This document shows, piece after piece, positions 1 through 64,000 of a stretch of DNA of 64,000 bases (the first letter of the stretch is position 1; the number at the start of each line of letters is the position of its first letter). The stretch is from Escherichia phage AV121, in the sequence record OR352951.1. The stretch is one strand, 5' to 3'. Under the pieces are notes generated by a model. The model had not been told where the DNA came from and searched no databases. It saw nothing but the letters and a program-made list of their open reading frames with translations. Position numbers and translations under genes: made by a program.

Positions 1-2314
<2,314 letters not shown>

Positions 2315-2342
2315 TATTAAAGCATATTAAAGAGGATTAAAA

Positions 2343-4322
2343 ATGACTTTATTATCTCCGGGCATTGAGCTCAAAGAAACTACGGTTCAAAGCACCGTGG
2401 TTAATAACTCTACTGGTACAGCAGCTTTGGCCGGTAAATTCCAGTGGGGTCCTGCTTTTCAGATTAAACAGGTTACAAACGAAGTAGATTTAGTTAATAC
2501 TTTTGGTCAACCTACAGCTGAAACTGCTGACTATTTTATGTCTGCAATGAATTTCTTACAATATGGAAATGATTTGCGAGTTGTGCGCGCTGTCGATAGA
2601 GATACCGCTAAAAACTCATCTCCGATTGCTGGTAATATTGAATACACAATTTCTACCCCAGGTAGTAACTACGCGGTTGGAGATAAAATCACGGTCAAAT
2701 ATGTTTCAGAAGATGTTGAAACAGAAGGTAAAATTACCGAAGTAGATGCTGATGGAAAAATTAAGAAAATTAATATTCCTACTGCAAAAATTATTGCTAA
2801 AGCTAAAGAAGTTGGCGAATACCCAACATTAGGTTCTAACTGGACTGCAGAAATTTCTTCTTCATCTTCCGGTTTAGCTGCAGTAATAACTCTTGGAAAA
2901 ATTATTACTGATTCCGGTATTTTATTAGCTGAAATCGAGAGCGCTGAAACTGCTATGACAGCAGTTGATTTTCAGGCAAATCTTGAAAAATATGGAATTC
3001 CAGGAGTAGTAGCTCTCTATCCAGGCGAATTAGGCGATAAAATTGAAATTGAAATCGTATCTAAAGCTGACTATGCGAAAGGCGCTTCTGCATTACTGCC
3101 AATTTATCCAGGTGGTGGTACTCGTGCATCTACTGCCAAGGCAGTATTTGGATATGGGCCGCAGACTGACTCACAGTACGCTATTATAGTTCGTCGAAAT
3201 GATGCTATTGTTCAAAGCGTTGTTCTTTCAACTAAGCGTGGTGAAAAAGATATTTACGATAGTAACATCTATATTGATGACTTTTTCGCAAAAGGTGGTT
3301 CAGAATATATTTTCGCAACTGCGCAAAACTGGCCAGAAGGCTTCTCTGGAATTTTAACTCTGTCTGGTGGATTATCATCAAATGCTGAAGTAACAGCAGG
3401 AGATTTGATGGAAGCTTGGGACTTCTTTGCTGACCGCGAATCTGTTGACGTTCAGTTGTTTATTGCGGGTTCTTGTGCCGGTGAATCTCTTGAAACAGCA
3501 TCTACTGTCCAAAAACATGTTGTTTCAATTGGTGATGCTCGTCAAGATTGCTTAGTATTGTGCTCACCTCCGCGTGAAACTGTAGTTGGAATTCCTGTAA
3601 CTCGTGCAGTAGATAATTTAGTTAACTGGAGAACTGCAGCAGGTTCATACACTGATAATAACTTTAATATCAGTTCAACCTACGCAGCAATTGATGGTAA
3701 CTACAAATATCAGTATGACAAATATAATGATGTGAATCGTTGGGTTCCATTAGCAGCTGATATTGCTGGTTTATGCGCAAGAACTGATAACGTATCTCAG
3801 ACTTGGATGTCTCCAGCTGGTTATAATCGTGGCCAGATTCTTAACGTTATTAAACTTGCTATTGAAACTCGCCAAGCTCAGCGCGACCGTTTATACCAAG
3901 AAGCTATTAATCCAGTAACTGGTACAGGTGGCGATGGTTACGTATTGTATGGTGATAAAACAGCTACTTCTGTTCCTTCTCCATTTGATCGTATTAACGT
4001 TCGTCGTCTGTTTAATATGTTGAAAACGAATATCGGACGTAGTTCAAAATATCGTTTGTTCGAATTAAACAACGCGTTTACTCGTTCATCATTCCGCACA
4101 GAAACTGCCCAATACTTACAGGGAATTAAAGCTCTCGGTGGAATTTATGAATATCGTGTAGTTTGCGATACAACAAATAACACTCCGTCAGTAATTGATA
4201 GAAATGAGTTTGTTGCAACATTCTACATTCAACCGGCTAGAAGCATTAACTACATTACCTTGAACTTCGTAGCAACTGCTACTGGTGCAGATTTCGATGA
4301 GTTAACTGGTCTTGCTGGTTAA
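2343..4322 (+). CDS. 18: tail sheath protein gp18
   Basis: 659-aa ORF, same length as T4 gp18; follows gene 17; TATAAATA box upstream. Confidence 0.95.
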   Translation: MTLLSPGIELKETTVQSTVVNNSTGTAALAGKFQWGPAFQIKQVTNEVDLVNTFGQPTAETADYFMSAMNFLQYGNDLRVVRAVDRDTAKNSSPIAGNIEYTISTPGSNYAVGDKITVKYVSEDVETEGKITEVDADGKIKKINIPTAKIIAKAKEVGEYPTLGSNWTAEISSSSSGLAAVITLGKIITDSGILLAEIESAETAMTAVDFQANLEKYGIPGVVALYPGELGDKIEIEIVSKADYAKGASALLPIYPGGGTRASTAKAVFGYGPQTDSQYAIIVRRNDAIVQSVVLSTKRGEKDIYDSNIYIDDFFAKGGSEYIFATAQNWPEGFSGILTLSGGLSSNAEVTAGDLMEAWDFFADRESVDVQLFIAGSCAGESLETASTVQKHVVSIGDARQDCLVLCSPPRETVVGIPVTRAVDNLVNWRTAAGSYTDNNFNISSTYAAIDGNYKYQYDKYNDVNRWVPLAADIAGLCARTDNVSQTWMSPAGYNRGQILNVIKLAIETRQAQRDRLYQEAINPVTGTGGDGYVLYGDKTATSVPSPFDRINVRRLFNMLKTNIGRSSKYRLFELNNAFTRSSFRTETAQYLQGIKALGGIYEYRVVCDTTNNTPSVIDRNEFVATFYIQPARSINYITLNFVATATGADFDELTGLAG

Positions 4323-4338
4323 TACGGTGCATTCTAAA

Positions 4339-4356
4339 GGCCTGTTTCGGCAGGCC
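4339..4356 (+). terminator. hairpin after gene 18
   Basis: GGCCTG-tttcgg-CAGGCC stem-loop 17 nt after the stop. Confidence 0.5.
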
Positions 4357-4357
4357 A

Positions 4358-4365
4358 TATAAATA
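4358..4365 (+). promoter_or_regulatory. late promoter box TATAAATA (upstream of gene 19, copy 1)
   Basis: Exact TATAAATA just after the gene 18 terminator hairpin. Confidence 0.55.
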
Positions 4366-4416
4366 CACTATATCCTTAATTCTTTAATTCTATATGCCCT
4401 AGGTTAAACATAGGGA

Positions 4417-4424
4417 TATAAATA
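4417..4424 (+). promoter_or_regulatory. late promoter box TATAAATA (gene 19, copy 2)
   Basis: Exact TATAAATA 14 nt upstream of gene 19 ATG. Confidence 0.6.
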
Positions 4425-4438
4425 CTACAGAGGCTAAT

Positions 4439-4930
4439 ATGTTTGTAGATGATGTAACACGAGCGTTTGAATCTGGTGATTTTGCTCGACCTAACTTATT
4501 CCAAGTAGAAATTTCTTATCTTGGACAAAATTTTACATTCCAATGTAAAGCCACTGCTTTACCAGCTGGTATTGTAGAAAAAATTCCAGTCGGATTTATG
4601 AACCGTAAAATTAACGTAGCAGGCGATCGTACATTCGATGACTGGACTGTTACAGTAATGAACGATGAAGCTCATGATGCTCGCCAGAAGTTTGTTGATT
4701 GGCAAAGCATTGCTGCTGGTCAAGGAAACGAAATTACTGGTGGAAAACCTGCAGAGTATAAAAAGAGCGCTATTGTTCGTCAATATGCTCGTGATGCTAA
4801 AACAGTAACAAAAGAAATTGAAATTAAAGGTCTGTGGCCTACTAACGTGGGTGAACTTCAATTAGATTGGGATTCAAACAATGAAATCCAAACCTTTGAA
4901 GTAACTCTTGCTCTCGATTATTGGGAATAA
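4439..4930 (+). CDS. 19: tail tube protein gp19
   Basis: 163-aa ORF, same length as T4 gp19; late promoter boxes upstream. Confidence 0.9.
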   Translation: MFVDDVTRAFESGDFARPNLFQVEISYLGQNFTFQCKATALPAGIVEKIPVGFMNRKINVAGDRTFDDWTVTVMNDEAHDARQKFVDWQSIAAGQGNEITGGKPAEYKKSAIVRQYARDAKTVTKEIEIKGLWPTNVGELQLDWDSNNEIQTFEVTLALDYWE

Positions 4931-4962
4931 AATGAATGGGGAGAAATCCCCATCCTGCTTAA

Positions 4963-6587
<1,625 letters not shown>

Positions 6588-6588
<1 letters not shown>

Positions 6589-6827
6589 TGGAAGGTTTAA
6601 TTGAAGCTATTAAATCAAACGACCTCGTAGCCGCTCGTAAATTATTTGCTGAAGCCATGGCTGCAAGAACGACTGATTTAATTAAAGAAGAAAAAATCGC
6701 TATCGCTCGTAATTTCTTAATCGAAGGTGAAGAACCTGATGACGAGGATGATGACGAAGACGAAGATAGTGATGATAAAGACGACAAAAAAGACAAAGAC
6801 TCTGACGAAGACGAGGATGATGAATAA
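6588..6827 (+). CDS. 67: prohead core protein gp67 with acidic C-terminal tail
   Basis: 79-aa ORF between portal and gp68; C-terminus is an Asp/Glu-rich low-complexity run. Confidence 0.8.
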
Positions 6828-7252
6828 TGCTTCTGATCCCTGAAACTCATGAATTAGTTCTCGAGAATGTCGAAGCACTTATTCCTGAAGCACAGGGTCG
6901 CTTTGACGAATTGTCTTCTGCTTTAAATAAAGACGATATAAATACAATTGTCGAGAATATGCTTGATGATGAAACTGATTTAGCGGTTGCATTAGCTTCT
7001 ATTAATGAAAATATGCCGTTAAATGAATTTATCGTTAAACATGTTTCTGCCCGTGGTGAAATTACTCGCACTAAAGATCGCAAAACCCGCGAACGTAATG
7101 CATTTCAAACTACCGGGTTGTCTAAAGCAAAACGTAGACAAATTGCTCGTAAAGCTACCAAAACGAAGATTGCCAATCCAGCAGGTCAATCTCGTGCTCA
7201 GCGTAAGCGTAAAAAAGCTCTTAAACGCCGTAAAGCATTAGGATTAAGCTAA
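6827..7252 (+). CDS. 68: prohead core protein gp68
   Basis: 141-aa ORF, basic C-terminus; T4 position and length. Confidence 0.8.
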
Positions 7253-7890
7253 TGAATGAACCCCAATTACTAATTGAAACTTGGGGTCAACCTGGCGAAA
7301 TTATTGATGGCGTACCAATGCTTGAATCTCATGATGGAAAAGACTTAGGTTTAAAACCGGGTTTATACATCGAAGGAATATTCATGCAAGCGGAAGTCGT
7401 CAATAGAAATAAACGTCTTTATCCAAAACGTATATTAGAAAAAGCGGTAAAAGACTATATTAATGAGCAAGTTTTAACTAAACAAGCTCTCGGAGAATTA
7501 AATCATCCTCCACGCGCTAATGTTGACCCGATGCAAGCCGCTATCATTATAGAAGATATGTGGTGGAAAGGAAATGACGTATACGGACGAGCTCGTGTTA
7601 TTGAAGGTGACCACGGTCCTGGAGATAAATTAGCAGCTAATATTCGTGCCGGATGGATTCCAGGAGTTTCTTCTCGTGGATTAGGTTCATTGACTGACAC
7701 AAATAAAGGTTATCGTATCGTAAACGAAGGATTCAAATTAACTGTAGGTGTTGATGCAGTATGGGGTCCAAGTGCTCCAGATGCATGGGTAACTCCTAAG
7801 GAAATTACCGAATCACAGACGGCGGAAGCCGATACAAGTGCCGATGACGCCTATATGGCTCTCGCAGAGGCCATGAAAAAAGCGTTATAA
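7252..7890 (+). CDS. 21: prohead core protease gp21
   Basis: 212-aa ORF; T4 gp21 position and length. Confidence 0.9.
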   Translation: MNEPQLLIETWGQPGEIIDGVPMLESHDGKDLGLKPGLYIEGIFMQAEVVNRNKRLYPKRILEKAVKDYINEQVLTKQALGELNHPPRANVDPMQAAIIIEDMWWKGNDVYGRARVIEGDHGPGDKLAANIRAGWIPGVSSRGLGSLTDTNKGYRIVNEGFKLTVGVDAVWGPSAPDAWVTPKEITESQTAEADTSADDAYMALAEAMKKAL

Positions 7891-7893
7891 ATA
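7886..7893 (+). promoter_or_regulatory. late promoter box TATAAATA (gene 22)
   Basis: Exact TATAAATA 27 nt upstream of gene 22 ATG. Confidence 0.7.
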
Positions 7894-7920
7894 TTATTAT
7901 CTAAACAACAGGACTACAAA

Positions 7921-8730
7921 ATGCTTAAAGAACAACTGATTGCCGAAGCGCAGAAAATTGATGCTTCCGTTGCTCTTGATAGTATTTTCGAATCAGTTAA
8001 TATTTCTCCGGAAGCAAAAGAAACTTTCGGCACTGTATTCGAAGCTACCGTCAAGCAGCACGCCGTTAAATTAGCTGAATCTCATATCGCTAAAATTGCT
8101 GAAAAAGCAGAAGAAGAAGTAGAAAAAAATAAAGAAGAAGCAGAAGAAAAAGCTGAGAAGAAAATCGCTGAGCAAGCTTCTAAATTCCTTGACCATCTTG
8201 CAAAAGAATGGCTCACTGAAAATAAATTAGCAGTAGATAAAGGTATCAAAGCCGAACTGTTTGAATCCATGCTTGGTGGATTGAAAGAGCTCTTCGTTGA
8301 ACACAACGTTGTTGTTCCAGAAGAATCAGTTGATGTTGTAGCTGAAATGGAAGAAGAACTGCAAGAACATAAAGAAGAATCAGCTCGTCTGTTCGAAGAA
8401 CTCAATAAGCGTGACGCATATATCAATTATGTGCAGCGTGAAGTGGCATTGAGCGAAAGTACTAAAGATCTGACTGAGTCTCAAAAAGAAAAAGTCTCTG
8501 CTCTGGTCGAAGGTATGGATTATTCAGATGCATTCTCAAGTAAATTGAGTGCAATCGTAGAAATGGTGAAGAAATCTAATAAAGATGAAAGCACTATTAC
8601 TGAGAGTATAAATACTCCTGATACTGAAGCAGCCGGACTGAATTTCGTCACTGAAGCTGTAGAAGATAAATCTGCACAAGGTGCAGAAGATATTGTAAGT
8701 GTATATGCGAAAGTCGCATCTCGTTTCTAA
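7921..8730 (+). CDS. 22: prohead core scaffold protein gp22
   Basis: 269-aa Glu/Lys-rich coiled-coil ORF; T4 gp22 length; late box upstream. Confidence 0.9.
   Translation: MLKEQLIAEAQKIDASVALDSIFESVNISPEAKETFGTVFEATVKQHAVKLAESHIAKIAEKAEEEVEKNKEEAEEKAEKKIAEQASKFLDHLAKEWLTENKLAVDKGIKAELFESMLGGLKELFVEHNVVVPEESVDVVAEMEEELQEHKEESARLFEELNKRDAYINYVQREVALSESTKDLTESQKEKVSALVEGMDYSDAFSSKLSAIVEMVKKSNKDESTITESINTPDTEAAGLNFVTEAVEDKSAQGAEDIVSVYAKVASRF
8607..8614 (+). promoter_or_regulatory. late promoter box TATAAATA inside gene 22 3' end (candidate gene 23 promoter)
   Basis: Exact TATAAATA about 135 nt upstream of gene 23 ATG; none is closer. Confidence 0.5.
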
Positions 8731-8748
8731 TTTTAAAGGTTAACACAA

Positions 8749-10314
8749 ATGACTATCAAAACTAAAGCTGAACTTTTGAACAAATGGAAGCCATTACTGG
8801 AAGGTGAAGGTTTACCGGAAATTGCTAATAGCAAACAAGCGATTATCGCTAAAATCTTTGAAAACCAGGAAAAAGATTTCCAGACAGCTCCGGAATATAA
8901 AGACGAAAAAATTGCTCAGGCATTCGGTTCTTTCTTAACAGAAGCTGAAATCGGTGGTGACCACGGTTACAATGCTACCAACATCGCCGCAGGTCAGACT
9001 TCTGGCGCAGTAACTCAGATTGGCCCAGCTGTTATGGGTATGGTACGTCGTGCTATTCCTAACCTGATTGCTTTCGATATTTGTGGTGTTCAGCCAATGA
9101 ACAGCCCGACTGGCCAGGTATTCGCGCTGCGCGCAGTATATGGTAAAGATCCAATCGCTTCCGGCGCTAAAGAAGCATTCCACCCAATGTATGGTCCAGA
9201 TGCAATGTTCTCTGGTCAGGGTGCTGCTAAGAAATTCGCTGCTTTGAAAGCAAGTGATACTCTTGAAGTCGGAACTATTTACACTCACTTCTTCCAGGAA
9301 ACTGGTACAGTATATCTGCAAGCTACAGCAGCTAAACAAATTGATTCAGGCGCATCTGACGCAGACAAATTAGATGCTGAAATTAAGAAACAAATGGAAG
9401 CTGGTGTACTGGTAGAAATCGCTGAAGGTATGGCTACTTCTATCGCTGAACTTCAGGAAGGTTTCAACGGTTCTACCGATAACCCATGGAATGAAATGGG
9501 CTTCCGTATCGATAAACAAGTTATCGAAGCTAAATCTCGTCAGCTGAAAGCTGCTTACTCTATTGAATTAGCACAAGACCTTCGCGCTGTTCACGGTATG
9601 GATGCTGATGCTGAACTGTCTGGTATTCTGGCTACCGAAATTATGCTGGAAATCAACCGCGAAGTTGTTGATTGGATTAACTACTCCGCTCAGGTTGGTA
9701 AATCTGGTATGACCCTGACTCCGGGTTCTAAAGCTGGTGTATTTGACTTCCAGGACCCAATCGATATTCGTGGTGCTCGCTGGGCAGGTGAATCCTTTAA
9801 AGCTCTGTTGTTCCAGATTGACAAAGAAGCAGTTGAAATTGCTCGTCAGACTGGTCGCGGCGAAGGTAACTTCATTATCGCTTCCCGTAACGTAGTTAAC
9901 GTTCTGGCTTCAGTTGATACCGGCATTTCTTATGCTGCACAAGGTCTGGCTACTGGCTTTAACACTGATACTACCAAGTCAGTATTTGCTGGTGTTCTGG
10001 GTGGTAAATACCGTGTATATATCGACCAGTATGCTAAACAGGATTATTTCACCGTAGGTTATAAAGGTCCGAACGAAATGGATGCTGGTATTTACTATGC
10101 TCCATATGTAGCTCTGACTCCGCTGCGTGGTTCTGATCCGAAGAACTTCCAACCGGTAATGGGATTCAAAACTCGTTACGGTATCGGTATCAACCCATTT
10201 GCAGAATCCGCTGCTCAGGCTCCGGCTTCTCGCATCCAGAGCGGAATGCCTTCTATTCTGAATAGCCTTGGTAAAAACGCTTACTTCCGCCGTGTATATG
10301 TTAAAGGTATCTAA
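8749..10314 (+). CDS. 23: major capsid protein gp23
   Basis: 521-aa ORF, same length as T4 gp23; strong hairpin terminator follows. Confidence 0.95.
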   Translation: MTIKTKAELLNKWKPLLEGEGLPEIANSKQAIIAKIFENQEKDFQTAPEYKDEKIAQAFGSFLTEAEIGGDHGYNATNIAAGQTSGAVTQIGPAVMGMVRRAIPNLIAFDICGVQPMNSPTGQVFALRAVYGKDPIASGAKEAFHPMYGPDAMFSGQGAAKKFAALKASDTLEVGTIYTHFFQETGTVYLQATAAKQIDSGASDADKLDAEIKKQMEAGVLVEIAEGMATSIAELQEGFNGSTDNPWNEMGFRIDKQVIEAKSRQLKAAYSIELAQDLRAVHGMDADAELSGILATEIMLEINREVVDWINYSAQVGKSGMTLTPGSKAGVFDFQDPIDIRGARWAGESFKALLFQIDKEAVEIARQTGRGEGNFIIASRNVVNVLASVDTGISYAAQGLATGFNTDTTKSVFAGVLGGKYRVYIDQYAKQDYFTVGYKGPNEMDAGIYYAPYVALTPLRGSDPKNFQPVMGFKTRYGIGINPFAESAAQAPASRIQSGMPSILNSLGKNAYFRRVYVKGI

Positions 10315-10329
10315 TCTTTGACGATTTAA

Positions 10330-10345
10330 GGGACCTTCGGGTCCC
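10330..10345 (+). terminator. rho-independent terminator after gene 23
   Basis: GGGACC-ttcg-GGTCCC stem-loop followed by TTT. Confidence 0.75.
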
Positions 10346-10362
10346 TTTAGTTGTTTTTATGG

Positions 10363-10370
10363 TATAAATA
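10363..10370 (+). promoter_or_regulatory. late promoter box TATAAATA (gene 24)
   Basis: Exact TATAAATA 27 nt upstream of gene 24 ATG, just after the gene 23 terminator. Confidence 0.7.
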
Positions 10371-10397
10371 AATCATATAAACTGAAAGGAAAGCGCA

Positions 10398-11681
10398 ATG
10401 GCTAAAATCAACGAACTTCTGCGCGAATCAACCACAACGAATAGCAACTCAATCGGTCGCCCAAATCTCGTTGCTTTGACTCGCGCTACCACTAAATTAA
10501 TATATTCTGACATTGTAGCAACGCAAAGAACTAATCAACCTGTTGCTGCTTTTTATGGTATCAAATACCTTAACCCGGATAACGAATTTACATTTAAAAC
10601 TGGTGCTACTTACGCCGGCGAAGCTGGATATGTAGACCGAGAACAAATCACAGAATTAACAGAAGAGTCTAAATTAACTCTCAATAAGGGCGATTTATTC
10701 AAATATAATAATATCGTTTATAAAGTATTAGAAGATACACCATTTGCTGATATTGAAGAAAGCGATTTAGAATTAGCTCTTCAGATTGCAATTGTTCTTT
10801 TAAAGGTTCGTCTATTTTCTGACGCAGCGTCAACAAGCAAATTTGAAAGCTCTGATAGTGAAATTGCGGATGCTAGATTCCAGATTAATAAATGGCAAAC
10901 CGCAGTTAAATCTCGTAAACTTAAAACTGGTATCACAGTTGAATTAGCACAAGATTTAGAAGCAAATGGATTCGATGCTCCTAATTTCTTGGAAGATTTG
11001 CTTGCAACCGAAATGGCAGATGAAATCAATAAAGATATTCTGCAGTCTTTGATTACAGTGTCAAAACGCTATAAAGTTACAGGAATTACTGATACTGGAT
11101 TCATCGATTTGAGTTATGCATCTGCACCTGAAGCTGGTCGTTCATTATACCGAATGGTATGTGAAATGGTTTCACATATCCAGAAAGAATCAACTTATAC
11201 AGCAACGTTCTGTGTTGCTTCAGCTCGTGCCGCTGCGATTCTTGCTGCATCAGGTTGGTTAAAACATAAACCAGAAGATGACAAATATCTTTCACAAAAT
11301 GCCTACGGGTTCTTAGCTAATGGTTTACCGCTTTATTGCGATACCAACAGCCCATTAGATTATGTAATCGTTGGCGTAGTAGAAAATATCGGTGAAAAAG
11401 AAATTGTTGGATCAATTTTCTATGCTCCGTATACAGAAGGTCTTGACTTAGATGACCCTGAACATGTAGGTGCATTTAAAGTTGTAGTTGATCCAGAAAG
11501 TTTGCAGCCATCTATCGGTTTATTAGTTAGATATGCTTTATCTGCAAATCCTTACACTGTAGCAAAAGATGAAAAAGAAGCAAGAGTAATTGATGGTGGA
11601 GACATGGATAAAATGGCGGGTCGTTCAGATTTGTCTGTTTTATTAGGTGTTAAGCTACCAAAAATTATCATTGATGAATAA
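10398..11681 (+). CDS. 24: capsid vertex protein gp24
   Basis: 427-aa ORF, gp23-like fold region; T4 gp24 length; late box upstream. Confidence 0.9.
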   Translation: MAKINELLRESTTTNSNSIGRPNLVALTRATTKLIYSDIVATQRTNQPVAAFYGIKYLNPDNEFTFKTGATYAGEAGYVDREQITELTEESKLTLNKGDLFKYNNIVYKVLEDTPFADIEESDLELALQIAIVLLKVRLFSDAASTSKFESSDSEIADARFQINKWQTAVKSRKLKTGITVELAQDLEANGFDAPNFLEDLLATEMADEINKDILQSLITVSKRYKVTGITDTGFIDLSYASAPEAGRSLYRMVCEMVSHIQKESTYTATFCVASARAAAILAASGWLKHKPEDDKYLSQNAYGFLANGLPLYCDTNSPLDYVIVGVVENIGEKEIVGSIFYAPYTEGLDLDDPEHVGAFKVVVDPESLQPSIGLLVRYALSANPYTVAKDEKEARVIDGGDMDKMAGRSDLSVLLGVKLPKIIIDE

Positions 11682-11687
11682 AACAAA

Positions 11688-11703
11688 GGGACCTTTCGGT
11701 CCC
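11688..11703. terminator. bidirectional terminator between gene 24 (+) and rnlB (-)
   Basis: GGGACC-tttc-GGTCCC flanked by A-run and T-run in the convergent gap. Confidence 0.75.
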
Positions 11704-11710
11704 TTTTTAT

Positions 11711-12715
11711 TTAACTTACCAATTCAATCCAAGCCGGACGAAGTACATCTTGTACCATTTTAACTAATTCCTTCTTAATCAAAGAAGGATTATCCGCTTG
11801 AGTTAGAGTAATACCTTCACGAGAAGTTTCTTCCAAAATATCTTGAACCGTTAGTCCCATCACCTTTCCAAAATCTTTTGGACCAATTTCACCAATTTTA
11901 GAAATAACGTTATTTACTCGGTTCAGTGTAACATAACAAGCTAAAATTCCCAGCAATTTATTATCAGCTTCTGACAACTCAACTTTAGCTTTAATAGGCT
12001 TATCAGACTTTTTCTTTTCACTAAATTTAGAGTTCTTGCATTTGATGGCTACACGATTGCGATTAGGCAGCCAAGAAGGATAACAAGGTTTCAATACATA
12101 TCCTTCAGCGGTAAATACTTCGCCTTTTGCTTCAGCATTCCAAACGCATTTATTTGCATCAACTAATCCAGCATGGTCTACCGTAAAATTATAATCCTGT
12201 ACGACAGAATCTAAATCATTTGGCAATTTAATAAGTTCTTCAAATTTACCACGACCTAAAAGTGGAGCCATTTTAAATTTAAATGTATTACAGAATGATT
12301 CCATCATATAATCATCGACATAAATTACATCACCACTTTCTGTAGTAACAATAATGTCAAATACATAAAAATCTTTATCACCATAATCGACATTCTTCTG
12401 AATGCCAGGTCCGGCGAATTCACCAAAGACTTGATAAGATACAACCGCTGAAGTTTCCATAATATCTTGTACTGCTTTAATGGAATCAGCGTAATTCTTC
12501 AAAATAATTTCATACCCAAAGAAATCTTCAGCAGGAAGAATAGGACCAGTTCGTTTAGCACAAGTTACTTTATCACGCTCAATAATCAATGAGAAATTTG
12601 TGCCGTGAATCTTTTCACGAGCTACCCATTCGCCGCCAGTCAATCCTAAACTGTAAAGTTTTTCAATAAATTTAGAGTTGTAATGATTTTCAAGACTGCT
12701 ATACTTTTTAAACAT
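11711..12715 (-). CDS. rnlB: RNA ligase 2 (Rnl2)
   Basis: 334-aa ORF with lysine nucleotidyltransferase motif ([11 protein letters not shown]); T4 Rnl2 length and position after gene 24. Confidence 0.85.
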
Positions 12716-12724
12716 AATTAATCC

Positions 12725-13003
12725 TCAAAATGTAATTTCTAACCAATCACCATCACGCTGATCACTATTGACTTTAAAGCTAAATCCTTCTTTTCTCAGC
12801 CAATCACCAATTTCTTCAGTAATCAATTTATCGCGAGCAGTACAATAATAACTAAAATATGTTTTACCTTGTTCAGCTGCTTTATTAGCAAGTTCCGAAA
12901 AATCTTTAATAAAACACTCTAGCTTAAACTGTTTACTTTTAAGTGCTTTTTCACGTAATTGATTAGCAAAAGATTCATTTTCATAAAGATCATACTGTTC
13001 CAT
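12725..13003 (-). CDS. hypothetical protein (T4 24.2 position)
   Basis: 92-aa ORF, ATG checked; positional equivalent only. Confidence 0.6.
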   Translation of the reverse strand: MEQYDLYENESFANQLREKALKSKQFKLECFIKDFSELANKAAEQGKTYFSYYCTARDKLITEEIGDWLRKEGFSFKVNSDQRDGDWLEITF

Positions 13004-13205
13004 TTTTCACCTTTTTATTAATATGCCTTTTTCTATAGACAACTTTTTCTCGAGTTTCAAATTTATTCTTAGCAGTCATAGCTCGAGCCCATAATACAGC
13101 CACTTCTTTCGCCTGTAAGTTTAATTCACGAGCAATTTCAATGAATGACTTTCCAGACTCATGAAGAGTAAACACCACAACCTCAGTTCTCATAATCAAT
13201 CTCAT
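12990..13205 (-). CDS. hypothetical protein (T4 24.3 position)
   Basis: 71-aa ORF, ATG checked. Confidence 0.55.
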   Translation of the reverse strand: MRLIMRTEVVVFTLHESGKSFIEIARELNLQAKEVAVLWARAMTAKNKFETREKVVYRKRHINKKVKNGTV

Positions 13206-13274
13206 GTTATCGAGTTGATGCCATTATATACATCATTTTCTGAGTATGTTTTGTGTGCTTTCAAAATGAAGAAA

Positions 13275-13288
13275 GGGGCCGAAGCCCC
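13275..13288 (-). terminator. hairpin terminator after hoc
   Basis: GGGGC-cgaa-GCCCC preceded on the plus strand by an A-rich run (U-run on the minus transcript). Confidence 0.6.
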
Positions 13289-13294
13289 TTATGA

Positions 13295-14425
13295 TTATGG
13301 ATAGGTATAGATGATACCAGTTTCTAAAGCAGTTTTATGAATGATGTATCCATTGCGTGATTCTTGAACATCAACTTCTGGATAGTCTTTCATCATCTTC
13401 TGAAGAGTGTAACGATGCAGGTAGTATTTACTATCTGGATCTTCAGTTTTCCAATCTTTACCTTCTTCGGTCATTTTTTGGATTTCATCCATAACCCACC
13501 AACCGCACCAGATATAAGCTGAAGTGCGATGTGGAAGAGGATGAACATAAGGCAATTCACCTTCTGGTTCCGGAGCAACTTTATCAGTTACCTGAACTTG
13601 GCCTGTTGCTTTAACTGTTTTACTATCATAGTCGGTTGCTGTAACGGTTGCAGTAACTTCAATAGTTTGACTTCCAATAGATGATGTATCAACCGTGTAT
13701 ACATTAGTTGATTCTTCTACAGGAGAAGAATCTTTCTTCCATGAATATTCGATTTGTGCTTCTTCTGGAGCATCCGTAACATTAGCAGTAAATGTAGCCG
13801 AAGCATCTTGCTGAACGTTAATAGAAGGAGGAGTCAATGTAACCTGTGGATTCATTGTCTTCTTATTAACTGTTAATGATACTTCATTAGAAGTAACTTC
13901 CTTTTCATTGTAATTTTCAGCCGTTACTTGGGCTACGCATTTAATTCTTTTTACTCCACTTGTAGTTGGAGTATAGTTAAATGTAGAGTTAGTTTCTCCA
14001 CCAATTTGAGAATCATCTACATACCATTTATATGTAGCAGACGCTCCATCAGGTTGAGAAACCAAGGCAGCAGTAAATTGAACTGGGGTTCCAATTACTC
14101 CAGCTGGAGGACTATCAGGAGTTACTGCCAAGGTAGTCGTTTGTGTCTTATTTTGAACTGTGATAGTTGTTGTCGCTTCAGCCGTTTCCGGGCCTCCTTC
14201 AGAAAGTGTATTTGTTGCAACTACTTTAATAGTCTTTTGACCGGCAGGTCCTTTTAGTACATAACTAAAAGTTGCTTCAGCTCCATCTTGTGGAGCATCA
14301 TCTACAGTCCAAGCATAGGTAATAGTTCCGCCTCCAGTTTCACCACTGGGTGTAGCAGTAAACTGCTGAGTCTGATCTATAACTCCAGTAGGTGTTTTAG
14401 GAGTTATATCAACTGTAAAAGCCAT
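13295..14425 (-). CDS. hoc: highly immunogenic outer capsid protein Hoc
   Basis: 376-aa ORF with repeated Ig-like Thr/Val-rich modules; T4 Hoc length and position. Confidence 0.85.
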   Translation of the reverse strand: MAFTVDITPKTPTGVIDQTQQFTATPSGETGGGTITYAWTVDDAPQDGAEATFSYVLKGPAGQKTIKVVATNTLSEGGPETAEATTTITVQNKTQTTTLAVTPDSPPAGVIGTPVQFTAALVSQPDGASATYKWYVDDSQIGGETNSTFNYTPTTSGVKRIKCVAQVTAENYNEKEVTSNEVSLTVNKKTMNPQVTLTPPSINVQQDASATFTANVTDAPEEAQIEYSWKKDSSPVEESTNVYTVDTSSIGSQTIEVTATVTATDYDSKTVKATGQVQVTDKVAPEPEGELPYVHPLPHRTSAYIWCGWWVMDEIQKMTEEGKDWKTEDPDSKYYLHRYTLQKMMKDYPEVDVQESRNGYIIHKTALETGIIYTYP

Positions 14426-14434
14426 AAGTTATCC

Positions 14435-15115
14435 TTATTTTAATGTTACGAAAGAAGAGTTGCGTGTTTCACGAATTAAAACTGATCCGTCACGGTTAAT
14501 GTAATAAATTAAGCTAAATAAAGTTTGGTGTGCTGACGCATGTTCAAAACTTGTTGGGTGAGATTTCCAATCCGGAGTTTCAGCAATCCATTGATAAATC
14601 CACCAAGGAACAGTGCAGAATCCTGGATTTTTTCCAATCAACTGAAGATTCGGGCTAAAGTTTTCCGGAAGAGTAAATACAGACGGCTTTTCAGATTCAA
14701 TAATCTCAGCTACAGCCTGTTCGAATTTTTCTTCAACAAAAGGAGTATCTTCAATCAAAACATCGGTATTTTCAGGAATTTTATCCGTTTCTACTACTTC
14801 AATTTTAATGTCAGATTTAACTGGAGAATCAATCAAAAGTGCTGCTTCTGGATTGACTTCTTCATCGTCATATTTTAATCCCTCTGCAGCATCAGCAGCA
14901 TCAATTAAGTCTTTAATAGATAACCCATCAGTCTCTGGCATAGGTTCACTAGCGAGCTTCTGGAGGGCTTCTTCAATATCAACAACGATATTATCAAAAG
15001 ATTTATTCTTTTTGACCTTTATACCAAACTGTTCAGCATATTCAGCTAATTTAGCTTTAGCTTCTTTATTATCATCAAGAGCCTTCAGCTCTGCAATATA
15101 ATCTTTATCTATCAT
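14435..15115 (-). CDS. inh: Inh, inhibitor of prohead protease gp21
   Basis: 226-aa ORF adjacent to hoc; T4 Inh length and position. Confidence 0.75.
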   Translation of the reverse strand: MIDKDYIAELKALDDNKEAKAKLAEYAEQFGIKVKKNKSFDNIVVDIEEALQKLASEPMPETDGLSIKDLIDAADAAEGLKYDDEEVNPEAALLIDSPVKSDIKIEVVETDKIPENTDVLIEDTPFVEEKFEQAVAEIIESEKPSVFTLPENFSPNLQLIGKNPGFCTVPWWIYQWIAETPDWKSHPTSFEHASAHQTLFSLIYYINRDGSVLIRETRNSSFVTLK

Positions 15116-15128
15116 AATATTTCCTCAG

Positions 15129-15136
15129 TATAAATA
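15129..15136 (+). promoter_or_regulatory. late promoter box TATAAATA (GIY-YIG endonuclease gene)
   Basis: Exact TATAAATA 28 nt upstream of ATG 15165. Confidence 0.6.
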
Positions 15137-15164
15137 TAGATATATTTATTACTCGGAAAATAGT

Positions 15165-15782
15165 ATGTACCACTTTGTATATGAAACAACAAATCTAATA
15201 AATGGTAAAAAGTATATAGGAAAACACTCTACTGATGACTTGAATGATGGTTACCTTGGTTCTGGTAAGGCAATTCAGCAGGCTATAAAGAAATATGGTG
15301 AAAACAATTTCTCTAGAACAATACTAAAAGAGTTTAAAACTTCCGAAGAAGCGTACATGTATGAAGAAGAAATTATAACTCCTGAACTAATAAAAAGCAA
15401 AAATTATTATAATATGAAACCTGGTGGAATTGGTGGAATTGTTATGACTACAGAGGTTATAGCAAAGATGAAAGAATCTTCCGCTAAAAGATTTGAAAAC
15501 TCGCCAGGCACGGTATTAGGTAAAACTTGTTACACTAATGGAACTAAAAATATTTTTATTAAACCTGGAGAACTTGTTCCAGAAGGATTTGTAAAAGGGA
15601 TGGTTCATCCTAATAGAAAGTCCAGAAAAGGATGTAAAGTCAAACCGACTACCACAGGAACTTTTTGGATCAATAATGGCACAATAAATAAATTAATACA
15701 ACCAGACGGTATTATTCCCGACGGATTTATTAAAGGTCGTCTCATGAAAAGAGATTCTAAAGGCAAATTTAGTAAGGCATAA
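15165..15782 (+). CDS. GIY-YIG homing endonuclease (Seg-like, free-standing)
   Basis: 205-aa ORF; N-terminal GIY-YIG module (HFVYETTN..GKKYIGKHS...YLGSGK); sits between inh and uvsW, where T4 carries a seg gene; TATAAATA box 28 nt upstream. Confidence 0.75.
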   Translation: MYHFVYETTNLINGKKYIGKHSTDDLNDGYLGSGKAIQQAIKKYGENNFSRTILKEFKTSEEAYMYEEEIITPELIKSKNYYNMKPGGIGGIVMTTEVIAKMKESSAKRFENSPGTVLGKTCYTNGTKNIFIKPGELVPEGFVKGMVHPNRKSRKGCKVKPTTTGTFWINNGTINKLIQPDGIIPDGFIKGRLMKRDSKGKFSKA

Positions 15783-15784
15783 TT

Positions 15785-17293
15785 ATGGATATTAAAGTAC
15801 ATTTTCACGACTTCAGTCATGTACGCATCGATTGTGAAGAGAGCACGTTCCACGAATTAAGAGATTTCTTTTCGTTTGAGGCCGATGGATATAGATTTAA
15901 CCCTCGCTTCAGATATGGCAACTGGGATGGACGAATCCGTCTTTTAGATTATAATCGTCTTCTTCCATTCGGCTTAGTCGGGCAAATTAAAAAATTCTGT
16001 GATAACTTTGGCTATAAAGCCTGGATTGACCCGCAAATTAACGAAAAAGAAGAATTATCAAGAAAAGATTTTGATGAATGGCTTTCTAAATTAGAAATCT
16101 ATTCAGGAAATAAAAGAATTGAACCGCACTGGTATCAAAAAGATGCAGTGTTCGAAGGATTAGTTAATCGTCGTAGAATTCTTAATCTTCCAACATCCGC
16201 AGGTAAATCTTTAATTCAAGCTTTGCTTGCGCGATATTATTTGGAAAATTATGAAGGTAAAATTCTTATCATTGTTCCAACAACTGCTCTGACAACTCAG
16301 ATGGCTGATGACTTCGTCGACTATCGTTTATTCAGCCATGCAATGATAAAGAAAATTGGTGGCGGAGCATCAAAAGATGATAAATATAAAAATGATGCAC
16401 CAGTCGTTGTTGGTACATGGCAAACTGTAGTAAAACAACCGAAAGAATGGTTCTCACAGTTTGGAATGATGATGAATGATGAATGCCATCTTGCTACAGG
16501 AAAAAGTATTTCATCTATCATATCAGGTTTAAATAACTGCATGTTCAAATTTGGTCTATCTGGTTCATTACGTGATGGCAAAGCCAATATCATGCAGTAT
16601 GTTGGAATGTTTGGTGAAATATTTAAGCCAGTAACGACTTCTAAATTAATGGAAGATGGACAAGTAACTGAGCTAAAAATTAATAGTATTTTTCTTCGCT
16701 ATCCCGATGAGTTCACTACTAAATTAAAGGGAAAAACTTACCAAGAAGAAATAAAAATTATTACTGGGCTCAGTAAAAGAAATAAATGGATCACTAAATT
16801 AGCTATTAAGCTTGCGCAAAAAGATGAAAACGCTTTTGTCATGTTTAAACATGTATCGCATGGTAAAGCTATTTTCGATTTAATTAAAAATGAATACGAT
16901 AAAGTTTATTACGTATCAGGGGAAGTTGATACCGAAACCCGCAATATAATGAAAACCTTAGCTGAAAATGGTAAAGGAATAATTATAGTAGCTAGTTATG
17001 GTGTATTTTCTACTGGTATTTCAGTTAAAAATCTGCATCACGTTGTTTTAGCGCACGGTGTTAAATCAAAAATTATTGTATTACAAACAATCGGTCGTGT
17101 ATTACGTAAGCATGGTTCTAAGACAATAGCAACAGTCTGGGACCTCATAGATGACGCGGGCGTGGTTTCTAAATCAAAAACATCTTCTAAAAAATACTCG
17201 CATTTAAACTATCTTTTAAAACATGGACTTGATCGTATTCAGCGTTATGCTGATGAAAAGTTTAATTATGTGATGAAAGAGGTTAAACTTTGA
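15785..17293 (+). CDS. uvsW: UvsW DNA/RNA helicase
   Basis: 502-aa ORF with SF2 helicase motifs (PTSAGKS Walker A, DECH box); T4 UvsW length as recalled. Confidence 0.9.
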   Translation: MDIKVHFHDFSHVRIDCEESTFHELRDFFSFEADGYRFNPRFRYGNWDGRIRLLDYNRLLPFGLVGQIKKFCDNFGYKAWIDPQINEKEELSRKDFDEWLSKLEIYSGNKRIEPHWYQKDAVFEGLVNRRRILNLPTSAGKSLIQALLARYYLENYEGKILIIVPTTALTTQMADDFVDYRLFSHAMIKKIGGGASKDDKYKNDAPVVVGTWQTVVKQPKEWFSQFGMMMNDECHLATGKSISSIISGLNNCMFKFGLSGSLRDGKANIMQYVGMFGEIFKPVTTSKLMEDGQVTELKINSIFLRYPDEFTTKLKGKTYQEEIKIITGLSKRNKWITKLAIKLAQKDENAFVMFKHVSHGKAIFDLIKNEYDKVYYVSGEVDTETRNIMKTLAENGKGIIIVASYGVFSTGISVKNLHHVVLAHGVKSKIIVLQTIGRVLRKHGSKTIATVWDLIDDAGVVSKSKTSSKKYSHLNYLLKHGLDRIQRYADEKFNYVMKEVKL

Positions 17294-17982
17294 ATTATAA
17301 ATTAATATATGATAATTTAATTAATAGAGCCCAGAATCGGGCTCGCCTTAATGGATACACTGAAACACATCATATAATTCCTAGATGTATGGGTGGTACA
17401 AATGATAAGTGTAATTTAGTAGAACTAACGGCTGAAGAACATTTTATAGCCCATAAACTTTTAGCTAAAATTCATCCAAACCATTACGGTATAATTAAAG
17501 CTGTTATATGTATGGGGATGAATTCAAATACTCATGAAAGACACGTCAATAAATCTTACGCATGGGAACGTCGTAAAATGGCAGAACTTCAATCCGGCGA
17601 AGGTAATCCATTTTACGGAAAACACCATACGGAAGAACATAAACAATATATGTCAAAACTCATGAAAAGTCGTCCAATTACATGGGGAAATAAAATTAGT
17701 AAAACTAAAAGAATGAACCCAACGAAATGGACTGAAGAAGCTAAAAGATTACATTCAATCAATCAATCGGGTAAAAATAACGGCATGTATGGAAGGAAAC
17801 ATTCCGCTAAATCTATTCAGAAAATTAAAGATAACATGCCAGATAATTCAGGAGCTAATAACCCAGCTGCTAAACCTATAGAAGTAAATGGTGTTAAGTA
17901 TAAATGTATGAAAGATGCTTCTAAAGCTACTGGATTATCAATGTACAAACTAAGAATACTTAGAAAAACAGTTAATTTATAA
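17290..17982 (+). CDS. HNH homing endonuclease, free-standing
   Basis: 230-aa ORF; HNH motif (ETHHIIPRCMGGTNDKCNLVELTAEEHFIAH) then repeated NUMOD-like GxxNPxYGKxHS modules and a basic C-terminus; TTG start overlaps the uvsW stop (TTGA). Confidence 0.75.
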   Translation: MNYKLIYDNLINRAQNRARLNGYTETHHIIPRCMGGTNDKCNLVELTAEEHFIAHKLLAKIHPNHYGIIKAVICMGMNSNTHERHVNKSYAWERRKMAELQSGEGNPFYGKHHTEEHKQYMSKLMKSRPITWGNKISKTKRMNPTKWTEEAKRLHSINQSGKNNGMYGRKHSAKSIQKIKDNMPDNSGANNPAAKPIEVNGVKYKCMKDASKATGLSMYKLRILRKTVNL

Positions 17983-17994
17983 GGGCTTCGGCCC
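17983..17994 (+). terminator. hairpin after the HNH endonuclease gene
   Basis: GGGC-ttcg-GCCC followed by TTT, immediately after the stop. Confidence 0.55.
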
Positions 17995-18007
17995 TTTGGA
18001 GAAAAAG

Positions 18008-18238
18008 ATGTTACTAGAATTTAAACAATTTCTTTATGAAGCTTCTATTGATGAATTTATGGGTAAAATTGCCTCTTGTCAAACATTAGAAGGTTTAGAA
18101 GAACTTGAAGCTTATTATAAGAAAAGAGTCAAAGAAACTGAATTAAAAGATACTGATGACATCTCTGTGAGAGATGCTTTGGCAGGAAAAAGAGCTGAAT
18201 TAGAAGATTCAGACGATGAAGTAGAAGAAAGCTTTTAA
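18008..18238 (+). CDS. uvsW.1: UvsW.1 small acidic protein
   Basis: ATG at 18008 preceded by GGAG; 76 aa beginning MLLEFKQFLYEASIDEF, as recalled for T4 UvsW.1. Confidence 0.7.
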   Translation: MLLEFKQFLYEASIDEFMGKIASCQTLEGLEELEAYYKKRVKETELKDTDDISVRDALAGKRAELEDSDDEVEESF

Positions 18239-18293
18239 ATTAAAAAAGGCCCAACCAAAAAGGAAGGGCCAAAACTATAGACTAAAGGTCACA

Positions 18294-18461
18294 CTATAGC
18301 AAAAGTTGCGTTTCATTTAATTGTTCTTCCGAACTTTCTGAAACTGGTAGTTCTTTAATGTAATTATAGCAAGGCCCAGGATGTACAGGACCTTTGTCTG
18401 TTTCAACAACCAATGCAGAATCGATTGGAGTTTTACAGACAACACAAATCTTATCTGACAT
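18294..18461 (-). CDS. small Cys-rich (CxxC...C) hypothetical protein, not in ORF track
   Basis: Hand-translated 55-aa ORF MSDKICVVCKTPIDSALVVETDKGPVHPGPCYNYIKELPVSESSEEQLNETQLLL; strong AGAGGAGA RBS 6 nt upstream. Confidence 0.5.
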   Translation of the reverse strand: MSDKICVVCKTPIDSALVVETDKGPVHPGPCYNYIKELPVSESSEEQLNETQLLL

Positions 18462-18489
18462 GATTGTCTCCTCTGAATTATATATCTAT

Positions 18490-18714
18490 TTATACAACTC
18501 TCATATGCATATCAATGCCCATATCTTTAGAATAAAAATATTCATCAAGATATCCGGCAAATTTTCCTTTAATATAAAGAACATCTTCACCGCACGGGTG
18601 GTCGGCCAGGATACGAATATCCTGACGCTTAAGATTATGCTTTTTCATTAAGAATTGAATTTCCGTTTCAAATTCTTCTTCATAATTAAAAGCATCATCA
18701 ATGTTATATCTCAT
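18490..18714 (-). CDS. hypothetical protein upstream-adjacent to uvsY
   Basis: 74-aa ORF, ATG checked; start overlaps uvsY stop. Confidence 0.55.
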   Translation of the reverse strand: MRYNIDDAFNYEEEFETEIQFLMKKHNLKRQDIRILADHPCGEDVLYIKGKFAGYLDEYFYSKDMGIDMHMRVV

Positions 18715-19127
18715 TATTTTCCAGCCTCAAATGCTCGCATGTCTTGAATATGCTTAATAGCAAATCCACGTGATTTAATAGCATCAAGAGCTCCGCTACA
18801 GAAATCTAATAAAATCCCCCAATACTGTAACGAGGTATCAACCTTTAAAACATCCTTATCAGCTGATAGAACTGTCTTCATTTCTGATTTCTCGTAACGA
18901 TCCATACTAAATTCATCACCATCTCCTCGTCCCGAGTAGTAGTCTAATTTAGCTTTAAGAGCAACTTTTTTCTGTGCTTCAATTCTAAGCATTTCCTTTT
19001 TAATACTTGAATGCTTATTAAGCCATTTACTATATAACATCACATTATTAGCTGCTTCATACTGTAATTTAGTCGAATCTATAAACACATCTTTCTTCAA
19101 TTCTTCTTGAAGATCTTCTAATCTCAT
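18714..19127 (-). CDS. uvsY: UvsY recombination mediator
   Basis: 137-aa ORF; T4 UvsY length and position beside gene 25. Confidence 0.85.
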   Translation of the reverse strand: MRLEDLQEELKKDVFIDSTKLQYEAANNVMLYSKWLNKHSSIKKEMLRIEAQKKVALKAKLDYYSGRGDGDEFSMDRYEKSEMKTVLSADKDVLKVDTSLQYWGILLDFCSGALDAIKSRGFAIKHIQDMRAFEAGK

Positions 19128-19193
19128 ATTGTTCTCTATTCAATTGTTATTGGATGGACTTAGATTCATTATACCACGTTTATACGTGAAGCA

Positions 19194-19592
19194 TTATACT
19201 CTATTACTGGAAGCCAGTTGTAGTTTTATCTGCTCAATATCATCAGGGTTATCGATGACTGAAAAGCGTATTTCTACTATCAGAGTATAATCATCATAAA
19301 CTGGTATCACATTAACTGATAATTTATCAATACGTGGCTCATAGTTTCTTACTGCGCTTTCGATATTACGCTCAACCGTGTCAGCAGTAAGAGGAGTCAT
19401 ATTCTCAAAAAGTTGGTCAGATAAATCGCATCCAAATTCAGGGTCAAACGGTCTTGAACCTTTTCTTGTTGTAATAATTCCTAAAAGACTATTTTTAATT
19501 GACCTTAATCCAAGTGATCTTGAAACGTCTTTGTTCCAATCCATTTTCATCTCTGGGTCAATATCAGAATAAAGCTTATTAATATTTGCCAT
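19194..19592 (-). CDS. 25: baseplate wedge protein gp25
   Basis: 132-aa ORF, same length as T4 gp25. Confidence 0.9.
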   Translation of the reverse strand: MANINKLYSDIDPEMKMDWNKDVSRSLGLRSIKNSLLGIITTRKGSRPFDPEFGCDLSDQLFENMTPLTADTVERNIESAVRNYEPRIDKLSVNVIPVYDDYTLIVEIRFSVIDNPDDIEQIKLQLASSNRV

Positions 19593-20218
19593 TACAATAG
19601 CTCAAAGAATTCTTTGAGTCCTCTTATTACATGAGCGTGAGTTTTTCCACACTCTGGACATTTAATTGGAACAGCCAAATAAACAGTAGGCTTTAAAAGC
19701 ATATCTTTTAAAGCCACAATATCTGACTCTGTGATGATAGAATATAAATCTTCTAGTTCCTTTTCATTTAAGTCTTCAACTGGAATGCTTTCCCCGTTAG
19801 CATGAATCGTTTCTATACATGATACTATCATGTGGGCTATATTTTTATCATCAAAAATTTTAGGGTATCGGAATTTAATTTTAATGTCACCCAGTGTATA
19901 CCAAAGGTCTTCTGGTGCATCTATTTGTGTATGTAATAGATTTATATGGGTTGGTATTTCAGTTCCGCAGGTGCACTTCCAGGAGTTTTCGTGATTAACT
20001 TCTCCAAGAGAATGCGCCCATAAATGAATCAACAATAGTTCTGATTCTTGGCGATTTAAATCTTTTGCATTTGTGCAGTCTTTGATTAGCTTTTTAACAA
20101 TTACTTCTACAGAACCATTATTTTTGGCAGTAATAAGTTCTAGATATTCTTTAAGAGTAAATGCGCGACAGTTGATTATTTTAGAACCAACTCTCACATC
20201 AAATTTGTATTCATACAT
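19592..20218 (-). CDS. 26: baseplate hub protein gp26
   Basis: 208-aa ORF; T4 gp26 position; late box 21 nt upstream on minus strand. Confidence 0.85.
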
Positions 20219-20239
20219 ATTTAGCTCCTTTATTTATCA

Positions 20240-20247
20240 TATTTATA
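20240..20247 (-). promoter_or_regulatory. late promoter box (minus strand) for gene 26
   Basis: Plus-strand TATTTATA is TATAAATA on the minus strand, 21 nt upstream of gene 26 ATG. Confidence 0.65.
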
Positions 20248-20251
20248 AATA
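20244..20251 (+). promoter_or_regulatory. late promoter box TATAAATA for gene 51
   Basis: Exact TATAAATA 17 nt upstream of gene 51 ATG; overlaps the minus-strand box. Confidence 0.65.
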
Positions 20252-20268
20252 GAATAAAAGGAGCATCT

Positions 20269-21018
20269 ATGGCAAACATTATTCGTTGTAAATTACCAGA
20301 TGGTGTTCATCGTTTTAAACCATTTACGGTAGAAGATTATCGAGATTTTTTGTTAGTTCGAAACGATATAGAACATCGGTCACCACAAGAACAAAAAGAA
20401 ATAATTACTGATTTAATTGATGATTATTTTGGAGACTATCCGAAGACTTGGCAACCATTTATATTTTTGCAGGTATTTGTAGGGTCAATAGGTAAAACAA
20501 AAGTACCAGTCACATTCGTATGTCCAAAATGTAAAAAAGAAAAGACAGTTCCATTTGAAATATACCAAAAAGAATTAAAGGAACCTGTTTTTGATGTAGC
20601 TAATGTTAAAATTAAATTAAAGTTTCCTTCTGAGTTTTATGAAAATAAAGCAAAGATGATTACTGAAAATATTCATTCTGTTCAAGTAGATGAAATTTGG
20701 TATGATTGGAAGGAAATTAGCGAGTCTAGTCAAATAGAACTCGTTGACGCCATCGAGATAGAAACATTAGAACAAATTCTCGATGCAATGAATCCTATTA
20801 ATTTAACTCTACATATGTCATGCTGTAATAAGTACATTAAAAAATACACTGATATAGTAGACGTGTTTAAGCTATTAGTTAACCCAGATGAAATATTTAC
20901 TTTTTATCAAATTAATCACACACTCGTAAAAAGTAATTATAGCTTAAATTCAATAATGAAAATGATTCCTGCTGAGCGCGGATTCGTATTAAAACTGATT
21001 GAGAAGGATAAACAATAA
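20269..21018 (+). CDS. 51: baseplate hub assembly protein gp51
   Basis: 249-aa ORF divergent from gene 26; T4 gp51 length. Confidence 0.85.
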
Positions 21019-22193
21019 TGAGTATGTTGCAACGCCCCGGATATCCAAATCTCAGCGTTAAATTATTTGATAGCTACGACGCTTGGAGTAATAATAGATT
21101 TGTTGAATTAGCTGCTACTATTACTACATTAACTATGCGGGATTCTCTTTATGGCCGAAATGAAGGAATGCTGCAGTTTTATGATTCTAAAAACATCCAT
21201 ACAAAAATGGATGGAAATGAAATAATTCAGATTTCTGTAGCTAATGCAAATGATATTAATAATGTTAAAACACGAATTTATGGATGTAAGCATTTTTCAG
21301 TGTCAGTAGATTCAAAAGGTGATAACATCATTGCTATTGAATTGGGAACTATTCATTCTATAGAAAATCTTAAATTTGGTAGACCATTTTTCCCTGATGC
21401 AGGTGAATCTATAAAAGAAATGCTTGGTGTCATTTATCAGGATCGCACATTATTAACTCCAGCAATAAATGCTATAAATGCTTATGTTCCTGATATTCCA
21501 TGGACTAGCACATTTGAAAACTATTTGTCATATGTAAGAGAAGTTGCTCTAGCTGTAGGAAGCGACAAATTTGTATTTGTATGGCAAGACATCATGGGAG
21601 TTAACATGATGGACTATGATATGATGATAAATCAAGAACCATATCCAATGATTGTCGGTGAGCCATCTTTAATAGGTCAATTTGTCCAAGAATTAAAATA
21701 CCCATTAGCATATGATTTTGTTTGGTTGACTAAATCGAATCCTCACAAACGTGACCCAATGAAAAATGCTACTATCTATGCTCATTCATTTTTAGATTCT
21801 TCACTGCCAATGATTACTACAGGAAAGGGCGAAAACTCTATTGTAGTGTCAAGGTCAGGTGCTTATTCTGAAATGACTTATAGGAATGGATATGAAGAAG
21901 CTATTCGTCTTCAAACTATGGCACAATATGACGGCTATGCTAAATGTTCTACTGTCGGTAATTTTAACTTGACTCCTGGTGTTAAAATTATTTTTAATGA
22001 TAGTAAAAACCAATTTAAAACAGAATTTTACGTTGATGAAGTTATCCATGAATTATCAAATAATAATTCAGTAACTCATCTTTATATGTTCACTAATGCA
22101 ACGAAACTGGAAACAATAGACCCAGTTAAGGTTAAAAATGAATTTAAATCTGATACTACCACTGAAGAAAGTAGTTCTTCCAATAAGCAATAA
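21018..22193 (+). CDS. 27: baseplate hub protein gp27
   Basis: 391-aa ORF, same length as T4 gp27. Confidence 0.9.
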
Positions 22194-22671
22194 AGAAGTT
22201 TCTATTCCTAAAATGGGTCTTAAACACTATAACATTTTAAAGGATGTTAAAGGTCCTGATGAAAATTTAAAACTTCTTATTGATTCTATTTGTCCGAATT
22301 TATCACCGGCAGAAGTTGATTTCGTTTCTATTCATTTATTGGAATTTAATGGAAAGATTAAATCTCGTAAAGAAATAGATGGCTATACTTATGACATTAA
22401 TGATGTTTATGTGTGCCAAAGATTAGAATTTCAATATCAAGGAAATACATTTTATTTTAGACCTCCTGGAAAATTTGAACAATTTTTAACGGTGAGCGAT
22501 ATGTTATCCAAATGCTTGCTTAAGGTCAATGATGAAGTTAAAGAAATTAATTTTCTTGAGATGCCAGCATTCGTTTTAAAATGGGCAAATGATATTTTTA
22601 CAACTTTAGCAATTCCTGGCCCTAATGGTCCAATAACTGGAATTGGCAATATTATTGGATTATTTGAATGA
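22138..22671 (+). CDS. 28: baseplate hub distal protein gp28
   Basis: 177-aa ORF, ATG checked; overlaps gene 27 3' end by 56 nt in another frame. Confidence 0.8.
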
Positions 22672-24440
22672 AAAAGCCACAAGAAATGCAAACGATGCGT
22701 AGAAAAGTTATTTCAGATAATAAACCAACACAGGAAGCGGCTAAATCTGCTTCTAACACTTTATCTGGACTTAATGATATATCTACGAAATTGGATGATA
22801 CTCAAGCTGCTTCTGAATTAATAGCTCAAACTGTCGAAGAAAAATCGAATGAAATAATTGGAGCAATTGACAATGTAGAAAGCGCAGTGAGTGATACTAC
22901 TGCTGGTTCTGAGTTAATTGCTGAAACTGTTGAAATTGGCAACAATATTAATAAAGAAATCGGTGAATCACTCGGGAGCAAATTAGATAAATTAACAAGT
23001 TTACTAGAGCAAAAAATCCAGACAGCTGGAATTCAACAGACTGGAACTAGTTTAGCCACGGTTGAAAGCGCTATTCCTGTTAAAGTTGTTGAGGACGATA
23101 CAGCTGAATCTGTTGGTCCTTTATTACCGGCTCCTGAAGCAGTTAATAATGATCCTGATGCTGATTTTTTCCCTACCCCTCAGCCAGTTGAACCTAAACA
23201 AGAATCGCCAGAAGAAAAACAGAAAAAAGATGCATTTAACTTAAAATTATCTCAAGCTTTAGATAAATTAACAAAGACTGTTGATTTCGGATTTAAGAAA
23301 TCTATTTCAATTACTGATAAAATATCAAGCATGCTATTTAAGTATACAGTCAGTGCTGCTATTGAAGCTGCTAAAATGACTGCAATGATATTGGCTGTTG
23401 TTGTCGGAATAGACCTGCTGATGGTTCATTTCAAATATTGGTCAGATAAATTTTCACAGGCTTGGGATTTGTTTAGTACAGACTTTACTAAATTCTCTAG
23501 CGAAACCGGAACATGGGGCCCTTTATTACAGAGCATCTTTGGTTCTATTGATAAAATTAAGAAGCTGTGGGAAGCTGGAGACTGGGGCGGATTGACAGTA
23601 GCTATTGTCGAAGGACTTGGAAAGGTTCTTTTTAATTTAGGAGAGCTTATTCAACTTGGAATGGCTAAATTATCTGCGGCAATTCTTCGAGTTATTCCTG
23701 GTATGAAGGATACTGCTGATGAAGTAGAAGGAAGAGCACTAGAAAATTTCCAAAATACTACAAATGCTTCTCTTAGCAAAGAAGACCAAGAAAAAGTTGC
23801 AAATTATCAATATAAAAGAATGAATGACGATCTTGGTCCAATAGCAAAAGGGCTAGACAAAATTGCGAACTGGAAAACTCGTGCATCTAACTGGATTCGT
23901 GGTGTTGATAATAAAGAAGCACTAACGACTGATGAAGAGAGAGCAGAGGAAGAAGAAAAATTAAAGCAACTTTCTCCGGAGGAAGCTAAAATTGCTTTAA
24001 TGAAAGCTAATGAAGCTCGTGCTGCTATGAATCGTTTTGATGAATACGCTAATTCAGCTGATATGAGTAAAGACTCAACGGTTAAATCAGTTGAAGCTGC
24101 CTATGAAGACCTTAAAAAACGAATGGATGACCCGGATTTAAATAATTCACCGGCAGTTAAAAAAGAACTTGCTGCTAGATTTTCTAAAATTGATGCTACT
24201 TATCAAGAGCTCAAGAAAAATCAGCCTAATGCCAAACCTCAAACTTCTGCTAAATCACCAGAAGCAAAACAAGTCCAGGTGATTGAAAAGAACAAAGCAC
24301 AGCAAGCTCCTATTCAACAAGCATCTCCTTCAATCAATAATACTAATAATGTTATTAAGAAAAATACTGTCGTTCATAATATGACACCCGTAACGAGCAC
24401 GACTGCTCCTGGTGTATTTGATGCGACTGGAGTTAATTAA
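22668..24440 (+). CDS. 29: tail tape-measure / hub protein gp29
   Basis: 590-aa ORF, same length as T4 gp29. Confidence 0.9.
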   Translation: MKKPQEMQTMRRKVISDNKPTQEAAKSASNTLSGLNDISTKLDDTQAASELIAQTVEEKSNEIIGAIDNVESAVSDTTAGSELIAETVEIGNNINKEIGESLGSKLDKLTSLLEQKIQTAGIQQTGTSLATVESAIPVKVVEDDTAESVGPLLPAPEAVNNDPDADFFPTPQPVEPKQESPEEKQKKDAFNLKLSQALDKLTKTVDFGFKKSISITDKISSMLFKYTVSAAIEAAKMTAMILAVVVGIDLLMVHFKYWSDKFSQAWDLFSTDFTKFSSETGTWGPLLQSIFGSIDKIKKLWEAGDWGGLTVAIVEGLGKVLFNLGELIQLGMAKLSAAILRVIPGMKDTADEVEGRALENFQNTTNASLSKEDQEKVANYQYKRMNDDLGPIAKGLDKIANWKTRASNWIRGVDNKEALTTDEERAEEEEKLKQLSPEEAKIALMKANEARAAMNRFDEYANSADMSKDSTVKSVEAAYEDLKKRMDDPDLNNSPAVKKELAARFSKIDATYQELKKNQPNAKPQTSAKSPEAKQVQVIEKNKAQQAPIQQASPSINNTNNVIKKNTVVHNMTPVTSTTAPGVFDATGVN

Positions 24441-24448
24441 GGAATAAT

Positions 24449-25543
24449 ATGGCAATTGTTAAAGAAATAACTGCTGATTTAATTAAAAAGTCTGGTGAGA
24501 AAATTTCAGCCGGACAGAGTACTAAATCAGAAGTAGGAACTAAAACATACACTGCCCAGTTTCCAACTGGGCGTGCTAGTGGTAATGACACTACAGGGGA
24601 CTTCCAGGTAACAGATCTATATAAGAATGGATTATTATTTACTGCATACAATATGTCATCTAGGGATTCTGGAAGTCTTAGATCGATGAGATCTAACTAC
24701 TCTTCTTCATCTTCGAGTATTTTAAGTACAGCTAGAAACACTATTAGTAGTACAGTATCAAAACTATCAAATGGATTAATATCAAACAATAATTCAGGAA
24801 CAATAAGTAAAGCTCCTATCGCAAACATTCTTTTACCGAGATCTAAATCTGACGTTGATACATCATCACATAGATTTAATGATGTTCAAGAAAGTCTTAT
24901 CAGCAGAGGCGGAGGTACTGCTACTGGTGTGTTAAGTAATATTGCTTCAACTGCAGTATTTGGGGCACTGGAAAGTATAACACAAGGTATAATGGCTGAT
25001 AATAATGAACAGATTTATACGACAGCCAGAAGTATGTATGGTGGTGCTGAGAATAGAACTAAAGTGTTTACATGGGATTTGACTCCACGTTCAACAGAAG
25101 ATTTGATGGCTATTATCAATATCTATCAATATTTTAACTATTTTTCTTATGGTGAAACGGGCAAATCTCAATATGCTGCTGAAATAAAGGGGTATTTGGA
25201 TGATTGGTATCGTTCTACGTTAATTGAACCTTTATCTCCGGAAGACGCAGCTAAAAATAAAACACTATTTGAGAAAATGACATCGAGCTTAACTAACGTT
25301 CTAGTAGTTTCAAACCCGACAATTTGGATGGTGAAAAACTTTGGTGCAACATCTAAGTTTGATGGAAAAACGGAAATATTCGGTCCATGTCAAATCCAGA
25401 GTATCAGATTTGATAAAACACCTAATGGTAACTTTAACGGATTAGCTATTGCTCCAAATCTCCCTAGTACATTTACTCTCGAGATTACTATGAGAGAAAT
25501 TATCACGTTAAACCGTGCTTCTTTATATGCGGGGACTTTTTAA
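24449..25543 (+). CDS. 48: baseplate-tail tube junction protein gp48
   Basis: 364-aa ORF; T4 gp48 length and position. Confidence 0.85.
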   Translation: MAIVKEITADLIKKSGEKISAGQSTKSEVGTKTYTAQFPTGRASGNDTTGDFQVTDLYKNGLLFTAYNMSSRDSGSLRSMRSNYSSSSSSILSTARNTISSTVSKLSNGLISNNNSGTISKAPIANILLPRSKSDVDTSSHRFNDVQESLISRGGGTATGVLSNIASTAVFGALESITQGIMADNNEQIYTTARSMYGGAENRTKVFTWDLTPRSTEDLMAIINIYQYFNYFSYGETGKSQYAAEIKGYLDDWYRSTLIEPLSPEDAAKNKTLFEKMTSSLTNVLVVSNPTIWMVKNFGATSKFDGKTEIFGPCQIQSIRFDKTPNGNFNGLAIAPNLPSTFTLEITMREIITLNRASLYAGTF

Positions 25544-26508
25544 TGTATTCTTTAGAGGAATTTAATAATCAAGCAATAAACGCAGATTTCCAACGTAATA
25601 ATATGTTCAGCTGTGTTTTTGCTACAACTCCATCAACTAAAAGCTCTTCGTTGATAAGTTCAATTAGCAACTTTTCTTATAATAACTTGGGTCTAAATTC
25701 AGACTGGTTAGGATTGTCTCAAGGCGATATTAATCAGGGAATTACCACGCTAATTACTGCTGGCACACAAAAACTGATAAGAAAATCAGGGGTTAGTAAA
25801 TATCTTATTGGTGCCATGAGTCAACGTACAGTTCAAAGTTTATTGGGCTCATTTACAGTTGGTACATATTTAATTGACTTCTTTAATATGGCATATAATT
25901 CATCTGGATTGATGATATATTCTGTAAAAATGCCAGAGAATAGATTATCTTATGAAACTGACTGGAACTATAATTCCCCTAATATTCGTATAACTGGGAG
26001 AGAATTAGACCCTTTGGTTATTTCATTTAGAATGGATTCAGAAGCTTGTAACTATCGTGCAATGCAAGACTGGGTTAATGCTGTTCAAGACCCAGTAACT
26101 GGATTGCGTGCTCTGCCGCAAGATGTTGAGGCGGATATCCAAGTTAATCTTCATTCTCGCAATGGATTACCTCATACTGCGGTGATGTTCACCGGATGCA
26201 TTCCAATATCAGTGAGCGCTCCTGAGCTATCATATGATGGAGATAACCAAATAACTACATTTGATGTTACTTTTGCGTATAGAGTCATGCAGGCTGGAGC
26301 AGTTGATAGGCAAGCTGCGCTTGAATGGCTTGAATCTGCTGCTATAAATGGTATTCAAAGCTCTTCTGGAAATAGTGGAGGCGTTACTGGACTATCTAAT
26401 TCGCTTTCACGACTTAGTAGATTAGGAGGAACTGCAGGAAGCATTTCAAACATTAATACCATGACAGGAATTGTCAATTCGCAAAGTAAAATATTAGGAG
26501 CAATATAA
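25543..26508 (+). CDS. 54: baseplate-tail tube initiator gp54
   Basis: 321-aa ORF; T4 gp54 position; bidirectional terminator follows. Confidence 0.85.
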   Translation: MYSLEEFNNQAINADFQRNNMFSCVFATTPSTKSSSLISSISNFSYNNLGLNSDWLGLSQGDINQGITTLITAGTQKLIRKSGVSKYLIGAMSQRTVQSLLGSFTVGTYLIDFFNMAYNSSGLMIYSVKMPENRLSYETDWNYNSPNIRITGRELDPLVISFRMDSEACNYRAMQDWVNAVQDPVTGLRALPQDVEADIQVNLHSRNGLPHTAVMFTGCIPISVSAPELSYDGDNQITTFDVTFAYRVMQAGAVDRQAALEWLESAAINGIQSSSGNSGGVTGLSNSLSRLSRLGGTAGSISNINTMTGIVNSQSKILGAI

Positions 26509-26512
26509 CAAT

Positions 26513-26530
26513 GGGGACCTTTCGGTCCCC
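26513..26530. terminator. bidirectional terminator between gene 54 (+) and the alt-region ORFs (-)
   Basis: GGGGACC-tttc-GGTCCCC followed by ATATTTTTATTT. Confidence 0.75.
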
Positions 26531-26536
26531 ATATTT

Positions 26537-26827
26537 TTATTTACGGAATGAAATGAAAGCAGCAACTGAAGCAACTAAACCGTCTTCAATATAAACTTCA
26601 ATTTTTACAGGAGCTTCTGACTCAAATTTACCTGTTACTACACCCTGAAAAATACTTTCAGTCTGTTCTGGCTTTGAAAAATTTTCAGAAGGAAAAATTC
26701 CAAACTTTTTATCTGTTCCGAAAATTTTGATAAATTCATCATAAACTGCTTCGTTAAAAGCATTATCAGCAGGAATAACGCCTTCAACTACAAGTTCTTG
26801 ACCTAAAAAGCGCAAAGAAGATTTCAT
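26537..26827 (-). CDS. hypothetical protein (downstream of alt)
   Basis: 96-aa ORF, ATG checked; GAGGA RBS lies inside the 54-bp promoter/RBS repeat. Confidence 0.55.
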   Translation of the reverse strand: MKSSLRFLGQELVVEGVIPADNAFNEAVYDEFIKIFGTDKKFGIFPSENFSKPEQTESIFQGVVTGKFESEAPVKIEVYIEDGLVASVAAFISFRK

Positions 26828-26834
26828 TTTGTGT

Positions 26835-26888
26835 TCCTCATGTTATGTCAGTAAGACTACTATAACACAACACGAGGGACTTGTAAAC
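26835..26888 (-). repeat. 54-bp promoter/5'UTR/RBS cassette, copy 1 (upstream of ORF 26537..26827)
   Basis: Identical to 40344..40397; minus strand reads GTTTAC-N18-TATAGT ... GAGGA, i.e. T4 early-promoter-like -35/-10 plus Shine-Dalgarno. Confidence 0.7.
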
Positions 26889-27246
26889 TGCATTTTGAAC
26901 TTTTTAGTACGCGGAATAGGCATGCGTCAATTTTATACTGCTTCATTGTTTGAAGAGCAGTATCAAAAACAGCATTAATGACGCCAATTGGATTTCCACC
27001 CAAGTTTTTAAGCTTAACCAGTGATAATTTCTCGTTGACACCTATCATTACGATATGCATCATTTTATCGCCTGGCTTAACGTTTTTATTTGTATCACCG
27101 CCAGAGGTGTATGTACAAAATCTAAATCCAGGAAGCACGCTTTCTTCGCCGGCTTGGATAGCAAAAATTTGTGGTATTTTATGCTTAGGATTTAAGTTAA
27201 CAACCGGCGCCGAAGCGCCGTCAAATAATTCTGTAATAAGTTCCAT
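26860..27246 (-). CDS. paralog of the Alt N-terminal domain (no ART catalytic region)
   Basis: 128-aa ORF aligning by eye with Alt residues 2 to ~125 (MELITELFD..NLNPK.KIPQIF..PGFR.CTYTSGGDTN..GDKMMHIV..QTM.QYKIDAC). Confidence 0.65.
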   Translation of the reverse strand: MELITELFDGASAPVVNLNPKHKIPQIFAIQAGEESVLPGFRFCTYTSGGDTNKNVKPGDKMMHIVMIGVNEKLSLVKLKNLGGNPIGVINAVFDTALQTMKQYKIDACLFRVLKSSKCSLQVPRVVL

Positions 27247-27249
27247 GAT

Positions 27250-29340
27250 TTATCCTTGAACGAACTTGTAAGGCATGTTTGTAATATCTATGCAAGACGC
27301 AATAATTCCAAGAGATGATTCTACTTTCTGTTTAACATTTGATGAAACAAATGATGCAAAGTCAACTCTATCTTCTATATCACCTGTCATTGCAACTACT
27401 TCGCCGGTTTCCATTAGACGGTCACCGTCATAAATTACCGATTCGGTGAGTTCTTCTGTGGTCATAACTTCAGCTTGAATGAGTTTTGTATTATTAGACG
27501 TGGTTCCGTCATTATTAGAAGCATCAGTTATTTTATTAACTTTGACCATCAATCCGCGCGGTAGAATAACTTCAGCTTCTGTTGCTATTCCGAGACTTCC
27601 TGGATATACAACATTAACTTTATGAGCTCCATCAATTGCCCATCCTATTTGAACTTTAACGTATTCAGGATTTTCTTTATACGCTCTTATTTCGTTTGGA
27701 TTAATAGTTATTCCTTCTTCATTTTTATCAACTGTTAATTCATTACGAGCTTCTGGTTCTAAAAGACCAATACCAGCATGTGTAATTCCAAAACGTCCAA
27801 AAATGATAGGAGTTAAAGAAGTAGATACAAAATTTCTGAAATAGAACACTTTATTTTTAACTAGGGCTTCGTATATAGGAGCAGTCATACTTTGAGCACG
27901 ATAAACTGTAATGCCTTTCGGTATGCGGTCACCATTTTCAAAAGCTGAATCTAAATTATTTATAGCAGATTCAATTTCTTTTTCACTCATTACATCATAT
28001 CGTTCTGGATTGTAACGACCTAAAAGAAGATTATTAATGTCTGTATATCCTGAGCCACAATATTCTCTAATGCCGCGCTTTTGTGATGGAGTATATTTAG
28101 AACCATCACGGGCAATAGTAATATCAATCATTGGACCAGCACCAATTCCAGAAAAACTATAAATCATTCGTTTGAGGAATTTAGTTTTTGCTGCATTCCA
28201 GGCATTTTTAGTTATTTCTCCCCAGACTTCATCTGGTTGTCCTTTACGAGTTTTATTATGTTTATCAAGCCAATTATCTTTATATTCTTCAAAGAATTTA
28301 TTAACAGCTGCTGCGTATTTCTCTAAACATTTTATTGAAGTAGTTGGTTCATTTTTAATTGCGTTAAAAATTACATCTTTAATTTTTTCTGAAACTTCAT
28401 CAACCTCACTTTTTGAAAAGAATTTATAGTCATAGTGAAGTTCATTCGCAGTTCCTTCGGCAATAATTTTTGCTGCCTTAGTTTTAGAAGCTAATGAATT
28501 AATTCCAAGCTTCATTTCTTCTGCTTCGGGAATTAAAGGAGCAGTAGCAGGTTTATTGAAATTAGCTGCGGTAGATTCATACTTCTGGAATAATTCACTT
28601 TCAAATCTAGAAGATTCCAATGACTGACTTTGTGCAATTGCTCTACGGGAAATTTTAACTTTAACGATTACAGCTTGGTCAGAACGTTTATCATTTTCTT
28701 GTGCAATAGACGCTGCAATTGCCTCATTTTTAGTTACTTGAGCTCCGGTATCTTTATTGATATAAACATCACCGACCTTCGATTCAACTTTAGTAAAGAG
28801 CTCGGTACTAATTTTCGGAACTCCTGGAATGTCTTCTAGTGATACATTTTTGCGATGTATAATAATATATGCATACTTTTTATCATAATCCCAGAGTTCC
28901 TTAAGAAGGACGTATCTGCCACCTGAACGACTACGGATAAGTCTATCAGCAATAACTTGAATTTGTCGAGCTTGACCAGCAGTTTTAGACTTAAGAATAC
29001 GGAGCATACAAGCATCAATTTTATACTGACGCATTGTTTGCATTGCAACAGTAAAAACTGAATTGATATAATTAATTGGGCTTGGACCAAGACCTTTTAA
29101 TTTAGCAATTGAACCTTTAGCAGTTAATGTAAAAGGAACAATATGCATCATTTTATCGCCCATCTTTAAATCGCGATTAGTATCACCTCCAGATGTATAT
29201 GTACATAAACGAAAGCCTGGTTGTTCAATTGCATCATCAACATGAACTGAAAAAATTTGCGGTATTTTCTTCTTTGGATTTAAGTTTGTAATCGGAAGAG
29301 TAGTATCTTCGTCAAATAATTCTGTAATGAGTTCCATCAT
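27250..29340 (-). CDS. alt: Alt ADP-ribosyltransferase (virion-packaged)
   Basis: 696-aa ORF; C-terminal half has ART-like R ... STS ... ExE (YRAQS, FVSTSL, ATEAEV); minus-strand TATAAATA 21 nt upstream. Confidence 0.85.
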   Translation of the reverse strand: MMELITELFDEDTTLPITNLNPKKKIPQIFSVHVDDAIEQPGFRLCTYTSGGDTNRDLKMGDKMMHIVPFTLTAKGSIAKLKGLGPSPINYINSVFTVAMQTMRQYKIDACMLRILKSKTAGQARQIQVIADRLIRSRSGGRYVLLKELWDYDKKYAYIIIHRKNVSLEDIPGVPKISTELFTKVESKVGDVYINKDTGAQVTKNEAIAASIAQENDKRSDQAVIVKVKISRRAIAQSQSLESSRFESELFQKYESTAANFNKPATAPLIPEAEEMKLGINSLASKTKAAKIIAEGTANELHYDYKFFSKSEVDEVSEKIKDVIFNAIKNEPTTSIKCLEKYAAAVNKFFEEYKDNWLDKHNKTRKGQPDEVWGEITKNAWNAAKTKFLKRMIYSFSGIGAGPMIDITIARDGSKYTPSQKRGIREYCGSGYTDINNLLLGRYNPERYDVMSEKEIESAINNLDSAFENGDRIPKGITVYRAQSMTAPIYEALVKNKVFYFRNFVSTSLTPIIFGRFGITHAGIGLLEPEARNELTVDKNEEGITINPNEIRAYKENPEYVKVQIGWAIDGAHKVNVVYPGSLGIATEAEVILPRGLMVKVNKITDASNNDGTTSNNTKLIQAEVMTTEELTESVIYDGDRLMETGEVVAMTGDIEDRVDFASFVSSNVKQKVESSLGIIASCIDITNMPYKFVQG

Positions 29341-29360
29341 ATCCTCTCTAGTGTTTATTC

Positions 29361-29368
29361 TATTTATA
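29361..29368 (-). promoter_or_regulatory. late promoter box (minus strand) for alt
   Basis: Plus-strand TATTTATA is TATAAATA on the minus strand, 21 nt upstream of alt ATG. Confidence 0.6.
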
Positions 29369-29373
29369 AAATT

Positions 29374-29391
29374 AAAGGCCCGAAGGCCTTT
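29374..29391 (-). terminator. hairpin overlapping the stop of ORF 29390..29578
   Basis: AAAGGCC-cgaa-GGCCTTT; U-rich on the minus transcript. Confidence 0.55.
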
Positions 29392-29578
29392 AATAATCTA
29401 TTGGTAAGAGAGTACGATATATTTCAAACTTTGGACCTTTTTCATAAGCATCAAAAGTTTCTGTAAATTTATTATAAGCATATGCATCTATAAATTCAAT
29501 CATGATTTGTGATACAGAAGTAGAAACATCTCCGCCTTCTTTTTGAGCCACAACAATTGTTTCTAAGTAAGCTTTCAT
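29390..29578 (-). CDS. hypothetical protein between gene 30 and alt
   Basis: 62-aa ORF, ATG checked; stop overlaps a hairpin terminator. Confidence 0.5.
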   Translation of the reverse strand: MKAYLETIVVAQKEGGDVSTSVSQIMIEFIDAYAYNKFTETFDAYEKGPKFEIYRTLLPIDY

Positions 29579-31038
29579 AAACCAGTTACCTCATGAAAAT
29601 CACCAAATACATCTTCGAATGTATTAGCTTTAGTTTTATCTTCACGTAAACGAATCGCAATCGGAAGAAATAATTTAACGTAATCAGTGCGGCCATCAGA
29701 TTTTAACCAACCATTGCATTCGCACTCTAGAATTTTTCCAATATAATAATTTTGGTTTTCCATAATGCGAGTACGGTCAAGTTCATGTGATTTTACACCG
29801 GCTTTATCTTTTAAGCCTGAACCAGCATTTACTTTAATTTTTCCACACTCTGACTCAAGAATAAATCCACCTGCTTTAGTAGGGTCTTTACGGTGAGGAT
29901 AAATTCCTACAATTTTTAAATCAACATCAATTACTTCTTTAAATTTATAGAGATTTTTTGAACGAGCATTTTCCCACAATCCATCGGTATTTTTGAGAAT
30001 AATACCTTCAAGACCTTGGTCAATATACTTTTTATAAATTACCTTAGCTTCATCTAGGTTATTTACTACCTGGTTTTCAATTAAAATTACTTTATCATAA
30101 CCTGATGTCATTTGTTCTAGTTTAGAAAAACGTACATCATATTTCAAACGAAATGCAGGAAGACCGTATATTTCTACCAACGGGACATAATCCCAGACCT
30201 GAAACTTCATGCATTGAGCTTCTTTTTCAGAAATGGTTCCCTTTAAAGATTTATTGGCGATGCCATTAGATGCAGTACGTGATTCAGCTACTTCGGCGAA
30301 TTCTTTAGCTTTACTAATTTCAGGATAAGCATCAAAAAGAAAATCTAGGCCTTCTGGCTCCTTTTCAACTTGCTCATGGTATACCAATTCGCCATCAATT
30401 AACACACCTTCTGGATGAATCTGGCGAGCTTCTGCAGTCATTTTGATTAACTCTTCCTTAAGAAGATCTAATCCTAGATATTCATTACCAGCTCGTGATA
30501 AAAGACGAACATCATCTAATTCATCACCTCTGACTTCAGCAAAACACCGAGCTCCATCAGCTTTTAACTGGGCAAAGGCTGGAAATTTAATATTCTTATT
30601 AATGCCTTTTTCATCATAAGAACTTGCAAGCATTTGAGGTTGTTCAGGAATTAAACCTGGCCAAACTTTGTTTGCAATAGATACTGAAGCACCACATTCA
30701 AGGTCTCGCATCATCACTCGACGCAAAACTTCAACATCATCTTTTTTACCGTCAGTAATATAACCTACTAATTCCTCAATTGCCGCATTTCCGGTCAATT
30801 TTCGAGTAGCTAATGTAAATTCAATGAAGTCAAGCATATCAGTAATAGTCAGCATTCCAAAACTCTGGGTAGCAATACCAGGTTTAGGCCATTTCTTGAT
30901 ATAATACTGTAACCCACGAGAATAAGTCAGACGATATACTCGTTTAAGCAATTCATTATCTTTATTCTTTTCAAGAATTGCTTGCTTCTGCTTAGTTGAA
31001 CCAATAGATGCTATTTCGTTCAGAATTTTAAGAATCAT
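29575..31038 (-). CDS. 30: ATP-dependent DNA ligase gp30
   Basis: 487-aa ORF, same length as T4 DNA ligase; nucleotidyltransferase lysine context (LKADG). Confidence 0.95.
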   Translation of the reverse strand: MILKILNEIASIGSTKQKQAILEKNKDNELLKRVYRLTYSRGLQYYIKKWPKPGIATQSFGMLTITDMLDFIEFTLATRKLTGNAAIEELVGYITDGKKDDVEVLRRVMMRDLECGASVSIANKVWPGLIPEQPQMLASSYDEKGINKNIKFPAFAQLKADGARCFAEVRGDELDDVRLLSRAGNEYLGLDLLKEELIKMTAEARQIHPEGVLIDGELVYHEQVEKEPEGLDFLFDAYPEISKAKEFAEVAESRTASNGIANKSLKGTISEKEAQCMKFQVWDYVPLVEIYGLPAFRLKYDVRFSKLEQMTSGYDKVILIENQVVNNLDEAKVIYKKYIDQGLEGIILKNTDGLWENARSKNLYKFKEVIDVDLKIVGIYPHRKDPTKAGGFILESECGKIKVNAGSGLKDKAGVKSHELDRTRIMENQNYYIGKILECECNGWLKSDGRTDYVKLFLPIAIRLREDKTKANTFEDVFGDFHEVTGL

Positions 31039-31304
31039 TGTTCATCCTTTAGAGTTTGGTTTACAGCTCTATTATAAATCAATTCATCATTAAGCTCAGT
31101 CAAAGACCTATGGTACGTGGTTCTAACTTTATTTCCTTGCATCCAATGCTTGACGTAAATGAAACCTTGCTCTACACATTTTTTAAAAATTCGTTCGTCT
31201 TTTTGAGCTCGGAATTCTGGATTGCATCTAAAAAATTGATTTACGTGACCATAATCACGTGTAGTATTACCTTCATTTTCATAAATAGTGTGAACGACAA
31301 ACAT
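31035..31304 (-). CDS. hypothetical protein (T4 30.1 position)
   Basis: 89-aa ORF, ATG checked. Confidence 0.55.
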   Translation of the reverse strand: MFVVHTIYENEGNTTRDYGHVNQFFRCNPEFRAQKDERIFKKCVEQGFIYVKHWMQGNKVRTTYHRSLTELNDELIYNRAVNQTLKDEQ

Positions 31305-32167
31305 TAGAATGCTCCTTGGAAAATATTATCACCACTAGTAATTCTATTAAAATACCCTGCGTCGCCAGGCTTAATATAACTCCACGTATGGAATGGATTC
31401 ATATGATATGGATGTGTATAATATGGATTATATGGATGTGTATAATATGGATGATATGGATTTAATCCAGGAGTTCTCCATGTAGTATTTTGGCGAAAAG
31501 AATCGTTTTTAACCGTCTTCTCAATTACATCTTTTATAGCTTTTTCACTATCAAAACTTTCTTTATTTTCCTTCGGCGAAAAAAGCTTATTTTCTACATC
31601 ATTCCATGTATAAACTCGCTGAGCAGTTTTTGGAATATTGTCACGCTCTCCTCGAGCCATCCAATACACAGGAACACGTAATATTTCACTCGCATGATCG
31701 CAGTGGTGAGCGAGATCGTCAATATAACAAATTACGTTATATTTCTCTTTTGCCTTTTTGAACAACTCTTCTTTTGAAGAATCATGACCACACATCAGTA
31801 CTTCTGAGAAGGCACCAGGAAAAAGAGCATTCAAATTAAATTGACGATTCAGCAGAGCATCAATAGAATCACCCAATGCTGTAACAGCAACAAAATTATA
31901 ATCTTCTTTTAATTTGTTAATTACACACAGGGCATCTTTATACGGAGACAAGTAACGAATAAAATCTGAACGATTGTATTTTTCAATTAACTTGACGCCA
32001 AGTTCTTCATCACAGTTAAAGAGTTTACCAGGAGAAATAAATTTCTCATCCTGGATCATTTTTAAAATATGTTCTAACGGAAGATTATATTTCTGAGCAA
32101 AATAAGGAAGGCCTGATTGCCAGCTTAAACATACTCCATCAATATCAGTTAAAATAGTAGGCTTCAT
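31304..32167 (-). CDS. HAD-superfamily hydrolase-like protein with His/Tyr/Pro-rich repeat tail
   Basis: 287-aa ORF; HAD motif I (ILTDIDGV), motif II-like (VAVTALGDS), motif IV (ICYIDDLAHH); C-terminal NPYYTHPY repeats from a 24-bp tandem duplication. Confidence 0.6.
   Translation of the reverse strand: MKPTILTDIDGVCLSWQSGLPYFAQKYNLPLEHILKMIQDEKFISPGKLFNCDEELGVKLIEKYNRSDFIRYLSPYKDALCVINKLKEDYNFVAVTALGDSIDALLNRQFNLNALFPGAFSEVLMCGHDSSKEELFKKAKEKYNVICYIDDLAHHCDHASEILRVPVYWMARGERDNIPKTAQRVYTWNDVENKLFSPKENKESFDSEKAIKDVIEKTVKNDSFRQNTTWRTPGLNPYHPYYTHPYNPYYTHPYHMNPFHTWSYIKPGDAGYFNRITSGDNIFQGAF
31405..31458. repeat. 24-bp in-frame tandem duplication inside the HAD-like gene
   Basis: atggatgtgtataatatggat at 31408..31428 and 31432..31452 (period 24); encodes repeated HPYNPYYT octapeptides. 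Confidence 0.8.
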
Positions 32168-32622
32168 AGAGAGTCTCTTAATAGGTTTAACACATCAATA
32201 AATTCAGCTTCGGTTAGTATTGTATCATCTTTTGTTAGACCACTAGCCATGCTGTGCTTCAAAACTTTTCCTTTCGAGGCTTGTAATGCATCACGAAATC
32301 CCTTGTTTTGGATCGCTGCTTCAAAATATGCATTTGTGTATAATTCTTTCCACGCTGGGGAGTATCTTGAAAACGGAACTCCGAGCCAGAAGAGGGTCCC
32401 ACGGTCCTGAGCTCTAGCATAAGACCTTCCAGCTTGTTGGGCGGCAAGCCCGGATAACCCAAATATACGACGTTGTTGTTCAACATTTTTCACCTTGCAC
32501 CCTTGAAGGAATCCTTCAAGACCTCCAAATTGAATACCATCCATAACGAAAGGCCATTGGGCGAAATTACTTAATGCGCATGATGGCCACCTAAAATTGC
32601 TTCTAATCTCTAACTCAGACAT
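32164..32622 (-). CDS. NADAR / YbiA-like (DUF1768) domain protein
   Basis: 152-aa from first ATG (track starts at TTG 32628); N-terminal ...SNFRWPSCALSNFAQWPFVMDGIQF... resembles the NADAR signature as recalled. Confidence 0.55.
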   Translation of the reverse strand: MSELEIRSNFRWPSCALSNFAQWPFVMDGIQFGGLEGFLQGCKVKNVEQQRRIFGLSGLAAQQAGRSYARAQDRGTLFWLGVPFSRYSPAWKELYTNAYFEAAIQNKGFRDALQASKGKVLKHSMASGLTKDDTILTEAEFIDVLNLLRDSL

Positions 32623-32821
32623 TTTCAATGCTTATAATTTCAACATCAGCCCAATGACCATAACAAGGAAGACGAAATTCAACTGGCCAGTTAGGGTCCT
32701 TTTCTAATATAATAGACTCAACTTGTGGTTCTTCGTGTTCATCAGTGTACGGATTTTTATCTGTTACTTTATATGTGACCTTAATGTACTGAATTCCAAA
32801 AATCTTATTAATTATATTCAT
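32615..32821 (-). CDS. hypothetical protein
   Basis: 68-aa ORF, ATG checked. Confidence 0.45.
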   Translation of the reverse strand: MNIINKIFGIQYIKVTYKVTDKNPYTDEHEEPQVESIILEKDPNWPVEFRLPCYGHWADVEIISIENV

Positions 32822-33015
32822 ACTATTTCCTTTAATCCGTAGATAGGAGATAATTCATCGCCCATACGAAGGTCTTCATTTCCATCTACCCAAGAAACAA
32901 TATAAGCCTCTTTTACTTGAATACCACTCCATTTAAATGGAGGTAGAACCTTAGAAATTAATCCAGGTATACCAACTCCCTTTAATTCAACAGTTTGGCC
33001 TAAAAAGAATTTCAT
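32818..33015 (-). CDS. hypothetical protein
   Basis: 65-aa ORF, ATG checked; 4-nt overlaps with neighbours. Confidence 0.45.
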   Translation of the reverse strand: MKFFLGQTVELKGVGIPGLISKVLPPFKWSGIQVKEAYIVSWVDGNEDLRMGDELSPIYGLKEIV

Positions 33016-33302
33016 TAGAACCTCATCTGAAAACCGTGCGATTTAACATTACCGCCGCCAATATCAGAAATATTAATTTCACGCGCAATTGAAGGGTCAA
33101 TGTCAATTTCACGATTGAGTTTAGTGATAGCTAAAGTATCGCGCCCATTTACAGTACGGAACTTTAAAGGACATACTACATTAACGTAGTTTTTAATCGA
33201 TTCACTAGTAGGTTGCAAATGAGCAGGAAGGTCTTTAGGCGCCTTAGAGAAAACTACTTCGCAGAAGTTTTTACGAGTATCAAAATAAGTAGTCATAAAC
33301 AT
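33015..33302 (-). CDS. hypothetical protein
   Basis: Track starts at GTG 33365; first ATG at 33302 is preceded by GAGGAAAA and gives 95 aa; GTTTAC-type promoter-like element upstream. Confidence 0.5.
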   Translation of the reverse strand: MFMTTYFDTRKNFCEVVFSKAPKDLPAHLQPTSESIKNYVNVVCPLKFRTVNGRDTLAITKLNREIDIDPSIAREINISDIGGGNVKSHGFQMRF

Positions 33303-33414
33303 AGTATTTTCCTCAGTAAGGGGCCAAAGCCCTTTTCTTTTGTTTGTGTAAGATAATACTATCACAAAGGAACCGTACTGTAAACAACTTTATGCAATCT
33401 TTGGAAAATAAAAA

Positions 33415-33434
33415 AGGACTCCCGAAGGAGTCCT
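33415..33434 (-). terminator. rho-independent terminator after the basic small ORF
   Basis: AGGACTCC-cgaa-GGAGTCCT preceded on the plus strand by a 10-nt A-run (U-run on the minus transcript). Confidence 0.7.
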
Positions 33435-33438
33435 CAAC

Positions 33439-33615
33439 TTATGCTTTCTGCTTACCAAAACGAGAAGCATCATCTCGAAGAACCGCACGTGCTCGGCGCA
33501 TGATCTTCTCAACAGTTTGATTGATACGAGAGTTCGACCCACGCTTGTAACCAGCGCGTTTAGAATCACCAACTTTCTTTTCAACTGCTTTCTTTGCTTT
33601 AGCTTGTTTTGCCAT
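33439..33615 (-). CDS. small lysine/arginine-rich basic protein
   Basis: 58 aa from ATG 33615 (MAKQAKAKKAVEKK...); track alternative start 33657; hairpin terminator immediately downstream. Confidence 0.4.
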   Translation of the reverse strand: MAKQAKAKKAVEKKVGDSKRAGYKRGSNSRINQTVEKIMRRARAVLRDDASRFGKQKA

Positions 33616-34013
33616 TATAAAGTCTCTTTTAAATGAAAATGCAGGACTTATTGGCATTGCCTGCGCAAGCCCTCAAAGGGAACATAGGTTTTTGGATATT
33701 TAACGACCAGGATAACCATAAACCCGTCATCATACCTTATAGCTCTTATCTGTTGCACACCGTTAGCTTAAAGGTTCCGGGTCCGATTACTCGAGGATAA
33801 GATATATACTGATGGATATATAGGCCTTGAGGCGTACTCCCGATTGGCCATCACCTCGGGGTAGCATGCACTTGCCGCTATAAGAATAACATTCAAGAGG
33901 TACACCGTAAAACTGCCGGGGTCTTAAAACTATAATGATTCGCAAATCATTAATCAGACAGTTCGACGGCTCCTCGTTTTAACTTCACACTAAGGTAGTG
34001 ACTCTCCAATAAA

Positions 34014-34262
34014 TTACTTCAGTGTTACCACAAAGTGACGAACTGCTTTTCGTGCAGCAGAAGCCAGTGGCTTAGCATATTTAAGTTCATCTTTTTCCTG
34101 AAGCTCAGCAGCTAATGCAGTTTGAGCAGGATTCAGATGTTTGAAATAACGCAGGATTTCAAGAGCTTCGGCTTCAACATCAATAGATGCACCATAGTTT
34201 TCGTGACCATTATTCCATGCGTTTCGTTGCAGTTCAAGAGCGTGTTGTAATTGTTTAATCAT
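34014..34262 (-). CDS. rIII: rIII lysis-inhibition accessory protein
   Basis: 82-aa ORF, same length as T4 rIII; sits just upstream of gene 31. Confidence 0.8.
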   Translation of the reverse strand: MIKQLQHALELQRNAWNNGHENYGASIDVEAEALEILRYFKHLNPAQTALAAELQEKDELKYAKPLASAARKAVRHFVVTLK

Positions 34263-34409
34263 TTAAAAATTCTCGTTAGAGATTAAAACTCGGTAGTCAC
34301 GTTCTTCTGAATTTCATCTTCTTTCGACAGATCTCTCAGTTGTAGACTACCACATAGAATTGTTCGGTTAACTTATTATTCCGACACCCAATTCATATTA
34401 TTATTTATA

Positions 34410-34745
34410 TCACTTATAAAGACACGGAATAGCTTTATAGTGACAAGTAACGAATTTTTGTTTAATTTCTTTTGGCTGCTTAAGACCCAGAGCTACAAAA
34501 GGGTGTGGAACGTTTCGAATTTGACCAACTGGAAGAGAAGTCAAATCACCAACTTCACAGAAACCTTCAGGAACATCAGGACCGACAGAGTGAACTACAC
34601 ACAGTTCAGGAACTTCACCTTGAACACGTTTACCGATAATAAGTCCTGATTCTGTAACTTCTTCATCACCGGCTTGTGCAGGTTCAGAAACTAAAATAAC
34701 ATATTCACCGACAGCACGAATTGGTAGCTGTTGTACTTCAGACAT
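34410..34745 (-). CDS. 31: co-chaperonin gp31 (GroES analogue)
   Basis: 111-aa ORF, same length as T4 gp31. Confidence 0.9.
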
Positions 34746-34801
34746 CGTTTTTCCTTTTTGTTAACAGATGAATTAATAATAACAAATAATTCTTAAAGCA
34801 T

Positions 34802-35110
34802 TTATTTACCAATAAATTGGAGCAAATGCTCAACTTTCATACCATTAACGGAAATCAATTTGTCAATAGAAAAACCTCGCCATGCACCAAGTTCAACATC
34901 AAATACTGGAATCATATCAGTAGATTCTTTCCGAGTAGATTCAGTCAATTTACCAGTTTGCATGGTTGGCATAAAGTCCGCGTCGCGAGTACCTTTCATA
35001 ACACGAATAGTACCGTCAGACTTTTCAAAAACTACGTTTGAAACACCCATGGACAATTTAGTTTTCAAAATTTCACGAATTGCTACTTTTTGTTCAGTCG
35101 TCAGTTTCAT
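34802..35110 (-). CDS. hypothetical protein (T4 31.1 position)
   Basis: 102-aa ORF, ATG checked. Confidence 0.55.
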   Translation of the reverse strand: MKLTTEQKVAIREILKTKLSMGVSNVVFEKSDGTIRVMKGTRDADFMPTMQTGKLTESTRKESTDMIPVFDVELGAWRGFSIDKLISVNGMKVEHLLQFIGK

Positions 35111-35347
35111 TTATTTACCTATTACAGTTTTAATATGAGTTGTTCCACGTTCTTTAAGAGTGGAAAGTAATTTTTGGCATTTTTCTAAATCAGATTTCCA
35201 ACTATATGGTCTATCAATACAAACCCATTCTGACTTATAATACTGCTTCCATTTAGAGAAAAAATATTTCTTATACTCTACAGCAAATGAAATATTCTCA
35301 TTAGAATAAGAACTAATTGCTGTGAGCTGTACCAAACGAAATTTCAT
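35111..35347 (-). CDS. hypothetical protein (T4 31.2 position)
   Basis: 78-aa ORF, ATG checked. Confidence 0.5.
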   Translation of the reverse strand: MKFRLVQLTAISSYSNENISFAVEYKKYFFSKWKQYYKSEWVCIDRPYSWKSDLEKCQKLLSTLKERGTTHIKTVIGK

Positions 35348-35928
35348 TATTCACCACAGAATTCGTTGATATTTTCCCAGTTTAACTTATTCAAGTTTTT
35401 CTTAGGAACATTAAACACTTCAATACCTGCATTTCGCAGAATATCATCCCAGCCAGGTTTATTTTTATCGTATGTTTCACAATAAACCAGCTTTTTAATT
35501 CCAGATTGAGCTATTGCTTTTGCACAATCTGGGCAAGGAGAAAGTGTTACATACATAGTAGCACCTTCAATTGAAGAACCGTTTCGTGCAGCAAACAAAA
35601 TCGCATTTAGTTCAGCATGAATTTCATTTTTAGACGACCATTCAGAGTGCGCGCTACGATGTTCTTTCGCCAATACAAAACGATCAGTTGAACCAAACGA
35701 TACACATTCAGGCTTATGACCTTGAATGATAGTATGTTTAGGTTTATTCAGCAACCAACCTTGCTCAGCAGCATAATCACAACAGTTCACACCACCTGCA
35801 GGTGAACCATTATATCCAGTAGAAATAATACGTCCATTCTTTTCAATTACTGCTCCTACTTTCCAGGAGCAACATTTTGATTCTTGTGATACTAAATATG
35901 CAATTTGAAGTACTGTACTCGCTTTCAT
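35347..35928 (-). CDS. cd: dCMP deaminase
   Basis: 193-aa ORF with cytidine/dCMP deaminase zinc motifs (HAELNAI and PCPDCAK); T4 Cd length. Confidence 0.9.
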   Translation of the reverse strand: MKASTVLQIAYLVSQESKCCSWKVGAVIEKNGRIISTGYNGSPAGGVNCCDYAAEQGWLLNKPKHTIIQGHKPECVSFGSTDRFVLAKEHRSAHSEWSSKNEIHAELNAILFAARNGSSIEGATMYVTLSPCPDCAKAIAQSGIKKLVYCETYDKNKPGWDDILRNAGIEVFNVPKKNLNKLNWENINEFCGE

Positions 35929-36263
35929 TTCATAATCACCAGATAAGCAGATTTAGCAGTTTCAACACGATAAATTTCGTGACGAAGTTTAGTTATACTT
36001 TTAATAACAGAACTAATTATATTCTGCCCATCTTTAAAGCGGTTTTTCTTATCAATAAAAATTGCGCCAACCATCTTTTTGTGAAGCTCAACCGGATACT
36101 TCGTCACAATAATAGCATCATACACAGAAGGATGAATACTATTCACCAAAGTATCATTCATTAAAGTTATTCTAATGAACTTTGCTGTTTCAGAGTCAAG
36201 CGCTCTATGATCGCCAGTATCATTTTCAAGACAATTATCAATTATATCAGTTAAATTCATCAT
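35925..36263 (-). CDS. hypothetical protein
   Basis: 112-aa ORF, ATG checked. Confidence 0.5.
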   Translation of the reverse strand: MMNLTDIIDNCLENDTGDHRALDSETAKFIRITLMNDTLVNSIHPSVYDAIIVTKYPVELHKKMVGAIFIDKKNRFKDGQNIISSVIKSITKLRHEIYRVETAKSAYLVIMK

Positions 36264-36496
36264 AGTACGCCATACACCCTTTGTGCTTCAACTAATCCAT
36301 CAAAATCCAATTTGAGATGTGTTATTTGGTCACCATCACCTGGATTCACAATTACTAATACTGAACGAGGAGTTTCGGTAATAACACGAACCGATGTTTC
36401 GGGAAATCGTTCAGAAACCTTATTTACTAATTCCTGCGCAAATAGTTTAACTTTTTCTTGGAATTCTTTAACAGTAATTGGTTTTTCACTTAGCAT
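36260..36496 (-). CDS. hypothetical protein
   Basis: 78-aa ORF, ATG checked. Confidence 0.5.
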   Translation of the reverse strand: MLSEKPITVKEFQEKVKLFAQELVNKVSERFPETSVRVITETPRSVLVIVNPGDGDQITHLKLDFDGLVEAQRVYGVL

Positions 36497-37017
36497 GTTG
36501 ATCCCAGCTCCTTACTTTCAACGTTTTTAACTAATTTGACAGAAACTAATTCAGCATCTTGGGTAATCATTACCGGGCCTTCTTCATGCTCTTCAAGATA
36601 TTCTAGAGCTTTCTTTTTAGCTTCTTCCTTCGTATCAGTTTGAGCATAGATATAGAACATACAACCAGTAATACCTACTACTTTCCACTTAATTTCTTTA
36701 TCAGTTTTAATTTCAAATTTACTTACAGAATCATCTTTTTGAACTTCTTCGAAAAAAGAATATTCTAACATATAAGCAATTGAAAATAACGGGCTAACTT
36801 TATAGGATTCACCCATTACATCAACAGCTTTATACCAACAATCATCAATTTCGCGTTTAATGCTAATAACATTTTTCGCAGGATCTATTTTTACTTTAAA
36901 TGAATTTTCCCCAATAAACTGGGCAATTCGTTTATTAGCCCCGCAAGTTTCATTAAAAATATCTTTATACCCAGTTTTAAAGCGATAAACCTTATCTTCT
37001 TCAAACCATTCGCTCAT
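36490..37017 (-). CDS. hypothetical protein
   Basis: 175-aa ORF; GAGGAAA RBS; promoter-like GTTTAC element with hairpin upstream. Confidence 0.5.
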   Translation of the reverse strand: MSEWFEEDKVYRFKTGYKDIFNETCGANKRIAQFIGENSFKVKIDPAKNVISIKREIDDCWYKAVDVMGESYKVSPLFSIAYMLEYSFFEEVQKDDSVSKFEIKTDKEIKWKVVGITGCMFYIYAQTDTKEEAKKKALEYLEEHEEGPVMITQDAELVSVKLVKNVESKELGSTC

Positions 37018-37078
37018 TTCAATTTCCTCGTTTGTTTTGGTAGAGCTATAATATCACAACTCTACCGTAAAGTAAACT

Positions 37079-37354
37079 TTAAATTGCTTTGAATTCTGAT
37101 GTCTGTGATTCAAAGCGAATATCGCCTTTGATGACTAGCTCAGCATCAAGACCGAATACGACAATGATATGCGCGGAACCTGGATACAACGTGATGGCAA
37201 CAGAATCCACCTGGTCTGGAAGCAAAGTGTTCAATACATGAGTCACTTGAGCATGGATTCGAAGCTCAGCTGCGTTATCAAGTTTTTCAAACATATTATT
37301 AGCGATAATTTGGCTAAACACTACTTCTACGATTTTAGAGTAAGTCGGAAACAT
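37079..37354 (-). CDS. hypothetical protein
   Basis: 91-aa ORF, ATG checked. Confidence 0.5.
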   Translation of the reverse strand: MFPTYSKIVEVVFSQIIANNMFEKLDNAAELRIHAQVTHVLNTLLPDQVDSVAITLYPGSAHIIVVFGLDAELVIKGDIRFESQTSEFKAI

Positions 37355-37356
37355 AT

Positions 37357-37549
37357 TTACCTCACATAATTTTCTTCAAGCCAATCAATAACATCCAAAG
37401 CGTTATCAAAAGTTGCGCCATCTACTTTGTCTTCTGTTTCATAATCAAGAACATCTAGGCCTACTCTTCCGTCAACAATAGGCCATAGACAAAATAGATA
37501 TTTCTTTTCTTTTTCAATTTTATCACAAAGACGATAAATCTTTTCTAGG

Positions 37550-37557
<8 letters not shown>
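37357..37557 (-). CDS. hypothetical protein
   Basis: 66-aa ORF, ATG checked. Confidence 0.45.
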
Positions 37558-38965
<1,408 letters not shown>

Positions 38966-38969
<4 letters not shown>

Positions 38970-39196
38970 TTATTTTTCTCAACCAATGATTGAATATAAT
39001 CATGCAGGTCTTTAGATGCTTTGCCCCACTTATTTTGGTATTCATTTTTAAGATTAGCACGTGATTGAGCTAATAAAACATCATTAGTTGGAGGTAAAGA
39101 TTCTAATCGCTGAATCTGGCGTCCATAAATCATTGCAGCCATCTCGGATTCATAAATCAATCCTTTGAGATGTTCAAATTGATGCCATGAAATCAT
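38966..39196 (-). CDS. hypothetical protein
   Basis: 76-aa ORF, ATG checked. Confidence 0.5.
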
Positions 39197-39492
39197 TTAC
39201 ATTTATCCTCTTTTAACTCTTGACGATAATAACATATCATAGTTTTCTGGTCGTGTACATATCGTTTTACATCATTAAGCCAAATACGAAATTCCTGAGA
39301 ATCTTCAAATGGCATACCGACCCAAGCTTTACCATCAATAACTTTAACTTGCCAAGATAATTTAGCTTCGTCATATGACTTTATTTGTACAGGCCAATTA
39401 GGATGAACTGTTTCTTTCTTTACTTCTAGAGGCTTTGTCGAACAACCAACTAGAAGACCAATAGATAATATTACTGCTGATAGTTTAATCAT
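39193..39492 (-). CDS. outer-membrane spanin (o-spanin) lipoprotein
   Basis: 99-aa ORF; signal peptide with lipobox LLVGC, C-terminal Cys residues; directly follows the i-spanin with a 4-nt overlap. Confidence 0.7.
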   Translation of the reverse strand: MIKLSAVILSIGLLVGCSTKPLEVKKETVHPNWPVQIKSYDEAKLSWQVKVIDGKAWVGMPFEDSQEFRIWLNDVKRYVHDQKTMICYYRQELKEDKCK

Positions 39493-39842
39493 TTAGAAAG
39501 GTCCTGGATGTCTTCTGCGAACTTGTTGAAGGAGTTGTTGATTTGTTTTTCAACCAATCCTGGCTTACGAGCCACCACATCCGCCTTCTTTGCATCTTTG
39601 CGCAGTTTTTCATTTTCACGCTCAATAGCAGCAATCGCCTCACGATTTTTATTATTCATCGCATCAATATAATTATACTGAATTCGCAAATTATTTAATG
39701 CTAAGGCGTTTTCATTGGCCGTTTTTGTAATTTCTACAACAGACGTTTCTAATCTTTCAATTTTATTTTTTAAAATTAAAGAAGTTCCGCCTAATGCAAT
39801 TACAATTAATAGCAAACCTGCTGTCGTATTACTTAATTGCAT
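39489..39842 (-). CDS. inner-membrane spanin (i-spanin)
   Basis: 117-aa ORF; N-terminal TM helix (AGLLLIVIALGG) followed by a coiled-coil-like periplasmic region. Confidence 0.65.
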   Translation of the reverse strand: MQLSNTTAGLLLIVIALGGTSLILKNKIERLETSVVEITKTANENALALNNLRIQYNYIDAMNNKNREAIAAIERENEKLRKDAKKADVVARKPGLVEKQINNSFNKFAEDIQDLSK

Positions 39843-40339
39843 AAAGTTTTAATAACCTCTATAATATCGTCTTGAGAAAGACCGTTAATTAAAATATGAT
39901 GTTCAGCCGGAGATTTAGAAATTTTAAAGCACGCCGCAACATCTTCTGCCATATCCGATGCGCTACGATTTGGATTACTAATTCCAAGACGATGTTTTCC
40001 CGTTAAAGGATTAACGATGATATAGCATTTACAGTTGTTAATATGAACATTAGGTTGAGTCTGATTAATGAACACATCGCAATCATATTTCGCAAGCTGA
40101 TTTTCTAAAAAGACTTTCATCTCCTCAACCGCATCAGGAAGCATATCACGGGCTTGCTCAAGACGACGATTTCGATATTCTTTAATGGTCGTTTTCCGCT
40201 TGACTTGCTTAGCTAAATCTTTCTTAAGATCGGTGATATATCCAACTCGACGATTTCCTTTAAATACAGAAATCCCATCTGTAGTATCACCGTATGCTTC
40301 AACGACCATTTCAGTAGTAATAAGCTGCAAATCCATCAT
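39833..40339 (-). CDS. alc: Alc, host transcription terminator/unfoldase
   Basis: 168-aa ORF (T4 Alc about 167 aa) upstream of rnlA; promoter/RBS repeat copy immediately upstream. Confidence 0.8.
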   Translation of the reverse strand: MMDLQLITTEMVVEAYGDTTDGISVFKGNRRVGYITDLKKDLAKQVKRKTTIKEYRNRRLEQARDMLPDAVEEMKVFLENQLAKYDCDVFINQTQPNVHINNCKCYIIVNPLTGKHRLGISNPNRSASDMAEDVAACFKISKSPAEHHILINGLSQDDIIEVIKTLCN

Positions 40340-40343
40340 AAAG

Positions 40344-40397
40344 TCCTCATGTTATGTCAGTAAGACTACTATAACACAACACGAGGGACTTGTAAAC
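40344..40397 (-). repeat. 54-bp promoter/5'UTR/RBS cassette, copy 2 (upstream of alc)
   Basis: Perfect copy of 26835..26888; flanking bases differ. Confidence 0.7.
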
Positions 40398-40400
40398 AGC

Positions 40401-41988
<1,588 letters not shown>

Positions 41989-41996
41989 AATAAAAT

Positions 41997-42010
41997 GGGC
42001 CTTGCGGCCC
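41997..42010 (-). terminator. hairpin between nrdB stop and denA start
   Basis: GGGCC-ttgc-GGCCC stem-loop. Confidence 0.5.
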
Positions 42011-42015
42011 ACTCC

Positions 42016-42518
42016 TTAAAAGTATTTTTTAAAACTCATCATAACTTTATCATCAACATCATTATCAATCTGTGCAACAAGATAAGATGACAGTTCTACT
42101 TCTTGCGGCGCGGATTGAACATTATCAGAATTAAGGTATTCACGAATCCAAGGATATGGATGTTTAATCGGAGCATCGGTAATCGGGCATGGAAGACCAC
42201 ACTGTTTCATACGAGATACAGTTAAGTAATCAATAAAGCTCCACATGCTATTTGTATTTAATCCAGGAACATCGCCATCTTTAAATAAATGAACTGCCCA
42301 ATCTTTTTCTTGGCGGTTAACTTCCATGAAAATATCAACTGCTTCTTGTTCACACTCTTGAGCAATTTTAACCCATTCATCGCCATCAGTGCCAAGTTGA
42401 AGTTGACGAATAATATATTGAGTGCCTTTAAGGTGAAGCTGCTCATCACGTGCAATGAACTTCATAATCTTGGCATTACCTTCCATGATTTCCATATTCT
42501 TGTGGAAGTTAAAGGTAC
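42016..42518 (-). CDS. nrdB: ribonucleotide reductase small subunit NrdB, exon 2
   Basis: Homology to class Ia R2 C-terminal half (MEGNAKI..ARDE.LHL); exon start inferred at 42518 so that splicing yields ...YVSFA-C-TFNFHKNMEIMEGNAK, parallel to E. coli [21 protein letters not shown]. Confidence 0.8.
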
Positions 42519-43609
42519 CGTTATGTTCGATTGAGCTCGCTAATTCTCAACCCGTTCTCTTATGAACTGCTACATATTACTATGCAGACCAGACTATATC
42601 ACAATCCCAGAGGGATTCTCCCCATTTCGAGTCGCTTGACCCTACGTCCGAAGACTAGTCGTTGAACCTTGCTTTGCAATTGTCGCCGTGCCATCGTTTA
42701 TATGTTGATGGTGATAAATCTTTCTTATCACAATATGGACAATTCAATTGAATTCTATTTGGATTTAATTTACATCTGTCATTATGTTTTAGATAAAATC
42801 CAGGACCTTTACCAATGTGACCGCAGAAATCACATGTGATTTCTTTTTGTGCAGGATGGGTCCCGTTCTTAACCATTTCTAATGTTTTTGCTGATGTTCT
42901 TTTCTTATGGTCTTCTGACAAGAAATGATGTGAACCGTCATTTACCCGTTTTGATTGAGTTTCTGACTGCATTTTACCACCGCAAAATACATGAGTACCT
43001 TCTTTTATAGCTGCAATATTGCGTTCTTTAACTTTTGCAATATGCTCAGCTTGTTGAAAATTATGTATACCTAATGCAACTCTATTTAAATTAGATTTAC
43101 GCTGTATTTCACCGTCTAAAAGATGAAATGTACCATTTTCTATCTTAGATTTAATAGAGGCAATATTTTTAGCTCGTACTTCAGGGATATTAAAAATCTG
43201 GATTTCTCTAGATTTTGCGGCTTTAGAAGCTAATTCAGAAATTTCTTCAGGAGAATATTTCATTCTAAGCTTTATAGCATGACAAGCCTGGTAATCTTTT
43301 TGAGCTAAATGTATATCATAATGTTCCTGTATAGAAAGGCACATCAAATTATCTAAATCATTATTTTCACGGTTACCGTCTTTATGATGGATTTCGTATG
43401 TTCTTCCATCAGAATCTTTAGGTATAGGTCCGTTAGCATCTATCCAAATTTTTCTATAGTTCAATTGTGCATCCTCTTAAAAGTATAATCATATTTATAT
43501 TATACTAATTAAAGGTGCAAGCAAAACCTTGGCTGCTAGTTTTCCTATAAAGGACTTTCCAGCAATTAAAGGAGTTTTCGATAAACGTTACCGTTTAAAG
43601 GCGCATTTT
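42519..43609 (-). mobile_element. group I self-splicing intron in nrdB carrying I-TevIII
   Basis: Interrupts the R2 reading frame between YVSFA and TFNF; 5' exon ends in U; intron ends ...GAACAUAACG, nearly identical to the td intron 3' end GAACAUAAUG; boundaries inferred (±1-2 nt). Confidence 0.75.
42655..43464 (-). CDS. I-TevIII: I-TevIII HNH homing endonuclease (intron-encoded, full length)
   Basis: 269-aa ORF inside the nrdB intron; HNH (YEIHHKDGNRENNDLDNLMCLSIQEHYDIH) and C-terminal Zn-finger-like CxxC..CxxC; TTG start after AAGAGGA; T4 copy is truncated as recalled. Confidence 0.8.
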   Translation of the reverse strand: MNYRKIWIDANGPIPKDSDGRTYEIHHKDGNRENNDLDNLMCLSIQEHYDIHLAQKDYQACHAIKLRMKYSPEEISELASKAAKSREIQIFNIPEVRAKNIASIKSKIENGTFHLLDGEIQRKSNLNRVALGIHNFQQAEHIAKVKERNIAAIKEGTHVFCGGKMQSETQSKRVNDGSHHFLSEDHKKRTSAKTLEMVKNGTHPAQKEITCDFCGHIGKGPGFYLKHNDRCKLNPNRIQLNCPYCDKKDLSPSTYKRWHGDNCKARFND

Positions 43610-44285
43610 ACGCAAAAGATACATAAAAACGAATAGCTTCTAAGGCATTAATAACGTGTAAACAGAGGTAAAGAGACTTCATTAAAGCACGTTTAGCTTC
43701 GGCTTCTTGTTTAATAGCTCGGTTTAAACGAAAGTCGGCATCAGGAGATTCTTTAGCTAGTTCTACAAATTCTTTAGCATTTTCCCATTCACGGGTTTTA
43801 ACCAAGACATCATCATAATAGCGACCGATAGATTCAGCACGTTTCATGATAGCTTCATCTAATACAATCTCATCAAATACCTTCGATGGATCAGTATAAA
43901 GATTTCGCATGATATGAGTATATGAACGACTGTGAATAGTTTCACTAAAAGTCCATGTAGCAACCCATGTATCAAGGCTTGGGTCTGAAATTAATGACAT
44001 AAGTACAGCAGACGGCGCACGGCCCTGAATGCTATCCAAAAGTGATTGATACTTCAGGTTGTTAGTAAAAATATTTTGCTGATACTGAGGAAGCTTATTA
44101 AACTGTGCAGCATCCATCATCAAGTTTACTTCTTCAGGACGCCAGAAAAATGATAATTGCTTTTCGGTTAAATCTTCAAAAACTTTATGACGTTGAATAT
44201 CATAACGCGCAATACCAAGACCTGAACCAAAAAACATAGGTTCTTTTAAAACATCAACTGGATTTGTATTAAAAACTGTGCTCAT
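43610..44285 (-). CDS. nrdB: ribonucleotide reductase small subunit NrdB, exon 1
   Basis: 225 codons homologous to R2 N-terminal part (LKEPMFFG, KQLSFFWRPEEV ... RFYVSFA); in-frame stop right after the inferred 5' splice site. Confidence 0.85.
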
Positions 44286-44336
44286 AAATTTTCCGCTTAG
44301 TTAATAGTTGGTGACTCGTCCGTGAGTCAAATTATA

Positions 44337-46601
44337 TCATAATTTACAGGATGAACAATCTTCAGCTTTTGGAGTTTCTATTTCATAATCATCAGTACCA
44401 GAACCATCGCGGGTATTATGATAATAGAAATTTTTTCCGCCAAAATACCAAAAATACAAAAGGTCATCAATCATTATTGACATTGGAACCTTGCCTTTAG
44501 GGAAGATTTGGGGGTCATAGTATGTATTCGCCGAAGCTGATTGACAAACCCATTTCAGCATAATAGCTACCTGCGTAAGATAAGGTTTATTACCTTTCTT
44601 AGCTAATTTCCATGTATAGTCGTAAAGGTCTATGTTATGCTCAATATTGGGCACGACTTGATTAAAGGAGCCCTCTTTTGATTCTTTAACAGAGACTGGT
44701 CCACGTGGAGGCTCGATACCGTTTGTACTGTTAGAAACTTGGGAAGATGACTCACATGGCATAAGTGCTGATAATGTGCTATTACGGATGCCAAAGAGCT
44801 TAAGGTCTTCCCGCAGCGCCGACCAGTCACAAACGTATTTTGGAGCTGCGATTTGGTCAATCTTTTTATTGTACCAGTCGATAGGTAATTCGCCTCGAGA
44901 CCAACGAGTGTCTGAATAATATTCGCAAGGTCCTTTTTCTTTGGCGAGCTTAATGGATGCTTTAATGAGTCCATACTGTAATCTCTCAAATAGTTCATGT
45001 GTTAAATCATTAGCATCTTCATAAGAAGCAAAGTTACTTGCCAGCCAAGCTGCATAGTTGGTAACACCTACACCGAGGTTACGACGCTTTTTAGCTTTTT
45101 CTGCTTCAGGAACTGGATATCCTTGGTAATCCAACAGATTATCAAGAGCACGAACTTGAACTTCTGCCAATTCATTAATTTTATCTTGGTCTTGCCAGTC
45201 AAAATTATCTAGTACGAATGCAGAGAGAGTACACAATCCAATTTCAGCATCAGGACTATTCACATCATTTGTTGGAATAGCAATTTCACAGCACAAGTTA
45301 CTCTGACGAATAGGTGCCTTTTCACGAATAAACGGAGTATAGTTATTCGTATTATCAATGAACTGTACATAAATTCTTGCTGTTCCTGAGCGTTCAGTCA
45401 TGAGCAATTCAAATAGTTCACGGGCTTTAATACGCTTTTTACGAATATTAGGGTCTTTTTCTGCTGCTTCGTATAATTCACGGAAACGGTCTTGGTCTTT
45501 AAAATAAGAATAATAAAGCTCTCCGCCCATTTCATGGGGACTGAACAAAGTAATGTAATCGTTCTTTCCAAAACGTTCCATCATCAAATCATTCAGTTGA
45601 ACACCATAATCCATATGACGAATGCGGTTTTCTTCTACGCCTTTGTTATTTTTCAAAACAAGAAGATTTTCAACTTCCAAATGCCAAATAGGATAATAAG
45701 CAGTAGCAGCGCCGCCACGAATTCCACCCTGTGAGCATGATTTAACAGCAGTCTGAAAATGTTTCCAAAAAGGAATAACACCAGTATGGCGTACTTCACC
45801 CATGCCAATCTTAGAACCTTCAGCACGAATCATACCAACGTTAATACCAATTCCAGCGCGTTTAGAGATATATTCAACAATTGAAGCAGAAGCCTTATTG
45901 ATAGACTTCAGTGAATCGCCTGCCTCAATAACAACGCATGAACTAAACTGCCGAGTTGGAGTACGGCAACCAGCCATAATAGGAGTTGGTAATGAAATCT
46001 GTCGAGTAGATACCGCTTCATAAAAACGGATAACATGTTTTAATCTATCAACAGGTTCATCTTGATGCAAGGCCATTCCAATAGTCATAAATGCAAACTG
46101 TGGAGTTTCATAAATTTGACCAGTGGTTTTATCTTTAACTAGATATTTTTCTTTTAATTGCATCGCCCCGGAATAAGTAAATTCCATATCCCGTTCGTGC
46201 TTAATTTTTGATTCTAAAAATGTAATTTCTTCTGCTGAATATTTTGACAACAGTTCAGGGTCGTATTTACCTTCATTTACACAGTAAGAAATATGGTCAA
46301 TAAATGAACGCGGTTCATACTGCCCATAAACATGCTTACGAAGAGCGAACATTAGACAACGTGCAGCTACATATTGATAATCAGGCTCTTCGACCGAAAT
46401 AGAATTCGCAGCGGCCTTAATGACAATAGTCTGAATATCATCAGTTGTCATTCCATCACGGAGATAAGATTTAATATTTTCATATAATTCATAAGGATCT
46501 ACTGATGTTCCCTCAGATGCCCAAGATAAAACTTTAATAATTTTTTGCGGGTCAAAGCTCTGAGAAACACCACTACTTTTGATAACATTAATTAATTGCA
46601 T
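44337..46601 (-). CDS. nrdA: ribonucleotide reductase large subunit NrdA
   Basis: 754-aa ORF, same length as T4 NrdA; ATP-cone N-terminus and catalytic Cys motifs. Confidence 0.95.
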   Translation of the reverse strand: MQLINVIKSSGVSQSFDPQKIIKVLSWASEGTSVDPYELYENIKSYLRDGMTTDDIQTIVIKAAANSISVEEPDYQYVAARCLMFALRKHVYGQYEPRSFIDHISYCVNEGKYDPELLSKYSAEEITFLESKIKHERDMEFTYSGAMQLKEKYLVKDKTTGQIYETPQFAFMTIGMALHQDEPVDRLKHVIRFYEAVSTRQISLPTPIMAGCRTPTRQFSSCVVIEAGDSLKSINKASASIVEYISKRAGIGINVGMIRAEGSKIGMGEVRHTGVIPFWKHFQTAVKSCSQGGIRGGAATAYYPIWHLEVENLLVLKNNKGVEENRIRHMDYGVQLNDLMMERFGKNDYITLFSPHEMGGELYYSYFKDQDRFRELYEAAEKDPNIRKKRIKARELFELLMTERSGTARIYVQFIDNTNNYTPFIREKAPIRQSNLCCEIAIPTNDVNSPDAEIGLCTLSAFVLDNFDWQDQDKINELAEVQVRALDNLLDYQGYPVPEAEKAKKRRNLGVGVTNYAAWLASNFASYEDANDLTHELFERLQYGLIKASIKLAKEKGPCEYYSDTRWSRGELPIDWYNKKIDQIAAPKYVCDWSALREDLKLFGIRNSTLSALMPCESSSQVSNSTNGIEPPRGPVSVKESKEGSFNQVVPNIEHNIDLYDYTWKLAKKGNKPYLTQVAIMLKWVCQSASANTYYDPQIFPKGKVPMSIMIDDLLYFWYFGGKNFYYHNTRDGSGTDDYEIETPKAEDCSSCKL

Positions 46602-46918
46602 AAGTCCTCAACTTGAAAATCGTCTTTAAACAGTCGGTTAACTATATGAGCTATTATATCACCATGACACGGCTTTGGTTTACATGTGCATCCTAGCCTC
46701 ATTCCACGTAAAGGCTCTAAATGTGCTTTAGTTATTTCTCCGGATTTAATTCGACGTATAAAATCTTTTTTGAATAATTCAATGGCAGCCTCCCGGCTGC
46801 CAGCATCTTTACCGACGTAATTTCCCCAAAATGTACCACGGTGAATATTAACATCAAAGTCGGATTTGTATTTATTCACTACCCGACATAGACGGCCCGC
46901 GCGGTGATAATTCGGCAT
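46592..46918 (-). CDS. hypothetical protein with Cys/His motif ([12 protein letters not shown])
   Basis: 108-aa ORF, ATG checked; overlaps nrdA start by 10 nt. Confidence 0.55.
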
Positions 46919-47135
46919 ATTGTTTTTCCGTTAAAACAGTAATATCGTAGTAACAGTCAGAAGAAGTTTTAACTGTGGAAATTTTATTATCAAAATACTC
47001 ACGAGTCATTTTATGAGTATAATATTTTTTGCCATAAATGATAATAGGCTGATTTGGTCCTGGAACTTCTAGCTCACTTGGATTAGGAAGTGTAAAAAGA
47101 ACTACACCAGAAGTATCTTTAAATCGTAAAATCAT
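46872..47135 (-). CDS. hypothetical protein
   Basis: 87-aa ORF, ATG checked. Confidence 0.5.
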
Positions 47136-47158
47136 AAATCCTCACAATTAAATTAAAA

Positions 47159-47470
47159 TTACACCGCCATTTTTCCTTTCAAGACGCCGTGGGACTGATA
47201 ATCTTTGAGAACGAAATCTTTAGGCCTGAGTTTAAGAATGTATTCCAATTGTTCTTTAGTAGAAAGATAGCGGAATTTATAAGGCAATCCGCCTATTACC
47301 AGTTCACAAAGCTCTTTAGGTTCACGACGCAAAATTTCTTTACATTGTTCTACGTGATTCATATAGATATGAGTATTACCACCGGAAAATATCAAATCTC
47401 CTGGGATAAGATTACACATCTTAGCTACAATATGAACTAACGTAGCATATGATGCAATATTAAATGGAAG
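47159..47470 (-). CDS. td: thymidylate synthase, exon 2
   Basis: C-terminal TS segment; exon begins right after the intron-terminal G (the track ATG is the intron AUG); exons total 286 codons as in T4 TS. Confidence 0.9.
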   Translation of the reverse strand, partial: LPFNIASYATLVHIVAKMCNLIPGDLIFSGGNTHIYMNHVEQCKEILRREPKELCELVIGGLPYKFRYLSTKEQLEYILKLRPKDFVLKDYQSHGVLKGKMAV

Positions 47471-48486
47471 CATTATGTTCAGATAAGGTCGTTAATCTTA
47501 CCCCGGAATTATATCCAGCTGCATGTCACCATGCAGATCAGACTATATCTCCAACTTGTTAAAGCAAGTTGTCTATCGTTTCGAGTCACTTGACCCTACT
47601 CCCCAAAGGGATAGTCGTTAGGCATTTATGTAGAACCAATTCCATTTATCAGATTTTACACGATAAGTAACTAATCCAGACGAAATTTTAAAATGTCTAG
47701 CTGCATCTGCTGCACAATCAAAAATAACCCCATCACATGAAATCTTTTTAATATTACTAGGCTTTTTACCTTTCATCTTTTCTGATATTTTAGATTTAGT
47801 TATGTCTGAATGCTTATGATTAAAGAATGAATTATTTTCACCTGAACGATTTCTGCATTTACTACAAGTATAAGCAGAAGTTTGTATGCGAACACCGCAC
47901 TTACAAAACTTATGGGTTTCTGGATTCCAACGCCCGTTTTTACTTCCGGGTTTACTGTAAAGAGCTTTCCGACCATCAGGTCCAAGTTTAAGCATCTTAG
48001 CTTTAACAGTTTCAGAACGTTTCTTAATAATTTCTTCTTTTAATGGATGCGTAGAACATGTATCACCAAACGTTGCGTCAGCAATATTGTATCCATTAAT
48101 TTTAGAATTAAGCTCTTTAATCCAAAAATTTTCTCGTTCAATAATCAAATCTTTCTCATATGGAATTTCTTCCAAAATAGAACATTCAAACACATTACCA
48201 TGTTTGTTAAAAGACCTCTGAAGCTTTATAGAAGAATGGCATCCTTTTTCTAAATCTTTAAAATGCCTCTTCCATCTCTTTTCAAAATCTTTAGCACTTC
48301 CTACATATACTTTATTGTTTAAAGTATTTTTAATCTGATAAATTCCGCTTTTCATAAATACCTCTTTAAATATAGAAGTATTTATTAAAGGGCAGTCCTA
48401 CAATTTAGCACGGGATTGTCTACTAGAGAGGTTCCCCGTTTAGATAGATTACAAGTATAAGTCACCTTATACTCAGGCCTCAATTA
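47471..48486 (-). mobile_element. td group I self-splicing intron carrying I-TevI
   Basis: Exon 1 ends ...UUGGGU, intron begins UAAUUGAGGCCUGAGUAUAAGGUGAC and ends ...GAACAUAAUG; length 1016 nt, equal to the T4 td intron as recalled. Confidence 0.9.
47618..48355 (-). CDS. I-TevI: I-TevI GIY-YIG homing endonuclease (intron-encoded)
   Basis: 245-aa ORF beginning MKSGIYQIKNTLNNKVYVGSAKDFEKRWKRH; GIY-YIG module plus C-terminal Zn finger/HTH; inside td intron. Confidence 0.9.
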   Translation of the reverse strand: MKSGIYQIKNTLNNKVYVGSAKDFEKRWKRHFKDLEKGCHSSIKLQRSFNKHGNVFECSILEEIPYEKDLIIERENFWIKELNSKINGYNIADATFGDTCSTHPLKEEIIKKRSETVKAKMLKLGPDGRKALYSKPGSKNGRWNPETHKFCKCGVRIQTSAYTCSKCRNRSGENNSFFNHKHSDITKSKISEKMKGKKPSNIKKISCDGVIFDCAADAARHFKISSGLVTYRVKSDKWNWFYINA

Positions 48487-49035
48487 ACCCAAGAAAACAT
48501 CTACTGATCGTTGATACCACTGCAAATCCAAATAGCCATTACGCACATTAAACTGATAGAACATATGACAGGGCGGTAATGCCATTTGATTGATTTCAGC
48601 TGGATTCCATGCTGAAACGATTTGACGTCGATCAGTTGGTAATTTTTTAATACGATCAATAGTTTCAACTAATTGATCCACACCGCCGAAATCACGCCAT
48701 TGTTTACCGTATATAGGACCAAGTTCACCACTATGATATCCTAGGTCTTTAGCCTGGTTTTCATAGTTATCGTCCCAAATAGTTTTACCTTGAATAAGAC
48801 TACCATGTGTGCGAAGACGTAAATCATTAACATTGGTAGAACCGGAAATAAACCATAGAAGCTCAGCAATGCATGCATTCCACGCAAGCTTCTTAGTTGT
48901 TACCGCAGGAAAACCTTTAGTTAAATCCCAACGTAATTTAGTACCGAACAAAGCAATTGTTCCTGTGCCTGTTCGGTCATCGGTTTCATAGCCATTTTCA
49001 AAAATGTCTTTAATTAAATCTTGGTATTGTTTCAT
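48487..49035 (-). CDS. td: thymidylate synthase, exon 1
   Basis: 183 codons with TS active-site region (ALPPCH.F.QF); ends ...SVDVFLG at the 5' splice site. Confidence 0.9.
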
Positions 49036-49080
49036 TTAGTACCTTATATAAATTATAATACATTTTATGAAGCTAAATAA

Positions 49081-49428
49081 TCAATACGGTTTAGCATCAA
49101 ATTTTCTCTCAATTTCAGGCGTGAAATATAATTCTTTACCGCGTTTGGAAAAGCGACCAATAATATGATAATTATTCTCATCAAACGTGATATTACCAAT
49201 ATCCATAGCTTTCAACCAAATATCGATATTTCTATCCAGCTTTATGTCAAAATTCCAATACGGAGAACTATTACCGAAAATACTGCAAGCGGATTCAGTG
49301 AAACAACTGCTATAAATCTTGTCTTTAGGAACTACTAATTGATAGACACCTTTAATAAACTGAGGACCCTGCCACTTTGGCTGTTTCGCGTCTTTTTCTA
49401 ATAGAATAGGGTAATAATTAAAATTCAT
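49081..49428 (-). CDS. hypothetical protein encoded by an insertion between frd and td
   Basis: Track ORF 119 aa from GTG 49440; first ATG at 49428 gives 115 aa (MNFNYYPILLEKDAKQ...); occupies a ~410-bp gap where T4 frd and td overlap. Confidence 0.5.
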   Translation of the reverse strand: MNFNYYPILLEKDAKQPKWQGPQFIKGVYQLVVPKDKIYSSCFTESACSIFGNSSPYWNFDIKLDRNIDIWLKAMDIGNITFDENNYHIIGRFSKRGKELYFTPEIERKFDAKPY

Positions 49429-49448
49429 ATTTTCCGCCACGCGTTATT

Positions 49449-50275
<827 letters not shown>

Positions 50276-50286
50276 ATCATCTCCAA

Positions 50287-50619
50287 TTAAAAAGGATCAG
50301 GAACGTATCCGCTAGCTTTAATCATTTTAATTAACGTTAACATTCCTTTGTTAACTGCTCGTGAGATTTCATCAAAAGCTTCAGGATTAAAAAGTTCTAA
50401 CACGCCCTTCTGAACTTTTAATTTACAGCCAACAATTTCTTCATCGCCTATAGTAAATTCATTACCACCAATTCCTCCGAAAAACTTAATTACACCAGTT
50501 AACTGTCTTCCACGAGAATATGGGTCGTGTGATAAATTAATATGAGTCACCCCGGGTACAGTTTTAAATTGGCAGCGAATGTTTACTTGGGAAATTCCAG
50601 TTACATGAATATCAGACAT
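50287..50619 (-). CDS. hypothetical protein (frd-32 interval)
   Basis: 110-aa ORF, ATG checked. Confidence 0.5.
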   Translation of the reverse strand: MSDIHVTGISQVNIRCQFKTVPGVTHINLSHDPYSRGRQLTGVIKFFGGIGGNEFTIGDEEIVGCKLKVQKGVLELFNPEAFDEISRAVNKGMLTLIKMIKASGYVPDPF

Positions 50620-50629
50620 AATATTTTCC

Positions 50630-50872
50630 TCAAACAGACTTTTTCACAATTTTCCAATCAGCTTTAAACTGTTCAACGTCAGAATGGTAAATCCAGAATC
50701 CTGCGCTTTCTCCATCCTCATAAAGAGGGCATCCATCACATTCATCTTCCCATCCCATATCACGCAAAAGACGTTCAGCTTTTTCAACAAGTTCAGAATC
50801 TTTACCAATAATATTAAAATACCATTTACCTCTAACTTCTGAATCTTTGATACTCTGACGTTGTAATCTCAT
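50630..50872 (-). CDS. hypothetical protein (frd-32 interval)
   Basis: Track starts at TTG 50929; ATG at 50872 has a strong AAGGAG RBS and gives 80 aa; GTTTAC-type promoter-like element plus hairpin upstream. Confidence 0.5.
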   Translation of the reverse strand: MRLQRQSIKDSEVRGKWYFNIIGKDSELVEKAERLLRDMGWEDECDGCPLYEDGESAGFWIYHSDVEQFKADWKIVKKSV

Positions 50873-50929
50873 TTTATTCTCCTTAGTTGATAAGGCTATA
50901 GTATCACTACCATAGCCTGTTGTAAACAA

Positions 50930-51223
50930 TTATTTTTGAATTTTATCGAGCCACTTACCAAGCTTAATCATTTCTTTAGTAGCCTTTTCCATACTTCTGA
51001 ACTTAACCAATAGAGGATAGGTATCGACACCCATAACTAAACTGGTTACAAGACTGTGTTCACCCACAAGCCATAACGAATACGTTTGAATATCGAGCCC
51101 GTAATTTCTGTCTTTGTGGACCCGTACACCCATCACTTCAAATTTCTCACTAGCTTTTTCTACCGCATTCAGGAAATCATCTTTAGTCATATTAGGCCTT
51201 AAAAGTTTTTCGCAAAAGTTCAA
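50930..51223 (-). CDS. hypothetical protein (frd-32 interval)
   Basis: 97-aa track ORF with TTG start; first ATG at 51190 would give 86 aa; start uncertain. Confidence 0.45.
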   Translation of the reverse strand: MNFCEKLLRPNMTKDDFLNAVEKASEKFEVMGVRVHKDRNYGLDIQTYSLWLVGEHSLVTSLVMGVDTYPLLVKFRSMEKATKEMIKLGKWLDKIQK

Positions 51224-51572
51224 TGATTTCGTCTACATTGTTTTCATCTACAATGCAGTGAATTTTTGTTACGCCAGAAACCTTGTCTTTGACTTCATCT
51301 TTTTCAGAAGTCGGTTCTTTATACTCACGAAAACAATGAAATTCGTCTTCGCAAATTTCTAAAAGTCTATCTTTGAGGTAAAAATGCTTTCCATTTGCGC
51401 ATTCAATGTGTTTTACTGCTTTATATCCGTTAGCGACGGAAACTTCTTTAACTTCAAACCATCCGCCATTATCTCGAATGGCTTTAACTATTGATGAATT
51501 AGAACGTGGGCTATAATTAATAAATGTATCAATAAGTCTTGGAACAAGTTCATACTTTTTACCAGTATACAT
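51192..51572 (-). CDS. hypothetical protein (frd-32 interval)
   Basis: 126-aa ORF, ATG checked. Confidence 0.5.
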   Translation of the reverse strand: MYTGKKYELVPRLIDTFINYSPRSNSSIVKAIRDNGGWFEVKEVSVANGYKAVKHIECANGKHFYLKDRLLEICEDEFHCFREYKEPTSEKDEVKDKVSGVTKIHCIVDENNVDEIIELLRKTFKA

Positions 51573-51616
51573 TACGGTTTCCTCATTTTGATAGGGGCTT
51601 GATAGCCCCTTGATAA

Positions 51617-51847
51617 TTATTGTTCAATCAGTCCCATGTAAAATTCTGCGTCTTCAGAATCCATGCCATCACAATATTCATTAGCCATAAAGCGGGTGAG
51701 GTCTTCAAGAGGACCTTCAATGACAATAGAAAAATTGCAATAATTGGGATCATCGTGAATACTTGTGATGCTAAGTTCAGGATAACGATTACGAATAATC
51801 TCTTCAATATATTCAAAATCAACGATGTCAATATCAACTTTAGCCAT
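51617..51847 (-). CDS. hypothetical small acidic protein (frd-32 interval)
   Basis: Internal ATG at 51847 with AGAGGAAA RBS gives 76 aa; the track 5' extension would run through the gene 32 terminator hairpin. Confidence 0.5.
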
Positions 51848-51952
51848 ATTATTTTCCTCTTTAATCATCAGCAGTATTGCCGATAGTTGTATAGTACCAT
51901 GGAAGGACAAGGATGTAAACAGCTTTGTGAAAAAATTTTTGAAATAAAAAAA

Positions 51953-51971
51953 GGGGACCTCTAGGGTCCCC
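51953..51971 (-). terminator. rho-independent terminator after gene 32
   Basis: GGGGACC-tctag-GGTCCCC preceded on the plus strand by an A-run (U-run on the minus transcript). Confidence 0.7.
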
Positions 51972-51993
51972 AATTAATTAGTAATATAATCTG

Positions 51994-52902
51994 TTAAAGG
52001 TCATTCAAAAGGTCATCCAGGTCCGTGTCATCAGCACTAGATGAACTGTCAGAGCTTGAGCTCATAAAATCATCTTCAGTTTTTGTTTTGAAGTCATCAA
52101 CATTGAATGCATCCAAATCGTCAGCAACTTTATCAGCTTTCTTAGCGGCAGTTGCTGCGGCACCGCCCATCACAGCAGTTCCCATAACTTGACCGAATTT
52201 AGTATTCAGTTCTTCAAATGATTTGAATTTATCTTTAGAAGTCATTTCAGAAAGGTCAACCATTTGTTCGAACAGTTCTTTCTGGAAAGATTCATCATCA
52301 ATGTTTGGAATCGCAGATTGATTCAGGAATTTAGATTCGTCGTAGTTACTAAATCCAGAAACTTGTTTAACTTTCAGTACAAAGTTAGCACCTTCCCACG
52401 GACAAGTTACATCAACAGGAGTTTCACCCATTTCAACATCAACCGCAATCATTGCATTGATTTTATCCCAGATTTTCTTACCGAAACGGTATTTAAATAC
52501 TTTACCTTCGTTTTCTGGAGCAGCTGGGTCTTTTACTACAAGAATGTTAGCCCAGTAAGAAGTTTTACGTTTAACAAGACTGTACTCTTTATTGTCAGTG
52601 TTGTACAGATCATTTTTACTAATGTATTGACATACTGGGCAAGAATCGTAATCACCGTGGGTAGATGAACACGTTTCAATATACCATTTGCCATTTTTCT
52701 TGAAACCGTGATTTACAAGAATTGCAAATGGTGCTTGTTCATCATTTTTAGACGGAAGAAAACGAATTACTGCTTGACCGTTACCCGCATTATCGAGTTT
52801 CAGTTTCCACTCGCCTTTATCTTCAGAAGAAAAACCACCTTTATTTCCAGCCAGTTTAGCCATTTGTGCAGCGAGTTCAGCAGTAGATTTACGTTTAAAC
52901 AT
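51994..52902 (-). CDS. 32: single-stranded DNA-binding protein gp32
   Basis: 302-aa ORF (T4 gp32 about 301 aa); acidic Ser/Asp-rich C-terminus; Zn-binding Cys/His cluster. Confidence 0.95.
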
Positions 52903-52990
52903 TTTTATTTCCTTTTTAATTTAATTAACAGTTGGTGCTATGACGATGTATGACCTCATAGCTGGTCAATGAGATAATTATAATCTATTT
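52903..52990 (-). promoter_or_regulatory. gene 32 5' leader / autoregulatory translational operator region
   Basis: A/U-rich tract (UUAAAUUAAAAAGGAAAUAAAA) just 5' of the gene 32 AUG, preceded by a GC-containing segment that could form the known pseudoknot; function asserted from T4 knowledge, fold not computed. Confidence 0.5.
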
Positions 52991-53001
52991 ATAATAAGCA
53001 A

Positions 53002-53655
53002 TTAATACTTACAAGATTTCACAGTTTCAATGAAAACATTTTTAGCTTTCTGTGAATCAATATTTAAAATTTTTCTATAAGCCTTTAACTTTATAGAATA
53101 ATTATTCCAGACTAAATTATCAGTCTGTTCATCATGTTTATCAATTATATTTAAAAATGAATCAAGCAAGATAAACGTCTCAAACGAAATTATGTTCGAT
53201 TGCAGAAGTTTAAAAATATAACTTGACTGAACCTTTGGATTATATTCAAAGATTTCTTTAAAAGCAGAAACTTCAACTTTTTTACTAAAATAGTAAATAT
53301 TGCGAATATCTTCTTCAAACTTAAACTTAATTTGCTTTAAGCGTCCGATATATTCACGATAAAACACAAGTGCATCAGCGTCAGAGATGTCACCAATCCA
53401 AGCATCTTGGTTAGCAACCAAATTACTTATAAAGATTAAAGCAAGTTCCTTTAATTTATATTTTTCTGATAACTTCTGGAAAAAATACTTATCCCTTCGC
53501 TTTTGATAAGCGGCATCAGACACCCGCATGCACCAATTATACTTAATTACATCATACTTTCCATTCATATGCTGTTTTATCATTAAGTATAATTTATAAA
53601 CTGATTTACCATCAATGTATCTTTCACCACCAGCAGGCATGCGGAGTTTAATCAT
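53002..53655 (-). CDS. 59: helicase loader gp59
   Basis: 217-aa ORF, same length as T4 gp59; directly upstream of gene 32. Confidence 0.9.
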   Translation of the reverse strand: MIKLRMPAGGERYIDGKSVYKLYLMIKQHMNGKYDVIKYNWCMRVSDAAYQKRRDKYFFQKLSEKYKLKELALIFISNLVANQDAWIGDISDADALVFYREYIGRLKQIKFKFEEDIRNIYYFSKKVEVSAFKEIFEYNPKVQSSYIFKLLQSNIISFETFILLDSFLNIIDKHDEQTDNLVWNNYSIKLKAYRKILNIDSQKAKNVFIETVKSCKY

Positions 53656-53990
53656 AGCAGAAAATCTAATGTATTAGTTTTTTCACAACGAACAACAGAA
53701 GGACGTAAAAGATTTTCGTCAATAGCTTCTGACTGAATTTTTTCAATTATACCCGAAGGAATAAATTTAGCAAATTGAGTTTCAGGAATAGAGTTTTCTT
53801 CTAAGAATGCTGTTGTAGCTTCAAGATAACTCATTCCAAACTCTTCTACCATTTTTTCAATAATAAATCCATTTTCTTGACGATCAAGAAGCTTTGCTAT
53901 TTCATCCTTTTCTTTCTTGATTGAAAGTTCTTTTTCTGAAAGACCGGTCTCATCGACCGGACGAATGTCATTTAGAGAAAACTGTGTCAT
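53652..53990 (-). CDS. 33: late transcription co-activator gp33
   Basis: Track starts at TTG 53999; ATG at 53990 gives about 112 aa (T4 gp33 length as recalled). Confidence 0.8.
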   Translation of the reverse strand: MTQFSLNDIRPVDETGLSEKELSIKKEKDEIAKLLDRQENGFIIEKMVEEFGMSYLEATTAFLEENSIPETQFAKFIPSGIIEKIQSEAIDENLLRPSVVRCEKTNTLDFLL

Positions 53991-54237
53991 AAAGTTCAAC
54001 TACCTCTTCAGTTTCAGCTTCAAACACATCACGGTTATCTTTATGATACAAAGCTAATAGACGATTAAACATCTTACCATCAACGCCAAGTTCATCTTTG
54101 GCACGAATTCGAATATCTTTAATCAGTTCATTATAACCGGAAATTTTCAGTTTATGATCAGATGCTTCTTTAATAAATTTAGCCAAGTCTTCGCCATGGA
54201 TAGCTTCATCAAATTCAACCATTTCTTTTTTAGCCAT
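53968..54237 (-). CDS. dsbA: DsbA, dsDNA-binding late transcription enhancer
   Basis: 89-aa ORF, same length as T4 DsbA; between rnh and 33. Confidence 0.8.
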   Translation of the reverse strand: MAKKEMVEFDEAIHGEDLAKFIKEASDHKLKISGYNELIKDIRIRAKDELGVDGKMFNRLLALYHKDNRDVFEAETEEVVELYDTVFSK

Positions 54238-54245
54238 TATTCACC

Positions 54246-55163
54246 TCAAAATTCATTAATGCTATTAGTTAATTTAGAAAGACCCGCTTTTACAAAATAT
54301 GAATAAATTTTGCCACGCGGTGGTAATTTATATGAATTATAGTAATTCACAATGTTTGAAGCAATATTATCAGGAATATAATCAAAATCAATTAGAACTA
54401 AATTTTCTTTATAACGATTATATTCAGATTCTGTGAGAAGCACCTTAGCTTGCTCACGGTCATTAGCAATAGCTTCAACGATTGAAGTTTTCATTGAAGG
54501 GGTTCGTTCACCTTCAACTCTGGTAAACCAAAAGTCAGATCGTACTTTAACTGAAGCAACGTTATCCTTTTTGTCGCCTTTAAGGATTTTAGTCATACAG
54601 TCAATTTCAGCAGAACCGCTTTTAATTTTAACCCATTTCTTATGCATCGGTGACCATTGCTTAACATTTGGATATTTGTGAAGCTGTGTAAAGTCACCGT
54701 CCGATGAAATGATTAAAATCTTATGTCCTTCTAAAGAGAACTTTTTAACAAGAACAGCAATGTGGTCATCTGCTTCATACTTATCAATATCCATAACAAT
54801 GTATGGCATATAAGCTTTCAATTCATCTATAACTTTATGACTGGATTCAAAATAACCTTCCCAGTCCCAAGTAGATTCTTCTCGTGCTTTTCCACGGTTT
54901 TTCTTGTAATAGTAAGCGAAATCACGACGCCAGTATCCAGATTTCGCGTTATCAATACATAGTACAATTTTAGTGTATCCAAGCGTTTTTGCTTTTTTGA
55001 CATTAAACTTAATTGAGTTCAATATCAAATGACGAACCATCGATAAATTAATTTTTTCTTTATCTGGGAAGTTTACCAGAGCAGTTGAAAGAGCAATTTG
55101 ACTAAAGTCAATAAAGCAAATTCCTTCTTTGTAATCTTCATCCAGCATCATTTCTAAATCCAT
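54246..55163 (-). CDS. rnh: RNase H (5'-3' exonuclease / flap endonuclease)
   Basis: Track starts at TTG 55178; ATG at 55163 after a GAGG RBS gives 305 aa (T4 RNase H length as recalled). Confidence 0.9.
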   Translation of the reverse strand: MDLEMMLDEDYKEGICFIDFSQIALSTALVNFPDKEKINLSMVRHLILNSIKFNVKKAKTLGYTKIVLCIDNAKSGYWRRDFAYYYKKNRGKAREESTWDWEGYFESSHKVIDELKAYMPYIVMDIDKYEADDHIAVLVKKFSLEGHKILIISSDGDFTQLHKYPNVKQWSPMHKKWVKIKSGSAEIDCMTKILKGDKKDNVASVKVRSDFWFTRVEGERTPSMKTSIVEAIANDREQAKVLLTESEYNRYKENLVLIDFDYIPDNIASNIVNYYNSYKLPPRGKIYSYFVKAGLSKLTNSINEF

Positions 55164-55225
55164 ATGAACCTCGTTCAATTAGTGAGATTTCTATTATATA
55201 CTATCTAAATCTTAAAGTAAACAGG

Positions 55226-55233
55226 TATAAATA
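55226..55233 (+). promoter_or_regulatory. late promoter box TATAAATA (gene 34)
   Basis: Exact TATAAATA 34 nt upstream of gene 34 ATG in the rnh/34 divergent intergenic region. Confidence 0.7.
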
Positions 55234-55267
55234 CTTATTATTGAAAACACAATAGGAGCCCGGGAGA

Positions 55268-58200
55268 ATGGCCGAGATTAAAAGAAAGTTCAGAGCAGAA
55301 GATGGTCTGGACGCAGGTGGCGATAAAATAATCAACGTAGCTTTAGCTGACCGTACCGTAGGAACTGACGGTGTTAACGTTGATTACTTAATTCAAGAAA
55401 ACACAGTTCAGCAATATGATCCAACTCGTGGATATTTAAAAGATTTTGTAATCATTTATAATAATCGTTTTTGGGCAGCAACGGATAATATTCCAAAACC
55501 TGCTGGAAATTTTAATAGAATTCGTTGGAAAGCATTACGTACTGATGCCGTATATACAACCGTATCATCTGGACCATATCAATTAAAATCCGGAGAAGCA
55601 ATTTCAGTAGATACATCAGTTGGCAATGACATTGAGTTTACTTTACCACCTTCTCCGCTTGATGGAGAAACCGTAATAATTCAAGATATCGGTGGAAAAC
55701 CTGGCATAAATCAGGTTAAAATAAATTCTTCAAATCAGAGTATTGTCAATTTTAGAGGTGAACAGGTACGTTCAGTTTTAATGACTCATCCAAAGTCACA
55801 GATGGTATTCATTTTTAATAATCGTTTGTGGCAAATGTATATTGCTGATTATAGCAGAGAAGCTGCGATTGTTACTCCATCGACTGCATATCAAGCACAA
55901 TCTAATGATTTTATCGTACGTAGATTTACTTCTGCTGCACCAATTAATGTTAAACTTCCGAGATTTGCTAATCATGGCGATATTATTAATTTCGTTGATT
56001 TAGATAAACTGAATCCACTTTATCATACAATTGTTACTACATACGATGAAACGACTTCAGTACAAGAAGTTGGAACTCATTCCATTGAAGGCCGTACATC
56101 GATTGACGGTTTCTTGATGTTTGACGATAATGAGAAATTGTGGAGATTGTTTGACGGGGATAGTAAAGCACGTTTACGCATTATAACAACTAATTCAAAT
56201 ATTCGTCCAAATGAAGAAGTCATGGTATTTGGTGCGAATAATGGAACAACCCAAACAATTGAGCTTCAGCTTCCGACTGATATTTCTGTTGGTGATACTG
56301 TTAAAATTTCCATGAATTACATGAGAAAAGGACAAACAGTTAAAATCAAAGCTGCTGGTGAAGATAAAATTGCTTCTTCAGTTCAATTGCTGCAATTCCC
56401 AAAACGTTCAGAATATCCGCCTGAAGCTGAATGGGTAACAGTTCAAGAATTAGTTTTTAACGGTGAAACTAATTATGTACCAGTTTTGCAACTTGCTTAT
56501 ATAGAAGATTCTGATGGAAAATACTGGGTTGTACAGCAAAACGTTCCAACAGTTGAAAGAGTCGATTCTTTAAATAATTCTACTAGAGCAAGATTAGGCG
56601 TAATTGCTTTAGCTACACAAGCTCAAGCAAATGCTGATTTAGAAAATTCTCCGCAAAAAGAATTGGCAATTACTCCAGAAACGTTAGCTAATCGTACTGC
56701 TACAGAAACTCGCAGAGGTATTGCAAGAATAGCAACTACTGCTCAAGTGAATCAGAACACCACATTCTCTTTTGCAGATGACCTTATCATCACTCCTAAA
56801 AAGCTGAATGAAAGAACTGCTACAGAAACTCGCAGAGGTGTCGCTGAAATTGCTACGCAGCAGGAAACTAATACAGGTACTGATGATACTACAATCATCA
56901 CTCCTAAAAAGCTTCAAGCTCGTCAAGGTTCTGAAACATTATCGGGTATTGTAACTTTTGTATCTACCGCAGGAGCTACTCCAGCTTCTAGTCGTGAATT
57001 AAATGGTACGAATGTTTATAATAAAAACACTAATAATTTAGTTGTTTCACCTAAAGCTTTGGATCAGTATAAAGCTACTCCAACGCAACAAGGCGCAGTA
57101 ATTTTAGCAGTTGAAAGTGAAGTAATTGCTGGACAAAGCCAAGAAGGATGGGCAAATGCGGTTGTAACGCCAGAAACGTTACATAAAAAGACATCAACTG
57201 ATGCAAGAATTGGTTTAATTGAAATTGCTACACAAAGTGAAGTTAATACAGGAACTGACTATACTCGTGCAGTCACTCCTAAAACTTTAAATGACCGTAG
57301 AGCAACTGAAAGTTTAAGTGGTATAGCTGAAATTGCTACACAGGTTGAATTCGACGCAGGCGTCGACGATACTCGTATCTCTACACCATTAAAAATTAAA
57401 ACCAGATTTAATAGTACTGATCGTACTTCTGTTGTTGCTCTATCTGGATTAGTTGAATCAGGAACTCTCTGGGACCATTATACCCTTAATATTCTTGAAG
57501 CAAATGAGACACAGCGTGGTACACTTCGTGTAGCTACACAAGTTGAAGCTGCTGCAGGAACATTAGATAATGTTTTAATAACTCCTAAAAAGCTTTTAGG
57601 TACTAAATCTACCGAATCGCAAGAAGGTGTTATTAAAGTTGCAACTCAGTCTGAAACTGTGACTGGAACGTCAGCAAATACTGCTGTATCTCCAAAAAAT
57701 TTAAAATGGATTGTGCAGAGTGAACCAACTTGGGCAGCAACTACTCTGATAAGAGGGTTTGTTAAAACTTCTTCTGGTTCATTAACGTTTGTTGGTAATG
57801 ATACGGTAGGTTCAACACAGCCATTAGAATCATATGAGAAAAATGGTTATGCAGTATCACCATATGAATTAAATCGCGTATTAGCAAATTATTTGCCATT
57901 AAAAGCAAAAGCTGTAGATAGTAATTTATTAGATGGTCTAGATTCGCTCCAGTTCATTCGTAGGGACATTGCACAAACAGTTAATGGTTCACTAACCTTA
58001 ACCCAACAAACGAATCTGGGTGCCCCTCTTGTATCATCTAGTACTGCTACATTCGGTGGATCAGTTTCAGCAAATAGTACATTAACTATTTCTAATACTG
58101 GAACGGCAACTCGTCTGATTTTTGAGAAAGGACCTCAAACTGGAACAAACCCGGCTCAAACGATGACAGTCAGAGTGTGGGGAAATCAATTTAGCGGGGA

Positions 58201-59137
58201 ATCAGACACAACACGTTCTACCGTATTTGAAGTTAGTGATGAAACGTCTAGTCATTTTTATTCTCAGCGTAATAAAGCTGGAAATATAACATTTAATATC
58301 AACGGTACAGTAACACCGATAAATGTTAATGCTTCAGGAACATTGAATGCAAATGGTGTAGCAACATTTGGTAATTCAGTCACTGCAACTGGTGAAATTA
58401 TTTCTCGAAGCGCAAATGCTTTCCGTGCTATTAACGGAAATTATGGTTTCATTGTTCGCAATGATGGATCAGTAACGAATTTTATGCTTACTGCATCGGG
58501 TGATCAGACTGGTGGATTTAATGGATTACGTCCTTTAGCTATTAATAATGCATCTGGCCAAGTAACGATTGGTGAAAGCTTAATCATTGCCAAAGGTGCT
58601 ACTATAAATTCAGGCGGTTTGACTGTTAACTCGAGAATTCGTTCTCAGGGCACTAAAACATCTGATTTATACACCCGCGCTCCAACATCTGATACTGTAG
58701 GATTCTGGTCAATTGATATTAACGATTCAGCCACTTATAACCAGTTCCCGGGTTATTTTAAAATGGTTGAAAAAACTAATGAAGTGACTGGGCTTCCATA
58801 CTTAGAACGTGGCGAAGAAGTTAAATCTCCTGGTACATTGACTCAGTTTGGTAACACACTTGATTCGCTTTACCAAGATTGGATTACTTATCCAACGACC
58901 CCAGAAGCACGTACCACTCGCTGGACGCGTACATGGCAGAAAACTAAAAATTCTTGGTCAAGTTTTGTTCAGGTATTTGATGGAGGTAACCCTCCTCAAC
59001 CTTCGGATATAGGAGCAATCCCATCTGATAATGGAATAATAGGTAATCTTACTATTCGTGATTTCTTACGAATTGGTAATGTTCGCATTATTCCTGACCC
59101 AGTGAATAAAACTGTTAAATTTGAATGGGTTGAATAA
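55268..59137 (+). CDS. 34: long tail fibre proximal subunit gp34
   Basis: 1289-aa ORF, same length as T4 gp34; internal ~40-aa repeats (ERTATETRRG.A.IAT...ITPKKL). Confidence 0.9.
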   Translation: MAEIKRKFRAEDGLDAGGDKIINVALADRTVGTDGVNVDYLIQENTVQQYDPTRGYLKDFVIIYNNRFWAATDNIPKPAGNFNRIRWKALRTDAVYTTVSSGPYQLKSGEAISVDTSVGNDIEFTLPPSPLDGETVIIQDIGGKPGINQVKINSSNQSIVNFRGEQVRSVLMTHPKSQMVFIFNNRLWQMYIADYSREAAIVTPSTAYQAQSNDFIVRRFTSAAPINVKLPRFANHGDIINFVDLDKLNPLYHTIVTTYDETTSVQEVGTHSIEGRTSIDGFLMFDDNEKLWRLFDGDSKARLRIITTNSNIRPNEEVMVFGANNGTTQTIELQLPTDISVGDTVKISMNYMRKGQTVKIKAAGEDKIASSVQLLQFPKRSEYPPEAEWVTVQELVFNGETNYVPVLQLAYIEDSDGKYWVVQQNVPTVERVDSLNNSTRARLGVIALATQAQANADLENSPQKELAITPETLANRTATETRRGIARIATTAQVNQNTTFSFADDLIITPKKLNERTATETRRGVAEIATQQETNTGTDDTTIITPKKLQARQGSETLSGIVTFVSTAGATPASSRELNGTNVYNKNTNNLVVSPKALDQYKATPTQQGAVILAVESEVIAGQSQEGWANAVVTPETLHKKTSTDARIGLIEIATQSEVNTGTDYTRAVTPKTLNDRRATESLSGIAEIATQVEFDAGVDDTRISTPLKIKTRFNSTDRTSVVALSGLVESGTLWDHYTLNILEANETQRGTLRVATQVEAAAGTLDNVLITPKKLLGTKSTESQEGVIKVATQSETVTGTSANTAVSPKNLKWIVQSEPTWAATTLIRGFVKTSSGSLTFVGNDTVGSTQPLESYEKNGYAVSPYELNRVLANYLPLKAKAVDSNLLDGLDSLQFIRRDIAQTVNGSLTLTQQTNLGAPLVSSSTATFGGSVSANSTLTISNTGTATRLIFEKGPQTGTNPAQTMTVRVWGNQFSGESDTTRSTVFEVSDETSSHFYSQRNKAGNITFNINGTVTPINVNASGTLNANGVATFGNSVTATGEIISRSANAFRAINGNYGFIVRNDGSVTNFMLTASGDQTGGFNGLRPLAINNASGQVTIGESLIIAKGATINSGGLTVNSRIRSQGTKTSDLYTRAPTSDTVGFWSIDINDSATYNQFPGYFKMVEKTNEVTGLPYLERGEEVKSPGTLTQFGNTLDSLYQDWITYPTTPEARTTRWTRTWQKTKNSWSSFVQVFDGGNPPQPSDIGAIPSDNGIIGNLTIRDFLRIGNVRIIPDPVNKTVKFEWVE

Positions 59138-59145
59138 GAGGTATT

Positions 59146-60261
59146 ATGGAAAAATTTATGGCAGAGTTTGGACAAGGATACGTCCAAACGCCATTTTTAT
59201 CGGAAAGTAATTCAGTAAGATACAAAATAAGCATAGCGGGTTCTTGCCCGCTTTCTACTGCGGGGCCATATGTTAAATTTCAGGATAATCCCGTTGGAAA
59301 TCAAACATTTAGTGCAGGTCTTCATTTAAGAGTTTTTGACCCTTCTACGGGAGCATTAGTTGATAGCAAGTCATATGCTTTTTCTGCTTCAAACAATACA
59401 ACATCTGCCGCTTTTGTCAGTTTCATGAATTCTTTGTCAAACAATAGACTTGTTGCTATATTAACTAGCGGAAAGGTTAATTTTCCTCCTGAAGTGGTAT
59501 CTTGGTTAAGGGGAGCAGGAACTTCAGTTTTTCCATCAGATTCAGTATTGTCAAGATTTGACGTATCATATGCTGCTTTTTATACTTCTTCTAAAAGAGC
59601 TATTGCATTAGAGCATGTTAAACTAAGTAATAGAAAAAGCACAGATGATTATCAAACTATTTTAGATGTTGTATTTGATAGTTTAGAAGACGTCGGAGCG
59701 ACAGGATTTCCAAAAAGAACTTATGAAAGTGTAGAGCAATTCATGTCAGCAGTTGGTGGAACTAATAACGAAATTGCGCGATTGCCAACTTCAGCTGCTA
59801 TAAGTAAACTTTCTGACTATAATTTAATTCCTGGTGATGTTCTTTATCTTAAAGCACAGTTATATGCTGATGCTGATTTACTTGATCTTGGAACTACAAA
59901 CATATCCATTCGTTTTTATGATGCATCAAATGGATATATTTCCTCGACCCAAGCTGAGTTTACTGGGCAAGCTGGGTCTTGGGAATTAAAAGAAGACTAT
60001 GTAGTTGTTCCAGAAAACGCCGTAGGATTTACGATATATGCACAAAGAACTGCTCAAGCAGGTCAAGGCGGCATGAGAAATTTAAGTTTTTCTGAAGTAT
60101 CAAGAAATGGCGGCATTTCAAAACCTGCCGAATTTGGCGTCAACGGTATTCGCGTTAATTATGTCTGTGAATCGGCTTCACCTCCAGATATAATGGTACT
60201 TCCTACACAAGCCTCTTCTAAAACTGGCAAAGTGTTTGGACAGGAATTTAGAGAAGTTTAA
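59146..60261 (+). CDS. 35: long tail fibre hinge protein gp35
   Basis: 371-aa ORF (T4 gp35 about 372 aa). Confidence 0.85.
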   Translation: MEKFMAEFGQGYVQTPFLSESNSVRYKISIAGSCPLSTAGPYVKFQDNPVGNQTFSAGLHLRVFDPSTGALVDSKSYAFSASNNTTSAAFVSFMNSLSNNRLVAILTSGKVNFPPEVVSWLRGAGTSVFPSDSVLSRFDVSYAAFYTSSKRAIALEHVKLSNRKSTDDYQTILDVVFDSLEDVGATGFPKRTYESVEQFMSAVGGTNNEIARLPTSAAISKLSDYNLIPGDVLYLKAQLYADADLLDLGTTNISIRFYDASNGYISSTQAEFTGQAGSWELKEDYVVVPENAVGFTIYAQRTAQAGQGGMRNLSFSEVSRNGGISKPAEFGVNGIRVNYVCESASPPDIMVLPTQASSKTGKVFGQEFREV

Positions 60262-60266
60262 ACTGA

Positions 60267-60284
60267 GGGAGCCTTCGGGTTCCC
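60267..60284 (+). terminator. rho-independent terminator after gene 35
   Basis: GGGAGCC-ttcg-GGTTCCC (one G·U pair) followed by TTTTTC. Confidence 0.7.
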
Positions 60285-60292
60285 TTTTTCTT

Positions 60293-60300
60293 TATAAATA
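60293..60300 (+). promoter_or_regulatory. late promoter box TATAAATA (gene 36)
   Basis: Exact TATAAATA 23 nt upstream of gene 36 ATG, after the gene 35 terminator. Confidence 0.7.
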
Positions 60301-60323
60301 ATATTAAAATAAAGGGGCATATA

Positions 60324-60974
60324 ATGGCTGATTTAAAAGTAGGTTCAACTGTGGGTGGATCTGTCATTTGGCATCAAGGAAATTTTCCATTGAATTCAGC
60401 CGGTGACGATGTACTCTACAAATCATTTAAAATATATTCAGAATATAATAAACCGCAGGCAGCTGATAACGATTTCGTTTCTAAAGCTAATGGTGGTACT
60501 TACGCCGGTCCAATTACTATTAATTACGGGGTAAATAGTTATCTTCAATTAAGTAATAATGAAACCCCTATCCGAATTCGTTCTGGTGGCGGCACTGGTA
60601 ATACTCTTGTAGTTGGCGGCTCTTCCGGTGGTATTAGTTTTAGACCTGCAGGTAGTGAAATCACTACTGGACAAATTACTATTACGCCAGAAGGTTTGAC
60701 AACATTTACCAGGGCTGTAACGGCTCCATCGGTAACTGTTACATCTACTCCTTCCGCAGCATCTGATGTTACTCGCAAAGATTATGTTGATGGAGCAATA
60801 AATACTGTTACAGCAAATGCAAACTCTAGGGTATTACGCTCTGGAGACACTATGACAGGAAATTTAACTGCGCCAAACCTTTTTTCACAGAATCCTGCAT
60901 CTCAACCTTCACACGTTCCACGATTTGACCAAATCGTAATTAAGGATTCTGTTCAAGATTTCGGCTATTATTAA
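60324..60974 (+). CDS. 36: long tail fibre distal-proximal connector gp36
   Basis: 216-aa ORF; position between 35 and 37. Confidence 0.85.
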
Positions 60975-60982
60975 GAGGACTT

Positions 60983-63931
60983 ATGGCTACTTTAAAACAA
61001 ATACAATTTAAAAGAAGCAAAACTGCAGGTCAACGTCCTGCTGCTTCAGTATTAGCCGAAGGTGAATTGGCTATAAACTTAAAAGATAAAACAATTTTCA
61101 CAAAAGATGACTCAGGTAGTGTTATAGAATTAGGTTTAAAATATGGAGGAACTATAAATGGGTCTTTAGAGGTTACAGAAAATATAACTGGAACTTTAAT
61201 TGGAAATTCTAGCACAGCTACTAAATTGCAAACACCTAGGAAAATTAATGGTATATCTTTTGATGGGTCAAAGGACATTACCTTAACTCCATCTGACATA
61301 AATGTCAATAGCACAACATTTATAAAAAATAATGGCGAATTACCTACTGATGCTAATTTAGATACGTATGGGCCCATTGAAGAATATCTTGGTGTTTGGT
61401 CGAAATCTACTTCAACAAATGCGCAACCAGCAAATAAATTCCCAGAAGAAAATGCCGTAGGTGTACTAGAAGTGTTTGTGGCCGGCCAATTTGCTGGCAC
61501 TCAGCGTTATACTGTAAGATCTGGTAACGTCTATATTCGTTCCTTATCTGCTAAATGGAATGGCGTCGATGGTCCATGGGGTGTGTGGCGTAATGTTCAA
61601 GCGTCAACTCGTCCACTTTCACAAACGATTGACCTTGATAGCTTGGGAGAATTAGAACATTGCGGCTTATGGCGAAACAGTTCAAGCGCAATCGCATCAT
61701 TTGATCGCCATTATCCAGAAGAAGGATCAGCCGCGCAAGGATTTTTAGAAATATTTGAAGGTGGTTTATACACGAGAACTCAGCGTTATACTACCCGCAT
61801 GGGTATGGTTTATACTCGTTGTCTCGCTGCTGCATGGGATGCTAGTGCACCTAAGTGGGAGGAATGGAAGCAGGTTGGTCATGGCACACCAGCGACTTTC
61901 TATGATGGAGATCTGAATGATTTTAAAACTCCCGGGTTATATAATATTTTAGGCACTGATGCCGTTATTAACTGTCCTACAGGTGAAGGTTTGCCGACTG
62001 TTATTGTTGGTTTGCTGGAAGTTAAACAGCGTGCTTCTGGCGGTGCTATTTTCCAACGTTTCACTACCGCAGGAACGGGTGCAACTACTCGCGATCGTAT
62101 TTTTGAGCGTGCATATACTGGTGGTGCGTGGGGTGCATGGAACGAAGTATATACATCTTATTCTCTGCCAATTACTTTGGGTATGGGTGGTATTAAAGCT
62201 CAATTAGCGGAGTTAGATTGGCAAACCTTTGATTTTGTCCCTGGTAGTATGTTTAGTGTTCCTTTGAACAAAATAAAGAATATGCCAGCAAATATGGATT
62301 GGGGCACGATTGATGGAAACCTGGTTATGTTTTCTGTCGGTCCTAGCGAACATACCGGAACGGGTCGAACTGTTCAAGTGTGGCGCGGTACTGTATCTCA
62401 GGCGAACTATCGTTATTTCGTTGTTCGTATCGCTGGTAATCCAGGAAGTAGGACTAATACTTGTCGTCGTGTTGTTCTTGAAGACGGATCACATACTTGG
62501 ACTGCTCAACAAAACTTTAGGGGATTGCTGAATATCACTGCTGCTGTTAATCTTGGTGCTAATCAGAAAATTTCACTTGCTCCAGGAGCATATATTCAAG
62601 CCCCTGCTAGCGGTTCTGGTTCTAATACTTACGTAAATCAGAATACTACCATTGCGCCATTATATCAGGCTATTGACGATTCAAATAAAAACCAGTTTGC
62701 GCCAATTGTTAAACAGAAAAACACTGTAACAAATATTACTATGGCTTCTGGTATGGATATTGCTAGTTCAGAATATCGTATCGTTGCTCAGGGTGATTTA
62801 TCCGCTACTGGAACTACAGCCACTGAATTAGCTATATGGCGTTTCTTGCCGTCTGGCCGATTCATGTCACAAAGCCGAGTTTATGCTGGCGCAGCATTCT
62901 TGAACACTGATGGTAACATTGCTGGTTCAATCTGGAAGAAATACAACGATGCAACCAATTTAGATGCTGCCTTGAATACTCGCCTAGGTAAAGGCGGTGA
63001 TACGATGACAGGTCGGTTAACAATCAATGCACCTAATGATTCTATTGTATTATCAACAACTGCTAGTAATTCTTTACATATTCGCGGTGACATAGACGGG
63101 ACTGGTAACTGGTATATTGGCAAGGGTGGTGCTGATAATTCGCTGGCATTTTATAGCTATGCTTCTCAGGCGGCAGTACATATCACAAACAATGGTGAGA
63201 TTGCGTTAAACCCGCAAAATACCGCAATGGTTAACGTTAACCGTGACCGTGTACACATTAACGGTTCTGGATGGATTGCTAGACAACCGGGTGATTGGGG
63301 CAACCAATGGCGAGTAGAAGCTCCATTATTCGTTGATCATGGTTATGTTAGTCAAGATAGTTATTATCCTATTCTTAAAGCAAGAAGCGTTATAACCAAT
63401 CAAGGATATAGCACCGCTGTTGACTTTGGTATGCGTCGTATTCCATCACAGTGGGGGCAAGCAATCATTCGTGTCGGATCCACGGAGGCTTCTCCTGATG
63501 CTGGACACCCACAAGCTGTGTTTGAATTCCATCATGATGGATTCTTTTATACACCAGGAAATGGTAGCTTTAGCGATGTGTATATTCGTTCTGACTCCCG
63601 TCTCAAGATTAATAAAGAAGAATTAGAATATGGAGCAGTCGAAAAAGTTTGCCGACTGAAAGTTTATATTTACGATAAAGTTAAGTCTATTAAAGACCGT
63701 AGTGTTATTAAACGTGAAGTTGGTATTATTGCTCAGGACCTTGAAAAGGAATTACCGGAAGCTGTATCTAAAGTTGAAGTTGATGGATCTGATGTTCTGA
63801 CAATTTCTAACTCTGCTGTGAATGCTCTTTTAATTAAGGCTATTCAGGAAATGAGTGAAGAAATTAAAGAATTGAAAACGCCTCTCTTTACTAAAATTGC
63901 TCGCAAAATTAGTAAATATTTTAAATTCTAA
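60983..63931 (+). CDS. 37: long tail fibre distal subunit gp37 with C-terminal intramolecular chaperone-like domain
   Basis: 982-aa ORF; N-terminus typical of gp37; the last ~115 aa begin with an SDSRLK motif resembling the auto-cleaving chaperone domain of endosialidase/T5 fibre proteins. Confidence 0.9.
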
Positions 63932-63937
63932 CAACAA

Positions 63938-63952
63938 GGGGGAAATGCCCCC
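63938..63952 (+). terminator. hairpin after gene 37
   Basis: GGGGG-aaatg-CCCCC followed by TTT. Confidence 0.6.
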
Positions 63953-63967
63953 TTTGGAGTATAAATT

Positions 63968-64000
63968 ATGGCAGTAGTTGGTGTTCCTGGTTGGATTGGA
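63968..64000 (+). CDS. 38: gp38 receptor-recognising adhesin (T2-type), 5' fragment only
   Basis: ATG after GGAG RBS; first 11 codons MAVVGVPGWIG; truncated by the window end. Confidence 0.55.
   Translation, partial: MAVVGVPGWIG

Follow-up and report, generated by a model that had tools for sequence, protein, structure and literature searches.

A putative Mob-family HNH homing endonuclease gene inserted into the last codons of uvsW of Escherichia phage AV121

Introduction

The gene for the HNH endonuclease MobE of phage T4 lies between nrdA and nrdB. It is expressed without a promoter of its own, carries an internal terminator that has been shown experimentally, and its product nicks 122–126 nt into the neighbouring gene (Wilson and Edgell, 2009; PMC2790892). 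Insertion of endonuclease genes inside conserved open reading frames, with the host gene rebuilt, is described for the T4 MobA/gene 60 cassette and for mobE in nrdA of phage Aeh1, and the route from an HNH nick to gene conversion is listed as open for HNH homing enzymes (Edgell review). The intron-encoded I-TevI (PDB 1i3j/1t2t) carries a GIY-YIG catalytic domain together with a DNA-binding module of the type described below. I-HmuI and I-BasI of Bacillus phages are also intron-encoded, and in both, NUMOD-type DNA-binding modules come after an HNH domain. Enzymes of this type nick their targets, and nicking would be expected of the HNH protein reported here as well.

The window analysed is a stretch of 64,000 nt from Escherichia phage AV121 (OR352951.1). 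A 230 aa open reading frame between uvsW and uvsW.1 was read in an initial annotation as a mobile HNH homing endonuclease gene. The comparisons below describe it as an ordinary kind of selfish element, a relative of T4 MobE that is present in databases; literature searches yielded no paper describing this gene.

The uvsW region and the open reading frame

15165–15782, + strand: segE, GIY-YIG free-standing homing endonuclease gene (Pfam SegE_GIY-YIG, E-value = 6.5e-09), outside the HNH cassette
15785–17293, + strand: uvsW helicase, 502 aa (Pfam UvsW_N, E-value = 8e-44, ResIII, DEAD, and Helicase_C)
17290–17982, + strand: Mob-family HNH endonuclease open reading frame, assigned by homology, invariant residues and pN/pS
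17983–17994, + strand: UUCG-tetraloop hairpin GGGCTTCGGCCC, directly after the stop of the HNH open reading frame; host sequence, outside the insert
18008–18238, + strand: uvsW.1, 76 aa (Pfam UvsW-1, E-value = 1.7e-30)

The genes on both sides are nearly those of T4. SegE shows 99% and UvsW.1 100% identity to the T4 proteins, and uvsW from 15785 to 17157 has a nucleotide identity of 99.2%. In T4 uvsW and uvsW.1 are adjacent, with the same hairpin alone separating them; the initial annotation had stated this adjacency, and also that the two were historically read as one open reading frame, which the literature bears out. Resequencing and a crystal structure have since established two separate genes (PMC1524935). 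The hairpin GGGCTTCGGCCC also follows the uvsW stop in L008, L009, and L010, which like T4 do not carry the HNH gene, and the uvsW–uvsW.1 spacing is 0–30 nt in T4 and T4-like phages without the open reading frame. In AV121 uvsW is bracketed, as first noted, by two different endonuclease genes, the GIY-YIG gene segE upstream and the HNH open reading frame downstream. segE is inserted between inh and uvsW and its target is uvsW (Edgell review). All four combinations of presence and absence of segE and the HNH gene occur.

The first start codon of the HNH open reading frame is TTG at 17290–17292, which shares the letters TTGA with the uvsW stop (TGA, 17291–17293), and a GAGG Shine-Dalgarno sequence at 17279–17282 is spaced 7 nt from it. 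The TTG start is supported by T4 MobE, which aligns from residue 1 (MNYQKIY vs MNYKLIY). The frame ends with TAA at 17980–17982 at the hairpin, 25 nt before the uvsW.1 ATG at 18008. These start and end positions agree with those given at the outset.

The open reading frame is real. Chance is excluded by homology, as PHROG 655 (homing endonuclease) matches at 3.9e-60 and there are 327 database homologues. It is full length and without frameshifts in all nine relatives examined. The nine copies show strong purifying selection (pN/pS 0.04–0.09), with a synonymous diversity (pS 0.10–0.15) as deep as that in the flanks.

Nuclease domain and DNA-binding half

17290–17517, + strand: N-terminal HNH nuclease domain, aa 1–76, with H27/H28, N42, H51, and H55
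17569–17655, + strand: NUMOD3 module 1, aa 94–122, the best stretch of Pfam PF07460
17758–17937, + strand: NUMOD3 module 2 and start of a helix-turn-helix, aa 157–216, resembling the I-TevI DNA-binding domain

The HNH motif is visible by eye, as the initial annotation reported, and on alignment the catalytic His/Asn/His residues are present and invariant in 64 homologues. H28, N42, H51, and H55 are all invariant, both in this alignment and in one of 56 homologues. The Pfam HNH model PF01844 stays below threshold (E-value = 0.012; 16.2 bits vs a cut-off of 21.4), so by sequence it is the matches to the Mob family and to PHROG that support membership of the HNH superfamily. Precomputed Pfam domains are absent for most homologues. 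A predicted structure model (pLDDT 93) places a strand at 25–28, a strand at 43–46 and a helix at 48–61, and this strand-strand-helix order surrounds the motif residues.

All five T4 Mob proteins match in BLASTP searches, the comparison that had been proposed. MobE is the best, with 42% identity over 181 aa (E-value = 4e-33, and 8e-34 in a separate comparison) and about 70% within the motif region, followed by MobB (1e-25), MobD (6e-25), MobC (6e-19), and MobA (4e-15). The N-terminal nuclease domain is common to MobA–E and the HNH open reading frame. By homology, then, the open reading frame belongs with the free-standing HNH endonucleases of the T4 Mob family. It stands free itself, as a separate open reading frame between uvsW and uvsW.1 with no match to intron families. 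It adds a sixth, putative member to the Mob-type HNH endonucleases of T-even phages, and the site of its insertion is defined.

The repeats of the second half had been called NUMOD-like, and Pfam NUMOD3 matches twice (E-value = 7.6e-14). Positions 157–216 give a PDB sequence match to 1i3j (E-value = 0.006), which is also the top Foldseek match for the model (probability = 0.99); Pfam I-TevI_DNA-bd stays below cut-off (E-value = 0.029). The DNA-binding half is thus I-TevI-like as judged by these matches, with two NUMOD3 modules and a helix-turn-helix. Here, unlike in I-TevI, this type of binding module accompanies an HNH domain, and the gene stands free. The order of an HNH domain followed by NUMOD-type modules is that of I-HmuI and I-BasI, which differ in being intron-encoded, and no significant match to enzymes of that type appears in sequence or fold searches.

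The likeness to MobE extends beyond the nuclease domain aligned from residue 1. Both genes have a start codon overlapping the preceding gene's stop, both lack their own promoter, and in both codons ~10–19 hold a stable hairpin and NUMOD3-type repeats follow the nuclease domain. MobE differs in its site (nrdA/nrdB vs uvsW/uvsW.1), in a Cys/His-rich C-terminus where the HNH open reading frame shows an I-TevI-like helix-turn-helix, and in its ATG start as against TTG. Also, MobE nicks the downstream gene, whereas the diverged flank of the HNH open reading frame is upstream. These differences point to a paralogue and not an orthologue. The annotation in phage PST as an orthologue of T4 mobD or mobE was rejected because the insertion site differs (mobD sits between nrdC.11 and mobD.1) and the similarity is not full-length; that to MobD ends at aa 71 and that to MobE weakens in the C-terminal third.

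Anatomy of the insert

17158–17278, + strand: diverged 3′ patch of uvsW, 121 nt, linked to the HNH gene; from the mismatch profile against T4
17279–17967, + strand: insert proper, 689 bp absent from T4 by direct comparison
17279–17293, + strand: substitute uvsW tail GAGGTTAAACTTTGA (E-V-K-L-stop), holding GAGG (17279–17282) and TTG (17290–17292)
17965–17982, + strand: displaced original uvsW tail AAAACAGTTAATTTATAA, now KTVNL and stop, the last codons and stop of the HNH open reading frame

Alignment with T4, one of the checks suggested for the initial annotation, shows 689 bp of the window to be absent from T4, with a junction that can be moved by up to 4 nt within an A run. Insertion at the uvsW/uvsW.1 junction therefore holds, but it is not strictly intergenic, since four codons separate the insertion point from the original stop of uvsW. 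The displaced tail AAAACAGTTAATTTATAA is identical to the T4 uvsW tail at 18 of 18 nt. The insert replaces the displaced codons, so UvsW is neither split nor changed in length; compared with the gene 60 cassette and Aeh1 nrdA, only the last four uvsW codons are displaced in AV121.

The same tail design, ATGAAA|GAGGTnnnnnnTTTGA, is found in Dhakavirus UP19 and in a metagenome locus (L131), and the insertion point after ATGAAA is identical in Tequatrovirus and Dhakavirus. In UP19 the corresponding 21 nt are the uvsW tail of two gene-less Dhakavirus-type loci (L021 and L036).

Just upstream of the insert, 33 mismatches to T4 fall in three profile windows at 17135–17278, which cover 150 aligned positions, the last extending to 17973 across the removed insert; elsewhere there are 0–3 mismatches per 50 nt. 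The 121 nt patch itself diverges from T4 by about 27%. Patch and insert together read, from this comparison, as one block of foreign DNA (17158–17967, about 805 bp) in a backbone otherwise almost identical to T4. The block takes in the last 45 codons of AV121 uvsW; its parts are the last ~40 uvsW codons in diverged form, the substitute four-codon tail with its stop, and the endonuclease open reading frame. This anatomy explains the uvsW 3′ end as a local divergence hotspot among otherwise near-identical phages, and the junction shows at nucleotide resolution how an endonuclease gene can enter a conserved coding sequence without truncating the host gene.

Distribution and signs of mobility

The HNH gene is found at 95% identity or more in 48 phage records, those of T6 and Yersinia phage PST among them. 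The surrounding region has matches in about 500 records at the Tequatrovirus level, so that carriers make up about 10%; T4 and most T4-like phages lack the open reading frame. In IMG/VR, 31 uvsW loci were found and only 2 carry the gene, and an exact-pattern scan of IMG/VR for the left junction gave no carriers beyond these two. Orthologues with 54–70% identity are present in Dhakavirus UP19, Klebsiella phage Roth17, Morganella phage Rgz1, and two metagenome contigs, and all five sit between uvsW and uvsW.1 with a 4 nt overlap.

The patch allele is also present at 95% or more in 48 records, a count equal to that of the gene, with none in the 90–95% band, and we infer from the matching counts that gene and patch occur in the same records. 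The patch is probably a donor flank that came in with the gene, and is possibly a cleavage-resistant form of the target. UP19 and Roth17, compared with their gene-less relatives, likewise become more divergent just upstream of the insert. Among sampled lineages with or without the gene, none comes closer to the patch than about 65–73% over 136 nt as a possible donor.

Flanking DNA of gene-bearing and gene-less phages is interleaved. An HNH-lacking phage is nearest or joint-nearest for six of nine carriers in the upstream 500 nt and for eight of nine in the downstream 800 nt. The interleaving fits homing without proving it, because mosaicism is general among T-even genomes. Related genomes carry the gene sporadically and at one conserved site, a pattern that is a criterion for homing endonuclease genes. 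Together with the absence from T4 and the interleaved flanks, this pattern supports the mobility first proposed for the gene.

Expression and RNA structure

17327–17344, + strand: hairpin GAGCCC-AGAATC-GGGCTC in codons 13–19, positioned as in the T4 mobE internal terminator

On the + strand between 10363 and 20244 the only late-promoter motif, TATAAATA, is at 15129, upstream of segE; none was found between it and the HNH gene. A search for a promoter belonging to the HNH gene gave only weak sigma-70-like matches, fewer than in shuffled sequence.

All six orthologue lineages have a hairpin at the early-codon position, and its stem occurs in five different sequences. Few of 80 distant IMG/VR homologues have one, and the hairpin is thus a feature of the T4-like versions. 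The hairpin in AV121 has no U-tract and may therefore not terminate transcription. Sequestration of the Shine-Dalgarno sequence is predicted in two of the six lineages, the AV121/T6 type and UP19. No consensus structure came from RNAalifold when seven 5′ regions were aligned with MAFFT, because indels misaligned the hairpins, and the hairpin was thus judged by single-sequence folds and inspection.

Proposed homing and alternative readings

The sequence features suggest a free-standing Mob-family homing endonuclease gene, and the account of its expression and homing as a whole is given a probability of roughly 0.8. The promoterless gene would be transcribed late together with segE, uvsW, and uvsW.1, and translated at a low level by ribosomes terminating on uvsW, its Shine-Dalgarno sequence and start lying in predicted RNA structure beside the hairpin that corresponds to the internal terminator of mobE. 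In cells co-infected by a gene-less phage such as T4, the protein would bind a long asymmetric site via NUMOD3 and the helix-turn-helix. The divergence pattern points to a target in the uvsW 3′ end, up to about 130 bp away from the insertion point or spanning it. There the endonuclease would nick one strand, as MobE does, and repair from the gene-bearing genome would copy the block into the recipient. Protection of the carrier would come from the insert, which splits the site, and from the divergence of the neighbouring 121 nt.

The low pN/pS and the depth of pS could also mark long residence under selection of a nuclease that has lost homing and is kept for harm to co-infecting phages or for another use, e.g. 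DNA binding. Orthologues do persist at the same site in several genera, and T4 free-standing endonucleases cause marker exclusion (Edgell review). However, about nine-tenths of Tequatrovirus records do without the gene, and the flanks of phages with and without it interleave; moreover, interference is compatible with homing, as both need the same cleavage. Domestication of this kind is considered unlikely. Still less probable, and given very little weight, is a decaying or never-translated gene riding passively with the uvsW allele. The non-ATG start, the missing promoter and the Pfam HNH score under the cut-off would suit such a remnant, and T4 has defunct endonuclease genes, e.g. I-TevIII, but nine of nine copies are full length and under purifying selection, the catalytic residues are invariant, and a good GAGG precedes the TTG. 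MobE likewise has no promoter and overlaps its upstream gene, yet is active.

A group I intron-encoded endonuclease, with uvsW and uvsW.1 as exons of one gene, was rejected as having next to no likelihood. Records of phages G2540-3, G28, and G8 do use the term group I intron endonuclease, the NCBIfam model grpIintron_endo (TIGR01453) matches weakly, and the former reading of the two genes as one would agree. But the TIGR01453 score is 30 bits vs a cut-off of 56, on the shared NUMOD/helix-turn-helix part, and Rfam intron families searched over 15000–18600 give no match even at E-values up to 1. In addition, uvsW has its stop and uvsW.1 its own Shine-Dalgarno sequence and ATG, also in phages without the insert, in keeping with the two genes seen by resequencing and crystallography (PMC1524935).

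Within the homing account, a more specific reading is offered tentatively and may well be wrong, namely that the insertion into the coding sequence is "self-repairing" and has been used repeatedly across genera. Entry would be into uvsW four codons before its stop. The surrogate codons for the UvsW C-terminus would double as the ribosome-binding site and start of the endonuclease, and the endonuclease frame would be completed by the displaced codons and stop of the host. The RNA fold would hide the initiation region, so that only ribosomes finishing uvsW could start, and the nick site would be at or beside the invariant ATGAAA of the insertion point. If this is true, the recombination helicase gene would set the dose of the endonuclease that parasitises it, with strict coupling between the two.

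The candidate target in the uvsW 3′ end is a testable prediction in T4-type phages. T4 without the gene and T6 with it make standard laboratory phages a ready donor/recipient pair, which could help to trace the route from an HNH nick to gene conversion. The gene is already annotated as a homing endonuclease in T6, PST, ACG-C40, and others. Labels are inconsistent among databases (mobD, MobE, group I intron endonuclease, hypothetical protein), and the present assignment corrects them.

Insertion of the HNH gene near the 3′ end of uvsW

The window is from a T6-like Tequatrovirus, and positions 15100–18300 share a 98.8% identity with phage T6. The neighbors of the HNH gene are SegE (GIY-YIG), UvsW and UvsW.1 as identified with Pfam; SegE is thus the GIY-YIG gene that the initial annotation had placed upstream of uvsW. 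Yersinia phage PST has the same gene order, as do about 30 other records. The TTG-start open reading frame of 230 aa, its TTGA overlap with uvsW, the hairpin at its 3′ side and the 25 nt gap to uvsW.1, all read earlier from sequence, are found as follows.

17279–17282, + strand: Shine-Dalgarno GAGG of the HNH gene, 7 nt 5′ of the TTG
17290–17292, + strand: TTG start of the HNH gene, overlapping the uvsW TGA at 17291–17293
17290–17982, + strand: HNH gene, 230 aa, first-start open reading frame of its frame
17327–17344, + strand: hairpin in codons 13–19 of the HNH gene, the same place as the T4 mobE internal terminator
17980–17982, + strand: HNH gene stop TAA, with hairpin GGGCTTCGGCCC directly 3′
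17983–17994, + strand: hairpin GGGCTTCGGCCC
18008, + strand: uvsW.1 ATG, 25 nt past the HNH gene stop

In T4, uvsW ends in ATGAAAACAGTTAATTTATAA, after which come the GGGCTTCGGCCC hairpin, as in the window, and uvsW.1; the two genes adjoin there without the open reading frame, as had been expected. The 18 nt AAAACAGTTAATTTATAA are located in the window at 17965–17982 and form the last codons (KTVNL*) and stop of the endonuclease open reading frame, and uvsW ends in GAGGTTAAACTTTGA (EVKL*) instead. Because the T4 tail is displaced in this way, the insert is a 689 bp segment (17279–17967, give or take a few nt in an A run) that precedes the last four codons and stop of the original uvsW. The observation behind the initial annotation is confirmed and its interpretation as a mobile endonuclease gene is supported, but the insertion point is refined, as it does not lie strictly between the genes. 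At its left end the insert carries a replacement uvsW tail with its stop, together with the Shine-Dalgarno and TTG start of the endonuclease gene, whose frame is closed by displaced host codons. The GGGCTTCGGCCC hairpin is host sequence outside the insert. The last four residues of UvsW are changed from TVNL to EVKL.

Several GenBank records already mark the gene as a homing endonuclease, and a literature search found no publication on it. It is an uncharacterized element of a well-known kind. Labels vary across records (mobD/MobE, "group I intron endonuclease", "homing endonuclease", "hypothetical protein"). Some of them mislabel SegE: T6 AP018814 calls it "tail tape measure protein" and ACG-C40 "SegA". 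For uvsW.1, "UvsW C-term" and DNA helicase are frequent labels; T6 AP018814 annotates it from an upstream TTG (243 nt), not from the ATG.

A diverged uvsW segment accompanies the insert

A mismatch profile of the window against T4 shows 0–3 mismatches per 50 nt over 14435–19573, except for 33 mismatches in three profile windows covering 17135–17278. The diverged segment, or patch (17158–17278, 121 nt), differs from T4 by about 27%. It is common to four aligned carriers, i.e. phages with the HNH gene, and absent from three Tequatroviruses without it (copy-less). In the phage collection, 48 records contain the endonuclease gene and 48 the patch, each at 95% or more, an agreement of counts and not of matched record lists. 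No records show the patch at 90–95%, and all others are at or below 90% with partial coverage. Patch and insert together thus form a foreign block, or cassette, of about 805 bp (17158–17967).

By reading the sequences, 9 of 10 differences from T4 in the conserved part of the patch are synonymous third-position changes. The patch resembles a uvsW end taken from a more distant donor and not a few targeted mutations, and none of the sampled lineages comes close as a donor. A similar rise in divergence over 160–200 nt 5′ of the insert is found in Dhakavirus UP19 and Klebsiella phage Roth17 relative to copy-less relatives. Carrier UvsW at about positions 461–474 (window 17164–17205) reads GVVSKSKTSSKKYS, where all other sampled lineages, with or without the gene, have GVKPKS..KKKYV/T; the cassette therefore also alters a conserved stretch near the helicase C-terminus.

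Distribution and orthologs

The HNH gene is present in 2 of 31 uvsW loci retrieved from IMG/VR; elsewhere among these uvsW and uvsW.1 are 0–30 nt apart or overlap. Orthologs with 54–70% identity are situated between uvsW and uvsW.1 in Roth17, UP19, Morganella phage Rgz1 and two metagenome contigs, with a 4 nt overlap in every case examined. UP19 uvsW ends in ATGAAA followed by GAGGTCCAAATTTGA with the TTGA overlap, the same design as in the window. The UP19 endonuclease frame ends in ATGAAACAGGTGGATTTATGA, which matches the tail of uvsW in Dhakavirus-type loci without the gene at 21/21 positions. Two genera therefore have the insert at one and the same point, following the invariant ATGAAA. 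The gene of Roth17, the closest ortholog outside Tequatrovirus (junction stretches 2935–2950 and 3605–3625 of its locus), starts at the ATG of the uvsW/uvsW.1 ATGA stop/start overlap, and CTATGA for uvsW.1 is re-made at its end. Thus the same endonuclease lineage has two insertion geometries, 12–15 nt apart.

Flanks were compared in nine carrier and seven copy-less Tequatroviruses. The carriers do not cluster: a phage lacking the gene is nearest or joint-nearest neighbor in 6 of 9 carriers for the upstream 500 nt and in 8 of 9 for the downstream 800 nt. The upstream uvsW of the window is 99.2% identical to T4, and its cassette is 96–100% identical to those of carriers Killian, ZN18 and G8. This fits a cassette moving among backgrounds, as supporting evidence and not proof because T-even genomes are mosaic anyway. 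The segE gene (15165–15782 in the window) and the HNH gene assort independently when the window and loci L006, L007, L122, L123 and L127 are compared, with all four combinations of presence and absence among Tequatroviruses. Two Dhakavirus-like IMG/VR loci show a SegE-like GIY-YIG match (36% identity) on the − strand downstream of uvsW.1 (L033 4765–5151, L035 4766–5152), possibly a further endonuclease gene of the uvsY region.

Protein family and architecture

The NUMOD-like modules noted initially are matched twice by Pfam NUMOD3 (E-value = 7.6e-14), and PHROG 655, "homing endonuclease", is matched at 3.9e-60. The Pfam HNH model falls below threshold (E-value = 0.012, 16.2 bits vs 21.4), as does the Pfam I-TevI DNA-binding model. 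All five Mob proteins match through the N-terminal domain, for the four after MobE (MobB, MobD, MobC, MobA, in order) this domain only. T4 MobE is the best match (42% over 181 aa, E-value = 4e-33), and its alignment begins at residue 1, which supports TTG as the true start. Residues 157–216 resemble the I-TevI DNA-binding domain (sequence match to 1i3j, E-value = 0.006; 1i3j is also the top Foldseek match, probability = 0.99). The protein therefore joins a Mob-type HNH nuclease to a DNA-binding region (NUMOD3 plus helix-turn-helix) resembling that of I-TevI, in contrast to the Cys/His-rich C-terminal end of MobE. The gene is a paralog of mobE, not an ortholog of mobD or mobE as named in the PST record.

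The group I intron endonuclease label is rejected: no intron was detected, the NCBIfam match is sub-threshold and on the shared DNA-binding part, and copy-less phages, too, have uvsW and uvsW.1 as two distinct genes. The gene is unlikely to be an inactive remnant, as H28, N42, H51 and H55 of the HNH motif are invariant in 64 homologs together with P31, G36 and E50. Also, all nine carrier copies are intact (230 aa, TTG start) with pN/pS of 0.04–0.09 at a synonymous divergence of 0.10–0.15, which argues against a decaying gene. A nuclease retained mainly for competition between phages, the less likely reading, would look the same as homing in these data. Homing and endonuclease activity are proposed here from sequence.

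Proposed mechanism

MobE introduces an HNH-dependent, strand-specific nick 122–126 nt into a neighboring conserved gene; gene conversion follows, and the flanks are co-converted. By analogy, copy-less phages would be nicked by the HNH protein at the 3′ end of uvsW, at a site that either spans the junction or is no more than about 130 bp from it; with the carrier genome as repair template, they would then acquire the 805 bp block. Interruption of this site by the insert, along with divergence of the adjacent sequence, would make the carrier immune. In 32 distinct copy-less alleles from several genera, the stretch immediately 5′ of the insertion point (AAATTYAAYTAYGTNATGAAA) ranks with the most conserved DNA of the region, and ATGAAA is invariant. 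The T6/T4 pair would be an easy experimental system.

Expression and the 5′ hairpin

No convincing promoter was found in front of the HNH gene, the sole T4 late-promoter motif near it on the + strand lies upstream of segE (15129–15136), and in T4-like phages a terminator has been reported on the downstream side of uvsW.1 (PMC1524935). Co-transcription with uvsW is therefore likely, in analogy to mobE, which is co-transcribed with nrdA (PMC2790892).

The mobE internal terminator was verified experimentally (PMC2790892). A hairpin is found at that place in all six ortholog lineages with five different stem sequences, giving good comparative support for a selected RNA structure; in the wider family of the protein it is not a general feature. 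The window hairpin has no U-tract. In predicted folds the Shine-Dalgarno GAGGU of the window pairs with GCCUU just after the hairpin (z = −2.8), AGAGGU of UP19 pairs with ACCUCU (z = −4.5), and the start-codon region is also paired. This suggests, as a hypothesis, that translation may be limited to ribosomes terminating on uvsW; the Shine-Dalgarno pairing is not seen in every lineage.

In every ortholog the stable hairpin is at about codons 12–19 (window 17327–17349 with 17279–17283; L005 2929–2999; Roth17, L128, L130 and L131), and in the window and UP19 the sequence just 3′ of it is complementary to the Shine-Dalgarno of the gene. Two overlapping late-promoter motifs TATAAATA are found on opposite strands at window 20240–20251, in the divergent intergenic region between an open reading frame ending at 20218 (−) and one starting at 20269 (+), genes 26 and 51.

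Follow-up and report, generated by a model that had tools for sequence, protein, structure and literature searches.

The alt gene of bacteriophage T4 encodes a packaged NAD+:arginine ADP-ribosyltransferase that is processed by gp21 at two sites, ITE-6 and LTE-619 (PMC5694885). T4 also carries two small genes, alt.-1 and alt.-2 (NP_049810 and NP_049809; PHROG 23015 and 15247), which Nolan et al. 2006 (PMC1524935) had already traced to the beginning of alt; this was the only publication on the pair that our literature search recovered. The T4 GenBank record likewise notes them as Alt-derived, in its words 'an old duplication of the first part of gene alt'. Nolan et al. list these genes together with RB49p183 of the Krischvirus RB49, which is also a truncated tandem paralog immediately downstream of alt but retains the opposite half, namely the C-terminal ADP-ribosyltransferase (ART) domain only, in a product of 274 aa. 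Given that RB49 belongs to a different genus, its truncation represents an independent event. In T2, T6, RB32 and about 400 other Tequatrovirus records, the same slot is filled by a full-length Alt paralog of 685 aa with an intact R/STS/ExE signature.

We analysed a window of 64,000 nucleotides from Escherichia phage AV121 (OR352951.1). In this window, alt (27250..29340, minus strand) encodes a full-length packaged ADP-ribosyltransferase of 696 aa if read from the first ATG, with matches to PF03496 (E=4.5e-37) and PHROG 802 (E=1.7e-272). The R / STS / ExE catalytic motifs that the first-pass annotation had assigned to this protein can indeed be read, as YRAQ / STS / EAE. Furthermore, ITE at residues 4-6 (counted from the ATG at 29337) and LTE at residues 631-633 (ORF numbering from 29340) correspond to the two processing sites of T4 Alt. 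A T4-type late promoter box, TATAAATA (29361..29368, minus strand), is read directly 20 nt upstream of the alt start region, where the same annotation had placed it. When the ORF map is set beside the annotations of T4, RB32 and FL23, a 128-aa ORF (26860..27246, minus strand) is found on the same strand between alt and alt.-3, and both it and alt lie exactly where they had been reported. The downstream neighbour alt.-3 (26537..26827, minus strand; 96 aa, DUF5498) is outside the short ORF and matches PF17602 (E=7e-64), in agreement with the T4 annotation.

The 128-aa ORF is the unbroken form of the element annotated in T4 as alt.-1 plus alt.-2, and an exact-sequence lookup finds its product identical to WPK36797.1 of Escherichia phage AV121. 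It matches the families built on T4 Alt.-1/Alt.-2 over residues 1-56 (PHROG 23015, E=1.7e-41) and 62-128 (PHROG 15247, E=6.5e-49). The two phages share the locus, the strand, the junction CTAAAAAGT|TCAAAATG and about 95% nucleotide identity, but T4 lacks one A in an A-run (AATAAAAAC > AATAAAAC), which leaves ORFs of 61 and 67 aa, whereas the frame in the window runs on for 128 codons. The possibility that the short ORF is a conserved gene unrelated to Alt is not borne out by T4, where its counterparts are annotated as Alt-derived.

Direct comparison of the short ORF with the 696-aa Alt by BLASTP yields 72/117 identities (62%, E=1e-48), and the first ~200 nt resemble alt at 72% DNA identity (E=3e-27), such that the nucleotide-level similarity noticed by eye near the 5' ends is real. 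The claim of likeness to the first ~125 residues of Alt holds in substance but must be shortened, as similarity stops at residue 116-117 (LKS) and the final 12 residues (SKCSLQVPRVVL) bear no relation to Alt. Similarly, the match to PHROG 802 (E=1.5e-51) covers profile positions 2-120 only, and the Pfam search in which Alt and RB32 alt.-2 both matched PF03496 returned no match for the 128-aa ORF. Like T4 Alt, to which it is 62% identical over the first 117 residues, it begins with MELITE, the propeptide motif at which gp21 cuts Alt. Its ITE at residues 4-6, identical to the ITE-6 site of Alt, is the sole (L/I)-x-E motif in the protein, and a candidate gp21 site, for which the first-pass annotation had proposed a test, is thus present. 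Unlike T4 Alt, the short ORF has no catalytic domain, no C-terminal propeptide and only a partial N-terminal domain. By its sequence it does not qualify as an ADP-ribosyltransferase, although some records give it names like 'ADP-ribosyltransferase exoenzyme'. Such names mislead on products of 128, 92, 67 and 61 aa, because none of them contains a catalytic domain.

It had been proposed that the short ORF ends where Alt passes into its linker, and here the family alignment disagrees. Between residues ~6 and ~238, Alt, the full-length paralog and the Alts of other genera align without a single gap (three genera), and invariant residues flank position 116 on both sides. An AF2 model of Alt 1-175 (pLDDT 81, pTM 0.79) forms a single domain of residues ~10-165, in which a helix (123-138) and two strands (142-145 and 155-162) lie beyond the cut at 116. 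Residue 116 is thereby placed within a predicted conserved domain of ~165 residues, of which the short ORF is, on this model, only about two thirds. An AF2 model of the longer segment Alt 1-249, built on a shallow MSA, had a pLDDT of just 57 and was set aside; every Foldseek match to it was above E=1e-3. No solved structure covers the N-terminal region of Alt; only the ART domain matches, weakly, to CdtA and iota toxin. In the Pfam and NCBIfam copies searched, no entry matched this region; a precomputed tag, PF26846.1, did not resolve to a name.

Evidence on how the short ORF arose comes from the long paralog, typified by RB32 alt.-2 (YP_803136). The first 116 codons of the window ORF (26899..27246, minus strand) are orthologous to those of RB32, T2, T6, RB33 and about 400 other Tequatrovirus records, with 98.3% nucleotide identity to RB32 alt.-2 and 100% protein identity to the 685-aa paralogs of L004 and L005. 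The ribosome-binding site, the position and the downstream alt.-3 are shared as well. The long gene differs in that it supplies a complete N-terminal domain, a middle region and an ART domain with R/STS/ExE, and the window lacks 1,699 bp of it. Alignment of the window to RB32 gives near-identity on both sides of one gap, with CTAAAAAGT at each gap edge. In RB32, T2, T6 and L005, the 2,058-nt gene contains this 9-bp sequence twice, at nt 340 and at nt 2039, with a spacing of 1,699 bp; in the window a single copy remains, at 26899..26907 (minus strand). A three-way alignment places the junction at exactly the same point in the window, T4 and FL23. Since 1,699 equals 3n+1, the deletion shifts the reading frame, and the last 12 codons consequently read across the former end of the gene and into the promoter of alt.-3. 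This out-of-frame tail (26860..26898, minus strand; 12 codons and a stop) aligns with the last 11 nt of the long gene of RB32 and the intergenic DNA beyond. At the level of genome comparison, these alignments show that the short ORF originated by a 1,699-bp deletion between 9-bp direct repeats, and what had been taken for a duplicated N-terminal module is rather the leftover of a complete second Alt gene after a deletion at microhomology.

The opposite polarity, in which the short form came first, through an old tandem duplication limited to the initial ~350 nt of alt, and the 685-aa form arose later by insertion, would agree with the T4 wording quoted above and with the phrase 'apparent insertion in alt.-2' in the RB32 record. 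However, the long paralog is homologous to Alt over its whole length (685 aa, 41% identity) and retains both the PF03496 match and the motifs YRGQ/STS/EAE, which lie at residues 481-589, inside the deleted segment; this establishes the direction of change as deletion. The additional 1.7 kb is in frame throughout. Moreover, beyond the junction the short form preserves, in a different frame, the final 11 nt of the long gene together with its stop, and that junction lies within a 9-bp repeat found twice in long alleles. Most records, those of T2 and T6 included, also have the long form, and the short form is 62% identical to Alt versus 100% to the N-terminus of the long paralog. We therefore give an original short form almost no credence, and regard it as effectively refuted by these alignments. 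The wording of both reference annotations has the polarity backwards, with T4 as the deleted state and T2, T6 and RB32 as the ancestral two-enzyme state.

We consider it highly probable that the 128-aa ORF represents what is left of the 5' part of another full-length gene for an Alt-type ADP-ribosyltransferase (RB32 alt.-2), which lay directly downstream of alt, and that it is a dying gene rather than a new accessory protein. The deletion between the CTAAAAAGT copies, by replication slippage or illegitimate recombination, removed codons 117 to ~682; the N-terminal domain thereby lost its final third, and nothing was left of the middle region or the catalytic domain. The remnant would be read from the late alt transcript by means of the ribosome-binding site of the paralog, an AAGGA Shine-Dalgarno (27253..27257, minus strand) within the final alt codons and 6 nt 5' of the ATG, which itself follows the alt TAA by 3 nt. 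Long-allele phages have the very same AAGGA sequence, used there for the full-length paralog. Translation would continue 12 codons past the junction, through the old stop and into the alt.-3 promoter, and the AV121 remnant is probably still made as a truncated polypeptide without an enzymatic domain. Two peptides, LFDGASAPVVNLNPK and the junction peptide SSKCSLQVPR, are unique to the 128-aa product.

Across the phage collection, the internal 1.6 kb of the long gene is present in 402 records, and the junction is spanned in 83. An assembly artefact was considered and rejected, as the same junction occurs in 83 independent records. We could not confirm a single clean origin of the deletion from the sequences compared. 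Over the 348 nt that remain, two haplotypes are common to deleted and long alleles, and the stop at E6 is found on each of them; either recombination has shuffled this segment or the deletion has recurred at the repeat.

Word-indexed protein searches gave only 3 matches for the 128-aa ORF, 5 for Alt 1-249 and 11 for a six-sequence alignment, too few for a census of product lengths, and we instead used tblastn and megablast on the phage collection together with exact-sequence lookup. The state of the remnant was classed by tblastn pattern in the best-ranked 60 of the 83 junction-bearing records. The 128-aa ORF is open in 4/60, and FL23/FL44, N2 and SYGD1 join the window as the only open forms among these best 60 of 83. 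An apparent -1 frameshift, seen as two-piece, 383-nt matches, affects 43/60, an apparent stop at codon 6 affects 12/60, and a further (second) frameshift affects 1/60. The frameshift in the A-run was verified by sequence in T4, L007, L008 and F25, and GAA>TAA at codon 6 was confirmed in the seven single-piece alleles inspected. One allele with the codon-6 stop carries the database label 'putative pseudogene'. In total, the remnant is broken in at least 11 genomes by direct inspection and in 56 of the 60 best-ranked records by tblastn pattern. Exact-protein lookup assigns 4+2+2 contigs to intact forms, 27+3 to the 92-aa stop-codon form and 178 to the T4-type 67-aa form. These numbers may overstate the count of lesions, since the frameshift and the stop could each be perhaps one event spread by recombination, which would make for about three independent hits rather than dozens. 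The remnant has the features of a pseudogene, with a disabling lesion relative to a longer intact homolog and further disabling mutations in its orthologs. The AV121 ORF would be a young pseudogene before its first disabling point mutation, a stage already behind T4 and most of the other phages with the deletion.

The pattern of substitution is consistent with this view. Among five long and 15 deleted DNA sequences, with sites treated as independent, changes private to deleted alleles comprise 10 synonymous, nine non-synonymous and three disabling (one stop and two indels), as opposed to 21 synonymous and one non-synonymous at sites shared with or private to long alleles (Fisher p=0.0006, or p=0.002 without the disabling changes). 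None of the nine replacements in deleted alleles (0/9) occurs in 12 distinct long proteins. As far as these alleles can tell, the variation private to the deleted form shows relaxed constraint, and from such comparisons we infer that the product of the remnant is not maintained by selection.

The first-pass annotation had favoured a co-packaged accessory protein or a regulator of Alt, and it is appropriate to ask whether the truncated protein might be functional. Such a protein would be a late product that its Alt-type N-terminus directs to the prohead core; trimmed at ITE-6, co-packaged and injected, it could serve as an accessory factor or compete with Alt and so tune how much of it is packaged. 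The open frame, its Shine-Dalgarno sequence close behind alt and the late transcript indicate that a product could be made and even packaged, MELITE is kept as the N-terminal gp21 site of T4 Alt, and the 116 N-terminal residues are unchanged relative to functional long paralogs. This idea is contradicted by the frameshift or codon-6 stop in 56/60 best-ranked carriers, including T4, which grows normally, and the relaxed constraint described above also speaks against it. In addition, the cut removes a helix and two strands from a predicted single N-terminal domain, the tail is accidental promoter sequence, and Ali et al. 2017 left open whether the six-residue Alt propeptide is a capsid-targeting signal. 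Time-resolved T4 data give protein values of NA for Alt.-1/Alt.-2, whose RNA is detected, and report Alt, Alt.1 and Alt.-3 proteins in the same set, although they cover the broken form only and peptides of 61-67 aa are easily missed. Thus, a protein under selection as an accessory or regulator of Alt appears quite unlikely. We consider very unlikely the more specific proposal that in open-form phages (AV121-like window, FL23/FL44, N2 and SYGD1) the fragment, made late, brought into the prohead by its Alt-type N-terminus, cleaved at ITE-6 and injected, is a competitor without catalytic activity that alters Alt packaging or binds a host partner of Alt. If true, this would provide a natural test of which part of Alt holds the capsid-targeting information.

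Alternatively, the DNA might be kept for a role in cis, such as spacing, the alt.-3 early promoter, or an mRNA-stability or translational-coupling context for alt and alt.-3, with the ORF incidental. A sigma-70 / T4-early-like promoter for alt.-3 (TTTACA-17-TATAGT with TG; 26859..26887, minus strand) overlaps the ORF tail, matches 10/12 consensus positions in a consensus scan and is annotated as a promoter in some GenBank records (H33 and H48). Moreover, alt.-3 is early in T4 both as RNA and as protein, and no deletion carrier seen has lost the remaining 348 nt. However, this promoter is located 3' of the junction, and long alleles have it just the same, so that retention of codons 1-116 is left unexplained, and ~350 nt of neutral DNA can persist over so small a divergence (95-98% identity) without selection. 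We judge a role in cis to be unlikely.

The remnant, read as a decaying gene, is an ordinary leftover that is already known, since both the T4 GenBank record and Nolan et al. 2006 documented its paralogy two decades ago, and it has little consequence for new biology. Two distinct Alt-type enzymes are injected, or encoded at the very least, by most T-even relatives. T4 has lost the second of these, which seems to be uncharacterised and makes the more interesting subject of study.

Two minor observations concern the 5' end of alt. The spacing of a GAGG Shine-Dalgarno sequence favours the second ATG, at 29337, as the likely start, which would give a protein of 695 aa. A GC-rich, terminator-like hairpin, AAGGCC-TTCG-GGCCTT (29376..29391, minus strand), can be read by eye after alt.1 and just before the late promoter; the consensus scan of the locus did not report it. 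A conserved terminator upstream of alt has been described in T4-like phages (Nolan 2006, PMC1524935).

The 128-aa ORF in this Tequatrovirus (T4-like) genome segment (26860..27246, minus strand) is very likely a young, non-functional remnant of a second Alt enzyme that has been lost. It lies between alt (27250..29340, minus; 696 aa) and alt.-3 (26537..26827, minus; 96 aa, DUF5498). A megablast search of this locus against 50,697 phage records gave top matches (RB33, RB32, T2, RB27 and others) spanning 5,006 bp, versus 3,301 bp for the query. The slot between alt and alt.-3 is occupied in RB32 by alt.-2, a 685-aa 'Alt-like RNA polymerase ADP-ribosyltransferase', and the same gene is present in T2 and T6 (records L001, RB32, 1989..4046; L023, T2, 689..2746; L024, T6, 640..2697). 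When aligned to RB32, the window is nearly identical on either side of a single gap. The 2,058-nt gene of RB32, T2, T6 and an IMG/VR contig carries the 9-mer CTAAAAAGT at nt 340 and nt 2039, 1,699 bp apart, and the window has one copy (26907..26899). A complete second Alt gene was shortened by a 1,699-bp loss at this 9-bp microhomology. Since 1,699 = 3n+1, the surviving 3' end of the long gene, 11 nt long (TCAAAATG[T/C]AG, formerly ..FKM*), is now out of frame, and reading runs on through intergenic DNA to a TAG, yielding the tail SKCSLQVPRVVL.

The first-pass annotation correctly recognized the ORF, its N-terminal likeness to Alt and the late promoter box, but its proposal of a duplicated N-terminal module gives way, on the RB32 alignment and the CTAAAAAGT repeats, to derivation from the complete 685-aa gene by deletion. 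The long gene is Alt-homologous end to end (41% identity) and retains YRGQ-481, STS-507 and EAE-587 (the intact R/STS/ExE motif), so the polarity is deletion from a complete gene rather than insertion into a short one. These features also make it highly improbable that the short form is an original partial duplication, despite the remark in the T4 record that alt.-1 and alt.-2 'reflect an old duplication of the first part of gene alt'. The T4 deletion junction is identical to that of the window; in addition, the loss of one A from an A-run has broken the T4 remnant into two ORFs, alt.-1 (61 aa) and alt.-2 (67 aa). Because of this annotation, the inclusion of both genes among the paralogous duplications of alt in Nolan et al. 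2006 (PMC1524935), and the matches of PHROGs 23015 and 15247 (built on T4 Alt.-1 and Alt.-2) to one half each of the 128-aa ORF, the remnant is already on record as a known and ordinary feature. The present analysis refines that record in two respects only, the polarity (deletion) and the mechanism (microhomology).

The more interesting object is the full-length paralog that T4 and AV121 have lost. Most Tequatrovirus genomes (402 phage-collection records, scored by 1.6 kb internal to the gene) encode a second full-length Alt-type enzyme, whereas T4, the model phage, does not. We found no paper in the literature that characterizes this enzyme. Krischvirus RB49 has a 274-aa ORF directly downstream of alt (RB49p183; record L025 7490..8314) that resembles only the C-terminal (catalytic) part of Alt, the opposite truncation to that in the window. 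Across several genera, paralogs seem to be readily gained, and readily lost to decay, in the slot behind alt.

Paralogy with the Alt N-terminus is evident from 62% identity to Alt residues 2-118 (E=1e-48), and over their first 200 nt the genes share 72% identity at DNA level (E=3e-27). The catalytic domain is absent from the short ORF, as had been noted, while Alt matches PF03496. However, the ORF does not stop at the Alt linker: likeness ends at residue 116-117, and no linker starts there. Identity between Alt and the full-length paralog stays at 65-70% as far as about residue 238, and alignment with the Alts of two other genera has no gaps across residue 116, which is flanked on both sides by invariant residues (D108, A109, R113, S117, G121, R132, L133 and others). 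An AlphaFold2 model of Alt 1-175 forms one compact domain (mean pLDDT 81, pTM 0.79), with strand 109-115, helix 123-138 and strands 142-145 and 155-162 in succession. The identity, the gap-free alignment and the single-domain model together indicate that the short ORF lacks the last third of the N-terminal domain.

The ATG of the ORF comes 3 nt past the alt stop codon and is preceded, 6 nt away, by AAGGA; the ORF's location on the alt late transcript makes translation in the window plausible. T4 alt.-1 and alt.-2 are assigned RNA class 'middle' with no protein class given, in a study that detected the Alt, Alt.1 and Alt.-3 proteins (PMC9697503). In T4, about 40 copies of Alt sit in the core, and gp21 trims the protein at ITE-6 and LTE-619 (PMC9958956; PMC5694885). 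Because the remnant retains MELITE, a putative targeting signal only, its product may be packaged. A functional packaged fragment, which this motif, the Shine-Dalgarno-like AAGGA and the late transcript would favour, is nevertheless quite unlikely given the relaxed constraint in deleted alleles and the frameshift or stop in most of the best 60 carriers.

The deletion junction is crossed by 83 phage-collection records, the best 60 of which were classified by tblastn. Of these 60, 43 match in two pieces over 383 nt, as T4 does (frameshift verified in T4, F25 and junction-bearing records L007 and L008), one has a further frameshift, and 16 are single-piece matches. Seven translated single-piece alleles (fPS-90, FL12, fPS-2, AV119, EC128, SG1 and 215Ecol030PP) carry GAA>TAA at codon 6; the fPS-2 authors labelled their copy a putative pseudogene, and in sister phage AV119 the stop lies in an ORF at nearly the window coordinates (26799..27185). 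Only FL23/FL44, N2 and SYGD1 are open among the best 60 of 83. Exact-sequence lookup agrees with this pattern: 4+2+2 contigs carry intact 128-aa variants (the window protein being WPK36797.1 of Escherichia phage AV121), 27+3 carry the 92-aa form with the stop codon, and 178 carry the 67-aa form of the T4 type.

Codons 1-116 were aligned for 5 long and 15 deleted alleles (20 copies). Variants private to or shared with long alleles number 21 synonymous and 1 non-synonymous; those private to deleted alleles number 10 synonymous and 9 non-synonymous, plus 1 stop codon and 2 indels (Fisher's test p=0.0006; p=0.002 excluding the stop and indels). Deleted and long alleles share haplotypes in the retained segment, and the codon-6 stop is found on both; the alleles have been mixed by recombination or by recurrence of the deletion, so the count of independent events is small and uncertain. 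None of the nine deleted-allele replacements occurs in 12 distinct long proteins. Residues 1-116 of the window ORF show no difference from intact long paralogs and no sign of adaptation to a new role; this copy has simply been spared a further mutation so far.

The ORF tail overlaps the sigma-70/T4-early-like promoter of alt.-3 (TTTACA-17-TATAGT; 26859..26887, minus); retention of the DNA for a cis-acting role is unlikely. Upstream, the late promoter box TATAAATA is present (29368..29361, minus) behind a hairpin that comes after alt.1 (29390..29578, minus; 62-aa product, PF24647 'Phage blade protein', E=7.5e-29), beyond which lies DNA ligase gene 30 (29575..31038, minus). The alt start region (29335..29350, minus) contains ATGATG and a GAGG ribosome-binding site. 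With just 2 nt between GAGG and the first ATG, against 5 nt for the second, alt probably starts at 29337, giving 695 aa (MELITE...), as in T4. Genes 48 and 54 (plus strand) lie ahead of the alt locus, and a perfect hairpin with a 9-bp stem (ATGGGGACC-nnnn-GGTCCCCAT; 26511..26532), which is scored as a terminator in either orientation, separates the converging genes 54 and alt.-3. Mutants with C-terminal extensions of alt.-3 allow T4 to escape the CmdTAC defence system (PMC11618068); alt.-3 in the window is of wild-type length.

Follow-up and report, generated by a model that had tools for sequence, protein, structure and literature searches.

An intact adfN (gene 30.3) allele in a Tequatrovirus, predicted to encode a phage-clade NADAR that counters DarTG1

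The window analysed here, a 64,000-nucleotide stretch of DNA from Escherichia phage AV121 (OR352951.1), carries on its minus strand the gene adfN (T4 gene 30.3; 32164..32622), comprising 152 codons plus a stop and predicted to encode a phage-clade NADAR ADP-ribosylglycohydrolase. The corresponding ORF was listed as 32164..32628, also on the minus strand, with 154 aa counted from a mechanically assigned TTG; the annotated start is the ATG at 32622, two codons further downstream, which yields a protein of 152 aa and gives the residue numbering used for AdfN in the literature. A sequence-only reading of the same DNA had drawn attention to this ORF, to a product of about 152 aa and to an N-terminal motif, each of which was recovered, the motif being SNFRWPSCALSNFAQWPFVMDGIQF at residues 8-32. 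The gene is flanked on both sides by overlapping neighbours. The stop of gene 30.4 (32615..32821, minus strand; 68 aa; phrog_2042, E=4e-35) overlaps the adfN start by 8 nt, and the adfN stop shares 4 nt, ATGA, with the start of gene 30.2 (31304..32167, minus strand; 287 aa), such that 30.4, adfN and 30.2 form a densely packed run that is probably translationally coupled. Within adfN, in the +1 frame, lies the internal 75 aa ORF 30.3' (32259..32486, minus strand), which is annotated in T4 and whose frame is open and ends at the same stop in the T4, teqhad, IME08 and TH55 alleles. A promoter and terminator scan around adfN gave background levels, with 25 promoter-like sites against 23 expected. 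Upstream of gene 30.6 lies one strong terminator-like hairpin (33414-33435, minus strand), possibly the boundary at which the transcription unit begins.

Comparison of positions 31000..33400 with public sequences by megablast matched 683 phage records at up to 97% identity, nearly all of them Tequatrovirus and relatives infecting Escherichia, Shigella and Yersinia, and the window is assigned to Tequatrovirus on this basis. The adfN ORF can itself be regarded as a genuine gene rather than a chance reading frame, because its product matches Pfam family PF08010 with E=2.3e-70 and tblastn finds gp30.3 in 1,510 phage records, in 1,503 of which at least 80% of the protein is covered. Taken alone, the gene is 98.1% identical to that of phage T4 at the DNA level, and 151 of the 152 residues of its product are identical to T4 gp30.3 (99.3%). 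The sole difference is Met125, which is Ile in T4; Met is the consensus at this position in the wider gp30.3 family (47 homologs). Proteins identical to this AdfN along their entire length are found in phages teqskov, vB_EcoM_112 and teqhad. The T4 record places the matching CDS next to 30.4 on one side and 30.2 on the other, with 30.1, gene 30 (DNA ligase), alt.1 and alt further downstream, and since the ORF in the window holds the same position between 30.4 and 30.2, it is identified as the ortholog of T4 gene 30.3.

Synteny with T4 extends over 30.4-30.3-30.2-30.1-30-alt, genes 30.7 and 30.8 being missing from the window. The DNA ligase and the Alt ADP-ribosyltransferase, the latter at about 3 kb, that had been named as neighbours from sequence alone are both present: gene 30, an ATP-dependent DNA ligase (29575..31038, minus strand), matches PF01068 (E=1.1e-32) and occupies the syntenic position in T4, while alt, a packaged ADP-ribosyltransferase according to the T4 annotation (27250..29340, minus strand), matches PF03496 (E=4.5e-37) and lies 2,824 nt from adfN. 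At 46% identity, an Acinetobacter Twarogvirinae phage also has the genes in the order 30.3-30.2-ligase-alt. By contrast, no 30.2, ligase or alt accompanies the NADAR gene in Aeromonas phage 31, Klebsiella phiKp_17, Ralstonia RSP15 or a jumbo-phage-like metagenomic contig. An ORF downstream of the distant homolog on the jumbo-phage contig (L003; 8476-9240) was tested as a relative of gp30.2 and found to be unrelated. Because the linkage is lost in these distant carriers, and because co-distribution of such genes is to be expected, the association of adfN with 30.2, ligase and alt is treated as lineage-level synteny and not as evidence of a functional link.

This has a direct bearing on the proposal that AdfN undoes or modulates the ADP-ribosylation carried out by the phage's own Alt, ModA and ModB, which would find support in the position of alt, 2.8 kb away and in the same orientation as adfN, and in the identical gene order of the Acinetobacter phage. 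Alt and Mod modify protein arginines. NADARs, on the other hand, are hydrolases specific for guanine in nucleic acids (PMC11125620, PMC11543638, PMC12945103), a mismatch of substrate that, together with the loss of both alt and ligase linkage in the Aeromonas, Klebsiella, Ralstonia and jumbo-phage carriers, makes this proposal very unlikely.

The relationship of AdfN to the NADAR superfamily is not apparent from routine annotation. Direct Pfam scanning of the window protein matches PF08010 (Phage_30_3, 'Bacteriophage protein GP30.3') over its full length, 1-138 of 138 positions, with 235 bits against a gathering cut-off of 36, and gives no match to PF08719 (NADAR/DUF1768) at E<=1. Likewise, no NADAR match to this protein was returned by NCBIfam or PADLOC scans, and a single-sequence phmmer search of the PDB produced only one spurious match (E=0.61). 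The best PHROGs assignment is phrog_652 ('unknown function'), with a weak second match to phrog_1017 (E=0.009) over the motif. Among database homologs of gp30.3, PF08010 is present in 104 of 104 and PF08719 additionally in a single one (P0083), whilst several are labelled 'YbiA (DUF1768 family)' by JGI.

When diverse members of the gp30.3 family were instead scanned individually against Pfam, 19 of 47 matched PF08719, the best with E=1.5e-7. A profile built from the 47 sequences had one significant match in the PDB, E. coli YbiA (2b3w; E=0.0061), in an alignment spanning the SNFRWPSCALSNFAQWPFVMDGIQF motif region and pairing E36 with E48 and K43 with K55. An alignment-based AlphaFold2 model of AdfN (pLDDT 93.2, pTM 0.88) displays the YbiA/NADAR fold, with a helical core and small flanking sheets. 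In a Foldseek search of the PDB, this model matched only 2b3w, 8bau and 8bat at a probability of at least 0.99, the remainder reaching at most 0.07. These three are, respectively, YbiA, a Phytophthora NADAR with bound ADP-ribose and the DarT1-associated NADAR of Geobacter lovleyi, and structure prediction is consequently in agreement with the NADAR assignment originally made from the motif. The relationship is visible only by profile, transitive and fold methods. At the level of HMMs the direct scan for PF08719 was empty, PF08010 alone being found, which read literally is the outcome named beforehand as refuting this assignment; the more sensitive searches reverse it, since relatives of the protein do match PF08719 and the family profile retrieves YbiA. 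The direct miss arises because Pfam splits the NADAR superfamily into two families. Since the profile, transitive and fold tests all agree, the gp30.3 family, PF08010, is a divergent branch of the NADAR superfamily, found in phages and given a Pfam model of its own.

The residues associated with catalysis are retained. Glu36, which is assigned the contact with ADP-ribose, is encoded by GAA at 32515..32517 and is invariant in the 47 homologs; Lys43, also assigned as catalytic, is encoded by AAG at 32494..32496 and is at least 90% conserved. Both had been looked for as a check on the motif-based assignment, and are present and aligned to E48 and K55 of YbiA. The residue that marks phage NADARs, His123 of the last strand, is encoded by CAC at 32254..32256 and is invariant in the same homologs. 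All three codons lie on the minus strand and were confirmed in the raw sequence. In the last strand, the catalytic Glu of the YbiA type is reported to be replaced by Asp in DarT1-associated NADARs and by His in phage NADARs (PMC11125620, PMC11543638, PMC12945103), and His123 fits the position occupied by Glu in the YbiA family and by Asp in the DarG1/BC4488 family. This putative equivalence draws on the literature, on the AlphaFold2 model, in which His123 directly follows the last strand (120-122), and on a bridging alignment between family member P0083 and YbiA, which stops one residue short of His123.

At its C-terminal end the protein is predicted to form a helix from residue 138 to 151 (32170..32211, minus strand), which is intact and colinear with T4 up to the stop codon. 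AdfN consists of the core domain only, at 152 aa, without the frameshift found in RB69. That the window could nevertheless hold an inactive or decaying allele, similar to that of RB69 or to a truncated Tequatrovirus form, is suggested by the truncated and fused gp30.3 fragments found in public records (P0007, P0013-P0017, P0051) and by the deletion of the adjacent genes 30.7 and 30.8. Such an explanation has next to no probability for an ORF that is full length, encodes a protein 99.3% identical to the active one of T4 and retains E36, K43, H123 and the helix at 138-151. An expression defect aside, the full-length ORF rules out a pseudogene or RB69-type allele at the sequence level.

The function of adfN is already known, the biochemistry and genetics having been published between 2023 and 2026. 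A bioinformatic classification of the family had appeared in 2012 (de Souza and Aravind, cited by PMC11125620 and PMC11543638). NADARs were subsequently found to reverse guanine ADP-ribosylation catalysed by DarT1, and the His variant of phage NADARs was noted (Schuller et al. 2023, PMC11543638). Purified T4 gp30.3 hydrolyses guanine-ADPr and not thymine-ADPr (Toxins 2024, PMC11125620), yet in uninfected E. coli it gives no rescue from DarT1 toxicity (PMC11125620). [quoted passage not shown] 2025, PMC11825919). The gene proved necessary, by deletion in T2 and T4, and sufficient, by rescue of RB69, for this resistance, and the purified T4 protein strips ADPr from DNA (PMC11825919). The substitutions E36A and K43A impair T4 AdfN, the loss of function in vivo being only partial, and the DarTG1 sensitivity of RB69 is explained by a frameshift that removes the C-terminal helix and reduces activity (PMC11825919). 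AdfN-T4 is fully functional only during Tevenvirinae infection, which implies the involvement of a further phage factor, and in non-T-even phages its rescue is only partial (PMC11825919).

With an ortholog so closely related, adfN in the window very probably encodes a NADAR guanine-ADP-ribose glycohydrolase countering DarTG1, and on the strength of the 99.3% identity its product is expected to act like T4 AdfN, the activity and the anti-DarTG1 phenotype themselves being those described in the literature. The protein is a minimal NADAR-superfamily enzyme with a single domain, and would act as an 'orphan antitoxin'. By the mechanism published for the T4 ortholog, the DarT1 toxin of a DarTG1-carrying cell responds to T-even infection by ADP-ribosylating guanines in the phage DNA, which blocks replication; AdfN then cuts the N-glycosidic bond that joins ADP-ribose to guanine, restoring the DNA and allowing replication to proceed. 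In this reaction Glu36 and Lys43 would position the ribose, and His123 on the last strand would take the place that Glu or Asp fills in cellular NADARs. The proposal from sequence alone of a NADAR/YbiA-like ADP-ribosyl-guanine hydrolase with an anti-DarT role has therefore been demonstrated for the T4 ortholog (PMC11825919, PMC11125620). The nucleotide-salvage function offered alongside it is not supported, given the replacement of the last-strand Glu by His and the anti-DarT1 role shown for that ortholog (PMC11825919).

A related suggestion is that AdfN is a housekeeping N-glycosidase of the YbiA type, acting on intermediates of the riboflavin pathway or in nucleotide salvage. E. coli YbiA is indeed its best structural relative at the sequence level, and the JGI label carried by some homologs names that protein. 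However, His replaces the last-strand Glu characteristic of the YbiA family, no riboflavin genes are found nearby in the window, and genetics and biochemistry assign an anti-DarT1 role (PMC11825919), leaving a housekeeping function extremely unlikely. AdfN and YbiA (2b3w; PF08719) share approximately 18-20% identity, AdfN lacking a direct match to PF08719. They differ in their last-strand residue, His as opposed to Glu, and in role, anti-defence as opposed to N-glycosidase acting on riboflavin intermediates.

Relative to AdfN-T4, the protein described here is alike in length, in E36, K43 and H123, in its C-terminal helix and in its gene neighbourhood, with 151 of 152 residues identical; the differences are Met125 in place of Ile, the missing 30.7 and 30.8, and an expansion in the tail of gp30.2. 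AdfN also differs from DarG1 of the BC4488 family, represented by the G. lovleyi protein (8bat) and the E. coli C7 NADAR. AdfN has no adjacent DarT1 gene: its flanking ORFs, 30.4 and 30.2, have no DarT-like match in Pfam or PADLOC. It also lacks an N-terminal extension, the domain beginning at around residue 3 of a 152 aa protein in contrast to 219 aa in 8bat, and has His123 on the last strand where DarG1 has Asp. Furthermore, unlike DarG1, AdfN-T4 fails to neutralise DarT1 in uninfected cells in published assays (PMC11825919, PMC11125620). AdfN-Bas32 and AdfN-Bas60, from T5-like phages and Vequintavirinae, are similarly orphan phage NADARs that counter DarTG1 (PMC11825919). As described in that publication, they are set apart by belonging to other NADAR clades, by their independent acquisition and by working without T-even infection (PMC11825919).

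The selective pressure maintaining AdfN may extend beyond DarTG1. The enzyme could chiefly be selected also against other forms of guanine ADP-ribosylation, such as that by DarT1 variants or by pierisin/ScARP-like toxins, or that of RNA, and so serve as a broader nucleic-acid de-ADP-ribosylase. In vitro, T4 NADAR removes G-ADPr from both RNA and DNA (PMC11833690, PMC12945103), the 1,510 phage records containing the family span many host genera and reach beyond the Straboviridae, and in Aeromonas phage 31 and Ralstonia RSP15 the gene is found within clusters of tRNA genes. Support for an RNA target is nevertheless restricted to in vitro work; T4 NADAR is weaker on RNA than the DarG1 NADAR (PMC11833690), the phage NADAR does not appear among the listed enzymes that reverse cytidine-ADPr (PMC12945103), and the tRNA cluster placement may merely reflect a hyperplastic region. 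A broader role of this kind is consequently possible, if on balance unlikely. It is compatible with the DarTG1 explanation, which it would supplement.

The protein encoded immediately downstream of adfN is of interest with regard to the further phage factor implied by the T4 work. The neighbouring ORF at 31304..32167 had been described as HAD-like from its sequence, and both fold and catalytic motifs agree with this description, though Pfam is empty: a direct scan of gp30.2 gave no HAD match at E<=1, and no precomputed Pfam domain is recorded for 100 homologs. The protein is 90% identical to T4 gp30.2. Its residues 1-200 form the HAD-superfamily phosphatase-like region, modelled with pLDDT above 90, and its last 60 or so residues are a disordered tail rich in Pro, Tyr and His, containing a 10-residue repeat expansion relative to T4. 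D8, D10, K132, D150 and D151 are invariant among 38 homologs and correspond to HAD motifs I (DxD), III (Lys) and IV (DD). The best match of a gp30.2 profile in the PDB is the 5'(3')-deoxyribonucleotidase 2jao (E=0.039), with motif I aligned to NMDGVL. Searching the PDB with the model retrieved 121 HAD structures at E<=0.001, including all of the top 50; the best geometric fits were again to 5'(3')-deoxyribonucleotidases, with TM scores of 0.63-0.71 normalised by target length. The model has the Rossmannoid HAD fold with a cap.

One explanation for the dependence of AdfN on T-even infection would be that gp30.2 is its potentiator, the two enzymes forming a module in which one removes ADPr adducts and the other processes the product or a repair intermediate. 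Genes 30.3 and 30.2 overlap at ATGA and follow one another in this order from Tevenvirinae to Acinetobacter Twarogvirinae, and their products each occur in approximately 1,500 phage records, the counts per genus being almost the same. Such similar counts are to be expected whenever two Straboviridae genes are widespread. The pairing breaks down in the Aeromonas, Klebsiella (Slopekvirus), Ralstonia and jumbo-phage carriers, which counts against gp30.2 as potentiator, and such a role for gp30.2 is quite improbable. Equally open is the alternative that the potentiating factor is the glucosyl-hmC DNA itself.

Nearly all of the approximately 1,500 phage records with adfN still label its product 'hypothetical protein', and all that a routine Pfam scan reports is 'Bacteriophage protein GP30.3', masking a function that is known; correction of this annotation is the main practical use of the present analysis. 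For the phage studied here, an intact adfN allele predicts resistance to hosts carrying DarTG1, and the locus touches on one question in particular, that of which T-even factor potentiates AdfN.

Within adfN, the window's orthologue of T4 gene 30.3, lies the 75 aa internal open reading frame 30.3', which is annotated in T4 and occupies the +1 frame at 32259..32486 on the minus strand. This putative frame is uninterrupted in the window allele, and its start region and stop are the same in the alleles of T4, teqhad, IME08 (Dhakavirus) and TH55 (Gaprivervirus). In the latter two, AdfN itself has diverged by approximately 11-16% at the amino acid level, yet the internal frame has been kept; it was not found in the Aeromonas and Klebsiella homologues examined. 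Both T4 gene 30.3 and the window gene encode 152 aa, whereas the methods of a study of purified T4 gp30.3 give the construct as 'residues 1-208' (Toxins 2024, PMC11125620), a mismatch that could be due to tags, a misprint or the use of another gene model.

The product of the downstream neighbour, the HAD-superfamily phosphatase-like gp30.2, is 98% identical to its T4 counterpart except in the C-terminal ~60 aa (31304..31480, minus strand), the sole poorly conserved part of the protein. This region, where the predicted structure has a pLDDT below 50, is a disordered tail rich in proline, tyrosine and histidine that contains …NPYHPYYTHPYNPYYTHPYHMNPF… and, compared with the T4 protein, shows a 10-residue repeat expansion.

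Gene content also differs from that of T4. The window lacks 782 bp containing genes 30.7 and 30.8 (T4 locus L002, 7170-7951), with the junction at 33332/33333, and public records include gp30.3 fragments joined to gp30.7 or gp30.8 domains (P0014 and P0051); on the basis of this loss and these fusions, the stretch from 30.3 to 30.9 looks prone to deletion. Conversely, two segments of the window have no match in the record for T4 'wild': one of 155 nt (33734..33888), situated between 30.9 and rIII, and one of ~519 nt (36496..37014) containing a 175 aa ORF (36490..37017, minus strand), which phage teqhad also carries as a hypothetical protein. Downstream of the ADP-ribosyltransferase gene alt is a 128 aa ORF (26860..27256, minus strand), and the segment 27050..27256 matches T4 alt at its 5' end with 71% identity, in agreement with an old, partial duplication of alt that the T4 annotation records as alt.-1/alt.-2.

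Among more distant relatives, the NADAR genes of Aeromonas phage 31 (L007, 3501-3950) and Ralstonia phage RSP15 (L010, 3495-4013) lie inside tRNA gene clusters, rather than beside the ligase gene or 30.2. These locations may be coincidental, although they may merit attention because the T4 NADAR also removes guanine-linked ADP-ribose from RNA in vitro (PMC11833690). In a jumbo-phage-like metagenomic contig (L003, 11115-11879) and Acinetobacter phage Konradin (L008, 403-927), a NUDIX/ADP-ribose pyrophosphatase gene is found no more than ~3 kb away from the NADAR gene, an arrangement that would fit with disposal of the released ADP-ribose. Finally, a distant gp30.3 homologue, P0083, matches PDC-M42C, a model of a candidate defence system in PADLOC (E = 3.4e-5), and this suggests that a NADAR-like component is present in a predicted bacterial defence system.

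Follow-up and report, generated by a model that had tools for sequence, protein, structure and literature searches.

A conserved and intricately folded RNA encoded between rIII and gene 30.9 of Escherichia phage AV121 and shared by other phages

We found that the minus strand of Escherichia phage AV121 (record OR352951.1) encodes, between the genes rIII and 30.9, an RNA of about 140–150 nt with a conserved and intricate fold (positions 33735–33885 of the 64,000-nt stretch analysed here, referred to as the window). The element matches no catalogued RNA family and was found only in phages. The explanation that we consider best, and hold at somewhat under even confidence, is that of a folded, self-contained accessory phage RNA, possibly with a role in counter-defence. 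Rather unlikely in our view is the more specific proposal of a new functional RNA class, either a self-cleaving ribozyme or a decoy or sponge against a bacterial defence, which as an RNA-only cassette would cluster with an antitoxin mimic in a small counter-defence locus downstream of rIII.

A sequence-only reading of the window had described the gap between rIII and gene 30.9 as a transcribed, GC-enriched interval of about 355 bp without any ORF over about 40 codons. The gap is present at that place: rIII ends at 34014, and gene 30.9 starts at 33657 or, as in T4, at 33615. The true non-coding span is 33616–34013 or 33658–34013, the lower limit being set by the choice of the 30.9 start. The enrichment in GC was confirmed, with a content of 0.438 in the interval, 0.477 in the central element and 0.496 in the core of the element versus 0.362 in the window, corresponding to the top 4% and the top 1.7% of equal-sized windows. 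Both flanks of the interval reach only 0.39. The ORF statement holds in part: three mechanical ORFs do overlap the interval (45 codons with a GTG start, 52 with a TTG start, and 55 with an ATG start on the plus strand), but none of them is conserved. A small ORF right after the element (33629–33733, starting MMTGLW) was rejected because its peptide is not kept in Tegunavirus. Transcription of the interval is consistent with the location of all neighboring genes on the minus strand and with the only terminator-like site lying after 30.9. The structured non-coding RNA that had been one of three suggestions for the interval is strongly supported for the central 150 nt or so on the minus strand, but not for the whole 355 bp. 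The interval is composite and consists of a central structured RNA and two flanks (Table 1). This modularity, a ToxI-like unit beside rIII and the absence of the RNA from T4 had been missed.

Table 1. Positions of genes, structural parts of the RNA element and flanking features in the window.
Feature	Position	Strand	Remarks
rIII, lysis-inhibition accessory protein	34014–34262	minus	82-aa ORF; so annotated in near-identical phages; upstream gene of the transcription unit
Diverged single ToxI-like (pseudo-ToxI-like) unit	33974–34008	minus	UGGAGAGUCACUACCUUAGUGUGAAGUUAAAACGA; immediately after the rIII stop codon
A+U-rich hairpin	33933–33953	minus	UUAAUGAUU-UGCG-AAUCAUUA; rIII-proximal flank; by sequence and MFE fold
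Structured RNA element, 151 nt	33735–33885	minus	covariance-model hit; conserved core 33743–33877
P1	33877–33881 with 33739–33743	minus	closing stem
P2	33874–33876 with 33823–33825	minus	
J2/3	33866–33873	minus	AAGNGCAU
P3	33856–33865 with 33832–33843	minus	
Kissing loop, 6 bp	33810–33853	minus	P3 apical loop UGAUGG (33848–33853) with the whole P4 loop CCAUCA (33810–33815)
P4	33816–33822 with 33803–33809	minus	
P5	33796–33802 with 33744–33750	minus	
P6 hairpin	33783–33794	minus	
P7	33778–33782 with 33757–33762	minus	
Most invariant stretch	33751–33777	minus	P7 loop GAACCUUUAAGCUAA, P7 3' strand CGGUGU, J7/5 GCAACA
30.9-proximal flank, 5' leader of 30.9	33616–33734	minus	alignments with T4, T2, T6, JS10 and the Tegunavirus pair
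Hairpin	33702–33733	minus	AUGAUGACGGG...CCUGGUCGUU; in the 30.9-proximal flank
Motif	from 33680 downward	minus	CCCUUUGAGGGCUUGCG; in the 30.9-proximal flank
Gene 30.9 homologue	33439–33615	minus	58 aa as annotated in T4; ORF extendable to 33657
Intrinsic terminator after 30.9	33414–33435		sole terminator-like site found around the interval

The covariance model of the element (R1) detects it in the window as a single copy with 179 bits (E = 4e-39). Stem P1, which in AV121 can be extended to 8 bp (CUUAUAGC/GCUAUAAG), opens into a four-way junction of P1, P2, P4 and P5 with zero unpaired linker bases. The P2–P3 arm carries an internal loop of 8+6 nt and is tied to P4 by the kissing loop, whereas the P5 arm terminates at the three-way junction of P5, P6 and P7, which contains the invariant joiner J7/5. 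The P7 loop of 15 nt is nearly invariant, and so is the sequence GCUAAYGGUGNGCAACAGAU in the 37 distinct homologues, which represent more than 12 genera. In J2/3, which follows the pattern AAG-N-GCAU, one freely variable base is located between invariant ones. Altogether about 40 unpaired or junction bases of the element are invariant. Judged from this conservation, the P7 loop, the P7 3' strand, J7/5 and J2/3 likely form the functional core. The P6 loop is not kept as GNRA, and inspection by eye gave no support for a K-turn in the P2/P3 internal loop or for an 11-nt tetraloop receptor in the element. The short complementary segments that had been pointed out in the interval (CCTCAA/TTGAGG and repeated CCGGG(G)TC) turned out not to be real helices; only the first CCGGGTC copy is part of a true one, namely P7.

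The fold is carried by comparative evidence. In the 37 distinct homologues the 47 base pairs, including the kissing loop, are paired in 99.1% of cases, a percentage that is somewhat inflated because the alignment was fitted to the model. For 29 of the 47 pairs both sides have changed, as opposed to 4–8 such pairs (and 26–43% pairing) in register-shifted controls, and none of 500 shuffles attained the observed covariation values. RNAalifold, applied to an independent MAFFT alignment of 11 genus-level sequences, returned 44 pairs, 18 of them with compensatory changes, and its helices agree with the model. Its inner three P3 pairs (GGC/GCC) were dropped in favour of the kissing loop; these positions show one-sided changes because the bases form the loop-loop contact instead. 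The latter occurs in the variants UGAUGG/CCAUCA, CGAUGG/CCAUCG, CUAUGG/CCAUAG and CAAUGA/UCAUUG. At its pair 33-94, 24 sequences have CG and 11 have UA, with zero one-sided changes, and pair 35-93 is GC in 32, AU in 2 and UA in 2. P7 covaries once, from CCCG/CGG to CCCA/UGG in Yersinia phage fHe-Yen9-01. A search for further tertiary pairs among the unpaired columns gave only noise from single outliers, with one exception; a possible U-A/C-G pair inside the P7 loop was seen as one event. Across the pairs we counted 60 G·U cells at 14 pairs and zero A·C cells, and therefore the minus strand is the RNA strand.

Folding energy, which had been proposed as a check for both strands, was uninformative for the whole interval (z = 0.03 for the minus and -0.22 for the plus strand), while the central element folds weakly better than chance (z = -1.5). 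Thermodynamics by itself would have confirmed nothing; it is comparative covariation that does. As for the proposed alignment with T4 and its relatives, the element is absent from T4, and compensatory changes were found among the 37 homologues.

When scanning 1.1 kb against Rfam 15 (4227 covariance models) no hit overlapped the element at E≤10. The element alone retrieved only sobemo_FSE (11.8 bits, E = 4.8), which we took as chance, and the divergent homologue EcS1 gave nothing. Rfam scans of three other loci likewise yielded no relevant hit. Rfam hits to Atu_C8 and Phe_leader just correspond to the terminator hairpin after 30.9. The failure of the sequence-only reading to recognize a tRNA or a group I intron was borne out, as ARAGORN predicted 0 tRNA or tmRNA genes in the whole window and Rfam gave no Intron_gpI hit. 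A tRNA-like identity was rejected in view of the linker-free four-way junction and the absence of a T-arm motif of the GGUUCGAAUCC type, and an intron or intron remnant since in every genome the element lies between genes. Nothing was found in 185,579 GTDB genomes with two degenerate patterns; both required exact words, so that distant relatives could escape them. A blastn search of 5,426 E. coli genomes gave no match to the element, and plasmids gave only two 30-nt matches (E = 0.4), taken as chance. A metagenome scan and two scans of viral contigs returned only close T4-like relatives plus chance matches; the candidate relatives L021 and L097–L101 were rejected by the covariance model or, for L021, because of its coding context. 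In the literature on non-coding RNA at rIII/30.9, structured RNAs of T4-like phages, phage anti-defence RNAs and the element sequence we found no description, and a 2026 preprint on non-coding RNA mining leaves T4-like phages unmentioned. A paper on the DRT9 non-coding RNA, in which kissing loops and Tequatrovirus are mentioned, is unrelated to the element.

About 400 phage records carry the element, always complete and in a single copy per genome. In T4-like carriers it is located directly downstream of rIII. Among 48 rIII loci 20 contain it, all at full length, with 0 partial copies. Between genera it remains 81–99% identical where the flanks are unalignable and the rIII protein is only 63–77% identical. 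It is cleanly absent from T4, T2, T6, phiD1 and phiR1-RT. In T4 the vacant site lies between GAATGT and ATGATGACGG, and T2 and T6 carry a different 46-nt insert at the same position, so that three different alleles of this site exist in Tequatrovirus. Pairs with and without the element are formed by the AV121 window and T4, by fHe-Yen9-01 and phiR1-RT, and by PKM.Lu.22.1 and PKM.Hi.22.6, respectively, the last two genomes being 98% identical. In these three separate lineages an exact unit bounded by P1 was gained or lost. PKM.Lu.22.1 is an unrelated 76-kb phage of the Grimontviridae, in which the element forms a clean insertion, flanked by an unrelated gene and by the gene for an ECF sigma factor. 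The central element moves independently of the neighboring genes, so that the suggestion of a regulatory or origin element is not supported for it.

The hairpin of the rIII-proximal flank is identical in T4, T2 and T6. The 30.9-proximal flank is present with or without the RNA element and is unrelated in JD18-type phages. For the ToxI-like unit next to rIII, alignment shows counterparts in VR26 and fHe-Yen9-01 that occupy the same position and are far better preserved. It also aligns with the feature of phage phiTE annotated as "pseudo-ToxI; weak antitoxin to ToxN". The unit of VR26 and PKM is identical to that feature in 25 of 25 nt, and it keeps CUA where ToxI has CUA (positions 27–29). In phiTE, pseudo-ToxI is a documented RNA counter-defence, an RNA mimic of the ToxIN antitoxin, whose 1.5 repeats had no activity before they were expanded (Blower et al. 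2012, PMC3475682). The AV121 unit is clearly homologous by alignment; since it is only about two-thirds identical, its antitoxic activity appears doubtful. An Rfam scan at E≤1 gave no match over the pseudo-ToxI unit, that of phiTE included. The unit is single, with no tandem array, both in the window and in every T4-like locus examined. It adjoins the element in every setting examined, at a distance of 3, 11 or about 90–100 nt. This adjacency could be a by-product of the location of both in a recombination-prone 3' UTR.

The exact gain and loss of the P1-bounded unit in three lineages, together with the different gene context in an unrelated phage, argues fairly strongly for a self-contained module that would act as an RNA via its own fold and not by regulating its neighbors. 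In T4-like phages it would be co-transcribed with rIII and 30.9 in one message. No dedicated promoter or terminator was found to flank the element there, so that it would not necessarily yield a discrete stable RNA. In PKM.Lu.22.1 a promoter-like site (a weak match, 9/12) ends exactly at P1, and a terminator follows, which the RNA-less relative has as well. As to function, we would guess that the element is an accessory, dispensable RNA which binds a specific partner, either a protein or a small ligand, via the surface formed by J2/3, J7/5 and the P7 loop. Most plausibly, in analogy to the neighboring ToxI-like antitoxin mimic, it might serve as a decoy or inhibitor in phage-host conflict; it is the genomic context that hints at such a possible counter-defence role.

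The main rival to an accessory RNA is a new self-cleaving or otherwise catalytic ribozyme, a candidate that would cut the polycistronic rIII–30.9 transcript and to which we assign a small though appreciable chance. The kissing loop and the four-way junction would then set the P2–P3 internal loop against the invariant core of the three-way junction. A size of about 140 nt and a multi-junction fold held by a loop-loop contact fit this reading, as do the invariant bases, which cluster in joiners and loops instead of helices, and the single variable base amid the invariant ones of J2/3. The intergenic site within an operon, the patchy distribution and the horizontal transfer are likewise typical of small self-cleaving ribozymes in phage genomes. 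However, no ribozyme family of Rfam matches even at E≤10, the resemblance to the hairpin and VS ribozymes is architectural, with a shared core sequence being absent, and a mere processing site would hardly explain the high identity between genera and the acquisition by another phage family. Somewhat less probable still is a cis-acting riboswitch or leader which senses a ligand or protein and controls 30.9 with the 30.x cluster, or the sigma-factor gene in PKM.Lu.22.1. Riboswitch aptamers typically have such a size and complexity, often being multi-helix junctions locked by loop-loop contacts, and the element always has a gene downstream on its own strand. About 37 nt after it in PKM.Lu.22.1 comes an intrinsic terminator, and the 3' strand of the element (AGAGGCUG) could pair with the 5' half of the latter. 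This terminator and the intervening ToxI-like unit are, however, already present in the RNA-less PKM.Hi.22.6, and T4-like phages have no terminator or start-site-masking hairpin after the element. In addition, the next start codon lies about 60 to about 180 nt away across unrelated sequence, the downstream genes differ (30.9 versus the ECF sigma factor), and T4, T2 and T6, which lack the element, express the same genes at this place. We consider it quite improbable that the element passively stabilizes or processes the 3' UTR of rIII (in PKM.Lu.22.1, that of the preceding gene) by blocking 3'-exonucleases or directing RNase cleavage. Its start 5–15 nt past the rIII stop codon in several genera, and directly past the upstream stop codon in PKM.Lu.22.1, would agree with such a function. 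In the Tequatro-, Dhaka- and Jiaodavirus examples examined, however, it lies about 90–130 nt from the stop codon, and while a simple hairpin would be enough for this task, the roughly 40 invariant bases and the kissing loop speak for a much more specific one.

Two further explanations place the function outside the RNA. A DNA-level element, such as a miniature transposon with P1 as terminal inverted repeats, an origin or a recombination site, would account for the clean indel polymorphisms bounded by an inverted repeat in three lineages and for the three alleles sharing one Tequatrovirus site. Yet P1 varies and covaries, while ends recognized by a transposase would keep their sequence, the PKM insertion shows no target-site duplication, and each genome carries the element only once. 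The strand asymmetry of G·U over A·C cells and the covariation of internal helices moreover point to selection on a single-stranded transcript, and we regard a DNA-level function as very unlikely. Least of all do we believe in a small protein gene or a remnant of one. Mechanical ORFs of 34–64 codons overlap the element in individual genomes and some submitters have annotated them (for example JB75_0063A, COW86c_228 and QHB49571), and several public genomes carry spurious hypothetical-protein annotations over it. However, each of the six frames contains stops in each of the 37 distinct homologues, so that none of them can be read through the element in any frame, and the longest open frame differs from genome to genome. 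Indels of 1–7 nt fall in loops, and substitutions track base-pairing and not codons, those in helices being compensatory. In view of the same observations, the decayed gene remnant considered in the sequence-only reading is not supported. That reading had named two outcomes that would speak against an RNA, a frameshifted conserved gene and a lack of both conservation and structure; the results on both favoured the RNA.

T4-like phages are among the best-studied viruses, and that the laboratory strains T2, T4 and T6 lack the element is probably why the RNA has gone unnoticed. It is among the more convincingly supported orphan RNA folds obtainable from sequence alone. RNAs this complex usually have a specific binding partner or a catalytic activity. 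To our knowledge very few RNA-only factors in phage-host conflict have been described. As a dispensable and mobile cassette that has crossed to an unrelated phage family and lies beside a ToxI-like mimic, the element is therefore a concrete candidate for such a factor. The natural pairs of phages with and without it and the vacant site in T4 make genetics straightforward.

Compared to known systems, the element is the same type of object as the orphan RNA motifs of phages and viruses, which are intergenic and supported by covariation (Fremin et al. 2023, PMC10690425; Weinberg et al. 2017, PMC5737381). It is absent from Rfam 15 and from the literature covered by a text search for its sequence; a prior listing among the motifs of Fremin et al. 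2023 is possible. Species 1 and 2 RNAs of T4 (the stable RNAs rnaC and rnaD) are likewise small (119–139 nt), encoded by T-even phages, co-transcribed with their neighbors and without an assigned function. Their locus, however, is the tRNA cluster (70908–71171), and rnaC has a tRNA-like T arm at its end, a feature missing from the element. T4 possesses rnaC and rnaD yet lacks the element, and with filters off the covariance model R1 found nothing over them, its best hit in the locus (6.2 bits) lying elsewhere.

With riboswitches such as the SAM-I, lysine and purine classes the element shares a closing P1, a multi-way junction, arms tied by Watson-Crick pairing of their loops and highly conserved joiners. 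In contrast to these aptamers it has no Rfam match, no unpaired bases in the four-way junction and neither a conserved expression platform nor a conserved class of downstream genes. The hairpin ribozyme is built on a four-way junction with arms bearing internal loops, and in the VS ribozyme (about 150 nt) a kissing loop places an internal-loop hairpin against a core that is carried by a junction. The element resembles the hairpin and Varkud satellite ribozymes in its junction and kissing-loop architecture and in size. It differs from them in helix order and shows no similarity in sequence or to their covariance models.

The closest comparison in terms of genomic neighborhood is that with ToxI. 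The family is recognized by a unit of 36 nt, usually in tandem, with the core AGGUGAUUYGCUACCUU(U)AAGUGC. Only in its AV121 copy does the element share with ToxI the short words AAGUGCA, GCUACC, AGGUGAU and ACCUUUAAG (6–9-mers). Membership of the 150-nt element in this family is not supported, as the shared words vary across the element's relatives with base-pairing and not with ToxI likeness, and there are no internal repeats. ToxI and pseudo-ToxI consist of 36-nt tandem repeat units that form small pseudoknots, whereas the element is a single multi-junction fold of 140–150 nt. What the element and pseudo-ToxI of phiTE have in common is that both are phage-encoded, non-coding, dispensable short RNAs located in intergenic DNA.

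The AV121 window stems from a T4-like phage (Tequatrovirus), and in blastn the region is 98–99% identical to Escherichia phage vB_EcoM_JB75 and Yersinia phage PYPS2T. Gene coordinates bear out the noncoding gap between rIII and the next gene that a sequence-only reading had proposed, and its GC enrichment was confirmed as well (0.438 against 0.362 in the window, top 4% of equal-size windows). The excess is due to the centre of the interval (0.477, top 1.7% of equal-size windows), since both flanks reach only 0.39. The claim that no ORF exceeds 40 codons was too strict: ORFs of 45, 52 and 55 codons exist, two of them on the minus strand with alternative start codons, though none is conserved. 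On neither strand did the whole interval fold with a better energy than shuffled sequence, the Rfam scan gave no match within the gap, and a tRNA search found none anywhere in the window. A sub-threshold Rfam match to the Rhizobiales sRNA Atu_C8 (33400-33483, minus strand, 31 bits, E=4e-4) is just the 30.9 terminator hairpin, GAGGACUCCUUCGGGAGUCCUUUUUU, and no homologue. Two starts are possible for the 30.9 ORF, whose product is a small, very basic protein: 33657, giving 72 aa, is the one annotated in JB75 and T6, and 33615, giving 58 aa (MAKQAK...), the one in T4 and T2. Of the two, the 58-aa form has the better-placed GAG ribosome-binding site and agrees with other genera.

Among 50,697 phage records 1,029 share part of the interval (blastn). 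In T4-type phages (T4, phiD1, AR1) it aligns as two pieces with about 150 nt missing mid-way. In Kanagawavirus, Jiaodavirus, Marfavirus, Moonvirus, Muldoonvirus and Roskildevirus the middle piece alone aligns, at 83–96% identity and with unalignable flanks, and it is invariably located between rIII and 30.9. Used as the sole query it was found in 407 records (397 nearly full length), always as a single copy per genome. The rIII proteins of these phages are just 63–77% identical; that an intergenic piece should outdo its neighbouring genes in conservation was taken as a sign of a functional non-coding element. The proposal of a structured RNA applies to the central ~150 nt, the interval as a whole being modular.

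For the first model eleven genus-level representatives were aligned with MAFFT, and RNAalifold predicted 44 pairs, 18 with compensatory double changes. A covariance model built from this alignment finds one copy in the window (179 bits) and also full-length copies in IMG/VR, metagenome and GenBank loci. Inspection of the alignment revealed complementarity, with covariation, between the P3 apical loop and the whole six-base loop of P4 (UGAUGG/CCAUCA, CGAUGG/CCAUCG, CUAUGG/CCAUAG, CAAUGA/UCAUUG); this pairing replaced three inner pairs from RNAalifold. In the revised structure of 47 pairs 99.1% of the pair cells are standard across 37 distinct sequences, a percentage flattered by alignments fitted to the model, in comparison to 26–43% in controls with 3' partners slid by 1–3 columns. 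Independent MAFFT/RNAalifold analysis gave the same helices. In the 37 sequences 29 pairs changed on both sides (4–8 in the slid controls), and none of 500 shuffles attained the observed value. All helices have several covarying pairs apart from P2, which is only 3 bp long; one pair in P2 (GGU/ACC) and one in P7 (CCCA/UGG) are contributed by fHe-Yen9-01, a divergent Yersinia phage. The 60 G·U cells, at 14 pairs, against no A·C cell identify the minus strand, that of the neighbouring genes, as the folded one.

In the predicted fold P1, P2, P4 and P5 meet in a four-way junction with zero unpaired linker bases. An extra hairpin inserted in the P7 loop of phage EcS1 is tolerated. The joiner GCAACA is invariant, and the most invariant stretch, GCUAAYGGUGNGCAACAGAU, runs from the last part of the P7 loop through the 3' strand of P7 and the joining strand J7/5 into the first bases of the P5 3' strand. 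About 40 invariant bases are concentrated in the loops and joiners, hinting at either an active site or a surface for specific binding.

Features of the rIII–30.9 region and related loci (L handles denote retrieved phage loci, each with its own coordinates)
Feature	Position	Strand	Remark
dCMP deaminase gene		minus	upstream neighbour in same-strand gene run
31.2, 31.1, gene 31		minus	between dCMP deaminase gene and rIII
rIII	34014-34262	minus	
ToxI-like unit, AV121	33974-34008	minus	diverged, recognisable
ToxI-like unit, T4			diverged, recognisable
ToxI-like unit, VR26			very well preserved; CUA at positions 27-29, as ToxI
ToxI-like unit, fHe-Yen9-01			well preserved
ToxI-like units in retrieved loci	L059 1749-1779; L074 ~1755-1790; L096 ~1440-1480; L007 640-690; L104 ~700-745		
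UGCG-loop hairpin	33933-33953	minus	8 bp
Structured RNA	33735-33885	minus	
P1	33877-33881 with 33739-33743	minus	8 bp in AV121; closes four-way junction
P2			GGC/GCC; then internal loop AAGNGCAU opposite CUCAAG, then P3
P3			10 bp; 12-nt apical loop kisses P4 loop
P5			UCUUAUC/GAUAAGA; runs into three-way junction with P6, P7
P6			short hairpin; loop unconserved
P7			ACCCG/CGGUGU; 15-nt loop GAACCUUUAAGCUAA
46-nt insert	L106 (T6) ~5600-5650; L107 (T2) ~6455-6500		equivalent window site 33734/33886
30.9 leader hairpin	33702-33733	minus	
Motif 3' of RNA site	33702-33733, 33664-33680; L074 ~1935-2010; L103 ~590-660	minus (window)	
30.9 homologue	33439-33615 (T4 annotation)	minus	extendable to 33657
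Intrinsic terminator	33414-33435	minus	3' of 30.9

Of 48 rIII loci found in IMG/VR by rIII protein profile, 20 bear the element. All 20 are full copies, without a partial one among them; each is on the same strand as rIII and starts a few to ~130 bases past the rIII stop. With speed filters off the covariance model finds no element in T4, phiD1, phiR1-RT, T2 and T6. Three near-isogenic comparisons show it present or absent as an exact P1-bounded unit: AV121 (present) and T4 (absent), the Yersinia phages fHe-Yen9-01 (present) and phiR1-RT (absent), and PKM.Lu.22.1 (present) and Salmonella phage PKM.Hi.22.6 (absent). The most telling is the PKM pair, 76-kb Grimontviridae (phage 7-11-like) that are unrelated to T4 and 98% identical over the compared locus; in PKM.Lu.22.1 the element has an ECF sigma-factor gene on one side and an unrelated gene on the other. 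At the exact element site, which is empty in T4, an unrelated insert of 46 nt, TACTATCATGCGTCAGAAAAGTGTTATCTGTGTAAGTCTTGGTG, is found in T2 and T6. Together with the AV121 RNA this makes at least three alleles at one site in one genus, suggesting a recombination hot spot. Outside phages no copy was found in two degenerate pattern scans of GTDB genomes, which need exact words and could let remote relatives escape, nor by blastn in all complete E. coli genomes and PLSDB plasmids.

The A+U-rich UGCG-loop hairpin (UNCG-type tetraloop, followed by UAGUUUUAAG) is identical in T4, T2 and T6 and was too weak for a terminator call in the terminator scan. The 30.9 leader with its hairpin is likewise common to AV121 and T4, T2 and T6. 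Since these three phages lack the RNA, both features are independent of the element. Located 3' of the RNA site in Tequatrovirus and Tegunavirus, with or without the RNA, is a motif of GUAUGAUG, a hairpin differing in stem sequence with pairing kept, and GUUAAAUAUCCAAAAACC. Further downstream, CCCYUNGAGGGCUUGCG is conserved as far as Kanagawavirus. The motif may have a regulatory part in the 30.9 leader.

In PKM.Lu.22.1 a 31-nt stretch 3 nt after the element is 97% identical to the sequence just past the rIII stop in Dhakavirus VR26, and the VR26/PKM version matches the "pseudo-ToxI; weak antitoxin to ToxN" of Pectobacterium phage phiTE at 25/25 nt (blastn). ToxI is the 36-nt-repeat RNA antitoxin of ToxIN, a type III toxin-antitoxin abortive-infection system, which phiTE evades via expansion of its pseudo-ToxI repeats; in phiTE pseudo-ToxI the triplet at 27-29 is GAC, to which the phiTE paper traced the lost antitoxin activity (PMC3475682). 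The aligned T4-like phages have a single ToxI-like unit past the rIII stop, with or without the 150-nt RNA. In the PKM phages the unit is native, right upstream of a terminator and after the stop codon of an unrelated gene, and CUA is kept at 27-29 as in VR26. The module order is permuted: the ToxI-like unit precedes the RNA in T4-like phages and follows it in PKM.Lu.22.1 (compare L007 640-840 with L059 1749-2023); as one possibility, the modules may have been captured from a donor locus that was amplified in tandem. Between VR26 and PKM the unit is 97% identical, the RNA only 85%. In the literature search no paper turned up that connects pseudo-ToxI with the T4-like rIII locus. ToxI-like units of 88–100% identity are also located in unannotated intergenic DNA of Acinetobacter T4-like phages, ~110-kb Klebsiella phages, Pectobacterium phages, Phapecoctavirus and Vibrio phage PWH3a-P1. 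The ToxI mimic may be far commoner among phages than the sole published case.

On the transcribed strand the element forms an intricate and conserved RNA fold; it is non-coding, phage-specific, dispensable and transferable as a unit. We infer that it acts via its own fold and not by regulating its neighbours, because these differ between the phages bearing it, because the spacer to the next start codon varies in length (~60–180 nt) and content, and because RNA-less phages retain the same flanking leader. No dedicated promoter or terminator was found in T4-like phages, so that it should be part of the rIII–30.9 transcript. PKM.Lu.22.1 has a weak promoter-like site whose end coincides exactly with P1, and 37 nt past the element lies a terminator, which is older than the insertion. 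The element could be an accessory RNA that binds a factor of the host or the phage, perhaps as a decoy in counter-defence, a guess based on its accessory distribution, its horizontal transfer and the constant antitoxin-mimic RNA neighbour. We hold this package as a whole tentatively, at slightly less than even confidence, and any specific role within it would be much less probable.

A putative new self-cleaving ribozyme (the architecture is loosely like that of the hairpin and VS ribozymes) is unlikely. A cis-regulatory aptamer is less likely again; riboswitches are expected to have an expression platform, and the element is without one. That the fold serves passively in stability or processing we regard as improbable, and an element working at the DNA level, set beside the strand bias of the G·U cells, as very improbable. 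A small protein gene is scarcely credible: no open reading frame spans the element, stops are found in all six frames of every homologue, and the longest open frame over it changes between genomes. Hypothetical proteins are annotated across it (JB75_0063A, COW86c_228 and QHB49571; L001 1664-1858, L006 704-838 and L008 749-853) and are probably spurious, since no frame is conserved.

In comparison with known RNAs, the element belongs to none of the Rfam families and is no tRNA-like RNA, T4 rnaC/rnaD, ToxI, group I intron or MITE. It has several short words in common with ToxI, specifically in the AV121 copy; homology was rejected, as the positions of these words vary with base-pairing across the family. 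Rfam 15 and literature text searches, its own sequence included, returned no prior description; large motif catalogues may already contain the element unnamed. It was plausibly overlooked because it is absent from T2, T4 and T6. We rate the element as a new RNA family among the phage-borne accessory structured RNAs, with a serious if minority chance that it has a function of a new kind.

Follow-up and report, generated by a model that had tools for sequence, protein, structure and literature searches.

The full-length group I intron of the T-even nrdB gene has reportedly been known since 1991, when Eddy and Gold are said to have described it in phage RB3 (GenBank X59078). The nrdB introns of T4 and RB3 have been described as self-splicing group I introns (PMC2790892, PMC1865063), and the endonuclease encoded within the intron, I-TevIII, was characterised in 2007 (PMC1865063). 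The RB3 enzyme cleaves intronless nrdB, is needed for homing and acts as a dimer (Robbins et al. 2007, PMC1865063), and mutagenesis showed that H26, H27, N39, H48, C211/C214 and C242/C245 are required (PMC1865063). Its specific activity was very low and homing reached 4.3%; Robbins et al. left the low activity, weak binding and lability of the enzyme all unexplained (PMC1865063). The T4 nrdB intron relies entirely on mobE, acting in trans, for its mobility (PMC2790892). The ORFs of the T4 intron endonucleases are silent on the pre-mRNA; their translation takes place from a late transcript, in which the 5' arm is missing, and late or middle promoters have been described for the three intron ORFs (PMC2988022). 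Sequences resembling the homing site have been proposed as autorepression operators, autorepression having been shown for I-TevI only (PMC2988022).

Here the nrdB locus of Escherichia phage AV121 (OR352951.1) was compared with these systems. The window, i.e., the whole stretch of DNA that was analysed, is 64,000 nt long. With a probability of about 95%, the analysis identifies the element interrupting nrdB as a full-length RB3-type mobile group IA2 intron of T-even nrdB with I-TevIII.

Comparison with the introns of RB3, T4 and other phages

The minus strand of the window carries, from 40.4 to 50 kb, the genes frd, td, nrdA, nrdB, denA and rnlA in the T-even order. The interrupted nrdB gene and the intron in td are made up as follows.

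43610..44285, minus strand: nrdB exon 1, 676 nt (ORF list and sequence)
42519..43609, minus strand: group I (IA2) intron of nrdB, 1091 nt, first base A43609, last base G42519
42016..42518, minus strand: nrdB exon 2, 503 nt including the stop codon; Pfam Ribonuc_red_sm, profile positions 174-271
47471..48486, minus strand: td intron, group I, 1016 nt
47618..48355, minus strand: I-TevI ORF in the td intron, full-length, 245 aa, GIY-YIG

The RB3 nrdB intron lies in the same gene at the same insertion site and has the same length of 1091 nt, with 1090 of the 1091 bases identical. It also shares the 269-aa ORF, the HNH and zinc-finger residues, the late promoter and the hairpin over the ribosome-binding site (RBS), and in the RB3 annotation nrdB is given as a two-piece join with I-TevIII inside. 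The two phages differ between nrdA and nrdB, where RB3, like T4, carries the free-standing HNH gene mobE, whereas in AV121 the spacer from the nrdA stop to the nrdB start is only 51 nt long (44286..44336) and mobE is absent. It is absent from this spacer in phage CE1 too. The region 42400..43750 (1351 nt) matched Tequatrovirus NIC06P2 at every position (100% identity) and RB3 with 99.4% identity. Since the whole region is matched exactly in a public Tequatrovirus genome, a chance origin of its sequence features is ruled out.

The T4 nrdB intron has the same insertion site and core and is approximately 98% identical over the shared parts, but it measures 598 nt. It has a 491-bp deletion that removes the HNH domain, two 1-nt indels and compensatory changes in P9. 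The length of the deletion is not divisible by three, so the frame is shifted, and the annotated remnant ORF of T4 begins at another ATG. An earlier sequence-only reading of the window had described the T4 copy as truncated, which is right, and the alignment with the RB3 and T4 introns that it proposed gave one base of difference from RB3, and the 491-bp deletion and two 1-nt indels in T4. The deletion is bounded by an imperfect direct repeat.

43397..43406, minus strand: left copy of the repeat, GAAGAACATA
42906..42915, minus strand: right copy of the repeat, GAAGACCATA

The nrdB region was matched by 613 phage records and the intron by 128, of which 84 hold at least 80% of the intron length. 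Phages G2469 and JK45 carry this intron with 100% identity along its full 1091 nt, and the remaining records have ORF-deleted introns (T4 type, SG1 or CE1) or are intronless. The full-length nrdB intron with I-TevIII is therefore a known, widespread element; public phage genomes already contain identical copies, and its finding in AV121 adds nothing new. At least three different internal deletions of the ORF exist in nature, leaving introns of 304 nt (CE1), 420 nt (SG1) and 598 nt (T4) with the core intact. The nrdB intron clearly illustrates how the endonuclease can be lost repeatedly while the intron is retained.

The td intron resembles the nrdB intron in its P7.1/P7.2 subgroup architecture, in the ORF looped out of the core, in the control by a late promoter and RBS hairpin, and in a near-identical 3' end (GAACAUAAUG vs GAACAUAACG). 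In the window, the 3' end of the td intron reads GAACATAATG and that of the nrdB intron GAACATAACG, so that the near identity claimed in the sequence-only reading was confirmed. The td intron differs in its host gene and in its enzyme, I-TevI being a GIY-YIG monomer that cuts 23/25 nt upstream (PMC2988022). In AV121, at least two introns with an endonuclease ORF thus lie in a stretch of less than 6 kb.

A related intron was observed in the 'ATPase' gene of Pseudoalteromonas phage pYD6-A (Schitoviridae, marine N4-like; L006:2400-2610). Its P7-P7.2 region resembles the T4 td intron, with three compensatory pairs in the P7.2 stem, and over the final ~90 nt (P9.1-P9.2) the pYD6-A intron shares 86.5% identity with that of nrdB. 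This composition suggests that the pYD6-A intron is a mosaic and that intron modules may have been exchanged between very distant phages.

I-TevIII and its residue 23

The endonuclease ORF and the one codon that sets it apart from the RB3 copy are located as follows.

42655..43464, minus strand: I-TevIII ORF, 269 aa, UUG start
43396..43398, minus strand: I-TevIII codon 23, TAC (Tyr), the sole difference from RB3 (GAC, Asp)

The predicted product is identical to RB3 I-TevIII at 268 of 269 residues and matched Pfam HNH_3 with E = 6e-13, which bears out the claim of an intact, full-length HNH/zinc-finger I-TevIII. The HNH residues H26, H27, N39 and H48 are all present and are invariant in 61 family members. 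Both zinc fingers (CX2CX12-13HX3C) are present as well, one with C211/C214/H227/C231 and the other with C242/C245/H259/C263. Every residue that mutagenesis of the RB3 enzyme showed to be essential is found in the AV121 protein. A second Pfam match, to FlgM at residues 74-114 (26.2 bits, cut-off 25), is probably spurious and was put down to a compositional or helical coincidence, since nothing else supports it and there is no anti-sigma context.

With regard to a beta-beta-alpha-Me fold, pLDDT in the AlphaFold model exceeded 90 over residues 1-80, where strands at 24-27 and 40-43 and a helix at 45-54 were predicted. The modelled chain is elongated and multi-module (pTM 0.43), with low confidence at residues 221-252. 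As a whole chain it was a poor query for Foldseek, which gave no significant match against the PDB (I-HmuI, 1U3E, ranked fourth with E = 3), and a sequence search of the PDB with I-TevIII returned 0 matches. I-HmuI of phage SPO1 (PDB 1U3E), like I-TevIII, is an HNH enzyme that is encoded in an intron and binds DNA through an extended, modular region; it acts as a monomer that nicks one strand, in contrast to the dimeric I-TevIII, which breaks both (PMC1865063).

Two further features of the protein were observed. In 53 of 61 relatives there is just one zinc finger, which corresponds in the alignment to the CX2C of I-TevIII finger 1 and to the HX3C of finger 2; this pattern suggests that the finger pair of I-TevIII arose by tandem duplication of one ancestral finger. 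The middle of the protein, residues ~100-205, contains about five helical repeats, each following a G-[TS/I]-H-x-F-like motif (NGTFHLL, LGIHNFQ, EGTHVFC, DGSHHFL and NGTHPAQ); the number of repeats varies among relatives.

Residue 23 lies three residues before the catalytic H26/H27 and directly precedes the first HNH strand (24-27) of the AlphaFold model, in a part with pLDDT above 90. Among the 61 family members, which are metagenome-derived, it is Tyr in 56, Phe in four and Leu in one, and in none is it acidic; the family consensus at this place reads GRTYEIHH. The Salmonella Gelderlandvirus orthologue, 90% identical, also has Tyr. With an 80-nt query, the codon context of Tyr-23 was matched exactly in at least 51 records, from phages of Escherichia, Shigella, Salmonella, Klebsiella and Yersinia. 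The Asp-23 context was matched exactly by no phages other than RB3 and its nearly identical siblings, which are RB5, RB6, RB7, RB9 and RB10. Because Asp-23 is private to this lineage, Tyr-23 is the consensus and the activity of the RB3 enzyme is poor, we tentatively suggest that the Tyr-23 allele could be the wild type and the RB3 Asp-23 enzyme a hypomorphic private variant, a reading we hold as possible rather than favoured. Searches of the literature after 2010, whose coverage was incomplete for subscription journals, found biochemical work on no allele other than that of RB3, and, within the same incomplete coverage, no paper testing or mentioning the effect of D23Y.

The sequence-only reading had proposed that this phage could act as a donor of the nrdB intron. 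This is a reasonable inference from the essential residues and the near identity to RB3: the donor role is plausible because the ORF product equals, at 268 of 269 positions, an enzyme that cuts intronless nrdB and promotes homing. Alternatively, the intron might splice while the endonuclease, through poor activity or expression, is ineffective for homing, so that the element would be passed on by vertical descent only. Decay is common among homing endonuclease genes, and the nrdB intron itself has undergone several independent ORF deletions (T4, 598 nt; SG1, 420 nt; CE1, 304 nt). Even the RB3 enzyme shows very low specific activity and 4.3% homing (PMC1865063), and AV121 is without mobE, the mobiliser of the T4 intron in trans. 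However, the AV121 ORF is uninterrupted with all known essential residues in place, its single change from RB3 restores the family consensus instead of departing from it, and the Tyr-23 allele recurs without change in at least 51 records that span many isolates and hosts, a distribution that an actively or recently spread element would show. We consider this alternative unlikely, and an intron with a functional I-TevIII is the preferred reading.

Splice junction and ribozyme core

The NrdB frame (exon 1 ORF, 44285..43608) runs into a TAA directly after ...RFYVSFA and restarts 1091 nt downstream at TFNFHKNMEIMEGNAK. The break in the R2 frame and the gap of 1.09 kb had been noted in the sequence-only reading, and the ORFs and the sequence agreed with its coordinates to the base. 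Pfam PF00268 was matched on both exons, and Ribonuc_red_sm was matched in exon 1 with E = 7e-20 over profile positions 9-141. When U43610, the 3' end of exon 1, was joined to G42518, the Cys codon U|GU was formed and the minus strand read ...YVSFA-C-TFNF.... The joined exons encode a NrdB of 392 aa, which aligned with E. coli R2 at E = 6e-126 (residues 3-388 vs 3-373) and without a gap at the junction (AIRFYVSFACTFNF vs AIRFYVSFACSFAF). The intronless phage RB32 has TTT GCA TGT ACC at this position. The alignment with R2 and the intronless allele of RB32 confirm the restored reading that had been proposed. The predicted mRNA reads ...UUUGCGU|GUACCUUU... across the junction, and the spliced-junction query was covered to at least 80% in one place in 434 phage records.

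A junction one base to the left would be in frame too (GCG|GGT, giving Ala-Gly). It was rejected because it violates the rule of U at the 5' splice site and omega-G at the end of the intron, here the terminal base G42519, and because it would replace the Cys that intronless alleles and E. coli show there.

The ribozyme was drawn by hand from the window sequence, and its parts are located as follows.

43601..43613, minus strand: P1, exon GCGU (43613..43610) with internal guide GCGC (43604..43601), U.G pair at the 5' splice site
43517..43597, minus strand: 5' half of the core with P2, the 5' strand of P3, P4, P5, P6 and the 5' strand of P6a (pair counts and Rfam alignment of the ORF-less allele)
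42529..42677, minus strand: 3' half of the core with P6a', P6', P7, P7.1, P7.2, P3', P8, P7', P9, P9.1 and P9.2 (drawn structure and partial Rfam match)

All helices (P1, P2, P3-P9, P7.1, P7.2, P9.1 and P9.2) could be drawn with standard pairs, including the P3-P8 core with its P3/P7 pseudoknot. Most of them were recovered unaided in the minimum free energy fold of the ORF-less version. In P1, U43610 pairs with G43604 and the GCGU/GCGC pairing is invariant in five alleles; the helix has only 4 bp, and P10, by hand inspection, is weak. The P7.1/P7.2 extension is present between P7 and P3' (GUC-UUCG-GAC and GGGUC-AAGC-GACUC). The I-TevIII ORF sits between the strands of P6a and is looped out of this helix, and its final codons and stop fall inside P6a', P6' and P7.

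Covariation was evaluated in five alleles, those of the window, T4, CE1 and the Salmonella phages UTK0003 and SG1. Pairing was found in 99.8% of 423 cells, with five compensatory pairs (two in P2 and a single one in P5, in P9 and in the RBS hairpin). As these alleles are few and close relatives of one another, and as one of them, that of the window, served for drawing the structure, the result is taken as support and not as independent proof. In control structures slid by 1-3 columns, 38-44% of cells paired and no compensatory change was found.

At the gathering threshold, an Rfam search of the whole window gave no match. A permissive search matched RF00028 at 42570..42810 with 33.9 bits (threshold 50, E = 1.4e-6), only the 3' half being properly aligned; the 810-nt ORF within P6a keeps the score below 50 bits. 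In CE1 the intron occurs naturally without the ORF (304 nt); this allele, whose core equals that of the window apart from a 2-nt indel, scored 68.6 bits. In the Rfam covariance check that had been suggested, the window sequence itself thus stayed below the threshold and its ORF-less counterpart exceeded it. The claim of a group I intron was borne out by the complete group IA2 core from P1 to P9.2 and by the CE1 allele exceeding the RF00028 threshold. Weak Rfam matches to rseX, ceN113 and Atu_L1 in the region (E = 4-6) were attributed to chance.

A reductase encoded by 'genes in pieces', of which the nrdA of Aeromonas phage Aeh1 is a precedent, would have nrdB split by a free-standing endonuclease gene into two separately translated polypeptides that reassemble with no RNA splicing, and it could draw on the automatic annotations of many related phages (two 'beta subunit' ORFs with a 'hypothetical protein' between) and on an in-frame ATG ORF in the exon 2 region (42495..42016), but it is extremely improbable and was rejected, because a complete group I core flanks the endonuclease ORF and the junction splits a codon, restoring the Cys conserved in E. 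coli and intronless phages. The exon 2 ATG ORF would also miss the conserved residues TFNFHKN, and for the homologous introns of T4 and RB3 self-splicing is established (PMC1865063, PMC2790892). The group IA2 intron thus remains the preferred reading.

Expression signals, proposed mechanism and annotation

The signals around the start of the I-TevIII ORF, together with the predicted cleavage position in exon 1, are located as follows.

43492..43499, minus strand: T4 late-promoter consensus TATAAATA upstream of the I-TevIII ORF (motif search)
43470..43519, minus strand: RBS hairpin, in which AAGAGGA (43478..43472) pairs with CCUUU (43515..43511)
43507..43526, minus strand: putative I-TevIII operator by the late promoter, 17/20 match to the homing site
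43623..43625, minus strand: predicted position of I-TevIII cleavage, coordinates computed from the mapping in PMC1865063

The UUG start at 43464 lies 7 nt after AAGAGGA. The RBS hairpin folded with -14.9 kcal/mol (z = -3.65), none of 200 shuffles was as stable, and its inner stem contains one compensatory pair. The late promoter is located in the 5' arm and loop of this hairpin, and the combination of late promoter, Shine-Dalgarno sequence and hairpin matches the published scheme (PMC2988022). The 17/20 match to the homing site at 43526..43507 was reached by one of 2000 shuffles. A scan of 41900..44400 for sigma-70 promoters and terminators gave no more sites than were found in shuffles; as T4 late promoters lie outside a sigma-70 scan, TATAAATA was searched separately. 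At 41990..42012 on the minus strand, immediately beyond the nrdB stop codon and ahead of denA, a hairpin was observed (GGGCC-GCAA-GGCCC) that has AUUUUAUU behind it. It looks like an intrinsic terminator, and it was not among the sites of the consensus terminator scan.

By homology to RB3 and T4, the following mechanism is proposed. The intron would fold, within the nrdA-nrdB pre-mRNA, into the P1-P9.2 ribozyme, and free guanosine bound at P7 would attack after U43610. The freed end of exon 1 would then attack after the terminal G42519, and the ligation of the exons would remake the UGU Cys codon and so yield a normal R2 subunit of 392 aa. Early in infection, the endonuclease ORF would be looped out of P6a with its ribosome-binding site locked in the hairpin, and I-TevIII would for this reason not be translated from the pre-mRNA. 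Late in infection, the TATAAATA promoter inside the hairpin would give a transcript without the 5' arm, on which the ribosome-binding site is free and I-TevIII could be made from the UUG at 43464. In a mixed infection, the dimeric enzyme, with its HNH domain and two zinc fingers, would bind intronless nrdB across the insertion site and cut 14 and 16 bp upstream of it, leaving 2-nt 3' overhangs. Repair from the intron-bearing genome would copy the intron and flanking exon sequence into the recipient, and the intron-bearing allele would be immune because its target is split. The homing-site-like sequence by the late promoter may allow autorepression, which is the least certain step.

In many deposited genomes, the nrdB exons are listed as separate 'beta subunit' genes and I-TevIII as a 'hypothetical protein'; in the CE1 record, exon 2 is labelled 'major capsid protein'. 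The practical value of the present analysis is in annotation: in related genomes, nrdB should be given as a joined CDS with an intron feature, and the ORF inside as I-TevIII. The D23Y difference may be the sole new point on this intron. If the tentative reading of residue 23 is true, the published biochemistry of I-TevIII may describe a damaged allele, and not the enzyme that spreads the intron in nature.
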